Sequence record: OL310488.1
Strand: one strand, 5' to 3'
Origin: Escherichia phage EC101
DNA: 64,000 nucleotides
The notes beneath the pieces were generated by a model. That model was not told the origin of the DNA and searched no databases. It worked only from the letters and a program-made list of their open reading frames with translations. The translations under genes and the position numbers were made by a program. How positions within the stretch are numbered: the first letter of the stretch is position 1; the number at the start of each line of letters is the position of its first letter. Below are positions 1 through 64,000 of the stretch, piece after piece.

Positions 1-10
1 TGAGGAAATT

Positions 11-2188
11 ATGATTATCACCACTGAAAAAGAAACAATTCTTGGCAATGGTTCTAAATCAAAAGCATTTAGCATCGCAGCAAATCCTAAAGTATTTAAA
101 ATTCTATCATCTGATTTGTATACAAACAAGATTCGCGCAGTGGTCCGTGAATTAATTACTAACATGATTGATGCCCATGCTCTCAATGGAAATCCTGAAA
201 AATTTATCATTCAAGTTCCAGGACGATTAGACCCGCGATTTGTTTGTCGAGATTTTGGTCCGGGTATGAGTGATTTTGATATTCAGGGTGATGATAATTC
301 TCCTGGGTTGTATAATTCATACTTCAGTTCATCTAAAGCTGAATCTAATGACTTTATTGGCGGATTTGGTTTAGGTTCTAAATCTCCGTTTAGTTATACT
401 GATACGTTTAGTATTACTTCGTATCATAAAGGTGAAATTCGTGGTTATGTAGCTTACATGGATGGTGATGGCCCACAGATTAAACCTACATTCGTAAAAG
501 AAATGGGTCCAGATGATAAAACTGGTATTGAAATCGTAGTTCCAGTTGAAGAAAAAGACTTTAGAAACTTTGCTTATGAAGTTTCTTATATCATGCGACC
601 GTTCAAAGATTTGGCTATCATTAATGGTCTTGACCGCGAAATTGATTATTTTCCGGATTTTGATGATTATTATGGCGTAAATCCAGAAAGATACTGGCCA
701 GATCGTGGTGGATTATATGCTATCTATGGCGGTATTGTTTATCCTATCGATGGTGTTATTAGAGACCGTAACTGGCTAAGCATTCGCAATGAAGTGAATT
801 ACATTAAGTTTCCAATGGGTTCACTTGATATTGCTCCATCTCGCGAGGCTCTTTCACTGGATGATCGCACTCGTAAAAATATTATTGAACGAGTTAAAGA
901 ACTCAGTGAGAAAGCATTTAATGAAGATGTAAAACGATTTAAAGAATCTACATCTCCTCGTCATACATATCGCGAATTAATGAAGATGGGGTATTCTGCT
1001 CGAGATTATATGATTAGTAATTCAGTCAAATTCACGACTAAAAATCTGTCATATAAGAAGATGCAGAGTATGTTTGAACCTGATAGTAAGTTATGCAACG
1101 CGGGAGTTGTGTATGAAGTAAATCTTGACCCTCGACTGAAACGCATTAAGCAAAGCCATGAAACTTCAGCCGTTGCATCAAGTTATCGTCTGTTTGGTAT
1201 TAATACAACAAAAATTAATATCGTTATTGATAATATTAAAAATCGTGTTAATATTGTCCGTGGATTAGCACATGCGTTAGATGATAGTGAATTTAATAAC
1301 ACTTTGAATATTCATCACAACGAACGCCTTCTGTTTATTAATCCAGAAGTAGAATCGCAGATTGATTTGCTTCCTGATATTATGGCGATGTTTGAAAGTG
1401 ATGAAGTTAACATTCATTATTTGTCAGAAATTGAAGCTTTAGTTAAAAGCTATATTCCAAAGGTAGTTAAAAGTAAAGCTCCTCGTCCTAAAGCTGCTAC
1501 AGCATTTAAGTTTGAAATTAAAGACGGGCGCTGGGAAAAAGAGGAATTATTTACGCTCACATCAGAAGCAGATGAAATTACTGGGTATGTAGCGTATATG
1601 CATCGTTCTGATATTTTCTCTATGGATGGTACTACATCTCTTTGTCATCCATCTATGAATATTTTGATTCGTATGGCTAATCTTATTGGCATTAATGAGT
1701 TTTATGTTATTCGTCCGCTTTTGCAGAAAAAGGTAAAAGAACTCGGTCAGTGCCAATGTATTTTTGAAACTTTGCGTGATTTATATGTAGATGCTTTTGA
1801 TGATGTAGATTATGATAAGTACGTAGGTTATTCAAGTTCAGCTCAACGATATATTGATAAAATTATCAAGTATCCTGAGTTAGATTTTATGATGAAGTAC
1901 TTCAGTACAGATGAAGTTTCTGAAGAATATACACGACTCGCTAATATAGTTAGTTCATTGCGCGGTGTATATTTTAATGGTGGAAAAGATACCATTGGTC
2001 ATGACATCTGGACAGTAACTAATCTTTTTGATGTATTATCAAATAATGCTTCAAAAAACAGTGATAAAATGGTTGCTGAGTTTACCAAGAAATTCCGCAT
2101 TGTTTCCGACTTCATCGGTTATCGCAACTCTTTAAGTGATGATGAAGTTTCTCAAATCGCTAAAACTATGAAGGCCCTTGCGGCCTAA
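11..2188 (+). CDS. rIIA: rIIA protein (membrane-associated, N-terminal GHKL-type ATPase-like region)
   Basis: 725-aa ORF with SD GAGGAAATT before ATG; length and sequence match T4 rIIA as recalled; rIIB follows 12 nt downstream. Confidence 0.95.
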
Positions 2189-2199
2189 TAAGGAAAATT

Positions 2200-3138
2200 A
2201 TGTACAATATTAAATGCCTGACCAAAAACGAACAAGCTGAAATTGTTAAACTGTATTCAAGCGGTAATTATACCCAACAGGAATTGGCTGATTGGCAAGG
2301 TGTATCGGTTGACACAATCCGTCGTGTTTTGAAAAATGCCGAAGAAGCTAAACGCCCTAAAGTTACTATTAGTGGTGATATTACAGTTAAAGTTAATAGC
2401 GATGCAGTTATTGCTCCAGTTGCTAAATCTGACATTATTTGGAATGCATCTAAAAAATTCATTTCAATTACTGTTGACGGTGTAACTTATAACGCAACTC
2501 CTAATACTCATTCAAACTTCCAGGAAATTCTTAATCTGCTTGTAGCGGATAAGCTGGAAGAAGCAGCACAAAAAATTAATGTTCGTCGCGCTGTTGAAAA
2601 ATATATTTCCGGCGATGTTCGAATTGAAGGTGGAAGCTTGTTCTATCAAAATATTGAATTGCGATCTGGTTTGGTTGATCGTATTCTTGACTCGATGGAA
2701 AAAGGCGAAAACTTTGAATTTTATTTTCCGTTCTTGGAAAATCTGCTGGAAAACCCAAGCCAAAAAGCGGTATCTCGACTCTTTGATTTCTTGGTAGCAA
2801 ACGATATTGAAATTACAGAAGATGGCTACTTCTATGCTTGGAAAGTAGTTCGCAGCAATTACTTTGACTGTCACTCAAATACCTTTGATAACAGTCCAGG
2901 TAAAGTAGTTAAAATGCCACGTACTCGTGTGAATGACGATGATACACAAACTTGTTCTCGTGGTCTGCATGTGTGTTCTAAATCTTATATTCGTCACTTT
3001 GGCAGTTCAACCAGCCGAGTCGTAAAAGTTAAAGTGCATCCTCGCGATGTGGTATCAATTCCGATTGATTACAACGACGCTAAAATGCGTACCTGCCAAT
3101 ACGAAGTAGTTGAAGACGTTACTGAACAATTTAAATAA
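2200..3138 (+). CDS. rIIB: rIIB protein
   Basis: 312-aa ORF, AAGGA SD; length and sequence as recalled for T4 rIIB; synteny with rIIA. Confidence 0.95.
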   Translation: MYNIKCLTKNEQAEIVKLYSSGNYTQQELADWQGVSVDTIRRVLKNAEEAKRPKVTISGDITVKVNSDAVIAPVAKSDIIWNASKKFISITVDGVTYNATPNTHSNFQEILNLLVADKLEEAAQKINVRRAVEKYISGDVRIEGGSLFYQNIELRSGLVDRILDSMEKGENFEFYFPFLENLLENPSQKAVSRLFDFLVANDIEITEDGYFYAWKVVRSNYFDCHSNTFDNSPGKVVKMPRTRVNDDDTQTCSRGLHVCSKSYIRHFGSSTSRVVKVKVHPRDVVSIPIDYNDAKMRTCQYEVVEDVTEQFK

Positions 3139-3166
3139 GGGCTTCGGCCCTTAACTAAGGAAAATT

Positions 3167-3361
3167 ATGTTAGGTTATCAAGCACGAGTAAAAGAAGAAT
3201 ACGATCAATTAATGCTTAAAATTAATGCACTGAGTAAATTTTTAGAAAGCGCAAAGTTTCTAACAGTTAGTGTAGTTGAGCAAGAACTGCTACTTTCACA
3301 GTTCATCTCAATGAAATCTTATGCTGAATGTCTAGAGAAAAGAATTGCACAATTCAAGTAA
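3167..3361 (+). CDS. hypothetical small protein
   Basis: 64-aa ORF with AAGGA SD, flanked by GC hairpins; no recognisable domain. Confidence 0.5.
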   Translation: MLGYQARVKEEYDQLMLKINALSKFLESAKFLTVSVVEQELLLSQFISMKSYAECLEKRIAQFK

Positions 3362-3366
3362 AATAA

Positions 3367-3388
3367 AGGGCTTCGGCCCTTTTGTTTT
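3367..3388 (+). terminator. intrinsic terminator (AGGGC-TTCG-GCCCT stem-loop followed by TTTTGTTTT)
   Basis: perfect 5-bp GC stem with UUCG tetraloop and downstream T-run, seen directly in sequence. Confidence 0.6.
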
Positions 3389-3399
3389 AAGGAAAAATT

Positions 3400-3729
3400 A
3401 TGATTTATTGTATGAATATCGGTGATTCCGACATAAAAGAGATTAAACTGCACGGAAATCATCACGCTAATATTGTGTACTGTAATAAATTTGAGTTTGG
3501 TCACGAAAAACTTGGGTTTCTTTACTGTAATGATGTTATAGTCATGGATAAAAAGGAGCTCGATGAACTTGACCGCGAGTCTTTAGATGAAAATGACCGA
3601 ATTTATTACGGCACTCTTAAAGTATATAACGCTTATCTCAGTGGTAAAAAGGAAAGTCTAAATGCAGAAAACGAATCCGGGTTTACAGAGACTATTTCAG
3701 ATTCCGACATTTACCCTATCGAACAGTGA
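3400..3729 (+). CDS. hypothetical protein (109 aa), 3' end overlaps denB start by 68 nt
   Basis: ORF with AAGGAAA SD; no recognisable domain. Confidence 0.45.
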   Translation: MIYCMNIGDSDIKEIKLHGNHHANIVYCNKFEFGHEKLGFLYCNDVIVMDKKELDELDRESLDENDRIYYGTLKVYNAYLSGKKESLNAENESGFTETISDSDIYPIEQ

Positions 3730-4219
3730 CTTGACTAGCGAAATGAAGGTCAAAATTGCTGATACTGCAAGATACTCTTTAAAACAAAACCCGAACCAGG
3801 ATAAAGCAGAAGTTATTGAAAGATGTCGTATTGCTGTATACGCAGAGTTTTTTGTAGCAGATTGGCTAAGCGGGTATGTTAATAAAGGTCAAGAAGATGT
3901 CGATGATCCATATACATACGCGTGGGATGTTTTAGCACATCCAAAATACTGTGGGCTTCGTGTAGAAGTTAAGACACATCAAACTGGCTCACGTTGGATT
4001 TCTGTAACAACAGGATGCAGCGGAGAGTATCCATACGGTTCTGGAATAAATCTAGGGCCCATTCTAAATCATCAAGTCGCTGACTGTATAATTATATTCA
4101 ACACTAAAGAAATTCATCCAGGTGTTATCCAGTACACTCCGAAGTTCATCGGTGACAGAGAAGACCTTCGTAAGGTTGTAAGAAAAAGCAACTACAATGG
4201 ATGGTATCTTTCCATTTAA
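3662..4219 (+). CDS. denB: endonuclease IV (ssDNA endonuclease specific for cytosine-containing DNA)
   Basis: 185-aa ORF, same length as T4 DenB; AAGGAAAG SD; position between rIIB and ndd as in T4. Confidence 0.6.
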   Translation: MQKTNPGLQRLFQIPTFTLSNSDLTSEMKVKIADTARYSLKQNPNQDKAEVIERCRIAVYAEFFVADWLSGYVNKGQEDVDDPYTYAWDVLAHPKYCGLRVEVKTHQTGSRWISVTTGCSGEYPYGSGINLGPILNHQVADCIIIFNTKEIHPGVIQYTPKFIGDREDLRKVVRKSNYNGWYLSI

Positions 4220-4236
4220 AAAATTTTCACAAAACA

Positions 4237-4268
4237 GTTTACATACCACAAGGACCGTGGTACTATAC
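4237..4268 (+). promoter_or_regulatory. T4-type early promoter (-35 GTTTAC, -10 region TACTATAC, A-rich upstream element)
   Basis: GTTTACA then about 18 bp then GGTACTATAC; same architecture recurs upstream of several early genes in this window. Confidence 0.55.
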
Positions 4269-4293
4269 AACTATCAGCTACGGAGGAGTAAAA

Positions 4294-4557
4294 ATGAAAT
4301 TTAAATTTTATTATGCTAAACATAAAATTACCGGTGAATTTATTGCATTTACGACTTCAACTACAGATGAAGGAGATATTTTTACTGCAGTATTTTTATC
4401 AAAATGGGAATCAGATCAACCTTACTTATCATCACGTGAAGATCTCCAACGATTAGTTAATGGAGAATATAATGATTCATGGTCATATTTAGTCCATGAT
4501 TGTGTTAAAAAGGCAATAAAACAAAAACACTTGGAAATCGTTGAGATTGAACTATGA
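4294..4557 (+). CDS. hypothetical protein (88 aa; ndd.x-class early gene)
   Basis: ATG preceded by GGAGGAG SD and an early promoter; the track ORF 4201..4557 trimmed to the first SD-supported ATG. Confidence 0.5.
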   Translation: MKFKFYYAKHKITGEFIAFTTSTTDEGDIFTAVFLSKWESDQPYLSSREDLQRLVNGEYNDSWSYLVHDCVKKAIKQKHLEIVEIEL

Positions 4558-4742
4558 GTTCATTATGTTGGTGTTTTGTTTGGTTAATTAGTATTCCAGT
4601 AATTTGTTTAACATTTACTTTTGTGATGAGGTTATTATGAAAATTTTGAATTCTGTACTTATTGCGTGTGCATGGTGGGTTGCACAAGTTTCGGCAGTAG
4701 TGATTGGTATTCACATTTATTACGAATATTTTTAAAAAAGTT

Positions 4743-4774
4743 GTTTACAAGACTGTTCTTCCGTGGTACTATTA
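4743..4774 (+). promoter_or_regulatory. T4-type early promoter
   Basis: GTTTACA ... GGTACTATTA motif followed by GGAGG SD. Confidence 0.5.
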
Positions 4775-4800
4775 CCCTATCAACTACGGAGGAACAGAAA

Positions 4801-4914
4801 ATGAAAAAGATTGTTAAAGCTATATGGAATGTAGTTATAATACTAATAGTTTTGAGTATATTCCCAATCGTTTTAATGATTGATGTATTAAACGTTTACT
4901 TTGGATTTATGTGA
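4801..4914 (+). CDS. small hydrophobic membrane peptide (37 aa)
   Basis: GGAGGAACAGAAA-ATG; almost entirely hydrophobic (single predicted TM helix). Confidence 0.4.
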   Translation: MKKIVKAIWNVVIILIVLSIFPIVLMIDVLNVYFGFM

Positions 4915-4921
4915 GGAAAAT

Positions 4922-5119
4922 ATGAAGCGTAAACGCAGTGCTTTTACATTTATTGAATGGTTTTTCGATAATATTTTTCCGGCTTTATTCATTTTCATGC
5001 TGATTTTTGCCTTAGGTTCAGTTGTAGTTGGAATCTATTTGATGGCAGTAGTCGGAATGGATATTCATCAAAATGGTTTAAAATCTGTGGTTGAAACAAT
5101 TTGGAACGGTGTAAAATGA
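4922..5119 (+). CDS. small membrane protein (65 aa)
   Basis: GAGGAAAAT-ATG; long hydrophobic segment FPALFIFMLIFALGSVVVGIYLMAVVG. Confidence 0.5.
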   Translation: MKRKRSAFTFIEWFFDNIFPALFIFMLIFALGSVVVGIYLMAVVGMDIHQNGLKSVVETIWNGVK

Positions 5120-5234
5120 TGAATTTGCTGAGCGGTTGGTTTTATATTCTTATGTTTTACATTGGTGCAAATTTCCCATATTGGATGGGATGGTCAACAA
5201 CTGCATTTGGATTTTATACTCCCTGAGGTGAATT

Positions 5235-5450
5235 ATGAAAATCTTTAAAGATGTAAAAGTTGGTGAAATTTTCTGTTTAGATAACGGTGATCAGTTAATT
5301 CGTATTTCACCTCTTAAGAGCACTAGCGAGAAACCGACAGTTAATGCTACTTTAGCAAATAACAGTAATGAACGTTTCTGTATTGAAAATGATACTGAAA
5401 CTTATACCGTAGAAGAGTTTTGGGAATTGAGCGTCGACTGCGACGATTAA
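5235..5450 (+). CDS. hypothetical protein (71 aa)
   Basis: GAGGTG SD before ATG; no recognisable domain. Confidence 0.5.
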
Positions 5451-5508
5451 TTTAATGGCCGCGTATTCATGCGGCCATGGAGTAGAAAATAATTTAGAGG
5501 AAATTAAT

Positions 5509-5967
5509 ATGAAATACATGACTGTTACTGATCTGAACAACGCAGGCGCTACTGTTATTGGTACAATCAAGGGTGGTGAGTGGTTTTTGGGAACTCCGCA
5601 TAAAGATATTTTATCTAAACCTGGATTTTACTTTTTAGTAAGTAAATTAGATGGTCGTCCATTTAGTAATCCATGCGTGTCTGCACGATTTTATGTAGGT
5701 AATCAGCGTTCTAAGCAAGGATTCAGTGCAGTTCTAAGTCATATTCGTCAACGTCGGTCTCAGCTTGCACGTACTATTGCAAATAACAATGTTCCATACA
5801 CAGTATTTTATCTTCCTGCTTCTAAGATGAAACCTCTGACGACAGGATTTGGAAAAGGTCAGTTAGCTTTGGCGTTTACTCGTAACCATCATTCTGAGTA
5901 TCAAACACTTGAAGAAATGAACCGTATGTTGGCTGATAATTTTAAATTCGTTTTGCAGGCATATTAA
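5509..5967 (+). CDS. ndd: nucleoid disruption protein
   Basis: about 152 aa from the SD-supported ATG (GAGG 8 nt upstream); sequence [18 protein letters not shown]... matches T4 Ndd as recalled. Confidence 0.8.
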
Positions 5968-6047
5968 TGAGTAATTTCCATAACGAACATGTGATGCAGT
6001 TCTATCGTAACAATCTTAAAACTAAAGGCGTCTTCGGACGCCAGTGA
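5967..6047 (+). CDS. stp: Stp peptide (26 aa; in T4 it activates the host PrrC anticodon nuclease)
   Basis: translation [26 protein letters not shown] matches T4 Stp as recalled; start overlaps ndd stop (TAATG); below ORF-track length threshold. Confidence 0.8.
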
Positions 6048-6054
6048 GGAAAAT

Positions 6055-6213
6055 ATGAATATTGCAAAATTATTAGGAGTTATTTCATTTATTTGTTGGA
6101 TAGTAGCATGTGTTTTAACTATCTGTATTGATGCCAGCAGTGTGTTTTCGCAAGCTTTAGCTCAGGGTATGTGTGCATATTTAACATTTGTGTTGTTATC
6201 TACTAATGATTAA
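6055..6213 (+). CDS. small membrane protein (52 aa), possible ac (acridine sensitivity) equivalent
   Basis: GAGGAAAAT-ATG; hydrophobic; T4 ac is a 51-aa membrane protein lying between stp and gene 52, but I cannot verify its sequence from memory. Confidence 0.4.
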   Translation: MNIAKLLGVISFICWIVACVLTICIDASSVFSQALAQGMCAYLTFVLLSTND

Positions 6214-6346
6214 GAAAATCTTGGGCTATTCATTAGCCCTTGCTATTTTATTGATAGCATTATATTACGGAATAATGTTCGGATTAATTCAAGTCGTGCT
6301 TTTCATTTCTGATGTTATTATGGCACTACATTCACTAGTATGGTAA
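6206..6346 (+). CDS. small hydrophobic peptide (46 aa)
   Basis: ATG overlapping the preceding ORF end; ends 4 nt before the gene 52 start; entirely hydrophobic. Confidence 0.3.
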   Translation: MIKKILGYSLALAILLIALYYGIMFGLIQVVLFISDVIMALHSLVW

Positions 6347-6350
6347 ATTT

Positions 6351-7679
6351 ATGCAACTGAATAATCGTGATTTAAAAAGTATCATTGATAATGAAGCATT
6401 GGCTTATGCTATGTACACGGTTGAAAATCGTGCCATTCCAAATATGATTGACGGATTTAAGCCAGTTCAACGATTTGTTATTGCTCGAGCTCTTGATTTG
6501 GCACGAGGAAATAAAGATAAGTTTCACAAACTCGCTTCTATCGCAGGCGGTGTAGCGGACCTTGGATATCATCATGGTGAAAACTCTGCGCAAGACGCAG
6601 GTGCTTTGATGGCTAACACTTGGAATAATAACTTTCCTCTGTTAGACGGTCAAGGAAACTTTGGTTCTCGTACTGTCCAAAAGGCGGCAGCAAGTCGTTA
6701 TATTTTTGCTCGTGTAAGTAAAAATTTCTATAACGTATATAAAGATACTGAATATGCTCCAGTACATCAAGATAAAGAACACATTCCGCCTGCTTTCTAT
6801 TTGCCTATTATTCCTACTGTTCTTCTTAATGGCGTTTCCGGTATTGCAACTGGTTATGCAACTTACATTCTTCCTCATAGTGTTTCTTCTGTCAAGAAAG
6901 CTGTACTGCAAGCTCTTCAAGGAAAGAAAGTAACTAAACCGAAGGTAGAATTCCCAGAATTTCGTGGTGAAGTCGTTGAAATTGATGGGCAATATGAAAT
7001 TCGTGGAACATATAAGTTTACTTCACGAACTCAAATGCATATCACTGAGATTCCATATAAGTATGATCGTGAAACTTATGTGAGTAAAATCTTAGACCCG
7101 CTTGAAGATAAAGGCTTCATTACATGGGATGATGCTTGTGGTGAGCATGGCTTTGGCTTCAAAGTTAAATTCCGAAAAGAATACTCTTTGAGCGATAATG
7201 AAGAAGAACGCCATGCAAAAATTATGAAAGACTTCGGGTTGATTGAGCGTCGTTCCCAGAATATTACCGTCATTAATGAGAAAGGAAAGCTGCAAGTTTA
7301 CGATAATGTAGTTGATTTAATCAAAGACTTCGTTGAAGTTCGTAAAACTTATGTCCAAAAACGAATTGATAACAAAATCAAAGAAACTGAATCAGCATTT
7401 CGTTTAGCTTTTGCCAAGGCACATTTCATTAAGAAAGTAATTTCAGGTGAAATTGTTGTACAAGGTAAAACTCGCAAAGAACTGACCGAAGAACTTTCTA
7501 AAATTGATATGTATTCTTCTTATGTTGATAAACTAGTTGGAATGAACATTTTTCATATGACTTCCGACGAAGCAAAGAAACTTGCTGAAGAAGCTAAAGC
7601 CAAAAAAGAAGAAAACGAATATTGGAAAACTACTGATGTAGTTACAGAATACACCAAAGATTTAGAGGAAATCAAATGA
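6351..7679 (+). CDS. 52: DNA topoisomerase II medium subunit
   Basis: 442-aa ORF, length and sequence consistent with T4 gp52; gyrase A-like breakage-reunion region. Confidence 0.95.
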   Translation: MQLNNRDLKSIIDNEALAYAMYTVENRAIPNMIDGFKPVQRFVIARALDLARGNKDKFHKLASIAGGVADLGYHHGENSAQDAGALMANTWNNNFPLLDGQGNFGSRTVQKAAASRYIFARVSKNFYNVYKDTEYAPVHQDKEHIPPAFYLPIIPTVLLNGVSGIATGYATYILPHSVSSVKKAVLQALQGKKVTKPKVEFPEFRGEVVEIDGQYEIRGTYKFTSRTQMHITEIPYKYDRETYVSKILDPLEDKGFITWDDACGEHGFGFKVKFRKEYSLSDNEEERHAKIMKDFGLIERRSQNITVINEKGKLQVYDNVVDLIKDFVEVRKTYVQKRIDNKIKETESAFRLAFAKAHFIKKVISGEIVVQGKTRKELTEELSKIDMYSSYVDKLVGMNIFHMTSDEAKKLAEEAKAKKEENEYWKTTDVVTEYTKDLEEIK

Positions 7680-7822
7680 GTCCATTCATTGGTATCACAA
7701 GCGCTGCATTAGTATCTGGTGGCATTTTACTGGCGGGTTTAGGTGTTGTTCCTGCCGTAGCAGGAGGTCTTCTTGCGTTCGGAATTCAACGTGTTATCAT
7801 GACAGTTATCACAGTCATGTAG
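7676..7822 (+). CDS. small membrane peptide (48 aa)
   Basis: ATGA overlap with the gene 52 stop; GAGGAAATCAA SD; Gly/Ala-rich hydrophobic sequence. Confidence 0.3.
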   Translation: MSPFIGITSAALVSGGILLAGLGVVPAVAGGLLAFGIQRVIMTVITVM

Positions 7823-7830
7823 TAATTTTA

Positions 7831-7858
7831 GGGAGAGCCTCGGCTCTCCCTTTTTTAT
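7831..7858 (+). terminator. intrinsic terminator (GGGAGAGCC/GGCTCTCCC stem followed by T6)
   Basis: GC-rich inverted repeat followed by TTTTTTATTT. Confidence 0.8.
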
Positions 7859-7881
7859 TTCAAAAATTTTTTCACAAAACG

Positions 7882-7914
7882 GTTTACAACCAAAGCATAC
7901 TGTGGTACTATACA
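7882..7914 (+). promoter_or_regulatory. T4-type early promoter
   Basis: AAAAATTTTTTCACAAAAC upstream element, GTTTACA, then GTGGTACTATAC. Confidence 0.55.
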
Positions 7915-7960
7915 ACTATCAAATAAATGAACTGAAACAAACAACCCGGAGATACAAAAA

Positions 7961-8188
7961 ATGAAATTTAAAATCGAAAACGAAATCGTTAAAGCTAAAA
8001 ATGCTCTGACTGCTAACAAACTGGTTGTAGATGGTATTGAATATGATATCTGTGGAGTTCGTGAAGAAAAACCTGGTGTTCTGACTTTCTTCACAATGAT
8101 TTTTAAATTTAAAGGTGACACAGAATTCAAACAGTTTGATTTTGCCCATGAAGACGAAATCGAAGTTCGTAATCTGAACATTAAGTAA
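7961..8188 (+). CDS. hypothetical protein (75 aa)
   Basis: ORF downstream of an early promoter with GGAG SD. Confidence 0.6.
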   Translation: MKFKIENEIVKAKNALTANKLVVDGIEYDICGVREEKPGVLTFFTMIFKFKGDTEFKQFDFAHEDEIEVRNLNIK

Positions 8189-8227
8189 GTACTTTATTAG
8201 AGCTCTTGAAAAAGAGTGCAAAAAAGT

Positions 8228-8258
8228 GTTTACTTCTGCTTTAAACATGATACTATAG
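8228..8258 (+). promoter_or_regulatory. T4-type early promoter upstream of motA
   Basis: GTTTAC ... GATACTATAG motif. Confidence 0.5.
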
Positions 8259-8293
8259 ACCTATCAAATAAATGAACTGAAACGGAGATTAAA

Positions 8294-8929
8294 ATGTCTA
8301 AAGTAACTTACATCATCAAAGCTTCTAACGATGTTCTGAATGAAAAAACTGCTGCGATTTTAATTACCATTGCTAAGAAAGATTTCATTACAGCTGCAGA
8401 AGTTCGTGAGGTGCATCCAGATTTAGGTAACGCAGTAGTTAATAGTAATATTGGGGTATTGATTAAAAAAGGCCTGGTGGAGAAATCTGGTGATGGATTA
8501 ATCATTACAGGTGAAGCTCAAGATATTATTTCAAACGCAGCAACTTTATACGCGCAGGAAAATGCTCCGGAACTACTGAAAAAACGAGCAACTCGTAAAG
8601 CTCGTGAGATTACTTCTGATATGGAAGAAGATAAAGACCTCATGTTAAAACTTTTAGATGAAAATGGATTTGTTCTTAAAAAGGTTGAAACTTATCGTAG
8701 TAATTATCTTGCCATTTTAGAAAAACGCACTCACGGAATTCGTAATTTTGAAATTAACAATAATGGAAATATGCGAATTTTTGGATACAAAATGATGGAA
8801 CATCATATTCAGAAATTTACTGATATCGGAATGTCATGTAAAATCGCTAAAAACGGTAATGTGTATCTTGACATTAAACGCTCGGCAGAAAACATTGAAG
8901 CTGTAATCACTGTAGCATCTGAACTGTGA
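8294..8929 (+). CDS. motA: MotA, activator of middle-mode transcription
   Basis: 211-aa ORF; length and sequence match T4 MotA as recalled. Confidence 0.9.
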   Translation: MSKVTYIIKASNDVLNEKTAAILITIAKKDFITAAEVREVHPDLGNAVVNSNIGVLIKKGLVEKSGDGLIITGEAQDIISNAATLYAQENAPELLKKRATRKAREITSDMEEDKDLMLKLLDENGFVLKKVETYRSNYLAILEKRTHGIRNFEINNNGNMRIFGYKMMEHHIQKFTDIGMSCKIAKNGNVYLDIKRSAENIEAVITVASEL

Positions 8930-8939
8930 GGAATAAATA

Positions 8940-9269
8940 ATGAACAAGTTAGAAATTGTCAATGAACTTCGTCGCTGTGTAGAACCTACTCAAGAGGGTT
9001 GGGACATCTGGTACCATGGAGCTTATCTTGGAACTATCGTAAAGATTAAGACTGGTAAATACATGATTATTCGTGAAAGTAAAGATGCTCCAGTAGGTAT
9101 TCGCAATAATTTTATGGCAGCGATAAGTTCATTTACGGATGCAGCTTACGAAATTTACCTTGCTGATTATAAAGAATTTCAGGAATCTCAACCAGTTATT
9201 CGTTCAATTGGTGTTAACAAAGCTCAACAGAAAACTTTATGGCAACGTATTAAAGGATGGTTTAAATGA
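8940..9269 (+). CDS. hypothetical protein (109 aa)
   Basis: ORF in a tightly packed early operon; no recognisable domain. Confidence 0.6.
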
Positions 9270-9727
9270 ACCCATTTATTAATCGTTTAAAAATGCTGAA
9301 TGTTCCTTTATGTCGTGAAACTCCAGAAAGTCTTGTTGAAAAATTTAAAGCGCATGGTTATAAATGCACAGAAGAAGATATTCTAAAAGAAGTTCCTGAA
9401 ATCTGTTGGCAGACCGCATACTGGGATGAAAACCAAAAGTATCAACGACGAATTGTTTGTGCCGCCAACCGTTTTAAATTAAAAGATGGACGAACTCTTG
9501 TTATTCCAGGTGCTCGTCATTATTCTAAAGATATGGCAGAAGTTTTAGATGTAGTTAAACCCCAATTAGTTACTCAGCAAGTTTGTGATGATGACCAAGG
9601 GTTTATTGATCAGTATAGCAATTACTGGACACGTGAAGAAGCAATGATTATTGCAACTTACGCCGGACAAGTACGTATTGAACGCGGTGGTAGTGAAAAA
9701 GAACTTTACTCTGAGGACCTTTACTAA
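9266..9727 (+). CDS. hypothetical protein (153 aa)
   Basis: ATGA-overlapped start; no recognisable domain. Confidence 0.6.
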
Positions 9728-10023
9728 TGAATATTAAAAAGTTTCAAATTGATGGAATTAAGAATCAAATCCAGGCGTTGGAATATGCCAATAAAATGAT
9801 GTCAACTAATTGGGGAATTTATGCCAATGAACCGGCATTTCAGTTCTGTGATATGGAATTCACCAAAAAGCTCGTAGGAAAAGATTATGTATGTCCATTT
9901 AGTTCTCCAGTAAATGGAATGTTAAAACCTGCTTTACGCGATCTTTATATTGCGATGAACGAAGAAATGATAAAAGAACTAAAACGTCAACTGAAGGTGA
10001 TTCAATTTGGCCAGGGAAATTAA
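9727..10023 (+). CDS. hypothetical protein (98 aa)
   Basis: ORF with overlapping stop/start. Confidence 0.6.
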   Translation: MNIKKFQIDGIKNQIQALEYANKMMSTNWGIYANEPAFQFCDMEFTKKLVGKDYVCPFSSPVNGMLKPALRDLYIAMNEEMIKELKRQLKVIQFGQGN

Positions 10024-10231
10024 TTCAAAATCCGATTATTTTAATTCTCTCAATGATAAAGATAAAAATCTAATAAGACATTTTATTGTTGAGATGGGAT
10101 ATACTGACACACGTGATTTAAGAGAACATATATTTGAATGTGGTGTAGCTAAAAAGTTTTCATTCACATGCAAGTGTTTGAGAGAGGTAATTCAGCACTA
10201 TGAACAATTTAGTCGCAAAACACAATTTTAA
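10007..10231 (+). CDS. hypothetical protein; start uncertain
   Basis: track ORF begins at TTG; first ATG (10094) would give only 45 aa. Confidence 0.35.
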   Translation: MAREINSKSDYFNSLNDKDKNLIRHFIVEMGYTDTRDLREHIFECGVAKKFSFTCKCLREVIQHYEQFSRKTQF

Positions 10232-10308
10232 TAAAGCTTCTGTCCATAAGGATAAGAAGAAAGCGTTTAAAGAATCTAATCGCAAACAGAAACATAAGGG
10301 GAAGGTCT

Positions 10309-10587
10309 ATGATTATTGATTCTCAGTCCGTGGTTCAATACACAATCAAAATTGATATTCTAGAAAAGCTATATAAGTTTCTACCAAACCTATACCATTC
10401 AATTGTCAATGAATTAGTTGAAGAGTTACATCTTGAGAATAATGATTTCTTGATTGGAACTTATAAAGACCTCTCAAAAGCAGGATATTTTTACGTAATT
10501 CCAGCTCCAGGAAAAAGTATTGATGATGTATTAGAAACTATAATGATTTATGTCCATGATTACGAAATTGAAGATTATTTCGAATGA
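10309..10587 (+). CDS. arn: Arn, anti-restriction nuclease (inhibitor of McrBC)
   Basis: 92-aa acidic ORF, length and sequence consistent with T4 Arn. Confidence 0.85.
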   Translation: MIIDSQSVVQYTIKIDILEKLYKFLPNLYHSIVNELVEELHLENNDFLIGTYKDLSKAGYFYVIPAPGKSIDDVLETIMIYVHDYEIEDYFE

Positions 10588-10736
10588 GTCATAATCTTGA
10601 AAAGGTAATCGAGCATAATGTAGCTCAGGAACGCGAGTCGTTCAAGGAATTCGTAGAAAAAATTTTTGAAGAAAATAACACAGACCAGTTTACAAATCAA
10701 GCGTCTGATGATATTATAACAAAGTCAACTAATTGA
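10584..10736 (+). CDS. hypothetical small acidic protein (50 aa)
   Basis: ATGA overlap with arn stop; below ORF-track threshold. Confidence 0.4.
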   Translation: MSHNLEKVIEHNVAQERESFKEFVEKIFEENNTDQFTNQASDDIITKSTN

Positions 10737-10748
10737 GTGGTATAGTTA

Positions 10749-11021
10749 ATGAATAAAAACATTGATACAGTTCGTGAAATTATTACTGTTGCATCTATTT
10801 TGATTAAATTTTCCAGAGAAGATATTGTTGAGAATCGTGCTAATTTTATTGCATTTCTTAATGAGATTGGAGTAACGCATGAAGGTAGAAAGTTAAATCA
10901 GAATTCATTTCGTAAAATTGTTTCTGAATTAACTCAAGAAGATAAGAAAACCCTCATCGATGAATTCAACGAGGGTTTTGAGGGTGTATATCGATATCTA
11001 GAAATGTATACGAACAAATAA
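10749..11021 (+). CDS. asiA: AsiA anti-sigma70 factor
   Basis: 90-aa ORF; sequence MNKNIDTVREIITVASILIKFSRED... matches T4 AsiA as recalled. Confidence 0.9.
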   Translation: MNKNIDTVREIITVASILIKFSREDIVENRANFIAFLNEIGVTHEGRKLNQNSFRKIVSELTQEDKKTLIDEFNEGFEGVYRYLEMYTNK

Positions 11022-11678
11022 TTATTTAGCCCTTCCTAATATTCTGGCCGCCTGAGCACATATTGATTCAAGGCGGTCATTACTTATATGATCATTTCTA
11101 TACCAGTACATGGTTATCGTTCCAGCATAGATATTATCCAAATTAAAATATGGACAACTGTACATGTAGTTTATTTCGGGAGTAGGCTTTTTAGTTGGTA
11201 AAAAAGCAAATTTTGAGTCGGAATAATAATGACGTCCATTTAAATGAACTGTATATTCATCCATAGTTTTATCAACAGGATATCCTCCAAGTGATTTTTC
11301 ACTTATTGTTGAAGGTAATTTTCCTTCATATGCTATAATATCAACAAAATAGTTTAAGTTTTTAGGGCGGAAAGAATACACCGCACTAAAGTCTGCCTCA
11401 GATGATATGTGAACTATCTGGAGTTGTTCCAGGGCGACAGATTCAAAGCGTGCATTTCTTTCCTTTTCAATAATTTCACTGTATGTTTCATACTTTGATT
11501 GCTTATAGTACTCAAAGAAACTATCTCCCCTATACCAAACAATCGCCATCATAAACAAAAGAATTACGACAGCTACCCGGGAAGCAAGAACTTTCCCGGT
11601 AGCGTTATCTTTGAACAAGCGATCTAGAACACCAAATAGAATATCAGAGGGCGAAAATGATATTCTAGGTGCTGCCAT
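11022..11678 (-). CDS. t: holin T (lysis timing, lysis inhibition)
   Basis: 218-aa ORF, single N-terminal TM segment and large periplasmic domain; matches T4 T; AAGGAGGG SD. Confidence 0.95.
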   Translation of the reverse strand: MAAPRISFSPSDILFGVLDRLFKDNATGKVLASRVAVVILLFMMAIVWYRGDSFFEYYKQSKYETYSEIIEKERNARFESVALEQLQIVHISSEADFSAVYSFRPKNLNYFVDIIAYEGKLPSTISEKSLGGYPVDKTMDEYTVHLNGRHYYSDSKFAFLPTKKPTPEINYMYSCPYFNLDNIYAGTITMYWYRNDHISNDRLESICAQAARILGRAK

Positions 11679-11709
11679 AGACCCTCCTTTTAGGGGTATT
11701 TATTCAAAA

Positions 11710-12507
11710 TTATACTCTTGGACCATATATTACTCCAACATTTTGCCAAGTTGGAGCAGATCCTATGACAGCATAACCTGCTGCTCCTCCTGCACCAACC
11801 TTTAGAACTTTACCACCATCAGACCAGGCATTTTGTCCATTTCCTCCGGCATCGCCGCCCTGGCCAGAGTGAGCATTTCCGTATTGGTAACCACCTCCTG
11901 GGGCGACGTATGAAGCTGCGCCACCTGAGTAACCACCGCCACCACCTGGGCCAAATGGTCTTCCGCCGCCACCACCAATATCTTGCCAGTTTGCCCCTGA
12001 GTGAACACGGTAAGCAATGCCGCCACCACCGCCTCCGCCACCACAGATTACTCCACCATTGTTAATTCTTAATCGTCCACCAATGTCGTTTTGAATACAA
12101 TGCCCGCCTTGTTGTCCATTACCATCTCCACCGGAATGAGTCCATCCACCTTGTCCACCTCTACCCCACATATGAGCGCCAATAATATTTAACTGAACAT
12201 ATTCATTTGGTGTATCTCCGTACATGAAGAATAAAGGAACATCTTTAGAATATGATACTAAATCACCTGTAATATTAAACACTATAGGTGCATTACCTGC
12301 CTCAAAACATCTATCTCGGAACCATTGACCATTGAAGTTATGGTCTGCTCCAAGCGTGTGAATAATTTCTCGTGAGCGACCTGCAAATTGACTCATCCAG
12401 CAAGGAACACCCAATCTTAATTGACCAGCCGCTTGACTCATCCAGCGCTGACCCGTTTCATTTACGGATGAACTTCCAATCCAACCGGGAACACCAACTA
12501 CTGCCAT
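11710..12507 (-). CDS. 38: gp38 distal tail fibre adhesin, T2/T6 type with glycine-rich motifs
   Basis: 265 aa from the first ATG (GGAG SD 7 nt upstream); N-terminus [13 protein letters not shown]...; several poly-Gly runs (GGGGGGGG) separated by variable segments. Confidence 0.8.
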
Positions 12508-12539
12508 AATTATCTCCAAAGGGGCAAAGCCCCTTGTTG

Positions 12540-15524
12540 TTAGAATTTAAAATAATTACTAATTTTGCGAGCAATTTTAGTGAAGAAAGGCGTTTTTAAT
12601 TCTTTAATTTCTTCGCTCATTTCTTGGATAGCCTTAATTAAAAGAGCATTTACAGCGGAGTTAGAAATTGTCAGAACATCAGAACCATCAACTTCAACTT
12701 TAGACACAGCTTCCGGTAATTCCTTTTCAAGGTCCTGAGCAATAATACCAACTTCGCGTTTAATAACACTACGGTCTTTAATAGACTTAACCTTATCGTA
12801 AATATAAACTTTCAGTCGGCATACTTTTTCAAGTGCTCCGTTTTCTAGCTCTTTTTTATTAATCTTAAGACGACCATCGGAACGAATATACACATCGTTA
12901 AAGTTACCATTACCAGGAGAATAGAAAGTACCGTCGTAATGAAATTCAAATACCGCGTTAGGGTGTCCAGTCGCTGGCGATGCCTCTGCAGATCCAACAC
13001 GAATAATTGCTTGCCCCCAATTGTTAGGGACACGACGAATACCAAGATCGACGGCAGTTACAAACCCTTGATTGGTGATTACACTTTTTCCTTTAATAAT
13101 TGGATAATAACAATCCTGTGAAACATAACCATGATCGACGAATAATGGAGCTTCTACTCGCCATTGGTTGCCCCAATCACCCGGTTGTCTAGCAATCCAT
13201 CCAGAACCGTTAATGTGTACACGATCGCGGTTAACGTTAACCATTGCGATATTTTGTGGATTTAGCGAAATCTCACCATTGTTTGTGATATGTACTGCCG
13301 CCTGAGTAGCATAGCTATAAAATGCTAGCGAATTATCAGCACCACCCTTACCAATATACCAGTTACCACTCCCGTCTACGTCACCACGAATATGCAAAGC
13401 ATTACCAGCAGTTGTTGATAATACAATAGAATCACCCGGACGTTTAATAATCAATCTACCTTCGGATTCAACTTCACCAAAGAATTTAGTTTTAATTGCA
13501 CCAGTCGCTAAAGTACGTTCAGTGGAAAAATGAACGCCTTTGCTGTCTTCTAACTGAATAATGTTATCGCGCGCATTATTACTATCACCCCAATGGTTAA
13601 ATTTAAAATAATCTCGTGATCCTAAACGTCCGGCATCAAAAGTCATCAAGCCTTTTATATTAATATCACCACCAAAAAATGCGGTGAGAGAATCGCGTTT
13701 TAATTTTAAAACGTTAGCACCACTAGTACCACCCAAAGTAACATCACCAGTTCTTAATTCATAACGGAAAGGTCTATTTGTATTAAAGTTTCCATCTTGA
13801 TCATTTTCGTCGGTGGAAAGAATATAAAGACTCTCTCCATCATTACGGAAAATTGTACCAAATTTTCCGCCATACATACGGAATGCATTAGATGAGCGGA
13901 ATTTAACTTCTGTTTTAAATGTGGTAGTGTTATTAAGGTTAACAGTAGAGTTAAAATTGGTAGGAGCACCGAAGTTAACAGCACCATTAAAATCTTGTTG
14001 AGCTGTCCATGTGTGGCGACCATCTTCAAGAACAACACGGCGGACTGTGCAAGTTCTATTTCCAGAATTACCGAACACACGAACGACAAAATAACGGTAG
14101 TTTGTCTGGGATACAGTACCGCGCCAAACCTGAACAGTACGCCCTGTGCTAGTGTGTTCACTAGGACCAACGGAAAACATAACCAGGTTTCCGTCAATCG
14201 TCCCCCAATCCATATTTGCTGGCATGTTCTTTATTTTGTTCAAAGGAACGCTAAACATACTACCAGGAACAAAATCAAAGGTTTGCCAATCTAACTCCGC
14301 TAATTGAGCTTTAATACCACCCATACCCAAAGTAATTGGAAGAGAATAAGATGTATATACTTCGTTCCATGCACCCCACGCACCACCAGTATATGCACGC
14401 TCAAAAATACGATCGCGAGTAGTTGCACCCGTTCCGGCAGTAGTAAATTTTTGGAAAATAGCACCACCAGAAGCACGCTGTTTAACTTCCAGCAAACCAA
14501 CAATAACGGCTGGTAAACCTTCACCAGTAGGACAGTTAATAACGGCATCAGTGCCTAAAATGTTATATAACCCAGGAGTTTTAAAATCATTCAGATCTCC
14601 ATCATAGAAAGTCGCTGGTGTGCCATGACCAACCTGCTTCCATTCCTCCCACTTAGGTGCACTAGCATCCCATGCAGCAGCGAGACAACGAGTATAAACC
14701 ATACCCATGCGGGTAGTATAACGCTGCGTTCTTGTGTATAAACCACCTTCAAATATTTCTAAAAATCCTTGTGCGGCTGATCCTTCTTCTGGATAATGGC
14801 GATCAAATGATGCGATTGCGCTTGAACTGTTTCTCCATAAGCCACAATGTTCTAATTCTCCCAAGCTATCAAGGTCAATCGTTTGTGAAAGTGGACGAGT
14901 TGACGCTTGAACATTACGCCACACACCCCATGGACCATCGACGCCATTCCATTTAGCAGATAAGGAACGAATATAGACGTTACCAGATCTTACAGTATAA
15001 CGCTGAGTGCCAGCAAATTGGCCGGCCACAAATACTTCTAGTACACCTACGGCATTTTCTTCTGGGAATTTATTTGCTGGTTGCGCATTTGTTGAAGTAG
15101 ATTTCGACCAAACACCAAGATATTCTTCAATGGGCCCATACGTATCTAAATTAGCATCAGTAGGTAATTCGCCATTATTTTTTATAAATGTTGTGCTATT
15201 GACATTTATGTCAGATGGAGTTAAGGTAATGTCCTTTGACCCATCAAAAGATATACCATTAATTTTCCTAGGTGTTTGCAATTTAGTAGCTGTGCTAGAA
15301 TTTCCAATTAAAGTTCCAGTTATATTTTCTGTAACCTCTAAAGACCCATTTATAGTTCCTCCATATTTTAAACCTAATTCTATAACACTACCTGAGTCAT
15401 CTTTTGTGAAAATTGTTTTATCTTTTAAGTTTATAGCCAATTCACCTTCGGCTAATACTGAAGCAGCAGGACGTTGACCTGCAGTTTTGCTTCTTTTAAA
15501 TTGTATTTGTTTTAAAGTAGCCAT
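12540..15524 (-). CDS. 37: gp37 long tail fibre distal subunit
   Basis: 994-aa ORF immediately upstream of gp38 and downstream of gp36; fibrous repeat-rich sequence. Confidence 0.9.
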
Positions 15525-15532
15525 AAGTCCTC

Positions 15533-16183
15533 TTAATAATAGCCGAAATCTTGAACAGAATCCTTCATTACGATTTGGTCAAATCGTGGAACGTGTGAAG
15601 GTTGAGATGCAGGATTCTGTGAAAAAAGGTTTGGCGCAGTTAAATTTCCTGTCATAGTGTCTCCAGAGCGTAATACCCTAGAGTTTGCATTTGCTGTAAC
15701 AGTATTTATTGCTCCATCAACATAATCTTTACGAGTAACATCAGATGCTGCGGAAGGAGTAGATGTAACAGTTACAGATGGAGCCGTTACAGCTTTGGTA
15801 AATGTTGTCAAACCTTCTGGCGTAATCGTAATTTGTCCAGTAGTGATTTCACTACCTGCTGGTCTAAAACTAATACCGCCAGAAGAGCCACCAACTACAA
15901 GAGTATTACCAGTGCCGCCACCAGAACGAATTCGGATGGGGGTTTCATTATTACTTAATTGAAGATAACTATTTACCCCGTAATTAATAGTAATTGGACC
16001 GGTGTAAGTACCACCATTAGCTTTAGAAACGAAATCGTTATCAGCTGCCTGCGGTTTATTATATTCTGAATATATTTTAAATGATTTGTAGAGTACATCG
16101 TCACCGGCTGAATTCAATGGAAAATTTCCTTGATGCCAAATGACAGATCCACCCACAGTTGAACCTACTTTTAAATCAGCCAT
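15533..16183 (-). CDS. 36: gp36 long tail fibre distal connector (hinge) protein
   Basis: 216-aa ORF between genes 35 and 37; T4 gp36 is 221 aa. Confidence 0.85.
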
Positions 16184-16206
16184 TATATGCCCCTTTATTT
16201 TAATAT

Positions 16207-16214
16207 TATTTATA
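16207..16214 (-). promoter_or_regulatory. late promoter TATAAATA (minus strand) upstream of gene 36
   Basis: plus-strand TATTTATA about 25 nt upstream of the gene 36 start, after a UUCG hairpin. Confidence 0.6.
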
Positions 16215-16245
16215 AAGAAAAAGGGAACCCGAAGGCTCCCTCAGT

Positions 16246-17361
16246 TTAAACTTCTCTAAATTCCTGTCCAAACACTTTGCCAGTTTTAGAAGAGGCTTGT
16301 GTAGGAAGTACCATTATATCTGGAGGTGAAGCCGATTCACAGACATAATTAACGCGAATACCGTTGACGCCAAATTCGGCAGGTTTTGAAATGCCGCCAT
16401 TTCTTGATACTTCAGAAAAACTTAAATTTCTCATGCCGCCTTGACCTGCTTGAGCAGTTCTTTGTGCATATATCGTAAATCCTACTGCATTTTCAGGAAC
16501 AACTACATAATCTTCTTTTAATTCCCAAGACCCAGCTTGCCCAGTAAACTCAGCTTGGGTCGAGGAAATATATCCATTTGATGCATCATAAAAACGAATA
16601 GATATATTTGTAGTTCCAAGATCAAGTAAATCAGCATCAGCATATAGTTGTGCTTTAAGATAAAGAACATCACCAGGAATTAAATTGTAGTCAGAAAGTT
16701 TACTTATAGCAGCTGAAGTTGGCAATCGCGCAATTTCATTATTAGTTCCTCCAACCGCAGACATAAATTGCTCAACGCTTTCGTATGTTCTTTTAGGAAA
16801 TCCTGTAGCTCCGACGTCTTCTAAACTATCAAATACAACATCTAAAATAGTTTGATAATCATCTGTGCTTTTTCTATTACTTAGTTTAACATGCTCTAAT
16901 GCAATAGCTCTTTTAGAAGAAGTATAAAAAGCAGCATATGACACGTCAAATCTTGACAATACTGAATCTGATGGAAAAACTGAAGTTCCTGCTCCCCTTA
17001 ACCAAGATACCACTTCAGGAGGAAAATTAACCTTTCCGCTAGTTAATATAGCAACAAGTCTATTGTTTGACAAAGAATTCATGAAACTGACAAAAGCGGC
17101 AGATGTTGTATTGTTTGAAGCAGAAAAAGCATATGACTTACTATCAACTAATGCTCCCGTAGAAGGGTCAAAAACTCTTAAATGAAGACCTGCACTAAAT
17201 GTTTGATTTCCAACGGGATTATCCTGAAATTTAACATACGGTCCTGCGGTAGAAAGCGGGCAAGAACCCGCTATGCTTATTTTATATCTTACTGAATTGC
17301 TTTCCGATAAAAATGGCGTTTGGACATATCCTTGTCCAAACTCTGCCATAAATTTTTCCAT
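16246..17361 (-). CDS. 35: gp35 long tail fibre proximal connector (hinge) protein
   Basis: 371-aa ORF; T4 gp35 is 372 aa; synteny. Confidence 0.85.
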   Translation of the reverse strand: MEKFMAEFGQGYVQTPFLSESNSVRYKISIAGSCPLSTAGPYVKFQDNPVGNQTFSAGLHLRVFDPSTGALVDSKSYAFSASNNTTSAAFVSFMNSLSNNRLVAILTSGKVNFPPEVVSWLRGAGTSVFPSDSVLSRFDVSYAAFYTSSKRAIALEHVKLSNRKSTDDYQTILDVVFDSLEDVGATGFPKRTYESVEQFMSAVGGTNNEIARLPTSAAISKLSDYNLIPGDVLYLKAQLYADADLLDLGTTNISIRFYDASNGYISSTQAEFTGQAGSWELKEDYVVVPENAVGFTIYAQRTAQAGQGGMRNLSFSEVSRNGGISKPAEFGVNGIRVNYVCESASPPDIMVLPTQASSKTGKVFGQEFREV

Positions 17362-17369
17362 AATACCTC

Positions 17370-20300
17370 TTATTCAACCCATTCAAATTTAACAGTTTTA
17401 TTCACTGGGTCAGGAATAATGCGAACATTACCAATTCGCAAGAAATCGCGAATAGTAAGATTACCTATTATTCCATTATCAGATGGGATCGCTCCTATAT
17501 CTGAAGGTTGAGGAGGGTTACCTCCGTCAAATACCTGAACAAAACTTGACCAAGAGTTTTTGGTTTTCTGCCATGTACGTGTCCAGCGAGTGGTACGTGC
17601 TTCTGGGGTCGTTGGATAAGTAATCCAATCTTGGTAAAGTGAATCAAGTGTGTTACCAAACTGAGTCAATGTACCAGGAGATTTAACTTCTTCACCACGT
17701 TCTAAGTATGGAAGTCCAGTCACTTCATTAGTTTTTTCAACCATTTTAAAATAACCCGGGAACTGGTTATAAGTGGCTGAATCATTAATATCGATTGACC
17801 AGAATCCTACTGTATCAGATGTTGGCGCACGGGTATATAAATCAGAGGTTTTAGTACCCTGAGAACGAATTCTCGAGTTAACAGTCAAACCACCCGAACT
17901 TATAGTAGCACCTTTTGCAATGATTAAGCTTTCACCAATCGTTACTTGGCCAGATGCATTATTAATAGCTAAAGGACGCAATCCATTAAATCCGCCAGTT
18001 TGATCACCCGATGCAGTAAGCATAAAATTCGTTACTGACCCGTCATTGCGAACAATGAAACCATAATTTCCGCTAATAGCACGGAAAGCATTTGCGCTTC
18101 GAGAAATAATTTCACCAGTTGCAGTGACTGAATTACCAAATGTTGCTACACCATTTGCATTCAATGTTCCTGAAGCATTAACATTTATCGGTGTTACTGT
18201 ACCGTTGATATTAAATGTTATATTTCCAGCTTTATTACGCTGAGAATAAAAATGACTAGACGTTTCATCACTAACTTCAAATACGGTAGAACGTGTTGTG
18301 TCTGATTCCCCACTAAACTGATTTCCCCACACTCTGACTGTCATCGTTTGAGCTGGGTTTGTTCCAGTTTGAGATCCTTTCTCAAAAATCAGACGAGTTG
18401 CCGTTCCAGTATTAGAAATAGTTAATGTACTATTTGCTGAAACTGATCCACCGAATGTAGCAGTACTAGATGATACAAGAGGGGCACTCAGATTCGTTTG
18501 TTGGGTTAAGGTTAGTGAACCATTAACTGTTTGTGCAATGTCCCTACGAATGAACTGGAGCGAATCTAGACCATCTAATAAATTACTATCTACAGCTTTT
18601 GCTTTTAATGGCAAATAATTTGCTAATACGCGATTTAATTCATATGGTGATACTGCATAACCATTTTTCTCATATGATTCTAATGGCTGTGTTGAACCTA
18701 CCGTATCATTACCAACAAACGTTAATGAACCAGAAGAAGTTTTAACAAACCCTCTTATCAGAGTAGTTGCTGCCCAAGTTGGTTCACTCTGCACAATCCA
18801 TTTTAAATTTTTTGGAGATACAGCAGTATTTGCTGACGTTCCAGTCACAGTTTCAGACTGAGTTGCAACTTTAATAACACCTTCTTGCGATTCGGTAGAT
18901 TTAGTACCTAAAAGCTTTTTAGGAGTTATTAAAACATTATCTAATGTTCCTGCAGCAGCTTCAACTTGTGTAGCTACACGAAGTGTACCACGCTGTGTCT
19001 CATTTGCTTCAAGAATATTAAGGGTATAATGGTCCCAGAGAGTTCCTGATTCAACTAATCCAGATAGAGCAACAACAGAAGTACGATCAGTACTATTAAA
19101 TCTGGTTTTAATTTTTAATGGTGTAGAGATACGAGTATCGTCGACGCCTGCGTCGAATTCAACCTGTGTAGCAATTTCAGCTATACCACTTAAACTTTCA
19201 GTTGCTCTACGGTCATTTAAAGTTTTAGGAGTGACTGCACGAGTATAGTCAGTTCCTGTATTAACTTCACTTTGCGTAGCAATTTCAATTAAACCAATTC
19301 TTCCATCAGTTGATGTCTTTTTATGTAACGTTTCTGGCGTTACAACCGCATTTGCCCATCCTTCTTGGCTTTGTCCAGCAATTACTTCACTTTCAACTGC
19401 TAAAATTACTGCGCCTTGTTGCGTTGGAGTAGCTTTATACTGATCCAAAGCTTTAGGTGAAACAACTAAATTATTAGTGTTTTTATTATAAACATTCGTA
19501 CCATTTAATTCACGACTAGAAGCTGGAGTAGCTCCTGCGGTAGATACAAAAGTTACAATACCCGATAATGTTTCAGAACCTTGACGAGCTTGAAGCTTTT
19601 TAGGAGTGATGATTGTAGTATCATCGATACCTGTATTAGTTTCCTGCTGCGTAGCAATTTCAGCAACACCTCTGCGAGTTTCTGTAGCAGTTCTTTCATT
19701 CAGCTTTTTAGGAGTGATGATAAGGTCATCAGCAAAAGAGAATGTAGTGTTCTGATTTACTTGAGCAGTAGTTGCTATTCTTGCGATACCTCTGCGAGTT
19801 TCTGTAGCAGTACGATTAGCTAACGTTTCTGGAGTAATTGCCAATTCTTTTTGCGGAGAATTTTCTAAATCAGCATTTGCTTGAGCTTGCGTAGCTAAAG
19901 CAATTACGCCTAATCTTGCTCTAGTAGAAGCATTTAAAGAGTCTACTCTTTCTACAGTTGGAACGTTTTGCTGTACAACCCAGTATTTTCCATCAGAATC
20001 TTCTATATAAGCAAGTTGTAAAACTGGAACATAATTAGTTTCACCGTTAAAAACTAATTCTTGAACTGTTACCCATTCAGCTTCAGGCGGATATTCTGAA
20101 CGTTTTGGGAATTGCAGCAATTGAACTGAAGAAGCAATTTTATCTTCACCAGCAGCTTTGATTTTAACTGTTTGTCCTTTTCTCATGTAATTCATGGAAA
20201 TTTTAACAGTATCACCAACAGAAATATCAGTCGGAAGCTGAAGTTCAATTGTTTGGGTTGTTCCATTATTCGCGCCAAATACCATGACTTCTTCATTTGG

Positions 20301-21239
20301 ACGAATATTTGAATTAGTTGTTATAATGCGTAAACGTGCTTTACTATCCCCGTCAAACAATCTCCACAATTTCTCATTATCGTCAAACATCAAGAAACCG
20401 TCAATCGATGTACGGCCTTCAATGGAATGAGTTCCAACTTCTTGCACTGACGTTGTTTCATCATATGTCGTAACAATTGTATGATAAAGTGGATTCAGTT
20501 TATCTAAATCAACGAAATTAATAATATCGCCATGATTAGCAAATCTCGGAAGTTTAACATTAATTGGTGCAGCAGAAGTAAATCTACGTACGATAAAATC
20601 ATTAGATTGTGCTTGATACGCAGTCGATGGAGTAACAATCGCAGCTTCTCTGCTATAATCAGCAATATACATTTGCCACAAACGATTATTAAAAATGAAT
20701 ACCATCTGTGACTTTGGATGAGTCATTAAAACTGAACGTACCTGTTCACCTCTAAAATTGACAATACTCTGATTTGAAGAATTTATTTTAACCTGATTTA
20801 TGCCAGGTTTTCCACCGATATCTTGAATTATTACGGTTTCTCCATCAAGCGGAGAAGGTGGTAAAGTAAACTCAATGTCATTGCCAACTGATGTATCTAC
20901 TGAAATTGCTTCTCCGGATTTTAATTGATATGGTCCAGATGATACAGTTGTATATACGGCATCAGTACGTAATGCTTTCCAACGAATTCTATTAAAATTT
21001 CCAGCAGGTTTTGGAATATTATCCGTTGCTGCCCAAAAACGATTATTATAAATGATTACAAAATCTTTTAAATATCCACGAGTTGGATCATATTGCTGAA
21101 CTGTGTTTTCTTGAATTAAGTAATCAACGTTAACACCGTCAGTTCCTACGGTACGATCAGCTAAAGCTACGTTGATTATTTTATCGCCACCTGCGTCCAG
21201 ACCATCTTCTGCTCTGAACTTTCTTTTAATCTCGGCCAT
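17370..21239 (-). CDS. 34: gp34 long tail fibre proximal subunit
   Basis: 1289-aa ORF, identical in length to T4 gp34; internal repeat motifs. Confidence 0.95.
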   Translation of the reverse strand: MAEIKRKFRAEDGLDAGGDKIINVALADRTVGTDGVNVDYLIQENTVQQYDPTRGYLKDFVIIYNNRFWAATDNIPKPAGNFNRIRWKALRTDAVYTTVSSGPYQLKSGEAISVDTSVGNDIEFTLPPSPLDGETVIIQDIGGKPGINQVKINSSNQSIVNFRGEQVRSVLMTHPKSQMVFIFNNRLWQMYIADYSREAAIVTPSTAYQAQSNDFIVRRFTSAAPINVKLPRFANHGDIINFVDLDKLNPLYHTIVTTYDETTSVQEVGTHSIEGRTSIDGFLMFDDNEKLWRLFDGDSKARLRIITTNSNIRPNEEVMVFGANNGTTQTIELQLPTDISVGDTVKISMNYMRKGQTVKIKAAGEDKIASSVQLLQFPKRSEYPPEAEWVTVQELVFNGETNYVPVLQLAYIEDSDGKYWVVQQNVPTVERVDSLNASTRARLGVIALATQAQANADLENSPQKELAITPETLANRTATETRRGIARIATTAQVNQNTTFSFADDLIITPKKLNERTATETRRGVAEIATQQETNTGIDDTTIITPKKLQARQGSETLSGIVTFVSTAGATPASSRELNGTNVYNKNTNNLVVSPKALDQYKATPTQQGAVILAVESEVIAGQSQEGWANAVVTPETLHKKTSTDGRIGLIEIATQSEVNTGTDYTRAVTPKTLNDRRATESLSGIAEIATQVEFDAGVDDTRISTPLKIKTRFNSTDRTSVVALSGLVESGTLWDHYTLNILEANETQRGTLRVATQVEAAAGTLDNVLITPKKLLGTKSTESQEGVIKVATQSETVTGTSANTAVSPKNLKWIVQSEPTWAATTLIRGFVKTSSGSLTFVGNDTVGSTQPLESYEKNGYAVSPYELNRVLANYLPLKAKAVDSNLLDGLDSLQFIRRDIAQTVNGSLTLTQQTNLSAPLVSSSTATFGGSVSANSTLTISNTGTATRLIFEKGSQTGTNPAQTMTVRVWGNQFSGESDTTRSTVFEVSDETSSHFYSQRNKAGNITFNINGTVTPINVNASGTLNANGVATFGNSVTATGEIISRSANAFRAISGNYGFIVRNDGSVTNFMLTASGDQTGGFNGLRPLAINNASGQVTIGESLIIAKGATISSGGLTVNSRIRSQGTKTSDLYTRAPTSDTVGFWSIDINDSATYNQFPGYFKMVEKTNEVTGLPYLERGEEVKSPGTLTQFGNTLDSLYQDWITYPTTPEARTTRWTRTWQKTKNSWSSFVQVFDGGNPPQPSDIGAIPSDNGIIGNLTIRDFLRIGNVRIIPDPVNKTVKFEWVE

Positions 21240-21273
21240 TCTCCCGGGCTCCTATTGTGTTTTCAATAATAAG

Positions 21274-21281
21274 TATTTATA
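21274..21281 (-). promoter_or_regulatory. late promoter TATAAATA (minus strand) for gene 34
   Basis: plus-strand TATTTATA 35 nt upstream of the gene 34 start. Confidence 0.6.
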
Positions 21282-21284
21282 CCT

Positions 21285-21314
21285 GTTTACTTTAAGATTT
21301 AGATAGTATATAAT
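21285..21314 (+). promoter_or_regulatory. sigma70-type early promoter for rnh
   Basis: GTTTAC, 18 bp, TATAAT; divergent from the gene 34 late promoter. Confidence 0.5.
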
Positions 21315-21343
21315 AGAAATCTCACTAATTGAACGAGGTTCAT

Positions 21344-22261
21344 ATGGATTTAGAAATGATGCTGGATGAAGATTACAAAGAAGGAATTTGCTTTATTGAC
21401 TTTAGTCAAATTGCTCTTTCAACTGCTCTGGTAAACTTCCCAGATAAAGAAAAAATTAATTTATCAATGGTTCGTCATTTGATATTGAACTCAATTAAGT
21501 TTAATGTCAAAAAAGCAAAAACGCTTGGATACACTAAAATTGTACTGTGTATTGATAACGCGAAATCTGGATACTGGCGTCGTGATTTCGCTTATTATTA
21601 TAAGAAAAACCGTGGAAAAGCACGAGAAGAATCTACTTGGGACTGGGAAGGTTATTTTGAATCCAGTCATAAAGTTATAGATGAATTGAAAGCTTATATG
21701 CCATACATTGTTATGGATATTGATAAGTATGAAGCAGATGACCACATTGCTGTTCTTGTTAAAAAGTTCTCTTTAGAAGGACATAAGATTTTAATCATTT
21801 CATCGGATGGTGACTTTACACAGCTTCACAAATATCCAAATGTTAAGCAATGGTCACCGATGCATAAGAAATGGGTTAAAATTAAAAGCGGTTCTGCTGA
21901 AATTGATTGTATGACTAAAATTCTTAAGGGTGACAAAAAGGATAATGTTGCTTCAGTTAAAGTACGATCTGACTTTTGGTTTACCAGAGTTGAAGGTGAA
22001 CGAACTCCTTCAATGAAAACTTCAATCGTTGAAGCTATTGCTAATGACCGTGAGCAAGCTAAGGTGCTTCTCTCAGAATCTGAGTATAATCGTTATAAAG
22101 AAAATTTAGTTCTAATTGATTTTGATTATATTCCTGATAATATTGCTTCAAACATTGTGAATTACTATAATTCATATAAATTACCACCGCGTGGCAAAAT
22201 TTATTCATATTTTGTAAAAGCGGGTCTTTCTAAATTAACTAATAGCATTAATGAATTTTGA
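21344..22261 (+). CDS. rnh: RNase H (5'-3' exonuclease, FEN-1 family)
   Basis: 305 aa from the ATG with GAGG SD; sequence MDLEMMLDEDYKEGIC... matches T4 RNase H as recalled. Confidence 0.95.
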   Translation: MDLEMMLDEDYKEGICFIDFSQIALSTALVNFPDKEKINLSMVRHLILNSIKFNVKKAKTLGYTKIVLCIDNAKSGYWRRDFAYYYKKNRGKAREESTWDWEGYFESSHKVIDELKAYMPYIVMDIDKYEADDHIAVLVKKFSLEGHKILIISSDGDFTQLHKYPNVKQWSPMHKKWVKIKSGSAEIDCMTKILKGDKKDNVASVKVRSDFWFTRVEGERTPSMKTSIVEAIANDREQAKVLLSESEYNRYKENLVLIDFDYIPDNIASNIVNYYNSYKLPPRGKIYSYFVKAGLSKLTNSINEF

Positions 22262-22269
22262 GGTGAATA

Positions 22270-22539
22270 ATGGCTAAAAAAGAAATGGTTGAATTTGATG
22301 AAGCTATCCATGGCGAAGACTTGGCTAAATTTATTAAAGAAGCATCTGATCATAAACTGAAAATTTCCGGTTATAATGAATTGATTAAAGATATTCGAAT
22401 TCGTGCCAAAGATGAACTTGGCGTTGATGGTAAGATGTTTAATCGTCTATTAGCTTTGTATCATAAAGATAACCGTGATGTGTTTGAAGCTGAAACTGAA
22501 GAGGTAGTTGAACTTTATGACACAGTTTTCTCTAAATGA
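22270..22539 (+). CDS. dsbA: DsbA double-stranded DNA-binding protein (late transcription enhancer)
   Basis: 89-aa ORF; length and sequence consistent with T4 DsbA. Confidence 0.85.
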   Translation: MAKKEMVEFDEAIHGEDLAKFIKEASDHKLKISGYNELIKDIRIRAKDELGVDGKMFNRLLALYHKDNRDVFEAETEEVVELYDTVFSK

Positions 22540-22855
22540 CATTCGTCCGGTCGATGAGACCGGTCTTTCAGAAAAAGAACTTTCAATCAAGAAAGAAAAG
22601 GATGAAATAGCAAAGCTTCTTGATCGTCAAGAAAATGGATTTATTATTGAAAAAATGGTAGAAGAGTTTGGAATGAGTTATCTTGAAGCTACAACAGCAT
22701 TCTTAGAAGAAAACTCTATTCCTGAAACTCAATTTGCTAAATTTATTCCTTCGGGTATAATTGAAAAAATTCAGTCAGAAGCCATTGACGAAAATCTTTT
22801 ACGTCCTTCTGTTGTTCGTTGTGAAAAAACTAATACATTAGATTTTCTACTATGA
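22517..22855 (+). CDS. 33: gp33 late transcription co-activator
   Basis: 112 aa from the internal ATG; sequence MTQFSLNDIRPVDETGL... matches T4 gp33. Confidence 0.9.
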   Translation: MTQFSLNDIRPVDETGLSEKELSIKKEKDEIAKLLDRQENGFIIEKMVEEFGMSYLEATTAFLEENSIPETQFAKFIPSGIIEKIQSEAIDENLLRPSVVRCEKTNTLDFLL

Positions 22856-23505
22856 TTAAACTCCGCATGCCTGCTGGTGGTGAAAGATATATTGATGGTA
22901 AATCAGTTTATAAATTATACTTAATGATAAAACAGCATATGAATGGAAAGTATGATGTAATTAAGTATAATTGGTGCATGCGGGTGTCTGATGCCGCTTA
23001 TCAAAAGCGAAGGGATAAGTATTTTTTCCAGAAGTTATCAGAAAAATATAAATTAAAGGAACTTGCTTTAATCTTTATAAGCAATCTTGTTGCTAACCAA
23101 GATGCTTGGATTGGCGACATCTCTGACGCTGATGCACTTGTGTTTTATCGTGAATATATCGGACGCTTAAAGCAAATTAAATTTAAGTTTGAAGAAGATA
23201 TTCGCAATATTTACTATTTTAGTAAAAAAGTTGAAGTTTCTGCTTTTAAAGAAATCTTTGAGTATAATCCAAAAGTTCAATCAAGTTATATTTTTAAACT
23301 ACTTCAATCGAATATAATTTCGTTTGAAACGTTTATCTTGCTTGATTCGTTTTTAAATATAATTGATAAACACGATGAACAGACTGATAATTTAGTCTGG
23401 AATAATTATTCTATAAAGTTAAAGGCTTATAGAAAAATTTTAAATATTGATTCACAGAAAGCTAAAAATGTTTTCATTGAAACTGTGAAATCTTGCAAGT
23501 ATTAA
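22852..23505 (+). CDS. 59: gp59 helicase loader
   Basis: 217-aa ORF; matches T4 gp59 in length and sequence as recalled. Confidence 0.9.
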   Translation: MIKLRMPAGGERYIDGKSVYKLYLMIKQHMNGKYDVIKYNWCMRVSDAAYQKRRDKYFFQKLSEKYKLKELALIFISNLVANQDAWIGDISDADALVFYREYIGRLKQIKFKFEEDIRNIYYFSKKVEVSAFKEIFEYNPKVQSSYIFKLLQSNIISFETFILLDSFLNIIDKHDEQTDNLVWNNYSIKLKAYRKILNIDSQKAKNVFIETVKSCKY

Positions 23506-23506
23506 T

Positions 23507-23530
23507 TGCTTATTATAAATAGATTATAAT
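23507..23530 (+). promoter_or_regulatory. gene 32 middle promoter (MotA box TGCTTA, 12 bp, TATAAT) overlapping a late promoter TATAAATA at 23514..23521
   Basis: motifs read directly; T4 gene 32 is known to have middle and late promoters. Confidence 0.55.
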
Positions 23531-23538
23531 TATCTCAC

Positions 23539-23604
23539 TGACCAGCTATGAGGTCATACATCGTCATAGCACCAACTGTTAATTAAATTAAAAAGGAAAT
23601 AAAA
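23539..23604 (+). promoter_or_regulatory. gp32 translational operator (H-type pseudoknot plus unstructured A/U-rich leader)
   Basis: stems GACC/GGTC and GCTATGA/TCATAGC interleaved, followed by TTAATTAAATTAAAAAGGAAATAAAA-ATG; corresponds to the known autoregulatory site of T4 gene 32. Confidence 0.7.
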
Positions 23605-24510
23605 ATGTTTAAACGTAAATCTACTGCTGAACTTGCTGCACAAATGGCTAAACTGAATGGCAATAAAGGTTTTTCTTCTGAAGATAAAGGCGAGTGGAAA
23701 CTGAAACTCGATAATGCGGGTAACGGTCAAGCAGTAATTCGTTTTCTTCCGTCTAAAAATGATGAACAAGCACCATTCGCAATTCTTGTAAATCACGGTT
23801 TCAAGAAAAATGGTAAATGGTATATTGAAACATGTTCATCTACCCATGGTGATTACGATTCTTGTCCAGTATGTCAGTACATCAGTAAAAATGATCTGTA
23901 CAACACTGACAATAAAGAGTACAGTCTTGTTAAACGTAAAACTTCTTACTGGGCTAATATTCTTGTTGTAAAAGACCCAGCTGCTCCAGAAAATGAAGGT
24001 AAAGTATTTAAATATCGTTTCGGTAAGAAAATCTGGGATAAAATCAACGCGATGATTGCGGTTGATGTTGAAATGGGTGAAACTCCGGTTGATGTAACTT
24101 GTCCGTGGGAAGGTGCTAACTTTGTACTGAAAGTTAAACAGGTTTCTGGATTTAGTAACTACGACGAATCTAAATTCCTGAATCAATCTGCGATTCCAAA
24201 CATTGACGATGAATCTTTCCAGAAAGAACTGTTCGAACAAATGGTTGACCTTTCTGAAATGACTTCTAAAGATAAATTCAAATCGTTTGAAGAACTGAGC
24301 ACTAAATTCGGTCAAGTTATGGGAACTGCTGCAATGGGTGGTGCCGCTGCAACTGCCGCTAAGAAAGCTGATAAAGTTGCTGATGATTTGGATGCATTCA
24401 ATGTTGATGACTTCAAAACAAAAACTGAAGATGATTTTATGAGCTCAAGCTCTGGCAGTTCATCTAGTGCTGATGACACGGACCTGGATGACCTTTTGAA
24501 TGACCTTTAA
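23605..24510 (+). CDS. 32: gp32 single-stranded DNA-binding protein
   Basis: 301-aa ORF; sequence matches T4 gp32 as recalled, including the acidic C-terminus. Confidence 0.95.
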
Positions 24511-24533
24511 TAGATTATATTACTAATTAATTG

Positions 24534-24563
24534 GGGACCCTAGAGGTCCCCTTTTTTATTTTA
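24534..24563 (+). terminator. intrinsic terminator (GGGGACC-CTAGA-GGTCCCC followed by T-run)
   Basis: 7-bp GC stem followed by TTTTTTATTTT. Confidence 0.8.
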
Positions 24564-24581
24564 AAAATTTTTCACAAAACT

Positions 24582-24614
24582 GTTTACATCCTTGTTCTTC
24601 CATGGTACTATACA
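24582..24614 (+). promoter_or_regulatory. T4-type early promoter
   Basis: AAAAATTTTTCACAAAAC, GTTTACA, then ATGGTACTATAC. Confidence 0.55.
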
Positions 24615-24654
24615 ACTATCGGCAATACTGCTGATGATTAAAGAGGAAAACAAT

Positions 24655-24882
24655 ATGGCTAAAGTTGATATTGACATCGTTGATTTTGAATATATTGAAG
24701 AGATTATTCGTAATCGTTATCCTGAACTTAGTATCACAAGCGTGCAAGATTCTAAGTTTTGGAGTATTCAAATCGTTATTGAAGGTCCTCTTGAAGACCT
24801 CACCCGCTTTATGGCTAATGAATATTGTGATGGTATGGATGCTGAAGACACAGAATTTTACATGGGAATGATTGAACAATAA
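24655..24882 (+). CDS. hypothetical acidic protein (75 aa)
   Basis: AAGAGGAAAACAAT-ATG; track ORF trimmed to the SD-supported ATG. Confidence 0.6.
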
Positions 24883-24927
24883 TTATCAAGGGGCTATTAA
24901 GCCCCTATTAAAATGAGGAAAATCAAA

Positions 24928-25314
24928 ATGGAAATCGGCAAAAAATACGAGTTAAATCCACACCGTATTAAATCTTTCATTGATATTAGTTCATCAAATG
25001 CTAATATGGTCGGCATCATTCAAGAAAATGGTGGTTGGTTTGAAGTTAAATCAATATCAAGTTTAGATGGCTTTGATTATGTAACCGAAATCATTTGTGC
25101 TAATGGTGAAATCTATAATGATGATGGTATGGGTGATGATTATTTTGAACTTAGTGAAGAAGAGTTTTATTGTTTCCGCGAATATAAAGAACCGACTTCT
25201 GAAGAAGATGAAGTCAAAGACAAGGTTTCTGGCGTAACAAAAATTCACTGCATTGTTGACGAAAACAATGTAGATGAAATCATTGAACTTTTGCGAAAAA
25301 CTTTCAAAAAGTAG
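24928..25314 (+). CDS. hypothetical acidic protein (128 aa; alternative start at 24913)
   Basis: GAGGAAAATCAAA-ATG; no recognisable domain. Confidence 0.6.
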   Translation: MEIGKKYELNPHRIKSFIDISSSNANMVGIIQENGGWFEVKSISSLDGFDYVTEIICANGEIYNDDGMGDDYFELSEEEFYCFREYKEPTSEEDEVKDKVSGVTKIHCIVDENNVDEIIELLRKTFKK

Positions 25315-25345
25315 TTTACATAGGGTTTTAGTTGTGATACTATTA
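25314..25345 (+). promoter_or_regulatory. T4-type early promoter
   Basis: GTTTACA ... GTGATACTATTA. Confidence 0.5.
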
Positions 25346-25373
25346 CCCTATCAAAACTAATGGAGAAAAGAAA

Positions 25374-25442
25374 ATGTTAGCACCTTATATTATGGCAGCA
25401 GTTATGTTGGTTTGTTTATATCTTTTGATTAAAGCTTGCTAA
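25374..25442 (+). CDS. mini-ORF encoding a 22-aa hydrophobic peptide (MLAPYIMAAVMLVCLYLLIKAC)
   Basis: GGAGAAAAGAAA-ATG directly downstream of an early promoter; the stop is followed by AAGGAG SD of the next gene. Confidence 0.35.
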   Translation: MLAPYIMAAVMLVCLYLLIKAC

Positions 25443-25452
25443 GGAGAATAAA

Positions 25453-25695
25453 ATGAGATTACAACGTCAGAGCATTAAAGATTCGGAAGTTAGAGGTAAA
25501 TGGTATTTTAATATCATCGGTAAAGATTCTGAACTTGTTGAAAAAGCTGAACATCTTTTACGTGACATGGGATGGGAAGATGAATGTGATGGATGCCCTC
25601 TTTATGAGGATGGAGAAAGCGCAGGATTTTGGATTTACCATTCTGACGTCGAGCAGTTTAAAGCTGATTGGAAAATTGTGAAAAAGTCTGTTTAA
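25453..25695 (+). CDS. hypothetical protein (80 aa)
   Basis: AAGGAG SD; no recognisable domain. Confidence 0.6.
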   Translation: MRLQRQSIKDSEVRGKWYFNIIGKDSELVEKAEHLLRDMGWEDECDGCPLYEDGESAGFWIYHSDVEQFKADWKIVKKSV

Positions 25696-25705
25696 GGAAA
25701 ATAAT

Positions 25706-26061
25706 ATGTCTGACATTCGTGTAGCTGGAATTGCTCGAGTAAGTATTCGTTGCCAACTTAAAACTGCACCTGGGACGGCTTATATTAATTTATCACACGA
25801 CCTATGTTCTAGTGAAAGACAGTTAACAGGTGTAATTACATTTTACGCTGGATTTGGCGGAAACGAATTTACTGTAGGCGAATTTGTTGGCTGTAAATTA
25901 AAAGTTCAGAAGAACGTATTAGAACTTTTTAATGACCTTTACGATGATAGTGATGAAGTTTTTGATGAAATCGCACAAGCAGTTAACAGAGGAATGGTAA
26001 CTTTAGTTAAAATGATTAAAGATAGCGGATTTGCTTCTGGCCCCTTTCAGTGGGAGGTAAT

Positions 26062-26065
<4 letters not shown>
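25706..26065 (+). CDS. hypothetical protein (119 aa)
   Basis: AAGGAAAATAAT-ATG. Confidence 0.6.
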
Positions 26066-27090
<1,025 letters not shown>

Positions 27091-27091
<1 letters not shown>

Positions 27092-27639
27092 TGAAACAAT
27101 ACCAATTTTTAATTAAAGATATCCTGGAAAATGGCTACGAAACCGATGACCGAACAGGCACAGGAACAATTGCTTTGTTCGGTACTAAATTACGCTGGGA
27201 TTTAACTAAAGGTTTTCCTGCAGTAACAACTAAGAAGCTCGCCTGGAAAGCTTGCATTGCTGAGCTGCTTTGGTTTTTATCGGGAAGCACAAATGTCAAT
27301 GATTTGCGATTAATTCAACATGATTCGTTAATCCAAGGCAAAACAGTTTGGGATGAAAATTACGAAAATCAAGCAAAAGATTTAGGATACCATAGCGGTG
27401 AACTTGGTCCAATTTATGGAAAACAGTGGCGTGATTTTGGTGGTGTAGACCAAATTATAGAAGTTATTGATCGTATTAAAAAATTGCCAAATGATAGGCG
27501 TCAAATTGTTTCAGCATGGAATCCAGCTGAACTCAAGCAGATGGCATTACCGCCTTGTCATATGTTCTATCAGTTTAATGTGCGTAATGGCTATTTGGAT
27601 TTGCAGTGGTATCAACGATCAGTAGATGTTTTCTTGGGT
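27091..27639 (+). CDS. td: thymidylate synthase, exon 1
   Basis: sequence MKQYQFLIKDILENGYETDDRTGTGT...; exon ends ...CTTGGGT at the group I 5' splice site. Confidence 0.9.
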
Positions 27640-28655
27640 TAATTGAGGCCTGAGTATAAGGTGACTTATACTTGTAATCTATCTAAACGGGGAACCTCTC
27701 TAGTAGACAATCCCGTGCTAAATTGTAGGACTGCCCTTTAATAAATACTTCTATATTTAAAGAGGTATTTATGAAAAGCGGAATTTATCAGATTAAAAAT
27801 ACTTTAAACAATAAAGTATATGTAGGAAGTGCTAAAGATTTTGAAAAGAGATGGAAGAGGCATTTTAAAGATTTAGAAAAAGGATGCCATTCTTCTATAA
27901 AGCTTCAGAGGTCTTTTAACAAACATGGTAATGTGTTTGAATGTTCTATTTTGGAAGAAATTCCATATGAGAAAGATTTGATTATTGAACGAGAAAATTT
28001 TTGGATTAAAGAGCTTAATTCTAAAATTAATGGATACAATATTGCTGATGCAACGTTTGGTGATACATGTTCTACGCATCCATTAAAAGAAGAAATTATT
28101 AAGAAACGTTCTGAAACTGTTAAAGCTAAGATGCTTAAACTTGGACCTGATGGTCGGAAAGCTCTTTACAGTAAACCCGGAAGTAAAAACGGGCGTTGGA
28201 ATCCAGAAACCCATAAGTTTTGTAAGTGCGGTGTTCGCATACAAACTTCTGCTTATACTTGTAGTAAATGCAGAAATCGTTCAGGTGAAAATAATTCATT
28301 CTTTAATCATAAGCATTCAGACATAACTAAATCTAAAATATCAGAAAAGATGAAAGGTAAAAAGCCTAGTAATATTAAAAAGATTTCATGTGATGGGGTT
28401 ATTTTTGATTGTGCAGCAGATGCAGCTAGACATTTTAAAATTTCGTCTGGATTAGTTACTTATCGTGTAAAATCTGATAAATGGAATTGGTTCTACATAA
28501 ATGCCTAACGACTATCCCTTTGGGGAGTAGGGTCAAGTGACTCGAAACGATAGACAACTTGCTTTAACAAGTTGGAGATATAGTCTGATCTGCATGGTGA
28601 CATGCAGCTGGATATAATTCCGGGGTAAGATTAACGACCTTATCTGAACATAATG
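27640..28655 (+). mobile_element. group I self-splicing intron (td intron, 1016 nt) carrying the I-TevI ORF
   Basis: intron starts TAATTGAGGCCTGAGTATAAGGTGACTTATACTTGTAATCTATCTAAACGGGGAACC... and ends ...TAAGATTAACGACCTTATCTGAACATAATG, as in the T4 td intron; splicing restores a 286-aa TS reading frame. Confidence 0.9.
27771..28508 (+). CDS. I-TevI: I-TevI GIY-YIG homing endonuclease (intron-encoded)
   Basis: 245-aa ORF inside the intron; N-terminal GIYQIKN...YVGSAKDF...R motif (GIY-YIG); zinc finger CKCG...CSKC; AAAGAGG SD. Confidence 0.9.
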   Translation: MKSGIYQIKNTLNNKVYVGSAKDFEKRWKRHFKDLEKGCHSSIKLQRSFNKHGNVFECSILEEIPYEKDLIIERENFWIKELNSKINGYNIADATFGDTCSTHPLKEEIIKKRSETVKAKMLKLGPDGRKALYSKPGSKNGRWNPETHKFCKCGVRIQTSAYTCSKCRNRSGENNSFFNHKHSDITKSKISEKMKGKKPSNIKKISCDGVIFDCAADAARHFKISSGLVTYRVKSDKWNWFYINA

Positions 28656-28967
28656 CTTCCATTTAATATTGCATCATATGCTGCGTTAGTTCATATTGTA
28701 GCTAAGATGTGTAATCTTATTCCGGGAGATTTGATATTTTCCGGTGGTAATACTCATATCTATATGAATCACGTAGAACAATGTAAAGAAATTTTGCGTC
28801 GTGAACCTAAAGAGCTTTGTGAACTGGTAATAGGCGGATTGCCTTATAAATTCCGCTATCTTTCTACTAAAGAACAATTGGAATACATTCTTAAACTCAG
28901 GCCTAAAGATTTCGTTCTCAAAGATTATCAGTCCCACGGCGTCTTGAAAGGAAAAATGGCGGTGTAA
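28656..28967 (+). CDS. td: thymidylate synthase, exon 2
   Basis: LPFNIASYAALVHIVAKMCNLIPGDLIFSGGNTHIYMNHV... continues the TS frame directly after the intron. Confidence 0.9.
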   Translation, partial: LPFNIASYAALVHIVAKMCNLIPGDLIFSGGNTHIYMNHVEQCKEILRREPKELCELVIGGLPYKFRYLSTKEQLEYILKLRPKDFVLKDYQSHGVLKGKMAV

Positions 28968-28990
28968 TTTTAATTTAATTGTGAGGATTT

Positions 28991-29254
28991 ATGATTTTAC
29001 GATTTAAAGATACTTCTGGTGTAGTTCTTTTTACACTTCCTAACCCAAGTGAGTTAGAAGTTCCAGGACCAAATCAGCCTATTATCATTTATGGCAAAAA
29101 ATATTATACTCATAAAATGACTCGTGAGTATTTTGATAATAAAATTTCCACAGTTAAAACTTCTTCTGACTGTTACTACGATATTACTGTTTTAACGGAA
29201 AAACAATATGCCGAATTATCACCGCGCGGGCCGTCTATGTCGGGTAGTGAATAA
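28991..29254 (+). CDS. hypothetical protein (87 aa)
   Basis: GTGAGGATTT-ATG; no recognisable domain. Confidence 0.55.
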
Positions 29255-29534
29255 ATACAAATCCGACTTTGATGTGAATATTCACCGTGGTACATTTTGG
29301 GGAAATTACGTCGGTAAAGATGCTGGCAGCCGGGAGGCTGCCATTGAATTATTCAAAAAAGATTTTATACGTCGAATTAAATCCGGAGAAATAACTAAAG
29401 CACATTTAGAGCCTTTACGTGGAATGAGGCTAGGATGCACATGTAAACCAAAGCCGTGTCATGGTGATATAATAGCTCATATAGTTAACCGACTGTTTAA
29501 AGACGATTTTCAAGTTGAGGACTTATGCAATTAA
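29208..29534 (+). CDS. hypothetical protein (108 aa) with C-terminal GCTCKPxPCHGD motif
   Basis: ORF overlapping the previous one by 47 nt; start uncertain; the Cys/His motif suggests a small metal-binding domain. Confidence 0.5.
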
Positions 29535-31789
29535 TTAATGTTATCAAAAGTAGTGGTGTTTCTCAGAGCTTTGACCCGCAAAAAATTATTAAAGTTTTAT
29601 CTTGGGCATCTGAGGGAACATCAGTAGATCCTTATGAATTATATGAAAATATTAAATCATATCTCCGTGATGGAATGACAACTGATGACATTCAGACTAT
29701 TGTCATTAAGGCTGCTGCGAATTCTATTTCGGTTGAAGAGCCTGATTATCAATATGTAGCTGCACGCTGTTTAATGTTCGCTCTTCGTAAGCATGTTTAT
29801 GGGCAGTATGAACCACGTTCATTTATTGACCATATTTCTTACTGTGTAAATGAAGGTAAATATGACCCTGAATTATTGTCAAAATATTCAGCAGAAGAAA
29901 TTACATTTTTAGAATCAAAAATTAAGCACGAGCGGGATATGGAATTTACTTATTCCGGGGCGATGCAATTAAAAGAAAAATATCTAGTTAAAGATAAAAC
30001 CACTGGTCAAATTTATGAAACTCCACAGTTTGCATTTATGACTATTGGAATGGCATTGCATCAAGATGAACCTGTTGATAGATTAAAACATGTTATCCGT
30101 TTTTATGAAGCGGTATCTACTCGACAGATTTCATTACCAACTCCTATTATGGCTGGTTGCCGTACTCCAACTCGGCAGTTTAGTTCATGCGTTGTTATTG
30201 AGGCAGGCGATTCACTGAAGTCTATCAATAAGGCTTCTGCTTCAATTGTTGAATATATCTCTAAACGCGCTGGAATTGGTATTAACGTTGGTATGATTCG
30301 TGCTGAAGGTTCTAAGATTGGCATGGGTGAAGTACGCCATACTGGTGTTATTCCTTTTTGGAAACATTTTCAGACTGCTGTTAAATCATGCTCACAGGGT
30401 GGAATTCGTGGCGGCGCTGCTACTGCTTATTATCCTATTTGGCATTTGGAAGTTGAAAATCTTCTTGTTTTGAAAAATAACAAAGGCGTAGAAGAAAACC
30501 GTATTCGTCATATGGATTATGGTGTTCAACTGAATGATTTGATGATGGAACGTTTTGGAAAGAACGATTACATTACTTTGTTCAGTCCCCATGAAATGGG
30601 CGGAGAGCTTTATTATTCTTATTTTAAAGACCAAGACCGTTTCCGTGAATTATACGAAGCAGCAGAAAAAGACCCTAATATTCGTAAAAAGCGTATTAAA
30701 GCCCGTGAACTATTTGAATTGCTCATGACTGAACGCTCAGGAACAGCAAGAATTTATGTACAGTTCATTGATAATACGAATAACTATACTCCGTTTATTC
30801 GTGAAAAGGCACCTATTCGTCAGAGTAACTTGTGCTGTGAAATTGCTATTCCAACAAATGATGTGAATAGTCCTGATGCTGAAATTGGATTGTGTACTCT
30901 CTCTGCATTCGTACTAGATAATTTTGACTGGCAAGACCAAGATAAAATTAATGAATTGGCAGAAGTTCAAGTTCGTGCTCTTGATAATCTGTTGGATTAC
31001 CAAGGATATCCAGTTCCTGAAGCAGAAAAAGCTAAAAAGCGTCGTAACCTCGGTGTAGGTGTTACCAACTATGCAGCTTGGCTGGCAAGTAACTTTGCTT
31101 CTTATGAAGATGCTAATGATTTAACACATGAACTATTTGAGAGATTACAGTATGGACTCATTAAAGCATCCATTAAGCTCGCCAAAGAAAAAGGACCTTG
31201 CGAATATTATTCAGACACTCGTTGGTCTCGAGGCGAATTACCTATCGACTGGTACAATAAAAAGATTGACCAAATCGCAGCTCCAAAATACGTTTGTGAC
31301 TGGTCGGCGCTGCGGGAAGACCTTAAGCTCTTTGGCATCCGTAATAGCACATTATCAGCACTTATGCCATGTGAGTCATCTTCCCAAGTTTCTAACAGTA
31401 CAAACGGTATCGAGCCTCCACGTGGACCAGTCTCTGTTAAAGAATCAAAAGAGGGTTCCTTTAATCAAGTCGTGCCCAATATTGAGCATAACATAGACCT
31501 TTACGACTATACATGGAAATTAGCTAAGAAAGGTAATAAACCTTATCTTACGCAGGTAGCTATTATGCTGAAATGGGTTTGTCAATCAGCTTCGGCGAAT
31601 ACATATTATGACCCGCAGATTTTTCCAAAAGGAAAGGTTCCAATGTCTGTAATGATTGATGACATGCTATACGGATGGTATTATGGCATTAAAAACTTCT
31701 ACTATCATAATACTCGTGATGGTTCCGGTACTGATGATTATGAAATAGAAACTCCAAAAGCCGATGATTGCGCAGCGTGTAAATTGTAA
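29525..31789 (+). CDS. nrdA: aerobic ribonucleoside-diphosphate reductase, alpha subunit
   Basis: 754-aa ORF, identical in length to T4 NrdA; ATP-cone N-terminus and class I RNR catalytic motifs. Confidence 0.95.
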   Translation: MQLINVIKSSGVSQSFDPQKIIKVLSWASEGTSVDPYELYENIKSYLRDGMTTDDIQTIVIKAAANSISVEEPDYQYVAARCLMFALRKHVYGQYEPRSFIDHISYCVNEGKYDPELLSKYSAEEITFLESKIKHERDMEFTYSGAMQLKEKYLVKDKTTGQIYETPQFAFMTIGMALHQDEPVDRLKHVIRFYEAVSTRQISLPTPIMAGCRTPTRQFSSCVVIEAGDSLKSINKASASIVEYISKRAGIGINVGMIRAEGSKIGMGEVRHTGVIPFWKHFQTAVKSCSQGGIRGGAATAYYPIWHLEVENLLVLKNNKGVEENRIRHMDYGVQLNDLMMERFGKNDYITLFSPHEMGGELYYSYFKDQDRFRELYEAAEKDPNIRKKRIKARELFELLMTERSGTARIYVQFIDNTNNYTPFIREKAPIRQSNLCCEIAIPTNDVNSPDAEIGLCTLSAFVLDNFDWQDQDKINELAEVQVRALDNLLDYQGYPVPEAEKAKKRRNLGVGVTNYAAWLASNFASYEDANDLTHELFERLQYGLIKASIKLAKEKGPCEYYSDTRWSRGELPIDWYNKKIDQIAAPKYVCDWSALREDLKLFGIRNSTLSALMPCESSSQVSNSTNGIEPPRGPVSVKESKEGSFNQVVPNIEHNIDLYDYTWKLAKKGNKPYLTQVAIMLKWVCQSASANTYYDPQIFPKGKVPMSVMIDDMLYGWYYGIKNFYYHNTRDGSGTDDYEIETPKADDCAACKL

Positions 31790-32520
31790 TGAATTATCAA
31801 AAAATCTATAACGACCTAATTTCCCGAGCTCAGGCTCGGGAATCTTTACTAGAATATAAAGAGACACATCATATAATCCCTAAATGTATGGGAGGTTCTG
31901 ATGATAAGGAAAATTTAGTTGAATTAACAGCCAGAGAACATTTTATAGCTCATCTATTACTATGTAAGATAAATGAAGGCCATTTTGGTCTTGCCTCTGC
32001 GTTAACGTTAATGGCAACAGATAAAGCTGGCAATAGAATTAATAACAGATTGTACAGCTTACACAGAAAATTATTTGCTAAAGCTAATTCTGAGTTCTTT
32101 AAGAAATATTGGAAAAATAATCCTCATCCTAAAGGGATGCTAGGCAAGCATCATAAAAACGAAACTAAACAGCATGTATCTAACGTGAATAGATATGCGT
32201 GCCCATCTGTAGAAATACATAAATTCTCATTAGATGGGGATTTCATAGAAACCTTTCACTCTATTGCGGCAGCGTCCCGGTCAGTTAATGGAAACGGGTC
32301 AAATATCAAATATTGTGCCGAGGGTAAATTTCAATATGCTTATGGATTTAGATGGTCATATCAACTTGATGCAAAGTTTGACAAAATAAAACCAAGAGAT
32401 TATAAAGGAATCCGCGGTAAGAAATGGATTAATAATGGAAGTGAATGCACGCTTATAGGTAAAGATGATATTATACCGCTAGGTTGGAAACACGGCAGAA
32501 TTTTAAAGAGGAAAAATTAA
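31789..32520 (+). CDS. mobE: free-standing HNH homing endonuclease (MobE-like)
   Basis: 243-aa ORF between nrdA and nrdB with overlapping start and stop codons; HNH motif HHIIPKCMGGSDDKENLVELTAREHFIAH. Confidence 0.8.
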   Translation: MNYQKIYNDLISRAQARESLLEYKETHHIIPKCMGGSDDKENLVELTAREHFIAHLLLCKINEGHFGLASALTLMATDKAGNRINNRLYSLHRKLFAKANSEFFKKYWKNNPHPKGMLGKHHKNETKQHVSNVNRYACPSVEIHKFSLDGDFIETFHSIAAASRSVNGNGSNIKYCAEGKFQYAYGFRWSYQLDAKFDKIKPRDYKGIRGKKWINNGSECTLIGKDDIIPLGWKHGRILKRKN

Positions 32521-33698
32521 TGTCTACAGTTTTTAATACAAATCCAGTTGATGTTTTAAAAGAACCTATGTTTTTTGGTTCAGGTCTTGGTATTGCGCGT
32601 TATGATATTCAACGTCATAAAGTTTTTGAAGATTTAACCGAAAAGCAATTATCATTTTTCTGGCGTCCTGAAGAAGTAAACTTGATGATGGATGCTGCAC
32701 AGTTTAATAAGCTTCCTCAGTACCAGCAAAATATTTTTACTAACAACCTGAAGTATCAATCACTTTTAGATAGCATTCAGGGTCGTGCGCCGTCTGCTGT
32801 ACTTATGTCATTAATTTCAGACCCAAGTCTTGATACATGGGTTGCTACATGGACTTTTAGTGAAACTATTCACAGTCGTTCATATACTCATATCATGCGA
32901 AATCTTTATACTGATCCATCGAAGGTATTTGATGAGATTGTATTAGATGAAGCTATTATGAAACGTGCTGAATCCATTGGACGTTATTATGATGATGTTC
33001 TGATTAAAACTCGTTATTGGGAAAACGCTAAAGCTGATATCGAATACCAAAAAGAAATTAATGCAGACGAAGACGTTATTGAAGATGCTATTGAGCATGA
33101 GACATATTGGAAGCGTGAGCTAATGAAATCTCTTTACCTCTGTTTGCATGTAATCAACGCATTGGAAGCTATTCGTTTTTATGTATCTTTTGCATGTACC
33201 TTTAACTTCCATAAGAACATGGAAATCATGGAAGGTAATGCCAAGATTATGAAGTTCATTGCACGCGATGAACAGCTTCACCTTAAAGGCACCCAATATA
33301 TTATTCGTCAACTTCAATCTGGTACTGATGGCGATCAATGGGTTAAAATTGCTCAAGAGTGTGAACAAGAAGCAGTTGATATTTTCATGGAAGTTAACCG
33401 CCAAGAAAAAGATTGGGCAGTTCATTTATTTAAAGATGGAGATGTTCCTGGATTAAATACAAATAGCATGTGGAGCTTTATTGATTACTTAACTGTATCT
33501 CGTATGAAACAGTGTGGTCTTCCATGCCCAATTACCGATGCTCCGGTTAAACATCCATATCCTTGGATTCGTGAATATCTTAATTCTGATAATGTTCAAT
33601 CCGCGCCACAAGAAGTAGAACTGTCATCTTATCTTGTTGCACAGATTGATAATGATGTTGATGATAAAGTTATGATGAGTTTTAAAAAATACTTTTAA
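32520..33698 (+). CDS. nrdB: aerobic ribonucleoside-diphosphate reductase, beta subunit (uninterrupted, no intron)
   Basis: 392 aa from the ATG overlapping the mobE stop; sequence MSTVFNTNPVDVL...; continuous reading frame. Confidence 0.95.
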   Translation: MSTVFNTNPVDVLKEPMFFGSGLGIARYDIQRHKVFEDLTEKQLSFFWRPEEVNLMMDAAQFNKLPQYQQNIFTNNLKYQSLLDSIQGRAPSAVLMSLISDPSLDTWVATWTFSETIHSRSYTHIMRNLYTDPSKVFDEIVLDEAIMKRAESIGRYYDDVLIKTRYWENAKADIEYQKEINADEDVIEDAIEHETYWKRELMKSLYLCLHVINALEAIRFYVSFACTFNFHKNMEIMEGNAKIMKFIARDEQLHLKGTQYIIRQLQSGTDGDQWVKIAQECEQEAVDIFMEVNRQEKDWAVHLFKDGDVPGLNTNSMWSFIDYLTVSRMKQCGLPCPITDAPVKHPYPWIREYLNSDNVQSAPQEVELSSYLVAQIDNDVDDKVMMSFKKYF

Positions 33699-33703
33699 GG
33701 AGT

Positions 33704-33719
33704 GGGCCGCAAGGCCCAT
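33704..33719 (+). other. GC-rich hairpin (TGGGCC-GCAA-GGCCCA) between nrdB and denA, followed by TTTTATT
   Basis: perfect 6-bp stem with GNRA loop sitting between an AAGGAG SD-like element and the denA ATG. Confidence 0.6.
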
Positions 33720-33725
33720 TTTATT

Positions 33726-35313
<1,588 letters not shown>

Positions 35314-35316
35314 GTT

Positions 35317-35346
35317 GTTTACAAGTCCCTCGTGTTGTGTTATAGT
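35317..35346 (+). promoter_or_regulatory. T4-type early promoter for alc (copy 1 of a 54-bp repeated promoter-leader module)
   Basis: GTTTACAAGTCCCTCGTGTTGTGTTATAGTAG; the 54-bp module is repeated exactly at 51092..51145. Confidence 0.5.
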
Positions 35347-35377
35347 AGTCTTACTGACATAACATGAGGACTTTATG

Positions 35378-35881
35378 ATGGATTTGCAGCTTATTACTAC
35401 TGAAATGGTCGTTGAAGCATACGGTGATACTACAGATGGGATTTCTGTATTCAAAGGAAATCGTCGAGTTGGATATATCACCGATCTTAAGAAAGATTTA
35501 GCTAAGCAAGTCAAGCGGAAAACGACCATTAAAGAATATCGAAATCGTCGTCTTGAGCAAGCCCGTGACATGCTTCCTGATGCGGTTGAGGAGATGAAAG
35601 TCTTTTTAGAAAATCAACTCGCTAAGTATGAGTGTGAAGTATTCATTAATCAGACTCAGCCTAATGTTCATATCAATAGCTGTAAATGCTATATCATCGT
35701 TAATCCTTTGACGGGAAAACATCGTCTTGGAATTAGTAATCCAAATCGTAGTGCATCGGATATGGCAGAAGATGTTGAGGCATGCTTTAAAATTTCTAAA
35801 TCTCCAGCTGAACATCATATTTTAATTAACGGTCTTTCTCAAGACGATATTGTAGAGGTTATTAAAACTTTATGCATGTAA
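35378..35881 (+). CDS. alc: Alc (terminates host transcription on cytosine-containing DNA)
   Basis: 167 aa from the second ATG; sequence MDLQLITTEMVVEAYG... consistent with T4 Alc. Confidence 0.9.
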   Translation: MDLQLITTEMVVEAYGDTTDGISVFKGNRRVGYITDLKKDLAKQVKRKTTIKEYRNRRLEQARDMLPDAVEEMKVFLENQLAKYECEVFINQTQPNVHINSCKCYIIVNPLTGKHRLGISNPNRSASDMAEDVEACFKISKSPAEHHILINGLSQDDIVEVIKTLCM

Positions 35882-36225
35882 GTAATTTTACAGCTGGATT
35901 GCTATTACTTGTAATAGCATTTGGCGGAACATCTATTATTTTAAAAAATAAGGTAGAAAGATTAGAAACATCAGTTACTGAAATTACAAAAACAGCCAAT
36001 GAAAACGCTTTAGCATTAAATAATTTGCGAATTCAGTATAATTATATTGATGCGATGAATAATAAAAATCGTGAGGCAATTGCTGCTATTGAGCGTGAAA
36101 ATGAAAAACTGCGCAAAGATGCAAAGAAGGCGGATGTGGTGGCTTATAAGCCAGGATTGGTTGAAAAACAAATCAACAACTCCTTCAACAAGTTCGCAGA
36201 AGACATCCAGGACCTTTCTAAATGA
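35872..36225 (+). CDS. pseT.3: i-spanin (inner-membrane spanin subunit; T4 PseT.3 equivalent)
   Basis: 117-aa ORF with an N-terminal TM helix and a coiled-coil periplasmic domain; directly followed by a lipoprotein ORF. Confidence 0.75.
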   Translation: MHVSNFTAGLLLLVIAFGGTSIILKNKVERLETSVTEITKTANENALALNNLRIQYNYIDAMNNKNREAIAAIERENEKLRKDAKKADVVAYKPGLVEKQINNSFNKFAEDIQDLSK

Positions 36226-36521
36226 TTAAACTATCGGCAGTAATATTATCTATTGGTCTTCTAGTTGGTTGTTCGACAAAGCCTCTAGAAGTAAAGAAAG
36301 AAACAGTTCATCCCAATTGGCCTGTGCAAATAAAGTCATATGATGAAGCTAAACTATCTTGGCAAGTTAAAGTTATCGATGGTAAAGCTTGGGTCGGTAT
36401 GCCATTTGAAGATTCTCAGGAATTTCGTATTTGGCTTAATGATGTAAAACGATATGTACATGATCAGAAAACTATGATATGTTATTATCGTCAAGAGTTA
36501 AAAGAGGATAAATGCAAATGA
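36222..36521 (+). CDS. pseT.2: o-spanin (outer-membrane lipoprotein spanin subunit; T4 PseT.2 equivalent)
   Basis: 99-aa ORF; signal peptide with lipobox LVGC (MIKLSAVILSIGLLVGCS); ATGA overlap with the i-spanin. Confidence 0.75.
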   Translation: MIKLSAVILSIGLLVGCSTKPLEVKKETVHPNWPVQIKSYDEAKLSWQVKVIDGKAWVGMPFEDSQEFRIWLNDVKRYVHDQKTMICYYRQELKEDKCK

Positions 36522-36744
36522 TTTCATGGCATCAATTTGAGCATCTCAAAGGATTGATTTATGAATCCGAGATGGCTGCAATGATTTATGGACGCCAGAT
36601 TCAGCGATTAGAATCTTTACCTCCAACTAATGATGTTTTATTAGCTCAATCACGTGCTAATCTTAAAAATGAATACCAAAATAAGTGGGGCAAAGCATCT
36701 AAAGACCTGCATGATTATATTCAATCATTGGTTGAGAAAAATAA

Positions 36745-36748
<4 letters not shown>
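36512..36748 (+). CDS. hypothetical protein (78 aa)
   Basis: overlapping start and stop codons within the operon. Confidence 0.6.
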
Positions 36749-37966
<1,218 letters not shown>

Positions 37967-37967
<1 letters not shown>

Positions 37968-38164
37968 TGGCTTGGCACCATGAAACTTGGGCTATTGTTA
38001 TTGTAAATAGCAGTTTAGTTGGTACTAGTAATGGGCAATTTTGTGTATTTACTAGTGAAAATAGAGCATGGGAGGAATGCCTTAAATTAAGAGAAAAGAA
38101 TCCTGATGTTGAACTAGTAGTAAAGAAAACTAAACTGCCTTTACCATGGAAAACGTATGAATAA
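37967..38164 (+). CDS. hypothetical protein (65 aa)
   Basis: ATG overlapping the pseT stop (TAATG); track ORF trimmed. Confidence 0.5.
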
Positions 38165-38357
38165 CCTAGAAAAGATTTATCGTCTTTGTGATAAAATTGA
38201 AAAAGAAAAGAAATATCTATTTTGTCTATGGCCTATTGTTGACGGAAGAGTAGGCCTAGATGTTCTTGATTATGAAACAGAAGACAAAGTAGATGGCGCA
38301 ACTTTTGATAACGCTTTGGATGTTATTGATTGGCTTGAAGAAAATTATGTGAGGTAA
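38157..38357 (+). CDS. hypothetical protein (66 aa)
   Basis: ORF with overlapping start. Confidence 0.55.
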   Translation: MNNLEKIYRLCDKIEKEKKYLFCLWPIVDGRVGLDVLDYETEDKVDGATFDNALDVIDWLEENYVR

Positions 38358-38359
38358 AT

Positions 38360-38635
38360 ATGTTTCCGACTTACTCTAAAATCGTAGAAGTAGTGTTTAG
38401 CCAAATTATCGCTAATAATATGTTTGAAAAACTTGATAACGCAGCTGAGCTTCGAATCCATGCTCAAGTGACTCATGTATTGAACACTTTGCTTCCAGAC
38501 CAGGTGGATTCTGTTGCCATCACGTTGTATCCAGGTTCCGCGCATATCATTGTCGTATTCGGTCTTGATGCTGAGCTAGTCATCAAAGGCGATATTCGCT
38601 TTGAATCACAGACATCAGAATTCAAAGCAATTTAA
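38360..38635 (+). CDS. hypothetical protein (91 aa)
   Basis: GAGG SD. Confidence 0.55.
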   Translation: MFPTYSKIVEVVFSQIIANNMFEKLDNAAELRIHAQVTHVLNTLLPDQVDSVAITLYPGSAHIIVVFGLDAELVIKGDIRFESQTSEFKAI

Positions 38636-38636
38636 A

Positions 38637-38666
38637 GTTTACTTTACGGTAGAGTTGTGATATTAT
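38637..38666 (+). promoter_or_regulatory. T4-type early promoter
   Basis: GTTTAC ... GTGATATTATAG. Confidence 0.5.
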
Positions 38667-38696
38667 AGCTCTACCAAAACAAACGAGGAAATTGAA

Positions 38697-39224
38697 ATGA
38701 GCGAATGGTTTGAAGAAGATAAGGTTTATCGCTTTAAAACTGGGTATAAAGATATTTTTAATGAAACTTGCGGGGCTAATAAACGAATTGCCCAGTTTAT
38801 TGGGGAAAATTCATTTAAAGTAAAAATAGATCCTGCGAAAAATGTTATTAGCATTAAACGCGAAATTGATGATTGTTGGTATAAAGCTGTTGATGTAATG
38901 GGTGAATCCTATAAAGTTAGCCCGTTATTTTCAATTGCTTATATGTTAGAATATTCTTTTTTCGAAGAAGTTCAAAAAGATGATTCTGTAAGTAAATTTG
39001 AAATTAAAACTGATAAAGAAATTAAGTGGAAAGTAGTAGGTATTACTGGTTGTATGTTCTATATCTATGCTCAAACTGATACGAAGGAAGAAGCTAAAAA
39101 GAAAGCTCTAGAATATCTTGAAGAGCATGAAGAAGGCCCGGTAATGATTACCCAAGATGCTGAATTAGTTTCTGTCAAATTAGTTAAAAACGTTGAAAGT
39201 AAGGAGCTGGGATCAACATGCTAA
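38697..39224 (+). CDS. hypothetical protein (175 aa)
   Basis: GAGGAAATTGAA-ATG; no recognisable domain. Confidence 0.65.
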   Translation: MSEWFEEDKVYRFKTGYKDIFNETCGANKRIAQFIGENSFKVKIDPAKNVISIKREIDDCWYKAVDVMGESYKVSPLFSIAYMLEYSFFEEVQKDDSVSKFEIKTDKEIKWKVVGITGCMFYIYAQTDTKEEAKKKALEYLEEHEEGPVMITQDAELVSVKLVKNVESKELGSTC

Positions 39225-39454
39225 GTGAAAAACCAATTACTGTTAAAGAATTCCAAGAAAAAGTTAAACTATTTGCGCAGGAATTAGTAAATAAGGTTTC
39301 TGAACGATTTCCCGAAACATCGGTTCGTGTTATTACCGAAACTCCTCGTTCAGTATTAGTAATTGTGAATCCAGGTGATGGTGACCAAATAACACATCTC
39401 AAATTGGATTTTGATGGATTAGTTGAAGCACAAAGGGTGTATGGCGTACTATGA
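39218..39454 (+). CDS. hypothetical protein (78 aa)
   Basis: ORF with overlapping start. Confidence 0.6.
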   Translation: MLSEKPITVKEFQEKVKLFAQELVNKVSERFPETSVRVITETPRSVLVIVNPGDGDQITHLKLDFDGLVEAQRVYGVL

Positions 39455-39789
39455 TGAATTTAACTGATATAATTGATAATTGTCTTGAAAATGATACTGG
39501 CGATCATAGAGCGCTTGACTCTGAAACAGCAAAGTTCATTAGAATAACTTTAATGAATGATACTTTGGTGAATAGTATTCATCCTTCTGTGTATGATGCT
39601 ATTATTGTGACGAAGTATCCGGTTGAGCTTCACAAAAAGATGGTTGGCGCAATTTTTATTGATAAGAAAAACCGCTTTAAAGATGGGCAGAATATAATTA
39701 GTTCTGTTATTAAAAGTATAACTAAACTTCGTCACGAAATTTATCGTGTTGAAACTGCTAAATCTGCTTATCTGGTGATTATGAAATGA
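39451..39789 (+). CDS. hypothetical protein (112 aa)
   Basis: ATGA overlaps at both ends. Confidence 0.6.
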   Translation: MMNLTDIIDNCLENDTGDHRALDSETAKFIRITLMNDTLVNSIHPSVYDAIIVTKYPVELHKKMVGAIFIDKKNRFKDGQNIISSVIKSITKLRHEIYRVETAKSAYLVIMK

Positions 39790-40367
39790 AAGCGAGTACA
39801 GTACTTCAAATTGCATATTTAGTATCACAAGAATCAAAATGTTGCTCCTGGAAAGTAGGAGCAGTAATTGAAAAGAATGGACGTATTATTTCTACTGGAT
39901 ATAATGGTTCACCTGCAGGTGGTGTGAACTGTTGTGATTATGCTGCTGAGCAAGGTTGGTTGCTGAATAAACCTAAACATACTATCATTCAAGGTCATAA
40001 GCCTGAATGTGTATCGTTTGGTTCAACTGATCGTTTTGTATTGGCGAAAGAACATCGTAGCGCGCACTCTGAATGGTCGTCTAAAAATGAAATTCATGCT
40101 GAACTAAATGCGATTTTGTTTGCTGCACGAAACGGTTCTTCAATTGAAGGTGCTACTATGTATGTAACACTTTCTCCTTGCCCAGATTGTGCAAAAGCAA
40201 TAGCTCAATCTGGAATTAAAAAGCTGGTTTATTGTGAAACATACGATAAAAATAAACCTGGCTGGGATGATATTCTGCGAAATGCAGGTATTGAAGTGTT
40301 TAATGTTCCTAAGAAAAACTTGAATAAGTTAAACTGGGAAAATATCAACGAATTCTGTGGTGAATAA
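39786..40367 (+). CDS. cd: dCMP deaminase
   Basis: 193-aa ORF; zinc-binding motifs HAE...PCxxC (HAELNAILFAA, SPCPDCAKAIA); matches T4 Cd. Confidence 0.95.
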   Translation: MKASTVLQIAYLVSQESKCCSWKVGAVIEKNGRIISTGYNGSPAGGVNCCDYAAEQGWLLNKPKHTIIQGHKPECVSFGSTDRFVLAKEHRSAHSEWSSKNEIHAELNAILFAARNGSSIEGATMYVTLSPCPDCAKAIAQSGIKKLVYCETYDKNKPGWDDILRNAGIEVFNVPKKNLNKLNWENINEFCGE

Positions 40368-40603
40368 TGAAATTTCGTTTGGTACAGCTCACAGCAATTA
40401 GTTCTTATTCTAATGAGAATATTTCATTTGCTGTAGAGTATAAGAAATATTTTTTCTCTAAATGGAAGCAGTATTATAAGTCAGAATGGGTTTGTATTGA
40501 TAGACCATATAGTTGGAAATCTGATTTAGAAAAATGCCAAAAATTACTTTCCACTCTTAAAGAACGTGGAACAACTCATATTAAAACTGTAATAGGTAAA
40601 TAA
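40367..40603 (+). CDS. hypothetical protein (78 aa)
   Basis: ORF with overlapping start and stop. Confidence 0.6.
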   Translation: MKFRLVQLTAISSYSNENISFAVEYKKYFFSKWKQYYKSEWVCIDRPYSWKSDLEKCQKLLSTLKERGTTHIKTVIGK

Positions 40604-40912
40604 ATGAAACTGACGACTGAACAAAAAGTAGCAATTCGTGAAATTTTGAAAACTAAATTGTCCATGGGTGTTTCAAACGTAGTTTTTGAAAAGTCTGACG
40701 GTACTATTCGTGTTATGAAAGGTACTCGCGACGCGGACTTTATGCCAACCATGCAAACTGGCAAATTGACTGAATCTACTCGGAAAGAATCTACTGACAT
40801 GATTCCGGTATTTGATGTTGAGCTTGGTGCATGGCGAGGTTTTTCTATTGACAAATTGATTTCCGTTAATGGTATGAAAGTTGAGCATTTGCTCCAATTT
40901 ATTGGTAAATAA
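40604..40912 (+). CDS. hypothetical protein (102 aa)
   Basis: ORF immediately after the preceding stop. Confidence 0.6.
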   Translation: MKLTTEQKVAIREILKTKLSMGVSNVVFEKSDGTIRVMKGTRDADFMPTMQTGKLTESTRKESTDMIPVFDVELGAWRGFSIDKLISVNGMKVEHLLQFIGK

Positions 40913-40968
40913 ATGCTTTAAGAATTATTTGTTATTATTAATTCATCTGTTAACAAAAAGGAAAAACG

Positions 40969-41304
40969 ATGTCTGAAGTACAACAGCTACCAATTCGTGC
41001 TGTCGGTGAATATGTTATTTTAGTTTCTGAACCTGCACAAGCCGGTGATGAAGAAGTTACAGAATCAGGACTTATTATCGGTAAACGTGTTCAAGGTGAA
41101 GTTCCTGAACTGTGTGTAGTTCACTCTGTCGGTCCTGATGTTCCTGAAGGTTTCTGCGAAGTTGGCGATTTGACTTCTCTTCCAGTTGGTCAAATTCGAA
41201 ATGTTCCGCATCCTTTTGTAGCTCTGGGTCTTAAGCAGCCAAAAGAAATTAAACAAAAATTCGTTACCTGTCACTATAAAGCTATTCCGTGTCTTTATAA
41301 GTGA
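40969..41304 (+). CDS. 31: gp31 co-chaperonin (GroES analogue required for capsid protein folding)
   Basis: 111-aa ORF; sequence [22 protein letters not shown]... matches T4 gp31. Confidence 0.9.
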
Positions 41305-41451
41305 TATAAATAATAATATGAATTGGGTGTCGGAATAATAAGTTAACCGAACAATTCTATGTGGTAGTCTACAACTGAGAGATCTGTCGAAAGAAGATGA
41401 AATTCAGAAGAACGTGACTACCGAGTTTTAATCTCTAACGAGAATTTTTAA

Positions 41452-41700
41452 ATGATTAAACAATTACAACACGCTCTTGAACTGCAACGAAACGCATGGA
41501 ATAATGGTCACGAAAACTATGGCGCATCTATTGATGTTGAAGCCGAAGCTCTTGAAATCCTGCGTTATTTCAAACATCTGAATCCTGCTCAAACTGCATT
41601 AGCTGCTGAGCTTCAGGAAAAAGATGAACTTAAATATGCTAAGCCTTTGGCTTCTGCTGCGCGAAAAGCAGTTCGTCACTTTGTGGTAACATTGAAGTAA
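41452..41700 (+). CDS. rIII: rIII lysis inhibition accessory protein
   Basis: 82-aa ORF; sequence matches T4 RIII as recalled. Confidence 0.9.
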   Translation: MIKQLQHALELQRNAWNNGHENYGASIDVEAEALEILRYFKHLNPAQTALAAELQEKDELKYAKPLASAARKAVRHFVVTLK

Positions 41701-41944
41701 TTTATTGGAGATTCACTGCCTTAGTGTGAGCTAAATCGAGGAGCCGTCGAACTGTCTGATTAATGATTTGCGAATCATTATAGTTTTAAGACCCCGGCAG
41801 TTTTACGGTGTACCTCTTGAATGTGAATGATGACGGGTTTATGGTTATCCTGGTCGTTAAATATCCAAAAACCTATGTTCCCCTTGAGGGCTTGCGCAGG
41901 CAATGCCAATAAGTCCTGCATTTTCATTTAAAAGAGAATTTATA

Positions 41945-42121
41945 ATGGCAAAACAAGCTAAAGCAAAGAAAGCAGTTGAAAAGAAAGTTGGTGATTCTAA
42001 ACGCGCTGGCTACAAGCGTGGGTCGAACTCTCGTATCAATCAAACTGTTGAGAAGATCATGCGCCGAGCACGTGCGGTTCTTCGAGATGATGCTTCTCGT
42101 TTTGGTAAGCAGAAAGCATAA
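41945..42121 (+). CDS. small highly basic protein (58 aa; track ORF extends upstream to 41903)
   Basis: MAKQAKAKKAVEKKVGDSKRAGYKRGS...; Lys/Arg-rich; followed by a strong terminator. Confidence 0.5.
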   Translation: MAKQAKAKKAVEKKVGDSKRAGYKRGSNSRINQTVEKIMRRARAVLRDDASRFGKQKA

Positions 42122-42126
42122 GTTGA

Positions 42127-42155
42127 GGACTCCTTCGGGAGTCCTTTTTTATTTT
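42127..42155 (+). terminator. intrinsic terminator (GGACTCC-TTCG-GGAGTCC followed by T-run)
   Basis: 7-bp stem, UUCG loop, TTTTTTATTTT. Confidence 0.85.
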
Positions 42156-42174
42156 CCAAAGATTGCATAAAGTT

Positions 42175-42207
42175 GTTTACAGTATGGTTCCTTTGTGATA
42201 GTATTAT
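42175..42207 (+). promoter_or_regulatory. T4-type early promoter
   Basis: GTTTAC ... GTGATAGTATTAT. Confidence 0.5.
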
Positions 42208-42231
42208 CTTACACAAACAAAGGAGAATAAA

Positions 42232-42564
42232 ATGAAAACGATTAATCTGAACGCTGCAGTTAAAACTAAATGCTTCAATGGTAAATATGATGAAACTATG
42301 TGGTTCTTAATGGCAGTTGAAGGTGATATTATTGAAGTAGAAACAACAGAAGGTATGGGAACAGATTTCACCTTTACAATTCAAGTTCATAATTTCTTTA
42401 TTGGTTGGATTTATGAATTGAATACAGTAATCGTTGGAAAAATTGAACAAAATGAATTAGGTGAATGGTATTATGTTACAGCTCGCCAACGTGCCGAACG
42501 CTTAATTGAGAAGATGAAAAAAGTTGGTAAACTTGACATGCAGCATTGGAAAGTAGTAAAATAA
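42232..42564 (+). CDS. hypothetical protein (110 aa)
   Basis: AAGGAG SD. Confidence 0.6.
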   Translation: MKTINLNAAVKTKCFNGKYDETMWFLMAVEGDIIEVETTEGMGTDFTFTIQVHNFFIGWIYELNTVIVGKIEQNELGEWYYVTARQRAERLIEKMKKVGKLDMQHWKVVK

Positions 42565-42566
42565 TT

Positions 42567-42595
42567 GTTTACTTTGGTACAGGATATGATATTAT
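42567..42595 (+). promoter_or_regulatory. T4-type early promoter
   Basis: GTTTAC, 17 bp, TATTAT. Confidence 0.5.
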
Positions 42596-42632
42596 ATACC
42601 TGTACCGCAATTAAACATCTTGGAGAATAAAA

Positions 42633-42998
42633 ATGAACTACATCAACTTTGAACGTAAATATGTTTCTAATGGTATTGCAGGTTCTATTGATACTATTTG
42701 CCTTTGGAAACATCAAAATGGATCAGTATGCGAAATTGAGCAGTATATGACTCCTAATTACGTTTATATGCGATTTGAAAACGGTATCACGGTTTCAATC
42801 ACGATGGAAGGTTCCAACTTTAAAATCGCTCTGGATGATGATTTCCGTGAACGCGATTTAGGGACTCATCCTTGCTGGAATGGCGTTAATCGCAAGCTTT
42901 TGGTTAAAACTTGGATTCGTCATATTCTGAGTAACAGAGCTAAACCTGAGCATCTTGAAGCAATCTTTGATGTAGTTCTTAACGAATTTGATATTTAA
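42633..42998 (+). CDS. hypothetical protein (121 aa)
   Basis: GGAGAATAAAA-ATG. Confidence 0.6.
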   Translation: MNYINFERKYVSNGIAGSIDTICLWKHQNGSVCEIEQYMTPNYVYMRFENGITVSITMEGSNFKIALDDDFRERDLGTHPCWNGVNRKLLVKTWIRHILSNRAKPEHLEAIFDVVLNEFDI

Positions 42999-43038
42999 AA
43001 TAAATGAGGGGCTTTGGCCCCTTACTGAGGAAAATGTT

Positions 43039-43326
43039 ATGTTTATGACTACTTATTTTGATACCCGTAAAAACTTCTGCGAAGTAGTTTTCTCAAAGGC
43101 GCCTAAAGACCTTCCTGCACATTTGCAACCTACTAGCGAATCGATTAAAAACTACGTTGATGTGGTTTGTCCTTTAGAGTTTCGTACTGTAAATGGGCGC
43201 GATACTTTAGCTATCACTAAACTCAATCGCGAAATTGACATTGACCCTTCAATTGCGCGTGAAATTAATAGTTCTGATATTAATGGCGGTAATGTTAAAT
43301 CGCACGGTTTTCAGATGAGGTTTTAA
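43039..43326 (+). CDS. hypothetical protein (95 aa)
   Basis: GC hairpin then GAGG SD 8 nt before the ATG; track ORF trimmed. Confidence 0.6.
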   Translation: MFMTTYFDTRKNFCEVVFSKAPKDLPAHLQPTSESIKNYVDVVCPLEFRTVNGRDTLAITKLNREIDIDPSIAREINSSDINGGNVKSHGFQMRF

Positions 43327-43523
43327 TGAAATTCTTTTTAGGTCAAACTGTTGAATTAAAGGGAGTTGGTATACCTGGATTAATTTCTAAGGTTCTACCT
43401 TCGTTTAAATGGAGTGGTATTCAAATAAAAGAGGCTTATATTGTTTCTTGGGTAGATGGAAATGAAGACCTTCGTATGGGCGATGAATTATCTCCTATCT
43501 ACGGATTAAAGGAATTAGTATGA
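43326..43523 (+). CDS. hypothetical protein (65 aa)
   Basis: TAATG overlap. Confidence 0.55.
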   Translation: MKFFLGQTVELKGVGIPGLISKVLPSFKWSGIQIKEAYIVSWVDGNEDLRMGDELSPIYGLKELV

Positions 43524-43726
43524 ATATAATTAATAAGATTTTTGGAATTCAGTACATTAAGGTCACATATAAAGTAACAGATAAAAATCCATATACCGAT
43601 GAACATGAAGAACCACAAATTGAGTCTATTATATTAGAAAAAGGCAGTGACTGGCCAGTTGAATTTCGTCTACCAAACTATGGTCATTGGGCTGATGTTG
43701 AAATTATAAGCATTGAAAATGTCTGA
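43520..43726 (+). CDS. hypothetical protein (68 aa)
   Basis: ATGA overlap. Confidence 0.55.
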   Translation: MNIINKIFGIQYIKVTYKVTDKNPYTDEHEEPQIESIILEKGSDWPVEFRLPNYGHWADVEIISIENV

Positions 43727-44177
43727 GTTAGAGATTAGAAGTAATTTTAGGTGGCCATCATGTGCATTAAGTAATTTCGCCCATTGGCCTTTCGTTATGG
43801 ATGGTATTCAATTTGGAGGTCTTGAAGGATTCCTCCAAGGATGCAAGGTGAAAAACGTTGAACAACAACGTCGTATATTTGGGTTATCCGGGCTTGCCGC
43901 TCAACAAGCTGGAAGGTCTTATGCTAGAGCTCAGGACCGTGGGACCCTCTTCTGGCTTGGAGTTCCATTTTCAAGATACTCCCCGGCGTGGAAAGAATTA
44001 TACACAAATGCATATTTTGAAGCAGCGATTCAAAACAAGGGCTTTCGTGATGCATTACAAGCCTCGAAAGGAAAAGTTTTGAAGCACAGCATGGCTAGTG
44101 GTCTAACAAAAGATGATACAATACTAACCGAAGCTGAATTTATTGATGTGTTAAACCTATTAAGAGACTCTCTATGA
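43713..44177 (+). CDS. NADAR-domain (YbiA-like) protein, putative ADP-ribose processing enzyme
   Basis: 154-aa ORF with LSNFAHWPFVMDG...GLEGFLQGCK motif resembling the NADAR/YbiA signature; position corresponds to the T4 30.x genes. Confidence 0.6.
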   Translation: MKMSELEIRSNFRWPSCALSNFAHWPFVMDGIQFGGLEGFLQGCKVKNVEQQRRIFGLSGLAAQQAGRSYARAQDRGTLFWLGVPFSRYSPAWKELYTNAYFEAAIQNKGFRDALQASKGKVLKHSMASGLTKDDTILTEAEFIDVLNLLRDSL

Positions 44178-45010
44178 AGCCTACTATTTTAACTGATATT
44201 GATGGAGTATGTTTAAGCTGGCAATCAGGTCTTCCTTATTTTGCTCAGAAATATAATCTTCCGTTAGAACATATTTTAAAAATGATCCAGGATGAGAAAT
44301 TTATTTCTCCAGGTAAACTCTTTAATTGTGACGAAGAACTTGGCGTCAAGCTAATTGAAAAATACAATCGTTCAGATTTTATTCGTTACTTGTCTCCATA
44401 TAAAGATGCTCTGTGTGTAATTAACAAATTAAAAGAAGATTATAATTTTGTAGCTGTTACAGCATTGGGTGATTCTATTGACGCTCTGCTGAATCGTCAA
44501 TTTAATTTAAACGCTCTTTTTCCTGGTGCCTTCTCAGAAGTACTGATGTGTGGTCATGATTCTTCAAAAGAAGAGTTGTTTAAAAAGGCAAAAGAGAAAT
44601 ATAACGTGATTTGTTATATTGACGATCTCGCTCACCATTGCGATCATGCGAGTGAAATATTAAATGTTCCTGTTTATTGGATGGCTCGAGGAGAGCGTGA
44701 CAATATTCCAAAAACTGCTCAGCGAGTTTATACATGGAATGATGTAGAAAATAAGCTTTTTTCACCGAAGGAAAATAAAGAAAGTTTTGATAGTGAAAAA
44801 GCTATAAAAGATGTAATTGAAAAGATGATTAAAAACGATTCTTTTCCTTGGAACACTACCTGGAGAACTCCTGGATTTAATCCTTATAATCCATATCATC
44901 CATATCAGACGCATCCGTTTCAGACATGGAACTATATTAAACCCGGTGGCATAGAGTATTTGTATAATAGACCTACTGGTGCTAATAATATTTTCCAAGG
45001 AGCATTCTAA
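44174..45010 (+). CDS. HAD-like hydrolase family protein (278 aa)
   Basis: N-terminal motif ILTDIDGV (DxDG, HAD motif I); synteny with the T4 30.x block. Confidence 0.55.
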   Translation: MKPTILTDIDGVCLSWQSGLPYFAQKYNLPLEHILKMIQDEKFISPGKLFNCDEELGVKLIEKYNRSDFIRYLSPYKDALCVINKLKEDYNFVAVTALGDSIDALLNRQFNLNALFPGAFSEVLMCGHDSSKEELFKKAKEKYNVICYIDDLAHHCDHASEILNVPVYWMARGERDNIPKTAQRVYTWNDVENKLFSPKENKESFDSEKAIKDVIEKMIKNDSFPWNTTWRTPGFNPYNPYHPYQTHPFQTWNYIKPGGIEYLYNRPTGANNIFQGAF

Positions 45011-45279
45011 TGTTTGTTGTTCACACTATTTATGAAAATGAAGGTAATACTACACGTGATTACGGTCACGTAAATCAATTTTTTAGATGCAATCCAGAAT
45101 TCCGAGCTCAAAAAGACGAACGAATTTTTAAAAAATGCGTAGAGCAAGGTTTCATTTACGTCAAGCACTGGATGCAAGGAAATAAAGTTAGAACCACGTA
45201 CCACAGGTCTTTGACTGAGCTTAATGATGAATTGATTTATAATAGAGCTGTAAACCAAACTCTAAAGGATGAACAATGA
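45010..45279 (+). CDS. hypothetical protein (89 aa)
   Basis: TAATG overlap with the upstream gene, ATGA overlap with the downstream gene. Confidence 0.6.
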   Translation: MFVVHTIYENEGNTTRDYGHVNQFFRCNPEFRAQKDERIFKKCVEQGFIYVKHWMQGNKVRTTYHRSLTELNDELIYNRAVNQTLKDEQ

Positions 45280-46739
45280 TTCTTAAAATTCTGAACGAAA
45301 TAGCATCTATTGGTTCAACTAAGCAGAAGCAAGCAATTCTTGAAAAGAATAAAGATAATGAATTGCTTAAACGAGTATATCGTCTGACTTATTCTCGTGG
45401 GTTACAGTATTATATCAAGAAATGGCCTAAACCTGGTATTGCTACCCAGAGTTTTGGAATGCTGACTATTACTGATATGCTTGACTTCATTGAATTTACA
45501 TTAGCTACTCGAAAATTGACCGGAAATGCGGCAATTGAGGAATTAGTAGGTTATATTACTGACGGTAAAAAAGATGATGTTGAAGTTTTGCGTCGAGTGA
45601 TGATGCGAGACCTTGAATGTGGTGCTTCAGTATCTATTGCAAACAAAGTTTGGCCAGGTTTAATTCCTGAACAACCTCAAATGCTCGCAAGTTCTTATGA
45701 TGAAAAAGGCATTAATAAGAATATCAAATTTCCAGCCTTTGCCCAGTTAAAAGCTGATGGAGCTCGGTGCTTTGCCGAAGTCAGAGGTGATGAATTAGAT
45801 GACGTTCGTCTTTTATCACGAGCTGGTAATGAATATCTAGGATTAGATCTTCTTAAGGAAGAATTAATCAAAATGACCGCTGAAGCCCGCCAGATTCATC
45901 CAGAAGGCGTGTTAATTGATGGCGAATTGGTATACCATGAGCAAGTTGAAAAGGAGCCAGAAGGCCTAGATTTTCTTTTTGATGCTTATCCTGAAAACAG
46001 TAAAGCTAAAGAATTCGCCGAAGTAGCTGAATCACGTACTGCATCTAATGGCATCGCCAATAAATCTTTAAAGGGAACCATTTCTGAAAAAGAAGCACAA
46101 TGCATGAAGTTTCAGGTCTGGGATTATGTACCGTTGGTAGAAATATACGGTCTTCCTGCATTTCGTTTGAAATATGATGTACGTTTTTCTAAACTAGAAC
46201 AAATGACATCAGGCTATGATAAAGTAATTTTAATTGAAAACCAGGTAGTAAATAACCTAGACGAAGCCAAGGTAATTTATAAAAAGTATATTGACCAAGG
46301 TCTTGAAGGTATTATTCTCAAAAATATCGATGGATTATGGGAAAATGCTCGTTCAAAAAATCTCTATAAATTTAAAGAAGTAATTGATGTTGATTTAAAA
46401 ATTGTAGGAATTTATCCTCACCGTAAAGACCCTACTAAAGCAGGTGGATTTATTCTTGAGTCAGAGTGTGGAAAAATTAAAGTAAATGCTGGTTCAGGCT
46501 TAAAAGATAAAGCCGGTGTAAAATCGCATGAACTTGACCGTACTCGCATTATGGAAAACCAAAATTATTATATTGGAAAAATTCTAGAGTGCGAATGCAA
46601 CGGTTGGTTAAAATCTGATGGCCGCACTGATTACGTTAAATTATTTCTTCCGATTGCGATTCGTTTGCGTGAAGATAAAACTAAAGCTAATACATTCGAG
46701 GATGTATTTGGTGATTTTCATGAGGTAACTGGTTTATGA
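45276..46739 (+). CDS. 30: ATP-dependent DNA ligase
   Basis: 487-aa ORF; adenylation motif KADGAR (FAQLKADGARCF); matches T4 gp30. Confidence 0.95.
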   Translation: MILKILNEIASIGSTKQKQAILEKNKDNELLKRVYRLTYSRGLQYYIKKWPKPGIATQSFGMLTITDMLDFIEFTLATRKLTGNAAIEELVGYITDGKKDDVEVLRRVMMRDLECGASVSIANKVWPGLIPEQPQMLASSYDEKGINKNIKFPAFAQLKADGARCFAEVRGDELDDVRLLSRAGNEYLGLDLLKEELIKMTAEARQIHPEGVLIDGELVYHEQVEKEPEGLDFLFDAYPENSKAKEFAEVAESRTASNGIANKSLKGTISEKEAQCMKFQVWDYVPLVEIYGLPAFRLKYDVRFSKLEQMTSGYDKVILIENQVVNNLDEAKVIYKKYIDQGLEGIILKNIDGLWENARSKNLYKFKEVIDVDLKIVGIYPHRKDPTKAGGFILESECGKIKVNAGSGLKDKAGVKSHELDRTRIMENQNYYIGKILECECNGWLKSDGRTDYVKLFLPIAIRLREDKTKANTFEDVFGDFHEVTGL

Positions 46740-46924
46740 AAGCTTACTTAGAAACAATTGTCATTGCTCAAAAAGAAGGTGGAGATGTTTCTACTTCTGT
46801 ATCACAAGTCATTCTCGAATTTGTAGATGCATACGCTTATAATAAATTCACAGAAACATTTGATGCCTATGAAAAAGGTCCAAAGTTTGAAATATACCGT
46901 ACTCTCTTACCACTAGATTATTAA
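46736..46924 (+). CDS. hypothetical protein (62 aa)
   Basis: ATGA overlap with the ligase stop. Confidence 0.55.
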   Translation: MKAYLETIVIAQKEGGDVSTSVSQVILEFVDAYAYNKFTETFDAYEKGPKFEIYRTLLPLDY

Positions 46925-46948
46925 AGGCCTTCGGGCCTTTAATTTTAT
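46924..46948 (+). terminator. probable intrinsic terminator (AAAGGCC-TTCG-GGCCTTT followed by AATTTT)
   Basis: 7-bp stem with UUCG loop; weak T-run. Confidence 0.5.
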
Positions 46949-46976
46949 AAATAGAATAAACACTAGAGAGGCTATG

Positions 46977-49031
46977 ATGGAACTTATTACAGAATTATTT
47001 GACGAAGATACTACTCTTCCGATTACAAACTTAAATCCAAAGAAGAAAATACCGCAAATTTTTTCAGTTCATGTTGATGATGCAATTGAACAACCAGGCT
47101 TTCGTTTATGTACCTATACATCTGGAGGTGATACTAATCGCGATTTAAAGATGGGCGATAAAATGATGCATATTGTTCCTTTTACATTAACTGCTAAAGG
47201 TTCAATTGCTAAATTAAAAGGTCTTGGTCCAAGCCCAATTAATTATATCAATTCAGTTTTTACTGTTGCGATGCAAACAATGCGTCAGTATAAAATTGAT
47301 GCCTGTATGCTTCGTATTCTTAAGTCTAAAACCGCTGGTCAAGCTCGACAAATTCAAGTTATTGCTGATAGACTTATCCGTAGTCGTTCAGGTGGCAGAT
47401 ACGTCCTTCTTAAGGAACTCTGGGATTACGATAAAAAGTATGCATATATTCTTATACATCGCAAAAATGTATCACTAGAAGACATTCCGGGAGTTCCGGA
47501 AATTAGTACTGAGCTCTTTACTAAAGTTGAATCGAAGGTCGGTGATGTTTATATCAATAAAGATACTGGAGCTCAAGTAACTAAAAATGAGGCAATTGCA
47601 GCATCTATTGCGCAAGAAAATGATAAACGTTCTGACCAAGCTGTAATCGTTAAAGTTAAAATTTCCCGTAGAGCAATTGCGCAAAGTCAATCATTGGAAT
47701 CTTCTAGATTTGAAACGCCGATGTTTCAAAAATTTGAGGCTTCAGCAGCAGAATTAAATAAACCTGCTGACGCTCCTTTAATTTCTGACGCTAATGAATT
47801 AACTGTTATTTCTACTTCAGGATTTGCATTAGAGAATGCTCTTAGTAGTGTTACAGCTGGAATGGCATTCAGAGAAGCTTCTATAATTCCTGAAGATAAA
47901 GAATCTGATGTTAATGCAGAAATAAAAAATAAAGCTTTAGAAAGATTACGAAAAGAATCTATTACTTCAATAAAAACTTTAGAAACTATTGCTTCTATAG
48001 TTGATGATACTTTAGAAAAATATAAAGGTGCTTGGTTAGAAAGAAACATTAACAAGCATTCGCATTTAAATCAAGATGCTGCGAATGAGTTAGTACAAAA
48101 TTCTTGGAATGCAATAAAAACAAAGATTATTCGAAGAGAATTGCGTGGATATGCTCTTACCGCTGGATGGTCACTACATCCTATAGTCGAAAATAAAGAT
48201 TCATCTAAATACACACCGGCACAAAAACGCGGAATTCGTGAATACGTAAGTTCAGGATATGTAGACATAAATAACGCTCTTTTGGGATTATATAATCCAG
48301 ATGAGCGTACAAGTATTTTGACAGCATCTGATATAGAAAAAGCTATTGATAATTTAGATTCTGCCTTTAAAAATGGTGAACGATTACCAAAAGGTATTAC
48401 TTTGTATCGTTCACAACGAATGTTACCTTCAATATATGAAGCACTGGTAAAAAATCGAGTTTTTTATTTTAGAAACTTTGTGTCAACATCATTATATCCA
48501 AATATTTTTGGTACCTGGATGACTGATTCATCTGTGGGTGTTTTACCAGACGAAAAGCGTTTAAGTGTTTCTATTGATAAAACTGATGAAGGACTAGTAA
48601 ATTCTAGCGATAATTTAGTTGGAATTGGATGGGTTATTACTGGGGCTGATAAAGTCAATGTTGTTTTACCAGGTGGAAGTTTAGCACCTTCAAATGAAAT
48701 GGAAGTCATTTTGCCACGTGGATTAATGGTCAAAGTTAATAAAATAACCGATGCATCTTACAATGATGGAACAGTTAAAACTAACAACAAGCTTATTCAA
48801 GCTGAAGTTATGACCACAGAAGAACTCACCGAATCGGTAATTTATGACGGTGACCGTCTAATGGAAACCGGCGAAGTAGTTGCAATGACAGGTGATATTG
48901 AAATAGAAGACAGAGTTGACTTTGCATCATTTGTTTCATCAAACGTTAAACAGAAAGTAGAATCATCTCTTGGAATTATTGCGTCTTGTATAGATATTGC
49001 AAACATGCCTTACAAGTTCGTTCAAGGATAA
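46977..49031 (+). CDS. alt: Alt ADP-ribosyltransferase (virion-packaged; modifies host RNA polymerase alpha subunit)
   Basis: 684 aa from the ATG with GAGAGG SD; sequence matches T4 Alt as recalled; C-terminal R-S-E ADP-ribosyltransferase motifs (LYRSQ, FVSTSL, EVILPRG). Confidence 0.9.
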   Translation: MELITELFDEDTTLPITNLNPKKKIPQIFSVHVDDAIEQPGFRLCTYTSGGDTNRDLKMGDKMMHIVPFTLTAKGSIAKLKGLGPSPINYINSVFTVAMQTMRQYKIDACMLRILKSKTAGQARQIQVIADRLIRSRSGGRYVLLKELWDYDKKYAYILIHRKNVSLEDIPGVPEISTELFTKVESKVGDVYINKDTGAQVTKNEAIAASIAQENDKRSDQAVIVKVKISRRAIAQSQSLESSRFETPMFQKFEASAAELNKPADAPLISDANELTVISTSGFALENALSSVTAGMAFREASIIPEDKESDVNAEIKNKALERLRKESITSIKTLETIASIVDDTLEKYKGAWLERNINKHSHLNQDAANELVQNSWNAIKTKIIRRELRGYALTAGWSLHPIVENKDSSKYTPAQKRGIREYVSSGYVDINNALLGLYNPDERTSILTASDIEKAIDNLDSAFKNGERLPKGITLYRSQRMLPSIYEALVKNRVFYFRNFVSTSLYPNIFGTWMTDSSVGVLPDEKRLSVSIDKTDEGLVNSSDNLVGIGWVITGADKVNVVLPGGSLAPSNEMEVILPRGLMVKVNKITDASYNDGTVKTNNKLIQAEVMTTEELTESVIYDGDRLMETGEVVAMTGDIEIEDRVDFASFVSSNVKQKVESSLGIIASCIDIANMPYKFVQG

Positions 49032-49034
49032 ATC

Positions 49035-51092
49035 ATGGAACTTATTACAGAATTATTTGACGGCGCTTCGGCGCCGGTTGTTAACTTAAATCCTAAGCAT
49101 AAAATACCACAAATTTTTGCTATTCAAGCCGGCGAAGAAAGCGTGCTTCCTGGATTTAGATTTTGTACATATACCTCTGGTGGTGATACGAATAAAAACG
49201 TTAAGCCAGGCGATAAAATGATGCATATCGTAATGATAGGTGTTAATGAGAAACTATCATTAGTTAAGCTTAAAAACTTGGGTGGAAATCCAATTGGTGT
49301 CATTAATGCCGTTTTTGATACTGCTCTTCAAACAATGAAACAGTATAAAATCGACGCATGCCTATTCCGCGTACTAAAAAGTAAAACAAATGGCGCAGCT
49401 CGTCAAATGCAAGTTATTGCTGACCGTTTAGTACGTACTAAAGGAGCAGGTCGATATGTTCTTTTAAAGGAAATCTGGGACTATGATAAGAAATATGCAT
49501 ATATTATGGTTTACCGTAAAAATGCCAATTTAGAAGACATTCCAGGTGTACCTCCTATTTCAACTGAGTTATTCACAAAAGTTGAATCAAAGGTTGGTGA
49601 TGTTTATGTAGATGTTAAAACAGGTAATGCTGTTCCTAAAGCTGTTGCTGTTGCTGCTTCTATTGCTTTAGAAAATGATAAGCGCACGGACCAAGCTGTT
49701 ATTCAGAAAACTAAAATTAGTCGTCGATTAGCAGCACAAGCTCAATATTCTACTGTTGATGCTTCACTTCAGGGTGATAGCTTCGCTGCTAAGAAATATC
49801 AAGAGTTTGAATCTAAAGTTCCGGTATATAAAGCAGAAGGTCCGATGAACTCTGGCGTTATCCAGATTGGTTCAAACTTCAGCAAAGGAGCTATCGGTGG
49901 TATGAGAAGTGCTTCTCGTTTTAAATCTAACGATTATGAACTAGAAAGCTTCCGAAATCATATTGCATTGGCCCATGCACGTTTACGTGATCCATCTATC
50001 AAGTTGCAGAGCGATATAACATATCAAGGTTCTCAAGAATATTTAAAGAATAAAGAATTCTTTGATTATAAAACTGATAAAATTTTAAGCGATCTTGCTG
50101 ACATTAATATTTCTAATAGCTTTGATGTTATTAAGAAAATTATTAATGATTTAGTTAAAGGTTCTAAAACCACACCAGATGAAAAGACAGCTATTATTCA
50201 ATTTGTCATGAATGGCATTTATAAATTGATTAATGAATCTGCTGCCCAGGCATATGAATACGCAAGCACCGAAGTAGCTCCAAAAGGACTGACTCAGGCT
50301 GAATCTGATGTAATTGAAGATTATTGTGCAGATTCATATGTTGAAATGAACTCGTTCCTTTTGGGTAAACCAGATTCTACCCGTGAAGAATATATGGAAC
50401 GAGCTATTAAGCACATCGAGACGTTGGATTCTGCATTCGCTAAAGGTTCAGTTCTTCCTCCAGGAACTACGCTTTATCGTGGACAAGAAGTTACCTTTAA
50501 AACTTTGCGTCATAACATTGAAAACAAAATGTTCTATTTCAAGAACTTCGTATCCACATCGCTTAAACCAAATATATTCGGTGAGCATGGTAAAAACTAT
50601 ATGGCTCTAGATGATTCTGGCGCAGTATTTTCTGGCGAAGGAGAAGGTTCCGTTGATGCAGAAGATTTGATGCATATGGGTAGTCATTCTACATATGCTA
50701 ATGAAGATGCTGAAACTAGCGTGGGTATGGTAATTAAAGGAGCTGAGCGAATCAAAGTTATCGTTCCAGGTCATTTATCAGGATTTCCATCAGAAGCTGA
50801 AGTTATTCTACCACGTGGAATTTTACTGAAGATTAATAAAGTAAGTACTTACTTTATGAAAGAAACTGCTTATAACAAGTATCTAATCGAAGGTACAATC
50901 GTTCCTCCTTCTGAACAATTAGAAGAATCAGTATATGATGGAGACCATCTAATGGAAACTGGTGAAGTTCGTCCAATGGCTGGATTTAATCAATTCCTTG
51001 TAGAAGAATCAAAAGAAGAGGAAAATGAAGTTTCTCAAATCTTAGCTTCTTTGGTTAACATCAACGGAATGTCTAAAAAGTTCAAAATGTAG
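49035..51092 (+). CDS. Alt-like ADP-ribosyltransferase paralog (second copy, divergent central region)
   Basis: 685-aa ORF 3 nt after alt; N-terminal about 210 aa and C-terminal ART core (LYRGQ, FVSTSL, EVILPRG) are clearly homologous to Alt; the middle is diverged. Confidence 0.85.
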   Translation: MELITELFDGASAPVVNLNPKHKIPQIFAIQAGEESVLPGFRFCTYTSGGDTNKNVKPGDKMMHIVMIGVNEKLSLVKLKNLGGNPIGVINAVFDTALQTMKQYKIDACLFRVLKSKTNGAARQMQVIADRLVRTKGAGRYVLLKEIWDYDKKYAYIMVYRKNANLEDIPGVPPISTELFTKVESKVGDVYVDVKTGNAVPKAVAVAASIALENDKRTDQAVIQKTKISRRLAAQAQYSTVDASLQGDSFAAKKYQEFESKVPVYKAEGPMNSGVIQIGSNFSKGAIGGMRSASRFKSNDYELESFRNHIALAHARLRDPSIKLQSDITYQGSQEYLKNKEFFDYKTDKILSDLADINISNSFDVIKKIINDLVKGSKTTPDEKTAIIQFVMNGIYKLINESAAQAYEYASTEVAPKGLTQAESDVIEDYCADSYVEMNSFLLGKPDSTREEYMERAIKHIETLDSAFAKGSVLPPGTTLYRGQEVTFKTLRHNIENKMFYFKNFVSTSLKPNIFGEHGKNYMALDDSGAVFSGEGEGSVDAEDLMHMGSHSTYANEDAETSVGMVIKGAERIKVIVPGHLSGFPSEAEVILPRGILLKINKVSTYFMKETAYNKYLIEGTIVPPSEQLEESVYDGDHLMETGEVRPMAGFNQFLVEESKEEENEVSQILASLVNINGMSKKFKM

Positions 51093-51121
51093 TTTACAAG
51101 TCCCTCGTGTTGTGTTATAGT
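51092..51121 (+). promoter_or_regulatory. T4-type early promoter (copy 2 of the 54-bp repeated promoter-leader module)
   Basis: identical to 35317..35370 over 54 bp. Confidence 0.5.
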
Positions 51122-51152
51122 AGTCTTACTGACATAACATGAGGAACACAAA

Positions 51153-51443
51153 ATGAAATCTTCTTTACGCTTTTTAGGCCAAGAGCTCGTCGTTGAAGGC
51201 GTTATTCCTGCTGATAATGCTTTTAATGAAGCAGTTTACGATGAATTTATTAAAATTTTTGGAACAGATAAAAAGTTCGGAATTTTTCCTTCTGAAAATT
51301 TTTCAAAGCCAGAACAGACTGAAAGTATTTTTCAGGGTGTAGTAACAGGTAAATTTGAGTCAGAAGCTCCGGTAAAAATTGAAGTTTATATTGAAGACAG
51401 TTTAGTTGCTTCAGTTTCTGCTTTCATTTCATTCCGTAAATAA
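51153..51443 (+). CDS. hypothetical protein (96 aa)
   Basis: GAGGAACACAAA-ATG downstream of the repeated promoter. Confidence 0.6.
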   Translation: MKSSLRFLGQELVVEGVIPADNAFNEAVYDEFIKIFGTDKKFGIFPSENFSKPEQTESIFQGVVTGKFESEAPVKIEVYIEDSLVASVSAFISFRK

Positions 51444-51449
51444 AAATAT

Positions 51450-51467
51450 GGGGACCGAAAGGTCCCC
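51450..51467. terminator. bidirectional terminator hairpin (GGGGACC-GAAA-GGTCCCC) between convergent genes
   Basis: 7-bp GC stem flanked by A-run upstream and T-rich downstream; sits between the plus-strand 51153 ORF and minus-strand gene 54. Confidence 0.7.
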
Positions 51468-51471
51468 ATTG

Positions 51472-52437
51472 TTATATTGCTCCTAATATTTTACTCTGCG
51501 AATTGACAATTCCTGTCATAGTATTAATATTTGAAATGCTTCCTGCATTTCCCCCTAATCTACTAAGTCGTGAAAGCGAATTAGATAGTCCAGTAACACC
51601 TCCACTATTTCCGAGAACGCTTTGAATACCATTTATAGTAGCAGATTCAAGCCATTCAAGGGCAGCTTGTCTATCAACTGCTCCAGCCTGCATCACTCTA
51701 TACGCAAAAGTAACATCAAATGTAGTTATTTGGTTATCTCCATCATATGATAACTCAGGAGCGCTTACGGACACTGGAATGCATCCAGTGAACATCACCG
51801 CAGTATGTGGTAATCCATTGCGAGAATGAAGATTAACCTGAATATCTGCCTCGACATCTTGCGGCAAAGCACGCAATCCAGTTACTGGGTCTTGAACAGC
51901 GTTAACCCAGTCTTGCATTGCACGATAGTTACAAGCTTCTGAATCCATTCTGAATGAAATAACCAAAGGGTCTAATTCTCTCCCAGTTATACGAATATTA
52001 GGAGAATTATAGTTCCAGTCAGTTTCATAGGATAATCTATTCTCTGGCATTTTTACAGAGTATATCATCAATCCAGATGAGTTATATGCCACGTTAAAGA
52101 AGTCAATTAAATATGTACCAACTGTAAATGAGCCTAATAAACTTTGAACTGTACGTTGACTCATGGCACCAATAAGATATTTACTAACCCCTGATTTTCT
52201 TATCAGTTTTTGTGTGCCAGCTGTAATTAGCGTAGTAATTCCATGATTAATATCGCCTTGAGTTAATCCTAACCAATCTGAATTTAGGCCCAAGTTATTA
52301 TAAGAAAAGTTGCTAATTGAACTTATCAACGAAGAGCTTTTAGTTGATGGAGTTGTAGCAAAAACACAGCTGAACATATTATTACGTTGGAAATCTGCGT
52401 TTATTGCTTGATTATTAAATTCCTCTAAAGAATACAT
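51472..52437 (-). CDS. 54: gp54 baseplate tail tube initiator
   Basis: 321-aa ORF; T4 gp54 is 320 aa; synteny 29-48-54. Confidence 0.9.
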   Translation of the reverse strand: MYSLEEFNNQAINADFQRNNMFSCVFATTPSTKSSSLISSISNFSYNNLGLNSDWLGLTQGDINHGITTLITAGTQKLIRKSGVSKYLIGAMSQRTVQSLLGSFTVGTYLIDFFNVAYNSSGLMIYSVKMPENRLSYETDWNYNSPNIRITGRELDPLVISFRMDSEACNYRAMQDWVNAVQDPVTGLRALPQDVEADIQVNLHSRNGLPHTAVMFTGCIPVSVSAPELSYDGDNQITTFDVTFAYRVMQAGAVDRQAALEWLESATINGIQSVLGNSGGVTGLSNSLSRLSRLGGNAGSISNINTMTGIVNSQSKILGAI

Positions 52438-53531
52438 TAAAAAGTCCCCGCATATAAAGAAGCACGGTTTAACGTGATAATTTCTCTCATAGTAATCTCG
52501 AGAGTAAATGTACTAGGGAGATTTGGAGCAATAGCTAATCCGTTAAAGTTACCATTAGGTGTTTTATCAAATCTGATACTCTGGATTTGACATGGACCGA
52601 ATATTTCCGTTTTTCCATCAAACTTAGATGTTGCACCAAAGTTTTTCACCATCCAAATTGTCGGGTTTGAAACTACAAGAACGTTAGTTAAACTCGATGT
52701 CATTTTCTCAAATAACGTCTTATTTTTAACTGCATCTTCTGGAGTTAACGGCTCAATAAAAGTAGAACGGTACCACTCATCTAAATATCCTTTTATTTCA
52801 GCAGCATATTGAGATTTACCAGTTTCACCGTAAGAAAAATAGTTAAAATACTGATAGATATTAATAATAGCCATTAAATCTTCTGTTGAGCGCGGAGTCA
52901 AATCCCAAGTGAACACTTTAGTTCTATTTTCAGCACCGCCGTACATGCTTCTGGCTGTCGTATAAATCTGTTCATTATTATCAGCCATTATACCTTGTGT
53001 TATACTTTCCAGCGCTCCAAATACTGCGGTTGAAGCCATATTGCTTAGCACACCAGTAGCAGTACCTCCACCTTTTGTAATAAGACTATCTTGAACATCA
53101 TTAAATCTATGTGATGACGTATCGACGTCAGATTTAGATCTAGGTAAAAGAATATTTGCAACAGGAACTTTACTTATTGCTCCTGAATTATTATCTGATA
53201 TTAGTCCATTTGATAGTTTTGATACTGTATTACTGATAGTGTTTCTGGCTGTACGTAAAATACTCGAAGATGAAGAAGAGTAGTTAGATCTCATCGTTCT
53301 AAGACTTCCAGAATCCCTAGATGACATATTGTATGCAGTAAATAATAATCCATTCTTATATAGATCTGTTACCTGGAAGTCCCCTGTAGTGTCATTACCA
53401 CTAGCACGCCCAGTTGGAAACTGGGCTGTGTATGTTTTAGTTCCTACTTCTGATTTAGTACTCTGTCCGGCTGAAATTGTTTCACCGGACTTTTTAATTA
53501 AATCAGCAGTTATTTCTTTAACAATTGCCAT
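52437..53531 (-). CDS. 48: gp48 baseplate tail tube cap
   Basis: 364-aa ORF, identical in length to T4 gp48; synteny. Confidence 0.9.
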   Translation of the reverse strand: MAIVKEITADLIKKSGETISAGQSTKSEVGTKTYTAQFPTGRASGNDTTGDFQVTDLYKNGLLFTAYNMSSRDSGSLRTMRSNYSSSSSSILRTARNTISNTVSKLSNGLISDNNSGAISKVPVANILLPRSKSDVDTSSHRFNDVQDSLITKGGGTATGVLSNMASTAVFGALESITQGIMADNNEQIYTTARSMYGGAENRTKVFTWDLTPRSTEDLMAIINIYQYFNYFSYGETGKSQYAAEIKGYLDEWYRSTFIEPLTPEDAVKNKTLFEKMTSSLTNVLVVSNPTIWMVKNFGATSKFDGKTEIFGPCQIQSIRFDKTPNGNFNGLAIAPNLPSTFTLEITMREIITLNRASLYAGTF

Positions 53532-53539
53532 ATTATTCC

Positions 53540-55312
53540 TTAATTAACTCCCGTCGCACCAAATACACCAGGAGCAGTTGTGCTTGTGACAGGTGTCATA
53601 TTATGAACGACAGTATTTTTCTTAATAACATTATTAGTATTATTGATTGAAGGAGATGCTTGTTGAACAGGAGCTTGTTGTGCTTTGTTCTTTTCAATCA
53701 CCTGGACCTGTTTTGCTTCTGGTGATTTAGCAGAAGTTTCAGGTTTTGCTTCAGGTTGATTTTTCTTGAGCTCTTGATAAGTGGCATCAATTTTAGCAAA
53801 TCTAGAAGCAAGTTCTTTTTTAACTGCTGGTGAATTATTTAAATCCGGATCATTCATTCGTTTTTTAAGGTCTTCATGAGCAGCTTCAATTGATTTAACT
53901 GTCGAGTCTTTGCTCATATCAGCTGAATCAGCATATTTTTCAAAACGAATCATCGCAGCACGAGCTTCATTAGCTTTCATTAAAGCATTTTTTCTTTCTT
54001 CCGGTGAAAGTTGTTTTAATTTTTCTTCTTCTGCTGCACGTTCTTCGTCAGTAGTCAATGCTTCTTTATTATCTACACCACGAATCCAGTTAGATGCACG
54101 AGTTTTCCAGTTCGCAATTTTGTCTAATCCTTTTGCTATTGGGCCAAGATCATCATTCATTCGTTTATCTTGATAATTTGCTACTTTTTCTTGGTCTTCT
54201 TTATTAAGAGATGCTCCAGTAGAATTTTGGAAATTTTCTAATGCTCTTCCTTCTACTTCATCAGCAGTATCCTTCATGCCAGGAATGACTCGAAGAATTG
54301 CTGCAGATAATTTAGCCATACCTAATTGAATAAGCTCTCCTAAATTATAAAGAACACTTCCAAGCCCTTCAACAATAGCTACTGTTAATCCGCCCCAATC
54401 TCCAGCTTCCCAGAACTTTTTAATTTCATCAATAGATTCAAAGATGCTTTGTAATAAAGGGCCCCAAGTTCCTGTTTCGCTTGAGAAAGTTTTAAAATCA
54501 GTGCTAAATAAATCCCAGGCTTTTGAAAATTTATCTGACCAGTATTTAAAATGAACCATCAGCAGGTCTATTCCAATAACAACAGCCATTATCAATGCAA
54601 CCATTTTAGCAGCTTCAATAGCAGCACTGACGGTATACTTAAATAGCATGCTAGATATTTTATCAGTAATTGAAATAGATTTCTTAAATCCGAAATCAAC
54701 TGTCTTTGTTAATTTATCTAAAGCTTGAGATAATTTTAAGTTAAATGCGTCTCTTTTTTGCTTCTCTTCTGGAGACTCTTGTTTTGGTTCAATTGGCTGA
54801 GGAGTAGGGAAAAAATCAGCATCAGGATCATTATTAACTGCTTCAGGAGCCGGTAATAAAGGACCCACAGATTCAGCTGTATCATCCTCGACGACTTTAA
54901 CAGGAATAGCATTTTCGACTACTGCTAAACTCGTTCCAGTCTGTTGAATTCCAGCTGTTTGAATTTTTTGTTCTAATAAACTCGTTAATTTATCTAATTT
55001 GCTTCCGAGTGATTCGCCTATTTCTTTATTGATATTATTGCCAATTTCAACAGTCTCGGCAATTAACTCAGAACCGGCAGTAGTATCACTCACTGCGCTT
55101 TCAACGTTATCAATTGCTCCAACTATTTCATTTGATTTTTCTTCAACAGTCTGAGCTATTAATTCAGAGACAGCTTGAGCATCATCTAATTTTGTAGAAA
55201 TGTCATTAAGACCAGATAAAGTATTAGAAGCGGATTTAGCCGCTTCCTGTGTTGGTTTATTATCTGAAATAACTTTTCTACGCATCGTTTGCATTTCTTG
55301 TGGCTTTTTCAT
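53540..55312 (-). CDS. 29: gp29 baseplate hub / tail length determinator (tape measure)
   Basis: 590-aa ORF, identical in length to T4 gp29; Ala/Lys/Glu-rich helical sequence. Confidence 0.9.
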   Translation of the reverse strand: MKKPQEMQTMRRKVISDNKPTQEAAKSASNTLSGLNDISTKLDDAQAVSELIAQTVEEKSNEIVGAIDNVESAVSDTTAGSELIAETVEIGNNINKEIGESLGSKLDKLTSLLEQKIQTAGIQQTGTSLAVVENAIPVKVVEDDTAESVGPLLPAPEAVNNDPDADFFPTPQPIEPKQESPEEKQKRDAFNLKLSQALDKLTKTVDFGFKKSISITDKISSMLFKYTVSAAIEAAKMVALIMAVVIGIDLLMVHFKYWSDKFSKAWDLFSTDFKTFSSETGTWGPLLQSIFESIDEIKKFWEAGDWGGLTVAIVEGLGSVLYNLGELIQLGMAKLSAAILRVIPGMKDTADEVEGRALENFQNSTGASLNKEDQEKVANYQDKRMNDDLGPIAKGLDKIANWKTRASNWIRGVDNKEALTTDEERAAEEEKLKQLSPEERKNALMKANEARAAMIRFEKYADSADMSKDSTVKSIEAAHEDLKKRMNDPDLNNSPAVKKELASRFAKIDATYQELKKNQPEAKPETSAKSPEAKQVQVIEKNKAQQAPVQQASPSINNTNNVIKKNTVVHNMTPVTSTTAPGVFGATGVN

Positions 55313-55842
55313 TCAAATAATCCAATAATATTGCCAATTCCGGTTATTGGACCATTAGGGCCAGGAATTGCTAAAGTTGTAGAAATATCATTTGCCCATT
55401 TTAAAACAAATGCTGGCATCTCAAGAAAATTAATTTCTTTAACTTCATCATTGACCTTAAGCAAGCATTTGGATAACATATCGCTTACAGTTAAAAATTG
55501 TTCAAATTTTCCAGGAGGTCTAAAATAAAATGTATTTCCTTGGTATTGAAATTCCAATCTTTGACATACATAAACGTCATTAATATCATAAGTATAACCA
55601 TCTATTTCTTTACGAGATTTAATCTTTCCATTAAATTCCAATAAATGAATAGAAACGAAATCAACTTCTGCCGGTGATAAATTCGGACAAATAGAATCAA
55701 TAAGAAGTTTTAAATTTTCATCAGGACCTTTAACATCTTTTAAAATGTTATAATGTTTAAGACCCATCTTAGGAATAGAAACTTCTTTATTACTTATTGG
55801 AAGAACTACTTTCTTCAGTGGTAGTATCAGATTTAAATTCAT
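55309..55842 (-). CDS. 28: gp28 baseplate hub distal subunit
   Basis: 177-aa ORF, identical in length to T4 gp28; its start overlaps the gene 27 3' end by 53 nt. Confidence 0.85.
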
Positions 55843-56962
55843 TTTTAACCTTAACTGGGTCTATTGTTTCCAGTTTCGTCGCATTAGTGAACATATATAG
55901 ATGAGTTACTGAATTATTATTTGATAATTCATGGATAACTTCATCAACGTAAAATTCTGTTTTAAATTGGTTTTTACTATCATTAAAAATAATTTTAACA
56001 CCAGGAGTCAAGTTAAAATTACCGACAGTAGAACATTTAGCATAGCCATCATATTGCGCCATAGTTTGAAGACGAATAGCTTCTTCATAGCCATTTCTAT
56101 AAGTCATTTCAGAATAAGCACCTGACCTTGACACTACAATAGAGTTTTCACCCTTTCCTGTAGTAATCATTGGCAGTGAAGAATCTAAAAACGAATGAGC
56201 ATAGATAGTAGCATTTTTCATTGGATCACGTTTATGCGGGTTTGATTTAGTCAACCAAACAAAATCATATGCTAATGGATATTTCAATTCTTGGACGAAT
56301 TGACCTATTAAAGTTGGCTCACCTACAATCATTGGATATGGTTCTTGATTTATCATCATATCATAGTCCATCATGTTAACTCCCATGATGTCTTGCCATA
56401 CAAATACGAACTTATCGCTTCCTACCGCTAGAGCAACTTCTCTTACATAGGACAAATAATTTTCAAATGTACTAGTCCATGGAATATCAGGAACATAAGC
56501 ATTTATAGCATTTATTGCTGGAGTTAATAATGTGCGGTCTTGATAAATGACACCAAGCATTTCTTTTATAGATTCACCTGCATCAGGGAAAAATGGTCTA
56601 CCAAATTTAAGATTTTCTATAGAATGAATAGTTCCCAATTCAATAGCAATGATGTTATCGCCTTTTGAATCTACTGACACGGAAAAATGCTTACATCCAT
56701 AAATTCGTGTTTTAACATTATTAATATCATTTGCATTAGCTACAGAAATCTGAATTATTTCATTTCCATCCATTTTTGTATGGATGTTTTTAGAATCATA
56801 AAATTGTAGCATTCCTTCATTTCGACCATAAAGAGAGTCACGCATAGTTAATGTGGTAATAGTAGCAGCTAATTCAACAAATCTATTATTACTCCAAGCG
56901 TCATAACTCTCAAATAATTTAACGCTGAGATTTGGATATCCAGGACGTTGTAACATACTCAT
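55790..56962 (-). CDS. 27: gp27 baseplate hub subunit
   Basis: 390-aa ORF; T4 gp27 is 391 aa. Confidence 0.9.
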
Positions 56963-57711
56963 TGATGTTTATCCTTCTCAATCAGTTTTAATACGAATCC
57001 GCGCTCGGCAGGAATCATTTTCATTATTGAATTTAAGCTATAATTACTTTTTACAAGCGTGTGATTAATTTGATAAAAAGTAAATATCTCATCTGGATTA
57101 ACTAATAGCTTAAACACATCTACTATATCAGTGTATTTTTTAATGTACTTATCACAACACGACATGTGCAATGTTAAATTAATAGGATTCATTGCATCGA
57201 GAATTTTTTCTAATGTTTCTATCTCGATGGCGTCAACTAGTTCTATTTGACTGGACTCGCTAATTTCCTTCCAATCATACCATATTTCATCTACTTGAAC
57301 AGAATGAATATTTTCAGTAATCATCTTTGCTTTATTTTCATAAAACTCAGAAGGAAACTTTAATTTAATTTTAACATTAGCTACATCAAAAACAGGTTCC
57401 TTTAATTCTTTTTGATATATTTCAAATGGAACTGTCTTTTCTTTTTTACATTTTGGACATACAAATGTGACCGGTACTTTAGTTTTACCTATTGAACCTA
57501 CAAATACCTGCAAAAATATAAATGGTTGCCAAGTCTTTGGATAGTCTCCAAAATAATCAGCAATTAAATCAGCAATTACTTCTTTTTGTTCTTGTGGTGA
57601 CCGATGTTCTATATCGTTTCGAACTAACAAAAAATCTCGATAATCTTCTACCGTAAATGGTTTAAAACGATGAACACCATCTGGTAATTTACAACGAATA
57701 ATGTTTGCCAT
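56959..57711 (-). CDS. 51: gp51 baseplate hub assembly catalyst
   Basis: 250-aa ORF; T4 gp51 is 249 aa; synteny. Confidence 0.9.
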
Positions 57712-57728
57712 AGATGCTCCTTTTATTC

Positions 57729-57740
57729 TATTTATAAATA
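57729..57740. promoter_or_regulatory. divergent overlapping late promoters (palindrome TATTTATAAATA) for gene 51 (minus) and gene 26 (plus)
   Basis: TATAAATA readable on both strands within 12 bp, between divergent late genes. Confidence 0.65.
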
Positions 57741-57761
57741 TGATAAATAAAGGAGCTAAAT

Positions 57762-58388
57762 ATGTATGAATACAAATTTGATGTGAGAGTTGGTTCTAAA
57801 ATAATCAACTGTCGCGCATTTACTCTTAAAGAATATCTAGAACTTATTACTGCTAAAAAGAATGGTTCAGTAGAAGAGATTGTTAAAAAGCTAATCAAAG
57901 ACTGTACAAATGCAAAAGATTTAAACCGCCAAGAATCAGAACTATTACTGATTCATTTATGGGCGCATTCTCTTGGAGAAGTTAATCACGAAAACTCCTG
58001 GAAGTGCACCTGTGGAACTGAAATACCAACCCATATAAATCTATTACATACACAAATAGATGCACCAGAAGACCTCTGGTATACACTGGGTGACATTAAA
58101 ATTAAATTCCATTACCCTAAAATTTTTGATGATAAAAATATAGCCCACATGATAGTATCATGTATAGAAACGATTCATGCTAACGGTGAAAGCATTCCAG
58201 TTGAAGACTTAAATGAAAAAGAACTGGAAGATTTATATTCTATCATCGCAGAGTCAGATATTGTAGCTATAAAAGATATGCTTTTAAAGCCTACTGTTTA
58301 TTTGGCTGTTCCAATTAAATGTCCAGAGTGTGGAAAAACTCACGCTCATGTAATAAGAGGACTCAAAGAATTCTTTGAGCTATTGTAA
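57762..58388 (+). CDS. 26: gp26 baseplate hub subunit
   Basis: 208-aa ORF, identical in length to T4 gp26. Confidence 0.9.
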
Positions 58389-58786
58389 TGGCAAATATTA
58401 ATAAGCTTTATTCTGATATTGACCCAGAGATGAAAATGGATTGGAACAAAGACGTTTCAAGATCACTTGGATTAAGGTCAATTAAAAATAGTCTTTTAGG
58501 AATTATTACAACAAGAAAAGGTTCAAGACCGTTTGACCCTGAATTTGGATGCGATTTATCTGACCAACTTTTTGAGAATATGACTCCTCTTACTGCTGAC
58601 ACGGTTGAGCGTAATATCGAAAGCGCAGTAAGAAACTATGAGCCACGTATTGATAAATTAGCAGTTAATGTAATACCGGTTTATGATGATTATACTTTGA
58701 TAGTAGAAATACGCTTTTCAGTCATCGATAACCCTGATGATATTGAGCAAATAAAACTACAACTGGCTTCCAGTAATAGAGTATAA
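58388..58786 (+). CDS. 25: gp25 baseplate wedge subunit (sheath initiator)
   Basis: 132-aa ORF, identical in length to T4 gp25; TAATG overlap with gene 26. Confidence 0.9.
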   Translation: MANINKLYSDIDPEMKMDWNKDVSRSLGLRSIKNSLLGIITTRKGSRPFDPEFGCDLSDQLFENMTPLTADTVERNIESAVRNYEPRIDKLAVNVIPVYDDYTLIVEIRFSVIDNPDDIEQIKLQLASSNRV

Positions 58787-58812
58787 TGCTTCACGTATAA
58801 ACGTGGTATAAT
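58787..58812 (+). promoter_or_regulatory. MotA-dependent middle promoter upstream of uvsY (MotA box TGCTTCA, 13 bp, TATAAT)
   Basis: motifs read directly; in T4 the uvsY middle promoter is part of the replication origin ori(uvsY). Confidence 0.55.
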
Positions 58813-58852
58813 GAATCTAAGTCCATCCAATAACAATTGAATAGAGAACAAT

Positions 58853-59266
58853 ATGAGATTAGAAGATCTTCAAGAAGAATTGAAGAAAGATGTATTTATA
58901 GATTCGACTAAATTACAGTATGAAGCAGCTAATAATGTGATGTTATATAGTAAATGGCTTAATAAGCATTCAAGTATTAAAAAGGAAATGCTTAGAATTG
59001 ATGCACAGAAAAAAGTTGCTCTTAAAGCTAAATTAGACTACTACTCGGGACGAGGAGATGGTGATGAATTTAGTATGGATCGTTACGAGAAATCAGAAAT
59101 GAAGACAGTTCTATCAGCTGATAAGGATGTTTTAAAGGTTGATACCTCGTTACAGTATTGGGGGATTTTATTAGATTTCTGTAGCGGAGCTCTTGATGCT
59201 ATTAAATCACGTGGATTTGCTATTAAGCATATTCAAGACATGCGGGCATTTGAGGCTGGAAAATAA
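58853..59266 (+). CDS. uvsY: UvsY recombination mediator protein
   Basis: 137-aa ORF, identical in length to T4 UvsY. Confidence 0.9.
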   Translation: MRLEDLQEELKKDVFIDSTKLQYEAANNVMLYSKWLNKHSSIKKEMLRIDAQKKVALKAKLDYYSGRGDGDEFSMDRYEKSEMKTVLSADKDVLKVDTSLQYWGILLDFCSGALDAIKSRGFAIKHIQDMRAFEAGK

Positions 59267-59490
59267 TGAGATATAGCATTGATGATGCTTTTAATTATGA
59301 AGAAGAATTTGAAACGGAAATTCAATTCTTAATGAAAAAGCATAATCTTAAGCGTCAGGATATTCGTATCCTGGCCGACCACCCGTGCGGTGAAGATGTT
59401 CTTTATATTAAAGGAAAATTTGCCGGATATCTTGATGAATATTTTTATTCTAAAGATATGGGCATTGATATGCATATGAGAGTTGTATAA
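59266..59490 (+). CDS. hypothetical protein (74 aa; uvsY.-1 position)
   Basis: ATGA-overlapped ORF following uvsY. Confidence 0.7.
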   Translation: MRYSIDDAFNYEEEFETEIQFLMKKHNLKRQDIRILADHPCGEDVLYIKGKFAGYLDEYFYSKDMGIDMHMRVV

Positions 59491-59518
59491 ATAGATATAT
59501 AATTCAGAGGAGACAATC

Positions 59519-59686
59519 ATGTCAGATAAGATTTGTGTTGTCTGTAAAACTCCAATCGATTCTGCATTGGTTGTTGAAACAGACAAAGGTCCTGTACATC
59601 CTGGGCCTTGCTATAATTACATTAAAGAACTACCAGTTTCAGAAAGTTCGGAAGAACAATTAAATGAAACGCAACTTTTGCTATAG
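59519..59686 (+). CDS. hypothetical small protein (55 aa; uvsY.-2 position), possible zinc ribbon
   Basis: GAGGAGACAATC-ATG; CVVC...PGPC spacing; below ORF-track threshold. Confidence 0.5.
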   Translation: MSDKICVVCKTPIDSALVVETDKGPVHPGPCYNYIKELPVSESSEEQLNETQLLL

Positions 59687-59709
59687 TGTGACCTTTAGTC
59701 TATAGTTTT

Positions 59710-59740
59710 GGCCCTTCCTTTTTGGTTGGGCCTTTTTTAA
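59710..59740 (+). terminator. possible intrinsic terminator (GGCCC/GGGCC stem with long loop, followed by T6)
   Basis: short stem and a 13-nt loop make this weak; T-run on the plus strand only. Confidence 0.4.
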
Positions 59741-59741
59741 T

Positions 59742-59984
59742 TTAAAAGCTTTCTTCTACTTCATCGTCTGAATCTTCTAATTCAGCTCTTTTTCCTGCCA
59801 AAGCATCTCTGACTGAGATGTCATCAGTATCTTTTAATTCAGTTTCTTTAACTCTTTTCTTATAATAAGCTTCAAGTTCTTCTAAACCTTCTAATGTTTG
59901 ACAAGAGGCAATTTTACCCATAAATTCATCAATAGAAGCTTCATAAAGAAATTGTTTAAATTCTAGTAACATCTTTTTCTCCAA
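59742..59984 (-). CDS. uvsW.1: UvsW.1 small acidic protein
   Basis: 80-aa ORF immediately downstream of uvsW on the same strand, as in T4. Confidence 0.7.
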   Translation of the reverse strand: MEKKMLLEFKQFLYEASIDEFMGKIASCQTLEGLEELEAYYKKRVKETELKDTDDISVRDALAGKRAELEDSDDEVEESF

Positions 59985-59997
59985 AGGGCCGAAGCCC

Positions 59998-61509
59998 TTA
60001 TAAATTAACTGTTTTCATTACGTAATTAAATTTTTCATCTGCGTAGCGCTGAATACGATCAATGCCGTGTTTTAAAAGATAGTTCAAGTGAACATATTTC
60101 TTTTTAGTATTAGCAGATTTTGGCTTGACACCACAGTCATCTATGAGGTCCCAGACTGTTGCGATTGTTTTAGAACCATGTTTACGTAATACGCGACCTA
60201 TTGTTTGCAATACAATAATTTTAGATTTAACACCGTGTGCTAAAACAACGTGATGCAGATTTTTAACTGAAATACCAGTAGAAAATACACCATAACTAGC
60301 TACTATAATTATTCCTTTACCGTTTTCAGCTAAGGTTTTCATTATATTGCGGGTTTCGGTATCAACTTCCCCTGATACGTAATAAACTTTATCGTATTCA
60401 TTTTTAATTAAATCGAAAATAGCTTTACCGTGCGATACGTGTTTAAACATGACAAAAGCGTTTTCATCTTTTTGTGCAAGCTTAATAGCTAATTTAGCGA
60501 TCCATTTATTTCTTTTACTAAGCCCAGTAATAATTTTTATTTCTTCTTGGTAAGTTTTTCCCTTTAATTTAGTAGTGAACTCATCGGGATAGCGAAGAAA
60601 AATACTATTAATTTTTAACTCAGTTACTTGTCCATCTTCCATTAATTTAGAGGTCGTTACTGGCTTAAATATTTCACCGAACATTCCAACATACTGCATG
60701 ATATTAGCTTTGCCATCACGTAATGAACCAGACAAACCGAATTTGAACATGCAGTTATTTAAACCTGATATGATGGATGAAATACTTTTTCCTGTAGCAA
60801 GATGGCATTCATCATTCATCATCATTCCAAACTGTGAGAACCATTCTTTCGGTTGTTTTACTACAGTTTGCCATGTACCAACAACGACCGGTGCATCATT
60901 TTTATATTTATCATCTTTTGATGCTCCACCACCGATTTTCTTTATCATTGCATGACTGAATAAACGATAGTCAACAAAGTCATCAGCCATCTGAGTTGTC
61001 AGAGCAGTTGTTGGAACAATAATAAGAATTTTGCCTTCATAATTTTCCAAATAATACCGAGCAAGCAAAGCTTGAATTAAAGATTTACCTGCGGATGTTG
61101 GAAGATTAAGAATTCTACGACGATTAACTAATCCTTCGAACACTGCATCTTTTTGATACCAGTGTGGTTCAATTCTTTTATTTCCTGAATAGATTTCTAA
61201 TTTAGAAAGCCATTCATCAAAATCTTTTCTTGATAATTCTTCTTTTTCGTTAATTTGTGGGTCAATCCAGGCTTTATAGCCAAAGTTATCACAGAACTTT
61301 TTAATTTGCCCGACTAAGCCGAATGGAAGAAGACGATTATAATCTAACAGACGGATTCGTCCATCCCAGTGGCCATATCTGTACTTCGGATTAAAACGAT
61401 ACCCATCAGCTTCAAAGCTAAAGAAATCACGGAGTTCATGAAATGTACTTTCTTCACAATCAATTCTCACGTGACTAAAATCATAAAAATGTACTTTAAT
61501 GTCAGTCAT
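59998..61509 (-). CDS. uvsW: UvsW DNA/RNA helicase (SF2)
   Basis: 503-aa ORF; Walker A GKS (LPTSAGKSL), DECH box (MMNDECH); T4 UvsW is 502 aa. Confidence 0.95.
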   Translation of the reverse strand: MTDIKVHFYDFSHVRIDCEESTFHELRDFFSFEADGYRFNPKYRYGHWDGRIRLLDYNRLLPFGLVGQIKKFCDNFGYKAWIDPQINEKEELSRKDFDEWLSKLEIYSGNKRIEPHWYQKDAVFEGLVNRRRILNLPTSAGKSLIQALLARYYLENYEGKILIIVPTTALTTQMADDFVDYRLFSHAMIKKIGGGASKDDKYKNDAPVVVGTWQTVVKQPKEWFSQFGMMMNDECHLATGKSISSIISGLNNCMFKFGLSGSLRDGKANIMQYVGMFGEIFKPVTTSKLMEDGQVTELKINSIFLRYPDEFTTKLKGKTYQEEIKIITGLSKRNKWIAKLAIKLAQKDENAFVMFKHVSHGKAIFDLIKNEYDKVYYVSGEVDTETRNIMKTLAENGKGIIIVASYGVFSTGISVKNLHHVVLAHGVKSKIIVLQTIGRVLRKHGSKTIATVWDLIDDCGVKPKSANTKKKYVHLNYLLKHGIDRIQRYADEKFNYVMKTVNL

Positions 61510-61538
61510 GTCTAAATACCATGTAATAAATATATCTA

Positions 61539-61546
61539 TATTTATA
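61539..61546 (-). promoter_or_regulatory. late promoter TATAAATA (minus strand) upstream of uvsW
   Basis: plus-strand TATTTATA 30 nt upstream of the uvsW start. Confidence 0.55.
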
Positions 61547-61559
61547 CTGAGGAAATATT

Positions 61560-62240
61560 ATGATAGATAAAGATTATATTGCAGAGCTGAAGGCTCTTGA
61601 TGATAACAAAGAAGCTAAAGCTAAATTAGCTGAATATGCTGAACAGTTTGGTATAAAGGTCAAAAAGAATAAATCTTTTGATAATATCGTTGTTGATATT
61701 GAAGAAGCCCTCCAGAAGCTCGCTAGTGAACCTATGCCGGAGACTGATGGGTTATCTATTAAAGACTTAATTGATGCTGCTGATGCTGCAGAGGGGTTAA
61801 AATATGACGATGAAGAAGTCAATCCAGAAGCAGCACTTTTGATTGATTCTCCGGTTAAATCTGACATTAAAATTGAAGTAGTAGAAACAGATAAAATTCC
61901 TGAAAATACCACTGTTTTAATTGAAGATACTCCTTTTGTTGAAGAAAAATTCGAACAGGCTGTAGCTGAGATTATTGAATCTGAAAAGCCGTCTGTATTT
62001 ACTCTTCCGGAAAACTTTAGCCCGAATCTTCAGTTGATTGGAAAAAATCCAGGATTCTGTACTGTTCCTTGGTGGATTTATCAATGGATTGCTGAAACTC
62101 CTGATTGGAAATCTCACCCAACTAGTTTTGAACATGCGTCAGCACACCAAACTTTATTTAGCTTAATTTATTACATTAACCGTGACGGATCAGTTTTAAT
62201 TCGTGAAACACGCAACTCTTCTTTCGTAACATTAAAATAA
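61560..62240 (+). CDS. inh: Inh, inhibitor of the prohead protease
   Basis: 226-aa ORF adjacent to hoc; length and synteny as in T4. Confidence 0.8.
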   Translation: MIDKDYIAELKALDDNKEAKAKLAEYAEQFGIKVKKNKSFDNIVVDIEEALQKLASEPMPETDGLSIKDLIDAADAAEGLKYDDEEVNPEAALLIDSPVKSDIKIEVVETDKIPENTTVLIEDTPFVEEKFEQAVAEIIESEKPSVFTLPENFSPNLQLIGKNPGFCTVPWWIYQWIAETPDWKSHPTSFEHASAHQTLFSLIYYINRDGSVLIRETRNSSFVTLK

Positions 62241-62249
62241 GGATAACTT

Positions 62250-63956
62250 ATGACTTTTACAGTTGATATAACTCCTAAAACACCGACAGGGGTTATTGAT
62301 GAAACTAAGCAGTTTACTGCTACACCCAGTGGTGAAACTGGAGGCGGAACTATTACATATGCTTGGACTGTAGATGATGCTCCACAAGATGGAGCTGAAG
62401 CAACTTTTGATTATGTATTAAAAGGACCTGCTGGACAAAAGACTATTAAAGTAGTTGCAACAAATACAGTTCCAGATACTGATGCTGAAACAGCAGAAGC
62501 TACTACAACTATCACAGTTCAAAATAAGACACAAACAACTACTTTAGCTGTAACTCCTGGTAGCCCTGATGCTGGAGTGATTGGAACTCCAATTGAATTT
62601 ACCGCTGCCTTAGCTTCACAGCCATCAGGTGCAAACGCTACGTATCAATGGCACGTTGACGGTTCTCCTGTAGACGAAGCAACTGACGCTACATTCAATT
62701 ACACTCCTGACACAAGCGGAGTTAAAAAAATCAAGTGTGTAGCTCAAGTAACTGCGGCAGATTATGATGCACTAAGCGTTACTTCTAATGAAGTATCATT
62801 GACTGTTAATAAAAAGACGCAGACGACTACCTTGGCAGTAACTCCTGATAGTCCTCCAGCTGGAGTGATTGGAACAGCCGTTGAATTTACTGCTGCCTTA
62901 GCTTCTCAACCTGATGGGGCATCTGCTACGTATCAGTGGTATGTAGATGATTCTCAAATTGGTGAAGCGACTTCTGCTACATTTAGCTATACTCCAACTA
63001 CAAGTGGAGTAAAAAGAATTAAATGCGTAGCGCAAGTAACAGCAACAGATTATGACGCAAAAACAGTTACTTCTAATGAAGTATCATTAACAGTTAATAA
63101 GAAGACACAGACAACTACGTTAGCCGTAACTCCTGCTAATCCTGCTGCCGGAGTAATTGGAACCCCAGTTCAATTTACTGCTGCCTTGGATTCACAGCCA
63201 CCAGGAGCGTCTGCTACGTATCAGTGGTATGTTGACGGTTCTCTGGTCGATGGAGAAACTACTACTACATTTAACTATACTCCTACCACAGTTGGAGCTA
63301 AAACAGTTAAGTGTGTAGCGCAAGTAACTGCAGAAAATTACAATGAAAAGGAAGTTACTTCTAATGAAGTATCATTGACTGTTAATAAGAAAACAATGAA
63401 TCCACAGGTTACATTGACTCCTCCTTCTATTAACGTTCAGCAAGATGCTTCGGCTACATTTACGGCTAATGTTACGGGTGCTCCAGAAGAAGCACAAATT
63501 ACTTACTCATGGAAGAAAGATTCTTCTCCTGTAGAAGGGTCAACTAACGTATATACTGTCGATACCTCATCTGTTGGAAGTCAAACTATTGAAGTTACTG
63601 CTGTCGTTACTGCAACTGATTACGATAGCAAAACTATTACAGCAGAAGGTCAAGTTCAGGTAACTGATAAAGTTGCTCCAGAACCAGAAGGTGAACTACC
63701 TTATGTTCATCCTCTTCCACATCGTACTTCAGCTTATATCTGGTGCGGTTGGTGGGTTATGGATGAAATCCAAAAAATGACCGAAGAAGGTAAAGATTGG
63801 AAAACTGAAGATCCAGACAGTAAATACTACCTGCATCGTTACACTCTTCAGAAGATGATGAAAGACTATCCAGAAGTTGATGTTCAAGAATCACGCAATG
63901 GATACATCATTCATAAAACTGCTTTAGAAACTGGTATCATCTATACCTATCCATAA
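62250..63956 (+). CDS. hoc: Hoc highly immunogenic outer capsid protein, expanded (five Ig-like domains plus capsid-binding C-terminal domain)
   Basis: 568-aa ORF; N- and C-terminal regions match T4 Hoc as recalled; internal near-identical 96-aa Ig-like modules. Confidence 0.85.
   Translation: MTFTVDITPKTPTGVIDETKQFTATPSGETGGGTITYAWTVDDAPQDGAEATFDYVLKGPAGQKTIKVVATNTVPDTDAETAEATTTITVQNKTQTTTLAVTPGSPDAGVIGTPIEFTAALASQPSGANATYQWHVDGSPVDEATDATFNYTPDTSGVKKIKCVAQVTAADYDALSVTSNEVSLTVNKKTQTTTLAVTPDSPPAGVIGTAVEFTAALASQPDGASATYQWYVDDSQIGEATSATFSYTPTTSGVKRIKCVAQVTATDYDAKTVTSNEVSLTVNKKTQTTTLAVTPANPAAGVIGTPVQFTAALDSQPPGASATYQWYVDGSLVDGETTTTFNYTPTTVGAKTVKCVAQVTAENYNEKEVTSNEVSLTVNKKTMNPQVTLTPPSINVQQDASATFTANVTGAPEEAQITYSWKKDSSPVEGSTNVYTVDTSSVGSQTIEVTAVVTATDYDSKTITAEGQVQVTDKVAPEPEGELPYVHPLPHRTSAYIWCGWWVMDEIQKMTEEGKDWKTEDPDSKYYLHRYTLQKMMKDYPEVDVQESRNGYIIHKTALETGIIYTYP
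62520..63383 (+). repeat. three tandem near-identical 288-bp coding repeats (Ig-like domain modules) inside hoc
   Basis: each unit begins AA(T/A)AAGAC(A/G)CA(A/G)AC(A/G)ACTAC(T/C)TT(A/G)GC(T/A)GTAACTCCTG and ends ...TCTAATGAAGTATCATT(G/A)AC(T/A)GTT. Confidence 0.85.
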
Positions 63957-63960
63957 TCAT

Positions 63961-63990
63961 AAGGGGCTTCGGCCCCTTTCTTCATTTTGA
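63961..63990 (+). terminator. intrinsic terminator (AAGGGGC-TTCG-GCCCCTT followed by T-rich tract)
   Basis: 7-bp stem with UUCG loop after the hoc stop. Confidence 0.7.
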
Positions 63991-64000
63991 AAGCACACAA

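Follow-up and report, generated by a model that had tools for sequence, protein, structure and literature searches.

A probable anti-DarTG1 gene, adfN (T4 gene 30.3), upstream of two Alt-type ADP-ribosyltransferase genes in Escherichia phage EC101

The window analyzed here is a stretch of 64,000 nucleotides of Escherichia phage EC101 (sequence record OL310488.1), which is a Tequatrovirus (T4-like) phage. A preliminary description of this DNA had drawn attention to an open reading frame of 154 aa on the + strand, counted from a TTG codon (43713..44177). The frame is present and is the orthologue of T4 gp30.3, with a start that likely lies slightly further downstream. An in-frame ATG at 43719, 6 nt downstream of the TTG, gives a 152-aa product identical to T4 gp30.3 at 150 of 152 positions over its full length, and the orthologue is annotated at 152 aa in the T4 record; this ATG is probably the true start. 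The gene at 43719..44177 (+) is referred to below as adfN (T4 gene 30.3), encoding a predicted ADP-ribosyl-guanine DNA glycohydrolase of the NADAR superfamily. Two substitutions, Q22H and I125M, separate the product from the T4 protein, and position 22 is a variable column in an alignment of 62 family sequences. The C-terminal end (...VLNLLRDSL) is the same as in T4 and keeps the C-terminal helix, seen at residues 138-151 of the AlphaFold (AF2) model and absent from phage RB69. Proteins with at least 99% identity to the adfN product were found in 143 phage records, one of them annotated as "NADAR domain containing protein". In most database records, the frame is still called a "hypothetical protein".

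The genes that follow lie on the same strand. Within adfN, the ORF list contains the out-of-frame 30.3' (43858..44082, +; 74 aa), which the T4 record annotates as "internal translation, in a different reading frame". Gene 30.2 (44174..45010, +) begins with an ATG that overlaps the adfN stop codon (ATGA), and its invariant residues and AF2 model predict a HAD-superfamily hydrolase (phosphatase). The invariant residues are D8xD10, T96, K132, and D150-D151, while the model (pLDDT 84) has 107 HAD-fold matches in the PDB at E<=0.001, including 5'(3')-deoxyribonucleotidases, and the gp30.2 profile matches 2jao (E=0.035). In the deposited PYPS2T sequence, gp30.2 is fused in frame to adfN, and it remains near adfN in several divergent T4-like phages. 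Further downstream are gene 30.1 (45010..45279, +; DUF3045, PF11243, E=2.9e-64), gene 30, coding for the ATP-dependent DNA ligase (45276..46739, +; PF01068, E=9e-33, and synteny with T4), and alt.1 (46736..46924, +), a 62-aa member of the Phage_blade family (PF24647, E=1.9e-29) with a T4 counterpart at the same position. This order agrees with the earlier statement that 30.x genes and DNA ligase lie between 30.3 and alt.

Between alt.1 and alt there is a terminator-like hairpin (46920..46943, +) of 10 bp with a UUCG loop, followed by a U-run, whose predicted RNA fold has a dG of -13.5 kcal/mol and a z of -3.5. The T4 late-promoter consensus TATAAATA was then located by pattern search at 46946..46953 (+), 24 nt upstream of the alt ATG. 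Over the whole window, this motif is not enriched (11 occurrences vs 9.0 +/- 2.9), and weight is given to this copy because of its position and its conservation at the equivalent place upstream of T4 alt; it is predicted to act as a late promoter. A scan for sigma-70 promoters showed no enrichment over shuffles (42 sites vs 36.5 +/- 5.8), so early promoters were not assigned. The genes from adfN to the Alt paralog had been placed in the same early transcription block: all of them are indeed co-oriented, but with the hairpin and the late-promoter motif directly upstream of alt this holds only in part.

The two tandem Alt-type frames reported previously were both recovered, and both match the ADPrib_exo_Tox domain. 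The first is alt (46977..49031, +; PF03496, E=5.6e-35), the orthologue of T4 Alt, whose product is an R-S-ExE mono-ADP-ribosyltransferase 98% identical to the T4 protein. The second (49035..51092, +) is a full-length paralog of 685 aa (PF03496, ADPrib_exo_Tox, E=4.4e-20; phrog_802, E=3.7e-256); its identity to T4 Alt is 41%, and its middle region has diverged. The R, STS, and ExE catalytic motifs of the domain are present in both copies (LYR[SG]Q, FVSTS, and E[MA]EVILPRG), reading LYRSQ, FVSTS, and EMEVILPRG in alt, and LYRGQ, FVSTS, and EAEVILPRG in the paralog, with EME and EAE, respectively, as the ExE. An ExE motif is the mark of arginine-specific ADP-ribosyltransferases. The paralog starts 4 nt past the alt stop, without a late-promoter motif of its own, and both proteins have the Tevenvirinae N-terminal region, beginning with MELITELFD. 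It is full length in at least 401 phage records, T2 among them, whereas in T4 nothing but the fragments alt.-1 and alt.-2 remains of it (T4 record note), and a T4 record matches 17% of the paralog query. The T4 record also notes Alt as a virion-delivered protein; T4 Alt is packaged in the head, enters with the injected DNA, and modifies host proteins, and the paralog may be packaged in the virion too, because its N-terminal motif is the same. After the paralog comes alt.-3 (51153..51443, +; 96 aa, phrog_1739, E=2e-44), at the same position as in T4, and the terminator scan found a hairpin on both strands (51448..51469; 9-bp stem with 6 GC pairs) between the alt block and baseplate gene 54, which is convergent with it.

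By its fold, motifs, and catalytic residues, the adfN product is a NADAR-superfamily enzyme. It matches Pfam PF08010 (Phage_30_3) with E=7.7e-70 and 233.5 bits, against a gathering cut-off of 36 bits, and covers the whole profile (1-138). The preliminary description had proposed a search against PF08719 (NADAR), and here the outcome was divided. The Pfam scan gave no match of the adfN product itself to PF08719 even at E<=10, because the separate sister model PF08010 covers it, but 24 of the 62 PF08010 family members individually match PF08719 (best E=1.5e-7), which bridges the two families. In addition, the gp30.3 family profile matches E. coli YbiA (2b3w, E=0.004) across the SNF...DG...E..Q..K motif, aligning the N-terminal motif block to YbiA residues 29-83. 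A single-sequence phmmer search against the PDB had returned only a spurious ATP-pyrophosphatase match (E=0.62), and YbiA was then found by the profile search.

The adfN product contains the motif ALSNFAHWPFVMDGIQF...EGFLQGCK, in which the NADAR signature [LF]SNF...F..DG......E.[FY].Q..K can be read. In the 62-sequence alignment, the columns A16, L17, S18, N19, F20, F25, D28, G29, E36, G37, F38, Q40, and K43 are invariant or near-invariant (at least 90%). Since the residues of the LSNF...PF..DG motif, on which the first suspicion of a NADAR-like protein was based, fall on these conserved columns, the motif is a conserved signature and not a chance match. Of the catalytic residues E36, K43, and H123, all found in the adfN product, the first and the last do not vary in the same alignment, while K43 is conserved to at least 90%. 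Their roles come from published work (PMC11543638, PMC11125620, PMC11825919): E36 and K43 are the residues mutated (E36A, K43A) in PMC11825919, and H123 is the phage-type histidine of the last strand (PMC11543638, PMC11125620). The AF2 model of the product has a pLDDT of 93.8 and a pTM of 0.89. When it was compared with the PDB by Foldseek, only 2b3w (YbiA), 8bau, and 8bat reached a probability of at least 0.98, the next match being at 0.02; these top three are the solved NADAR structures of YbiA, P. nicotianae, and G. lovleyi.

The gene, fold, activity, and anti-DarTG1 role of adfN are already known from papers of 2023 to 2025 on a protein with 99% identity. T4 gp30.3 was described as AdfN, the anti-DarT factor NADAR (Johannesman et al. 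2025; PMC11825919). As anticipated for an enzyme that processes ADP-ribose conjugates, purified T4 gp30.3 strips ADP-ribose from guanine-modified DNA, not from thymidine-modified DNA (PMC11125620), and ADP-ribosyl N-glycohydrolase activity of T4 AdfN is also reported in Fig. 4d of PMC11825919. According to the latter study, T4 AdfN is a guanine-ADP-ribosyl-DNA glycohydrolase both necessary and sufficient for DarTG1 resistance: deletion of adfN from T4 or T2 abolished plaquing on DarTG1 hosts only, and RB69, whose 30.3 allele is inactive through loss of the C-terminal helix, was rescued by plasmid-borne adfN (PMC11825919). Transposon sequencing likewise found adfN dispensable or neutral on K-12 and required with DarTG1 (bioRxiv 10.1101/2025.11.20.689424). 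Resistance was thus demonstrated for the T4 and T2 alleles (PMC11825919; 10.1101/2025.11.20.689424), and from the near identity of the sequences we infer that the EC101 allele behaves like T4 AdfN.

We therefore read EC101 43719..44177 as adfN, an anti-DarTG1 NADAR N-glycosidase, and the Alt genes as a separate module co-located with it by Tevenvirinae gene order, with a probability of about 0.9. The adfN product would be a stand-alone NADAR-fold N-glycosidase, produced early in infection, that takes ADP-ribose off phage-DNA guanine bases modified by the host DarT1 toxin; this repair would restore replication and defeat the DarTG1 defense. The protein would be an "orphan antitoxin" and a relative of DarG1. 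Downstream, the two Alt-type genes would form an offensive module apart from adfN, directed at arginine by the ExE rule. AdfN-T4 does not neutralize DarT1 in uninfected cells and rescues non-T-even phages only partly (PMC11825919, PMC11125620). These limits outside T-even infection imply that the mechanism is incomplete, with either a T-even factor or a preferred substrate context missing.

The substrates of gp30.3 could also be wider, and it may clear other ADP-ribose adducts, such as ADP-ribosylated RNA from other defenses or soluble ADP-ribose derivatives of immune signaling or nucleic-acid repair, besides or instead of DarT1-modified DNA. Phage NADARs have been argued to target mainly low-molecular-weight ADP-ribose derivatives (PMC9503650), and other DNA/RNA ADP-ribosylating defenses were proposed as targets by the authors of PMC11825919. 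The gene neighborhoods are consistent with this, as a HAD phosphatase and a DNA ligase are neighbors of adfN, and Nudix, Thg1, PRPP synthetase, and a second NADAR occur near distant gp30.3 homologues. However, the neighbors vary across the family (gp30.2 is found in 7 of 52 distant loci and the ligase in 8 of 52), and the phenotype seen with DarTG1 is both specific and complete (PMC11825919), so that we consider a wider role rather unlikely. As for a conserved downstream partner of the distant homologues, the downstream proteins at two such loci (L003 and L006) were rejected, having neither gp30.2 similarity nor a PHROG match; together with the count of 7 in 52, this limits the 30.3-30.2 pairing to T4-like phages.

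One thread left by this reading is the T-even factor without which AdfN-T4 is not fully active. It is improbable, in our estimate, that a gene of the same block supplies this factor (gp30.2, or the injected Alt transferases) or that AdfN guards against the phage's own Alt. The HAD phosphatase gp30.2 is a candidate on the grounds of its overlapping start, its fusion in PYPS2T, and its presence nearby in divergent T4-like phages, and AdfN or its targets might be modified by injected Alt-family transferases, the second candidate. Along related lines, AdfN might also protect the nucleic acid of the phage where its own diversifying Alt paralogs ADP-ribosylate guanine off target.

The preliminary description had gone further and suggested a regulated circuit. 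[quoted passage not shown] The genes adfN and alt are co-oriented, with 2.8 kb between the 30.3 stop and the alt start, and synteny is kept in all 12 close relatives, each with an Alt homologue within 10 kb of gp30.3. ScARP and Alt are transferases of one R-S-E clade. ADP-ribose placed by ScARP is removed by T4 gp30.3 (PMC11125620), a paper of 2022 had already remarked that T4-like phages carry NADARs together with ARTs and express them together (PMC9503650), and the full activity of AdfN-T4 only in T-even infection means that some T-even partner exists (PMC11825919). Neither in PMC11543638 nor in PMC11125620 was a test of NADARs on ADP-ribose linked to protein or arginine found, so the writer/eraser idea is unsupported and not formally disproved.

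Most of the evidence speaks against such a circuit, and we regard it as very improbable. In contrast to the close relatives, an Alt homologue lies within 10 kb of gp30.3 at only 3 of 52 distant family loci, and the 10 kb around gp30.3 homologues in six other lineages contained no Pfam domain of the ART family. A conserved ART-NADAR operon adjacency across the clade, of the DarT1-NADAR or YarT-YbiA type, is not seen at EC101 adfN/alt, where four genes, the hairpin, and the late-promoter motif belonging to alt stand in between. The ExE of both Alt copies indicates arginine, whereas the adducts on which NADARs are known to act are at guanine N2. Moreover, the demonstrated substrate of AdfN is DarT1-modified DNA guanine and not the protein targets of Alt (PMC11825919), RB69 retains an intact 695-aa alt next to a naturally truncated 137-aa 30.3, loss of adfN costs no fitness on K-12 with alt present (10.1101/2025.11.20.689424; PMC11825919), and Alt, which arrives with the virion, is at work before any gp30.3 has been made (T4 record note). 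The position of adfN near alt looks like inherited Tevenvirinae/T4 gene order and not like a writer/eraser pair.

That gp30.3 is a housekeeping N-glycosidase on riboflavin-pathway intermediates, as reported for YbiA-type NADARs (cited in PMC11125620 and PMC9503650), is extremely improbable even with E. coli YbiA as its best PDB match by sequence and fold, since the first rank of YbiA probably reflects extensions that the other two solved structures have and YbiA lacks, the phage-type His123 replaces the YbiA-subfamily glutamate (PMC11543638), phylogeny sets the gp30.3 clade beside DarG1-type NADARs (PMC11825919), and adfN is dispensable on K-12 (10.1101/2025.11.20.689424).

The practical value of the assignment to adfN is one of annotation, as the EC101 frame can be labeled adfN with confidence. 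Among known systems, the closest is T4 AdfN, with 99% identity, the same length, the same E36, K43, and H123, and the same place between 30.4 and 30.2; the EC101 allele differs by the two substitutions given above. The alt gene is similarly close to that of T4, and its paralog is the intact form of a duplication left in T4 as fragments and kept at full length by EC101, T2, and the other records mentioned. E. coli YbiA (2b3w, PF08719) is the best fold match (E=1.8e-4, TM 0.67) and has the SNF...DG...E..Q..K motif in common with gp30.3, but it is only 18% identical, has Glu in place of His123, and belongs to a LexA-controlled operon, unlike the context of gp30.3 (PMC11125620). DarG1 (E. coli C7; G. 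lovleyi 8bat; PMC11543638) shares with gp30.3 the NADAR/YbiA-like fold and the same chemistry, the hydrolysis of ADP-ribosyl-guanine in DNA, and the gp30.3 group is reported to be most closely related to its clade (PMC11825919). In contrast to DarG1, gp30.3 has no adjacent DarT toxin and no basic N-terminal extension, carries His where the last strand of DarG1 has Asp, and cannot serve as an antitoxin in uninfected cells (PMC11825919, PMC11125620). Finally, T4 Tk.4 (AdfM) is likewise an orphan de-ADP-ribosylase carried by a phage against a DarT toxin, differing from AdfN in its unrelated macrodomain fold, its action against DarTG2, its thymidine-linked substrate, and its locus (bioRxiv 10.1101/2025.11.20.689424).

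The product of adfN, the orthologue of T4 gene 30.3 (window 43719–44177, plus strand), belongs to the NADAR superfamily, as had been correctly proposed in the preliminary description. In Pfam, the protein matched PF08010 (Phage_30_3) with E=7.7e-70, and beyond this family nothing of note was found, including PF08719, even at E≤10. The PF08719 match that had been anticipated was therefore absent for the protein itself, owing to the way in which Pfam splits the families, and present for 24 of 62 gp30.3-family homologues (best E=1.5e-7). Similarity to NADAR proteins was also recovered with the family profile, which matched E. coli YbiA (2b3w) over the signature block (E=0.004). The AlphaFold2 model of the protein was confident (pLDDT 93.8, pTM 0.89), and when it was compared by Foldseek with 350,542 PDB chains, exactly three structures reached a probability of at least 0.98: YbiA, a Phytophthora NADAR with ADP-ribose, and a Geobacter DarG1-type NADAR. 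These are the solved NADAR folds, and all the remaining PDB matches had probabilities of 0.04 or lower. The superfamily placement follows from these four lines of evidence, namely the PF08719 matches among homologues, the YbiA profile match, the model, and the Foldseek result. The protein also carries E36 and K43, the residues mutated in AdfN (PMC11825919), which correspond to E43 and K50, two residues that contact ADP-ribose in the Phytophthora enzyme (PMC11543638).

The reading frame reported at 43713–44177 is present in the window. Since gene 30.3 is annotated with 152 aa in T4, and the product starting at the in-frame ATG at 43719, which overlaps the final codons of 30.4, is identical to T4 gp30.3 in 150 of 152 positions, the true start is most likely 43719. 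The LSNF...PF..DG motif, on which the NADAR likeness had been noticed, falls on invariant or near-invariant columns of the 62-member family alignment. The phage also retains the out-of-frame internal ORF 30.3' (74 aa, 43858–44082) that is annotated in T4.

The functional interpretation offered before is superseded by published experiments, from which the role of AdfN in removing ADP-ribose from DNA against the bacterial defence DarTG1 is already known. In work from the Suskiewicz laboratory, recombinant T4 gp30.3 was shown to remove ADP-ribose hydrolytically from guanine, though not from thymidine, in DNA (PMC11125620). Johannesman et al. mapped the ability of T-even phages to withstand DarTG1, identified gene 30.3 as its locus, and renamed this gene adfN (PMC11825919). 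In that study, deletion of adfN from T4 or T2 abolished plaquing on DarTG1 hosts; RB69, whose own 30.3 allele is truncated by a frameshift, was rescued by plasmid-borne adfN, a rescue weakened by E36A and K43A; and purified AdfN took ADP-ribose off DarT1-modified DNA. Independent confirmation comes from a transposon sequencing preprint (10.1101/2025.11.20.689424), in which adfN could be dispensed with on E. coli K-12 but was required in the presence of DarTG1. Judging by its 99% identity to the T4 protein and its intact C-terminal helix, the gene in the window is an adfN allele, and we infer that it is active.

Because AdfN-T4 requires an additional T-even factor (PMC11825919), the product of gene 30.2 (44174–45010), whose ATG overlaps the adfN stop (ATGA), is a possible candidate for this factor. 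All four HAD motifs (DxD, T, K, DD) are invariant in gp30.2, which has no Pfam family, and its fold is confidently HAD, nearest to the 5'(3')-deoxyribonucleotidases, with a disordered C-terminal tail rich in Pro, Asn, and Tyr. Gene 30.2 was found near adfN in all the close loci and in 7 of the 52 distant ones. In Yersinia phage PYPS2T (locus L002, 2220–3512), an additional C within an AAACC run, seven codons upstream of the adfN stop (around window position 44156), joins the 30.3 and 30.2 frames into one annotated CDS of 430 aa, altering the C-terminal helix of AdfN that is needed for full activity. The extra base may reflect either a real frameshift or a sequencing error in a homopolymer; the match length is shared by several PYps records.

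It had further been proposed that adfN and the tandem Alt ADP-ribosyltransferases form a writer/eraser circuit, and the expression of NADARs together with ADP-ribosyltransferases (ARTs) in T4-like phages had been pointed out earlier by Iyer et al. (PMC9503650). We surveyed 88 loci encoding gp30.3-family proteins within ±10 kb by tblastn, which detects Alt-like ARTs only. The order 30.3-30.2-30.1-ligase-alt was kept in 12 of 12 close relatives (≥55% identity, sufficient flank), while an Alt homologue lay within 10 kb in 3 of 52 distant members, all three also T4-like with the ligase alongside. In six other lineages with precomputed Pfam annotation, no ART-family domain was near the gp30.3 homologue. 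The association is thus synteny of a lineage and not family-wide linkage. RB69 offers a natural experiment, its 695-aa alt adjoining a truncated 30.3 of 137 aa, and on K-12, adfN is lost without cost with alt present (10.1101/2025.11.20.689424). Both Alt copies carry an ExE motif (EME in alt, EAE in its paralog), which is the arginine-specific signature, whereas the substrates so far established for NADARs are adducts of guanine. Since no paper was found in the literature testing a NADAR on arginine-ADP-ribose, the circuit counts as unsupported, not as disproved.

Two Alt-type ORFs of 685 aa each do lie downstream (46977–49031 and 49035–51092, plus strand), both with an ADPrib_exo_Tox domain, and are 98% and 41% identical to T4 Alt, respectively. 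The second, which starts 4 nt past the end of the first, retains the MELITELFD N-terminus and every catalytic motif, the middle third being the most diverged. At least 401 phage records, T2 included, have this copy in full length, while T4 keeps only the fragments alt.-1 and alt.-2 (locus L001, 11066–11451), described in its record as an old alt duplication. Within the Tevenvirinae, one copy is found in RB69 and in locus L009, two in the window and in T2, and three tandem ORFs of about 690 aa in locus L020 (13147–19407). This variation, visible in existing records, would fit an arms-race locus; a link between Alt and the evasion of Mokosh type I has recently been reported (10.1101/2025.11.20.689424).

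An 8.5-kb stretch around adfN and alt matches 709 phage records, nearly all Tequatrovirus or other T-even phages, and shares 99.8% identity with Escherichia phage vB-Eco-KMB26 and 99.7% with a group of Yersinia PYps phages. The gene order is that of the T4 map throughout, with the alt paralog in addition: 30.8, 30.7, 30.6, 30.5, 30.4, 30.3, 30.2, 30.1, the ligase gene 30, alt.1, alt, the alt paralog, alt.-3, and then, in convergent orientation, the baseplate genes 54 and 48. That adfN and alt share an early block is only loosely true, given that a strong 10-bp hairpin with a UUCG loop and a U-run directly follows alt.1, that a late-promoter consensus, TATAAATA, lies 3' of it and 24 nt upstream of alt (46920–46953 for both elements), and that Alt is packaged in the head and enters with the DNA (T4 record note). 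In T4, too, TATAAATA is conserved upstream of alt (L001, 13532–13539). The terminator scan did not list the alt.1/alt hairpin; it did list, on both strands, a 9-bp GC-rich hairpin (51448–51469) between alt.-3 and the convergent gene 54.

Distant loci of the gp30.3 family have other neighbours. On a jumbo-phage-like contig (L003/L004, metagenomic phage contigs of 308 and 30 kb), a gp30.3-type NADAR gene lies 9 kb from another NADAR gene of PF08719 type, and genes for Nudix, Thg1, and guanylate kinase are also present; two subtypes in one genome suggest non-redundant substrates. In loci L092 (10459–10860) and L093 (10458–10835), the gp30.3 homologue is directly followed by a PF23772 (Phage_g100) protein, with a DNA ligase nearby. 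Unlike in the T4 arrangement, Phage_g100 is a conserved neighbour in these two distant lineages.

Follow-up and report, generated by a model that had tools for sequence, protein, structure and literature searches.

Two long open reading frames lie head to tail on the + strand within the window analysed here, a 64,000-nucleotide stretch of Escherichia phage EC101 (record OL310488.1). ORF A (46977–49031, 684 aa) is the orthologue of T4 alt, its product being 98.4% identical to T4 Alt, while ORF B (49035–51092, 685 aa) is a second alt copy that is intact here. An alternative start for ORF A exists at 46974; the start at 46977 (MELITE...) was chosen because the known cleavage site of T4 Alt is numbered ITE-6. 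The TAA stop of ORF A and the start of ORF B are 3 nt apart (spacer ATC), and the coordinates thus confirm the sizes, orientation and spacing given in an earlier note on this DNA. The gene order is ligase, a 62-aa ORF, ORF A, ORF B, a 96-aa ORF and then the convergent genes 54, 48 and 29, and the position of the locus, between DNA ligase (30)/alt.1 and the baseplate gene 54, matches that in T4, T2, T6 and FT.

As a genome feature, a tandem alt is ordinary, and the arrangement is already known from annotation and literature. The whole 64-kb stretch matches Yersinia phage PYPS2T at 100% identity, and the annotation of that phage lists both genes as Alt-like; alt.-1 and alt.-2 of T4 have been recognized as remnants of a second alt copy (T4 GenBank note; Nolan et al., 2006, PMC1524935). 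The additions made here are the spread of ORF B, its cleavage motifs, the single late promoter, the hypervariability and constraint of the centre, and the swap in the first gene.

The signals around the two genes point to a single late transcription unit. A hairpin with a UUCG loop followed by a U-rich stretch (46920–46943, + strand) lies 3′ of the alt.1 homologue; its folding energy of -13.5 kcal/mol (z = -3.67) was equalled by none of 200 shuffles, and it is probably an intrinsic terminator or an RNA-stabilising hairpin for upstream transcripts. A pattern scan places TATAAATA, the T4 late promoter consensus, at 46946–46953 (+ strand), 24 nt 5′ of the ORF A start. This is the one exact match on the + strand between 46000 and 51600, and because the sole T4-type late promoter of the locus is upstream of ORF A, ORF B is probably co-transcribed late (late promoters are discussed in Nolan et al., 2006, PMC1524935). 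Sigma-70 promoter scanning of the locus gave 21 sites, which is not above the 19.1 expected from shuffles, and no Rfam family was found in 46000–52000. The downstream neighbour of ORF B, a 96-aa homologue of T4 alt.-3 (51153–51443, + strand), probably shares the transcription unit with ORF A and ORF B; T4 alt.-3 has been linked to CmdTAC escape (PMC11618068). A bidirectional terminator-like hairpin (51448–51469) then separates the alt unit from the convergent gene 54.

Domain architecture, catalytic residues and processing

Over their full length the two proteins are 41% identical (BLASTP, E = 1e-158), which, together with the profile matches and catalytic residues that follow, cannot be a chance match. 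Both match PHROG 802, 'Alt-like RNA polymerase ADP-ribosyltransferase', ORF A with residues 1–683 on positions 2–674 of the 674-position profile (E = 6e-262) and ORF B with residues 1–685 over the whole profile (E = 4e-256). Against Pfam PF03496 (ADPrib_exo_Tox), which has a cut-off of 23.4 bits, ORF A scores 120.9 bits and ORF B 72.3 bits, so that the PF03496 gathering threshold and the ART fold place both in the R-S-E clade of ADP-ribosyltransferases (ARTs). The catalytic residues are R478, S503-T-S505 and E574-x-E576 in ORF A, and R482, S507-T-S509 and E587-x-E589 in ORF B; R478, S503, E574 and E576 are invariant in 64 of 64 family representatives and S505 in 63 of 64. Precomputed assignments on B-type proteins and on the hybrid described below comprise PF26846 (Tevenvirinae_ADPRT) together with PF03496. 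Apart from PF03496 and a sub-threshold CesA match in ORF B, no Pfam domain was found in either protein at E ≤ 1, and thus no MuF or other known head-protein domain N-terminal to the ART; NCBIfam classification of the locus proteins returned no matches, nor did PADLOC defence-system models at E ≤ 0.01 for ORF A, ORF B and the small ORF on either side of them. Both genes are intact and encode complete members of the family; a C3/VIP2/Vis-like fold is predicted for their ART domains, and the pair are very probably paralogous active ARTs. The tandem Alt paralogues with homologous N-terminus and catalytic core proposed in the earlier note are thus borne out by the identity, the PHROG 802 matches and an R-S-ExE motif in both, and neither of the objections that it foresaw holds: the second protein does align with Alt outside low-complexity regions, and its catalytic Arg and Glu are present.

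Both proteins begin with a 6-residue N-terminal propeptide and a conserved alpha/beta N-domain of ~230 aa; a helical centre (~175 aa) leads to the ART domain, after which come a protease site and a C-terminal propeptide of ~55–65 aa. In ORF A, on the + strand, the N-terminal propeptide (MELITE, aa 1–6; 46995 being the first position after it, 46977–46994) ends at the gp21 motif ITE-6 and is followed by the N-domain (aa 7–238; 46995–47690), which has a predicted alpha/beta fold and is conserved across the family. The variable centre, of T4 type and predicted to be all-helical (aa 239–410; 47691–48206), leads into the ART domain (aa 411–619; 48207–48833), which carries the catalytic residues and ends at the gp21 motif LTE-619, and the C-terminal propeptide (aa 620–684; 48834–49028), which is removed in T4 Alt, contains a conserved YDGD-LMETGE island. 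ORF B, also on the + strand, is built likewise, with a predicted N-terminal propeptide (MELITE, aa 1–6; 49035–49052), the conserved N-domain (aa 7–239; 49053–49751), a B-type variable centre, again predicted all-helical (aa 240–420; 49752–50294), an ART domain that ends at LEE-631 (aa 421–631; 50295–50927) and a predicted C-terminal propeptide with the same island (aa 632–685; 50928–51089).

Similarity between the two copies falls into zones. The N-domains are identical at 161 of 238 positions (68%), in a block that reaches about residue 238; homology of the N-termini had been claimed correctly, though with an extent of about 210 residues that was too short. The ART domains are 38% identical and the tails 33%. 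The centres (A 239–410, B 240–420) have a sliding identity of 10–20% and, when excised, no detectable similarity, either by BLASTP (E = 1.3) or by HHalign of the two centre-type profiles (probability 2%). The divergence noted earlier in the middle of the proteins therefore stands, but it spans about 170–180 aa and not about 250.

T4 Alt, an NAD+:arginine ADP-ribosyltransferase, is carried in the phage head and enters the host with the injected DNA (PMC9026906, PMC5694885), and its cleavage by the gp21 prohead protease at ITE-6 and LTE-619 has been mapped by mass spectrometry (PMC5694885). Our motif scan recovers ITE-6 and LTE-619 in ORF A, and in ORF B finds ITE-6 together with LEE-631 in the column of LTE-619; the N-terminal and C-terminal motif Glu residues are kept in 63 and 61 of the 64 family representatives, respectively. 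These motifs and the single late promoter lend indirect support to the suggestion of the earlier note that both proteins are packaged, and ORF B, too, is likely to be packaged and processed. A literature search found neither published virion proteomics nor functional studies for the second copy, and the capsid targeting of Alt is defined only as far as the short propeptide, which would suit a scheme in which only ORF A is injected and ORF B, an active ART, stays unpackaged and acts late inside the producing cell like ModA and ModB. This would be quite improbable, however, given that ORF B has the identical MELITE propeptide, the closely similar N-domain and both LxE/IxE motifs at aligned positions, that it lacks a separate promoter and lies behind the late promoter of ORF A, and that a hybrid, natural or assembled, in which an A N-terminus is joined to a B body is the sole alt gene of one contig.

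Distribution of the second copy and its deletion from T4

Most members of the genus Tequatrovirus have the two-copy arrangement. The B-type centre is found at an identity of at least 90% in 401 phage records, about 80% of the sequenced close relatives of T4 retain the second ART gene, and T2 and T6 carry an intact ORF B (98.7–98.8% identity) at the same position. Laboratory T4 departs from this state, having deleted most of its second copy and kept only the alt.-1/alt.-2 remnants. The T4 remnant matches 49023–49382 with 97.2% nucleotide identity and then 51073–51160 with 98.9%, the deletion of ~1.69 kb corresponding to ORF B codons about 117–680, and T4 also has a frameshift. In 91 of 499 records (T4 and 90 others) the sequence runs uninterrupted across the T4-type deletion junction. 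Internal deletion in so many records might mark ORF B as a decaying duplicate that is heading for loss, as in T4, but this is hardly conceivable for a gene that is intact, with complete catalytic residues, in about 400 records, and whose protein is 98–99% conserved across T2, T6, FT and the present sequence; the signal of purifying selection (dN/dS well below 1) contradicts decay.

Between ORF A and ORF B, dS is saturated (1.0–1.7) in every region, with an N-domain dN/dS of about 0.2, and B-like centres also occur in other genera; the duplication is therefore ancient and not peculiar to EC101. The two comparisons that the earlier note had suggested, alignment of the paralogues with dN/dS and of the alt locus across T-even genomes, thus gave a full-length alignment with saturated dS and an old duplication whose second gene T2 and T6 keep and T4 has mostly deleted. 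Recent gene conversion between the copies was rejected, since dS is saturated throughout and the longest exact match, the only long one, is the first 28 nt of the two ORFs. A third alt copy in NiC89, which has three matching places, was also rejected: ORF B lies ~1.6 kb from the end of that linear record, and the extra matching place most likely represents the first gene, cut in two by the ends of the record.

The variable centre and the proposed role of the second enzyme

An exhaustive search of family representatives shows a conservation trough at A 241–420, where the centres, 124–200 aa in length, fall into 36 BLAST-unlinked clusters among 64 representatives and form discrete types with no continuum. 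Pfam and other domain and fold searches found no recognisable domain in the centre, and Foldseek against BFVD gave low TM-scores, owing to multi-domain geometry. Both centres of the present pair are predicted to be all-helical with helices at nearly equal positions (in whole-protein models of mean pLDDT 72.4 and 71.5, built from shallow, overlapping alignments of 17–18 sequences), and for this reason the earlier description of them as 'unrelated' may overstate the case, although the similar helix layout may itself partly reflect those shallow, overlapping alignments.

When the first gene is compared between near-identical genomes, identity is 99.6% in the N-domain, 34% in the centre, 64% in the ART domain and 93% in the tail, a profile that indicates a sharp cassette replacement of the centre and ART region. 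Poor conservation, variable length and the want of a recognisable domain would suit a centre that merely spaces the packaging domain from the enzyme and has diverged through relaxed constraint, not through different specificities. We regard this as very unlikely, because conservation of the B-type centre equals that of the remainder of the protein (178 of 181 residues identical to phage FT; dN/dS 0.02–0.09 at dS 0.10–0.21 among orthologues), because well-ordered long helices are predicted for it in ORF B (pLDDT about 75–90), and because the types are discrete and the first gene shows a cassette replacement. Sequence comparison thus indicates that the centre behaves as a cassette, hypervariable across the family yet strongly constrained within the B type.

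Of the Alt proteins, T4 Alt alone is known to ADP-ribosylate RNA polymerase alpha and further proteins of the host (PMC5512222, PMC9026906, PMC9503650). T4 lacks ORF B and yet grows normally, so that ORF B is dispensable on laboratory hosts, and it could functionally overlap Alt. At the extreme, ORF B would be redundant, packaged and directed at the same host targets (RNA polymerase alpha and others), with the pair mainly raising dose or robustness. The N-domain, catalytic motif and processing motifs common to both copies fit such redundancy, as do the loss of ORF B from T4 with no evident laboratory defect and the non-essential nature of T4 Alt itself (PMC9026906). We nevertheless consider it unlikely, as the centres lack detectable similarity even though purifying selection on the B centre is strong, intact ORF B persists in about 400 records, and pure redundancy rarely keeps two such different constrained modules across saturated-dS divergence.

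The explanation that we favour, and hold to be likely, is that ORF A and ORF B are ancient Alt paralogues, with ORF B expressed late, packaged and injected, and the centre serving as an exchangeable module. T4 Alt is an R-S-E clade mono-ADP-ribosyltransferase that becomes part of the prohead core, undergoes trimming by the prohead protease and enters the host along with the DNA. ORF B would be transcribed late from the promoter before ORF A, with an AAGGA ribosome-binding site of its own for translation, its common N-terminal region would target it to the prohead, and it would be cleaved after Glu6 and Glu631 and injected together with Alt. The helical centre would most likely position or select substrates for the ART domain, a targeting role proposed because of its evolutionary pattern, variable between types and constrained within a type, and the sets of host proteins that the two enzymes modify as infection begins would thus coincide only in part. 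The retargeting by a divergent middle that the earlier note proposed fits this pattern; that the centre sets distinct targets is plausible, if somewhat short of probable. We offer only tentatively the wider proposal that ORF B is a second virion-delivered ART with host targets distinct from those of Alt, in a family that forms a modular injected-effector platform, its conserved N-domain for packaging and ejection and its conserved ART being linked by a helical targeting cassette that phages swap by recombination. If this is true, five decades of research on T4 would have overlooked a host-takeover or anti-defence function, exerted early in infection, that T2, T6 and most Tequatrovirus phages possess, the gene having been deleted from laboratory T4.

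T4, the model phage, is atypical in being without a second, presumably injected ART that most relatives have kept. The cassette-like centre provides a concrete, testable hypothesis for substrate choice by injected ARTs, and might account in part for contrasts between T2/T6 and T4, whether in how they take over the host or in how defence systems affect them.

Comparison with known systems

ORF B resembles T4 Alt in architecture, genomic position, R-S-ExE motif and both gp21 motifs, but differs from it in the centre (~180 aa with no detectable similarity) and in an ART domain that is just 38% identical. T4 alt.-1/alt.-2 represent the same gene as ORF B, with 97–99% nucleotide identity over the retained parts, the T4 copy being deleted and frameshifted. 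A full-length alt duplication is also found in Aeromonas phage 44RR2.8t (44RR ORF187c; PMC1524935). T2, T6 and FT have another allele of the first gene (697 aa), whose centre is 34% and whose ART domain 64% identical to those of ORF A, whereas in the present locus a first gene of T4 type stands beside an intact second one. ModA and ModB of T4 are short (~200 aa), early-expressed proteins that are not known to carry the N-domain, the centre or the propeptides. They are phage R-S-E clade ARTs, described as paralogous to the Alt ART domain, that are not injected (PMC5512222). MuF-fused ARTs and polyvalent phage proteins are, like Alt, head-packaged effectors injected with the DNA (PMC5512222, PMC9503650). 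The C3, VIP2, iota, Vis and Certhrax toxins (PF03496) have their catalytic fold and motif in common with ORF A and ORF B; these toxins, however, deliver via binary-toxin or secretion domains, while Alt does so via a Tevenvirinae-specific N-domain (PF26846) and prohead-protease processing.

The IP loci are polymorphic among T-even phages. Like Alt, T4 IPI–IPIII pair a conserved N-terminal targeting peptide, which can be cleaved off, with injected cargo that varies (PMC9026906, PMC5694885). IPI–IPIII are small and non-enzymatic, with a targeting sequence of 10–20 residues, whereas Alt has a 6-residue N-propeptide, a large N-domain and a C-terminal propeptide.

The tandem alt locus and its two enzymes

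The locus contains two long ORFs on the plus strand, ORF A (46974/46977..49031; the T4 alt orthologue, 684 aa) and ORF B (49035..51092; 685 aa). We took the start of ORF A at 46977, which yields MELITE... and agrees with the ITE-6 numbering of the N-terminal cleavage mapped experimentally in T4 Alt (PMC5694885). Only ATC separates the TAA stop of ORF A from the ATG of ORF B, whose AAGGA ribosome-binding site lies inside the last codons of ORF A. The gene order is that of the T4 alt locus, in which DNA ligase (487 aa) is followed by an alt.1 homologue of 62 aa, ORF A, ORF B, and an alt.-3 homologue of 96 aa, beyond which lie the convergent baseplate/tail genes 54, 48, and 29. Yersinia phage PYPS2T (Tequatrovirus) matches the entire 4.8-kb region at 100% identity. 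A pattern scan located an exact T4 late promoter, TATAAATA, at 46946 on the plus strand and no other on that strand across 46000-51600. A strong hairpin (46920-46943) sits just before this promoter, and a terminator-like bidirectional hairpin lies 3′ of the alt.-3 homologue. From this layout, we infer that ORF B is co-transcribed late together with ORF A.

Within ORF B, a GC stem free of mismatches and capped by a UUCG tetraloop (CGGCGC-UUCG-GCGCCG; 49062-49077, codons 10-14; centroid -12.8 kcal/mol) starts 27 nt into the coding sequence, where the counterpart in ORF A is unstructured. This internal hairpin may influence how stable the mRNA is or how well the second gene is translated, and the residues encoded there, DGASAPV, are kept in T4 alt.-1. 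The alt.-3 homologue (51153-51443) lies directly downstream of both ADP-ribosyltransferase (ART) genes, and its equivalent on Logan contig SRR24155011_2765 matches Pfam DUF5498. In T4, Alt.-3 mutants with an extended C-terminus prevent the degradation of CmdA and thereby evade the CmdTAC ADP-ribosyltransferase defence system (PMC11618068).

The earlier note described two homologous ORFs with shared ends around an unlike middle, an observation that is confirmed by their full-length alignment (41% identity, E 1e-158). Each protein matches PHROG 802 over the full profile and scores far above threshold for Pfam PF03496, while the N-terminal region seemed unannotated in hmmscan because the Pfam-A set scanned was without PF26846 (Tevenvirinae_ADPRT), a recent family carried by precomputed annotations of Alt proteins. 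The catalytic set is complete in ORF A (R478, S503-T-S505, E574-x-E576) and also in ORF B (R482, S507-T-S509, E587-x-E589). Across the 64 full-length family representatives, R478, S503, E574, and E576 are invariant, and S505 is kept in 63.

The central region of Alt

Identity between A and B is 68% in the N-domain (A 1-238), 17%, or noise level, in the centre (A 239-410, B 240-420), 38% in the ART domain (A 411-600), and 33% in the tail (A 601-684). The conserved N-terminal block is therefore real but extends to about residue 238 rather than 210, and the dissimilar centre is equally real but measures about 175 aa rather than 250. The excised centres give E = 1.3 by BLASTP, and A-type and B-type centre profiles, each built from 10-11 relatives, give a probability of 2% in HHalign, where the B-type profile matches a third type at 96%.

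This pattern extends through the family. Searching 1.84 billion representatives exhaustively yielded 112 relatives, many of which match ORF B in two blocks, at roughly 2-243 and roughly 420-684, and show no match between them. When the centre is delimited by HMMs of the flanking modules in the 64 representatives, its length is 124-200 aa (median 177), column conservation forms a trough at A 241-420, and the centres fall into 36 clusters unlinkable by BLAST, with A and B in two separate large clusters (11 and 12 members). A rival reading holds that the centre is a spacer only. Among the ORF B orthologues of the window, T2, T6, and phage vB_EcoM_FT (FT), the centre has a dN/dS of 0.02-0.09 at a dS of 0.10-0.21, like the other regions, and so it is not a drifting linker.

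AlphaFold models of both proteins (mean pLDDT 71.5 for A and 72.4 for B, from shallow alignments of 17 and 18 sequences, respectively) have an alpha/beta N-domain ending near residue 225, an all-helical stretch between about 230 and about 470, then the ART core, and a low-confidence tail. Centre helices are predicted at 248-260, 272-280, 282-294, 306-324, 332-361, and 366-405 in ORF A, and at 250-260, 273-282, 286-295, 301-318, 328-355, and 362-414 in ORF B, nearly matching positions, in a comparison that an alignment common to both models could bias. Because these predicted positions nearly match, the two centres may be homologous but diverged to an extreme degree, and not insertions of unrelated origin.

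In the first gene, the centre differs even between close genomes. We compared window 47691-48833, covering the centre and ART domain of ORF A, with FT 3287-5380, T2, and T6. Between the window and FT alleles, identity is 99.6% in the N-domain, 34% in the centre, 64% in the ART domain, and 93% in the tail, whereas ORF B is 98-99% identical throughout between these two genomes. It looks as if recombination had exchanged a cassette within an otherwise near-identical gene. One allele of the first gene occurs in the window and T4, and another, of 697 aa, in T2, T6, and FT.

Two further arrangements were observed. On the Logan contig SRR24155011_2765 (4001-6055), a single hybrid alt gene replaces the tandem pair, fusing ORF A from nt 1 to ~575 in frame with the remainder of ORF B, in flanks collinear with the window and exactly as expected from deletion between tandem copies. 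The hybrid may have arisen by natural deletion via a short stretch common to both copies (...GGTGATGTTTAT), or it may be an artefact of assembly. In the T4-like Acinetobacter phages ZZ1 and Henu6, proteins annotated as 'split RNA polymerase ADP-ribosylase' (BFVD I3WW50, A0A410T5F4, A0A410T542) represent the Alt architecture divided into separate genes, and these splits may mark the module boundaries found in A and B.

Processing and packaging

In T4, the gp21 prohead protease cuts Alt at ITE-6, releasing 6 N-terminal residues, and at LTE-619, releasing 63 from the C-terminus, as mapped by mass spectrometry (PMC5694885, PMC9026906). ORF A keeps both motifs, while ORF B has ITE-6 and, in the column aligned with LTE-619, LEE-631. 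The cleavage-site Glu is kept in 63 of the 64 representatives at the N-terminal site and in 61 at the C-terminal site. Judged by these motifs, ORF B is likely packaged and processed like Alt, and both enzymes would probably be incorporated into the prohead, cleaved near each terminus, and injected. The rival view is that ORF B is not packaged; our literature search returned no proteomic evidence for or against its packaging or processing. Once inside the host, the constrained helical module that differs between A and B would most plausibly govern substrate choice. Redundancy of ORF B with Alt is a competing account. The interpretation in the earlier note is supported, with both enzymes probably packaged and the divergent middle a candidate for retargeting.

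Just past the C-terminal protease site, within the propeptide that T4 Alt loses, both proteins carry a YDGD-x-LMETGEV island (48843-48892 and 50934-50983), which holds a second LxE (LME-630 in A, LME-641 in B) and whose D-G-D is kept in 54-56 of the 64 representatives. Candidate roles for this island are a second cleavage site, tethering, or autoinhibition.

Age, distribution, and comparison with T4

Alignment of the paralogues, as the earlier note proposed, gives a dS saturated in every region (1.0-1.7) and an N-domain dN/dS of about 0.2. Proteins of 707 aa named for phages JS10 and KM16, and remoter representatives, likewise have B-like centres, and together with the saturated dS this places the duplication before the genus. 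No trace of recent gene conversion between A and B is evident outside the first 28 nt. These are identical (46977-47004 and 49035-49062), in an N-domain that is otherwise only ~67% identical in nucleotides and saturated at synonymous sites, which suggests either nucleotide constraint on the start region (translation initiation or propeptide) or micro-conversion.

The comparison across T-even genomes proposed in the earlier note finds ORF B intact in T2 and T6 (98.7-98.8% identical) and internally deleted in T4. The T4 remnant matches the window at 49023-49382 (97.2%) and then jumps to 51073-51160 (98.9%), an internal deletion of 1.69 kb that removes ORF B codons of about 117-680. A B-type centre at least 90% identical is present in 401 phage records, while 91 of 499 matching records contain the T4-type deletion junction as contiguous sequence; the tandem pair is therefore the normal state, and T4 the exception. 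For the first gene, the T4-type centre is at least 90% identical in 174 records only, with the 697-aa allele in many other Tequatrovirus genomes. By subtraction, an estimate rather than a count, ~80 records would carry A and B, as the window does, ~320 the other allele and B, and ~90 A with a deleted B. That ORF B is itself a decaying copy is contradicted by the selection data. The best-supported reading is that A and B are anciently duplicated, catalytically competent Alt enzymes.

The tandem pair is already known and annotated. In PYPS2T, RefSeq names both genes 'Alt-like RNA polymerase ADP-ribosyltransferase', the T4 GenBank record states that alt.-1 and alt.-2 'together reflect a deletion and further frame shift in the second copy of gene alt', and Nolan et al. 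(2006) listed these remnants, along with RB49 and 44RR ORFs, among paralogous alt duplications (PMC1524935). We found no description of cassette-like behaviour of the Alt centre in the searchable literature. Because T4 is without the second enzyme, the function of that enzyme holds, in our view, the residual interest of the locus, and the cassette-like centre gives a model, open to experimental test, of how injected ARTs may choose their targets.

Follow-up and report, generated by a model that had tools for sequence, protein, structure and literature searches.

The Hoc protein of bacteriophage T4, a decoration of the capsid surface, binds as one monomer in the middle of every gp23 hexamer (155 per capsid) and is dispensable for growth. 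It consists of 376 aa (PDB 5vf3, 8t1x, 8t9r), made up of an N-terminal Ig-like domain (D1), a single copy of a second Ig-like module, a divergent third Ig-like domain (D-last) and a C-terminal capsid-binding domain. Variation in the number of Ig-like domains of Hoc has already been published: Fokine et al. 2023 found strings of Ig-like domains in 650 homologues of Hoc, reaching 10 domains in Serratia phage Muldoon (PMC10385173), the Hoc-like protein of Klebsiella phage PMBT63 has 4 Ig domains and was reported with the explicit statement that Ig-domain number differs among T4-like phages (PMC13435897), and a 'variant Hoc' without one domain was characterised from PhiPNJ-9 (PMC11853027). Adhesion by Hoc is covered by the literature on T4 and its relatives (PMC10385173, PMC9271167, PMC11853027), with binding to mucin glycans or cell surfaces via the Ig-like domains described for Hoc of T4, PhiPNJ-6 and PhiPNJ-9 (PMC9271167, PMC11853027). 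Hoc is also the protein on which the 'bacteriophage adherence to mucus' model is built, and it is in wide use as a platform for display.

The window analysed here, the whole 64,000 nt stretch from Escherichia phage EC101 (OL310488.1), contains at 62250..63956 on the + strand a single ORF of 568 aa plus stop, which can be assigned as hoc, encoding the highly immunogenic outer capsid (head decoration) protein, because of its PHROG, PDB and Pfam matches and the synteny of uvsW-inh-hoc. The protein matched PHROG 1149 ('Hoc-like head decoration', E = 4.7e-175), and in a phmmer search it matched T4 Hoc in the PDB (chains of 5vf3 and other entries, E = 2.2e-213), with the best stretch placing aa 369-568 on T4 Hoc residues 177-376. 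Directly upstream are uvsW (59998-61509, - strand, a UvsW-type DNA helicase of 503 aa) and inh (61560-62240, + strand, 'minor head protein inhibitor of protease', 226 aa), both recognised with PHROGs, in the same order as in T4 and in the annotated loci of U115, slur03, KMB26 and RB69. The genes expected after hoc (gp24.3, gp24.2 and rnlB) fall outside the window, and are found downstream of hoc in KMB26, U115, slur03 and RB69. A megablast search of 50,697 phage records matched 678 records, almost all from T4-like coliphages and their relatives, with vB-Eco-KMB26 as nearest record (99.9% nt identity over the full 1707 bp). The window ORF is most probably a natural long hoc allele of Tequatrovirus; a reading of the DNA made without database searches (the sequence-only reading) had already named it hoc and contrasted its 568 codons with 376 in T4, and both statements were confirmed (T4 hoc is 1131 bp). 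Public records of 568 aa are annotated as 'capsid and scaffold protein' or 'Hoc-like head decoration', and the gene should be named hoc, not 'capsid and scaffold protein' or 'PKD domain protein'. No further copies of any hoc segment were detected elsewhere in the window using blastn and tblastn.

Inspection of the sequence around hoc showed that the inh stop codon overlaps the hoc Shine-Dalgarno sequence in the motif TAAGGA (62238..62243, + strand), 6 nt before the ATG, and no separate promoter was evident between inh and hoc; hoc may well be co-transcribed with inh. An exact match to the T4 late promoter TATAAATA was absent from the + strand upstream of inh or hoc, with the sole nearby exact match located on the minus strand at 61539-61546, facing uvsW, while AATAAATA, which has one mismatch to the T4 late promoter motif, is present at 61525-61532. 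With 11 late-promoter motifs present in the window versus 9 expected, their number does not exceed chance. At 63961..63988 (+ strand), starting 5 nt past the hoc stop codon, there is a hairpin resembling an intrinsic terminator (AAGGGGC UUCG GCCCCUU) with a T-rich run behind it. T4 has the identical hairpin and RB69 a nearly identical one, and it presumably acts as a terminator.

The window protein shares with T4 Hoc the gene position, D1, D-last and the capsid-binding C-terminal domain (88-95% nt identity), but has three domain-2-type modules instead of one, and is thus enlarged, as had been claimed, by two additional Ig-like modules of 96 aa. All parts are encoded on the + strand. D1 (aa 1-90, 62250..62519) is the counterpart of T4 Hoc domain 1 (90.4% nt), and is followed by three Ig/PKD-like repeat units designated A (aa 91-186, 62520..62807), B (aa 187-282, 62808..63095) and C (aa 283-378, 63096..63383). 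Among the three, unit B resembles T4 Hoc domain 2 most (86% aa and 89.2% nt identity), whereas units A and C have only 78-80% aa identity to that domain. Next is D-last (aa 379-474, 63384..63671), a divergent Ig-like domain corresponding to T4 Hoc domain 3 (88.2% nt), and finally the capsid-binding domain (aa 475-568, 63672..63953), with 95.4% nt identity to T4 and dN of 0.009. The latter is homologous to T4 Hoc residues 281-376 by phmmer, nucleotide identity and PHROG, with PHROG 21694 matching at aa 504-568 (E = 1.8e-41). The possibility that the RB69 C-terminal domain is nearer to that of the window than the T4 domain was rejected, since identity over the last 285 nt is 94.7% for RB69 versus 95.4% for T4. 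A profile built from units A-C scored 181-186 bits on each unit (185.8 bits for unit A), with no more than 33-35 bits for either aa 2-82 or aa 380-466; since it does score both of these, the more divergent N-terminal and fourth domains noted by the sequence-only reading can be considered real. Their amino acid identity to units A-C is 35-38% for D1 and 31-34% for D-last.

The three units form a tandem array with a period of 288 bp, or 96 codons, in frame with the ORF (starts at 62520, 62808 and 63096). Tandem Repeats Finder reported one array (62526..63395, period 288, 3.0 copies, 77% matches, score 1005), and a second repeat search gave three copies at 288 nt spacing, with identities of 76% and 79% relative to the reference copy. 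The repeat is genuine, lies well beyond what chance would give and keeps the reading frame, as required by the sequence-only reading, which had placed three consecutive in-frame units of this size at 62520..63383. That reading also called the units near-identical, with very high nucleotide identity, and here the data disagree: pairwise identities of units A-C are 75.7%, 78.5% and 78.1% for DNA and 79%, 72% and 74% for protein, only 68% of columns are identical across all three units, and 30-45 of the 96 codons differ at the third position between units. Conservation is concentrated at the unit ends. Units start with (Q/N)(N/K)KTQTTTLAVTP and end with VTSNEVSLTV, the last 24 nt being the best-conserved stretch (92%), and the longest exact pairwise runs (23-30 nt) begin at unit position 258-259, at the 3′ end, and encode VTSNEVSL. 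A 23 nt boundary homology, GTTACTTCTAATGAAGTATCATT, is located at the 3′ end of unit A (62778..62800, + strand), and the same 23 nt recur at 63066-63088 in unit B and at 63354-63376 in unit C. When repeat ends are conserved in this way, diverged repeats can be mistaken for near-identical ones on visual inspection.

The claim of near identity was coupled to one of recent duplication, in which tandem duplication within the lineage of this phage left near-identical units that make the copy number unstable. The units are indeed tandem, in frame and of equal length, and their strongly conserved 5′ and 3′ ends can mimic high identity, but their synonymous divergence is far from the near-zero dS of recently duplicated repeats: Nei-Gojobori estimates were dS 1.09 and dN/dS 0.13 for A-B, dS 0.52 and dN/dS 0.35 for A-C, and dS 0.72 and dN/dS 0.21 for B-C. 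The matching segments of the window and T4 hoc genes differ by dS 0.22-0.26, with dS 0.09 for the neighbouring inh gene, hence the inter-unit dS is 2-5 times the hoc divergence between the two phages, and units A-C are probably several times older than the split of the window phage from T4. Furthermore, every unit has a 99-100% identical counterpart at the same relative position in other phages, and in a set of 124 alleles there were no fresh duplicates, as no two units within one allele were >84% identical at the amino acid level. With nucleotide identities of only 76-79% between the units, these counterparts in other phages led us to reject recent duplication, which we regard as very unlikely. 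Purifying selection acts on units A-C, which are better described as probable old paralogues of T4 Hoc domain 2. Comparison with RB69 (Mosigvirus) gave 50-53% aa identity of units A, B and C to its unit 1, and 37-42% to its unit 2; since units A-C resemble each other more than they resemble the RB69 units, the expansion looks Tequatrovirus-specific, or the units may have been partly homogenised within Tequatrovirus.

The PKD family (PF00801) matched three stretches of the protein with 50.2 bits (cut-off 23.5 bits), with its best stretch at aa 292-361 in unit C, and Ig_2, Ig_3 and PKD_4 also exceeded their Pfam cut-offs, which places the protein in the PKD/Ig-like superfamily; D-last had Ig_3 and I-set matches at aa 385-469. 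An AlphaFold2 model (mean pLDDT 83) predicted an N-terminal string of Ig domains, consisting of five all-beta domains mostly at pLDDT 85-94, with D1 as a beta-sandwich at pLDDT 81-92. The input was a shallow alignment of 10 close relatives, and the geometry between domains in this model is unreliable (pTM 0.45). The C-terminal domain was modelled at low confidence (pLDDT 44-66), which is expected since this domain folds on the capsid. The top matches in a Foldseek search of the PDB were the Ig-domain strings of DSCAM, MDGA1, ICAM-1 and ICAM-5 (E = 1e-14 to 1e-10), and the top 50 comprised eukaryotic Ig strings and not Hoc, which supports the fold but is not specific for Hoc. The crystal structure of RB49 Hoc was not recovered by the PDB sequence search, which did find T4 Hoc. 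The earlier suggestion that each repeat unit encodes an Ig-like domain is thus supported by both Pfam and the predicted beta-sandwich structure. Comparison of the residues of the three units placed 20 of 32 variable positions outside predicted strands, versus 24 of 64 constant positions, a weak enrichment in three sequences (Fisher p = 0.03), and this bias towards predicted loops might fit with surface variation.

The sequence-only reading also suggested that the copy number may vary, and this proved to be the case, with 0-4 units among public Tequatrovirus alleles. The matched hoc spans in public records step by 288 bp, from 843 bp (280 aa, no units) in JQD51 via 1131 bp (376 aa, one unit) in T4, 1419 bp (472 aa, two units) in U115, ESh33 and RB27, and 1707 bp (568 aa, three units) in the window allele and KMB26, to 1995 bp (664 aa, four units) in slur03. 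In a sample of 60 of the 678 records taken at even steps, approximately 31 had one unit, 17 had two, 2 had three and 1 had four. One unit was carried by 81 of 124 proteins, two units by 32, three by 10 and four by 1; this set combined four reference alleles with 120 clusters of proteins from genomes and metagenomes. Unit typing covered about 130 alleles of the 678 matching records. Single-unit alleles were the commonest, and their unit was most often B-like, with some nearest to A or C. In IMG/VR, the same steps of approximately 95 aa (279/282, 367-377 and 470-472 aa) were seen in other lineages of Tevenvirinae, together with giant forms above 1100 aa.

Short-read genomes can mis-assemble repeats, and frameshifts are present in some public hoc records, which raises the question of whether the third unit, or the order of the units, is an assembly artefact. 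Misassembly is unlikely because the longest exact inter-unit run is only 30 nt, which is below typical read length. The top 13 records of the ranked megablast list all have the 1707/1713 bp form, giving at least 13 records with this architecture, one of them at 99.9% identity; 568 aa proteins are also present in ENA and Logan assemblies, and the reading frame is intact. We have therefore rejected this explanation, the probability of which we consider close to negligible.

Clustering of units was dependent on the threshold used (22, 8, 4 and 2 clusters at distances of 0.10, 0.15, 0.20 and 0.25, respectively), and for this reason nearest-unit and segment comparisons were used in place of clean unit types. 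These comparisons showed that the window A-B-C allele is one whole unit apart from public A-C and A-B alleles. U115 has the composition A-C, without B, with unit A 99.3% identical at the nucleotide level to that of the window (2 mismatches), and unit C, D-last and the C-terminal domain 100% identical. ESh33 has A-B, without C, both units being 100% identical, with zero differences from the window over 588 nt, and past unit B its D-last is only 92% identical to that of the window. In CHD2BS1, D1 and unit A are 100% identical to the window sequence, and the window unit C is 98.6% identical to the fourth unit of slur03. The window D1 is only 86-87% identical to D1 of U115 and ESh33. In both CHD2BS1 and slur03 the second unit is a chimera whose head is B-like and whose tail is C-like. 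Three-unit alleles differ in order: some are A-B-C, and in others the middle unit is chimeric and the third is C-like or B-like.

The junction in U115 could be located precisely. Anchored from the left, the U115 sequence is mismatch-free relative to the window through gene position 551, and anchored from the right it is identical from the stop codon back to position 817. The two matches overlap exactly in the 23 nt boundary homology (529-551 in unit A, 817-839 in unit B), and U115 carries the last 7 nt of unit B (AACAGTT) ahead of unit C. This junction is probably the footprint of a single in-register event that removed or added exactly 288 bp; the A-C allele could derive from A-B-C by deletion, or A-B-C from a cross between A-B and A-C. 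As both U115 and ESh33 share 99-100% identical units with the window, whole modules appear to be exchanged or lost much faster than they mutate. Taken at the level of sequence, the comparisons show hoc as a mosaic gene, in which homologous recombination at conserved boundaries probably re-assorts old, diverged modules or causes their loss.

We consider it about 80% probable that the window carries a long Tequatrovirus hoc allele in which old domain-2-type paralogues behave as recombining cassettes. Since the unit ends are conserved at the DNA level (23-30 nt), in-register recombination would be possible between different units, either within one genome or between co-infecting phages, and each such event would add or remove exactly 288 bp while keeping the frame. 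The outcome would be the population-wide series of alleles with 0-4 units in several orders.

A model of one-way decay would instead start from an ancestral Tequatrovirus array of at least four units, followed by independent deletions only, without gain or exchange. Deletion between short direct repeats is a known mutation class in T4, the last 7 nt of unit B at the A-C junction of U115 fit a deletion from an A-B-C parent, and shrinkage of hoc would be tolerated as the gene is non-essential. However, segments of the window allele differ in their nearest relative, being CHD2BS1 for D1 and unit A, ESh33 for units A and B, and U115 from unit C to the 3′ end, and each of these three phages is only 86-92% identical to the window in another segment, a pattern which requires exchange between phages. 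The different orders and chimeric units of the three-unit alleles, and the B-like majority among the single-unit alleles with others nearest to A or C, also argue against deletion alone, which we consider improbable.

The recombining-cassette reading can be extended to a system in which recombination, with the unit boundaries as crossover sites, serves to tune adhesion, and in which boundary conservation is partly a DNA-level property; this extension is rather unlikely. If it holds, modules could be rapidly reshuffled between co-infecting phages, in type (A, B, C and chimeras) as well as in number (0-4), fibre length, valency and glycan specificity would be tuned to mucosal or environmental niches, and the boundaries would be under selection for the protein and, at least in part, as DNA.

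Homology with T4 Hoc would place a single copy of the window protein at the centre of each major-capsid-protein (gp23) hexamer via its C-terminal domain, a placement we infer because the capsid-binding domain is near-identical to that of T4. The Ig string would project as a fibre that adheres weakly to glycans or other surfaces, and by analogy with the characterised proteins the window Hoc may bind such ligands. With its two extra modules the fibre is predicted to reach roughly two domain lengths beyond that of T4, for which a length of about 180 Å has been given (PMC10385173), and may offer two more potential binding modules. Nearly identical alleles with 0-4 Ig modules are a ready-made set for tests of fibre length and module number, with mucus adherence, epithelial uptake and the immunogenicity of therapeutic T4-like phages as testable effects of module number.

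The finding is real but ordinary, being known both in kind and in sequence. The 568 aa allele is already in GenBank for about a dozen phages, and the 1707 bp architecture is found at 93-99.9% nt identity in vB-Eco-KMB26 (OR539218), YUEEL01, ECML-123-2, vB_Eco_OMNI12, UGKSEcP1, ESh16, ESh26, ESh34 and ESh36; hoc of KMB26 shows essentially no difference from that of the window, whereas the middle unit is different or chimeric in other three-unit alleles. Exchange at the level of units, as seen in the sharing of 99-100% identical units across copy numbers and in the 23 nt junction, was not found in the Hoc literature consulted, and is an incremental addition to the known variation in domain number. 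Tandem arrays of Ig-like or BACON domains are also present in other surface proteins of phages (Fraser et al. 2006; de Jonge et al. 2019 for crAss-like phages; both as cited in PMC13370021 and PMC9271167), and as represented in those citing papers they resemble Hoc in being surface beta-sandwich modules of variable tandem number with a supposed weak carbohydrate adhesion, but are located on other carrier proteins and belong to other domain families. Closer to the window protein are the Hoc proteins of JQD51, U115, ESh33, slur03, PhiPNJ-9, Muldoon and PMBT63, which share with it the design of a modular string of Ig-like domains of approximately 96 aa on one capsid-binding domain.

In hoc, the capsid-binding C-terminal domain (63672-63953) displayed approximately 95% nucleotide identity to that of T4, which belongs to the same genus, and likewise approximately 95% to that of RB69, a Mosigvirus (1988-2270 of the RB69 locus), while the Ig-encoding part of RB69 hoc was too divergent to be matched to the window hoc by megablast. 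This suggests either very strong constraint acting domain by domain, or exchange between genera, within a single gene. The inner part of Hoc also varies in kind, as two Hoc proteins of usual allele length, P0086 (567 aa) and P0038 (472 aa), have inner units with only about 50–58% identity to the three 96-aa Ig-like units A, B and C, or match these very poorly, which indicates that further module types outside the A/B/C family circulate at the same position. Sequence comparison also shows local mosaicism immediately beside hoc, since the inh gene (61560-62240) is closer to that of U115 (dS 0.022) than to that of KMB26 (dS 0.044), although KMB26 shares a 99.9% identical hoc.

The zero-unit allele of JQD51 (PV204681; 1201-2043 of the compared locus) encodes 280 aa, consisting of the N-terminal and final Ig-like domains (D1 and D-last) and the C-terminal domain, but carries the annotation 'hypothetical protein'. 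In that record it is the small gene directly downstream (2145-2339), in a place occupied by gp24.3 in RB69, that is named 'Hoc-like head decoration protein', which looks like an annotation slip. The hoc gene is non-essential, and is broken into two or three CDS in several public Tequatrovirus records (MZ501066 (FriedrichMiescher), OR887633, MZ170041 and MZ234041). The split genes span 1420 or 1132 nt, corresponding to intact forms plus one base, and represent frameshifts or sequencing errors.

Upstream, uvsW and inh are separated by only 50 nt (61510-61559), and this gap lacks the homing endonuclease gene segE, which is present upstream of hoc in the T4 strain 147 record. The gap contains an exact T4 late-promoter motif (TATAAATA) on the minus strand facing uvsW (61539-61546), while upstream of inh and hoc the plus strand has no exact motif, only a one-mismatch version (AATAAATA, 61525-61532); over the whole window, late-promoter motifs were not in excess of chance. 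Transcription of the inh-hoc unit probably terminates directly 3′ of hoc, at a hairpin with a UUCG tetraloop and a T-rich tail (63961-63988); this element follows hoc in identical form in T4 and in nearly identical form in RB69.
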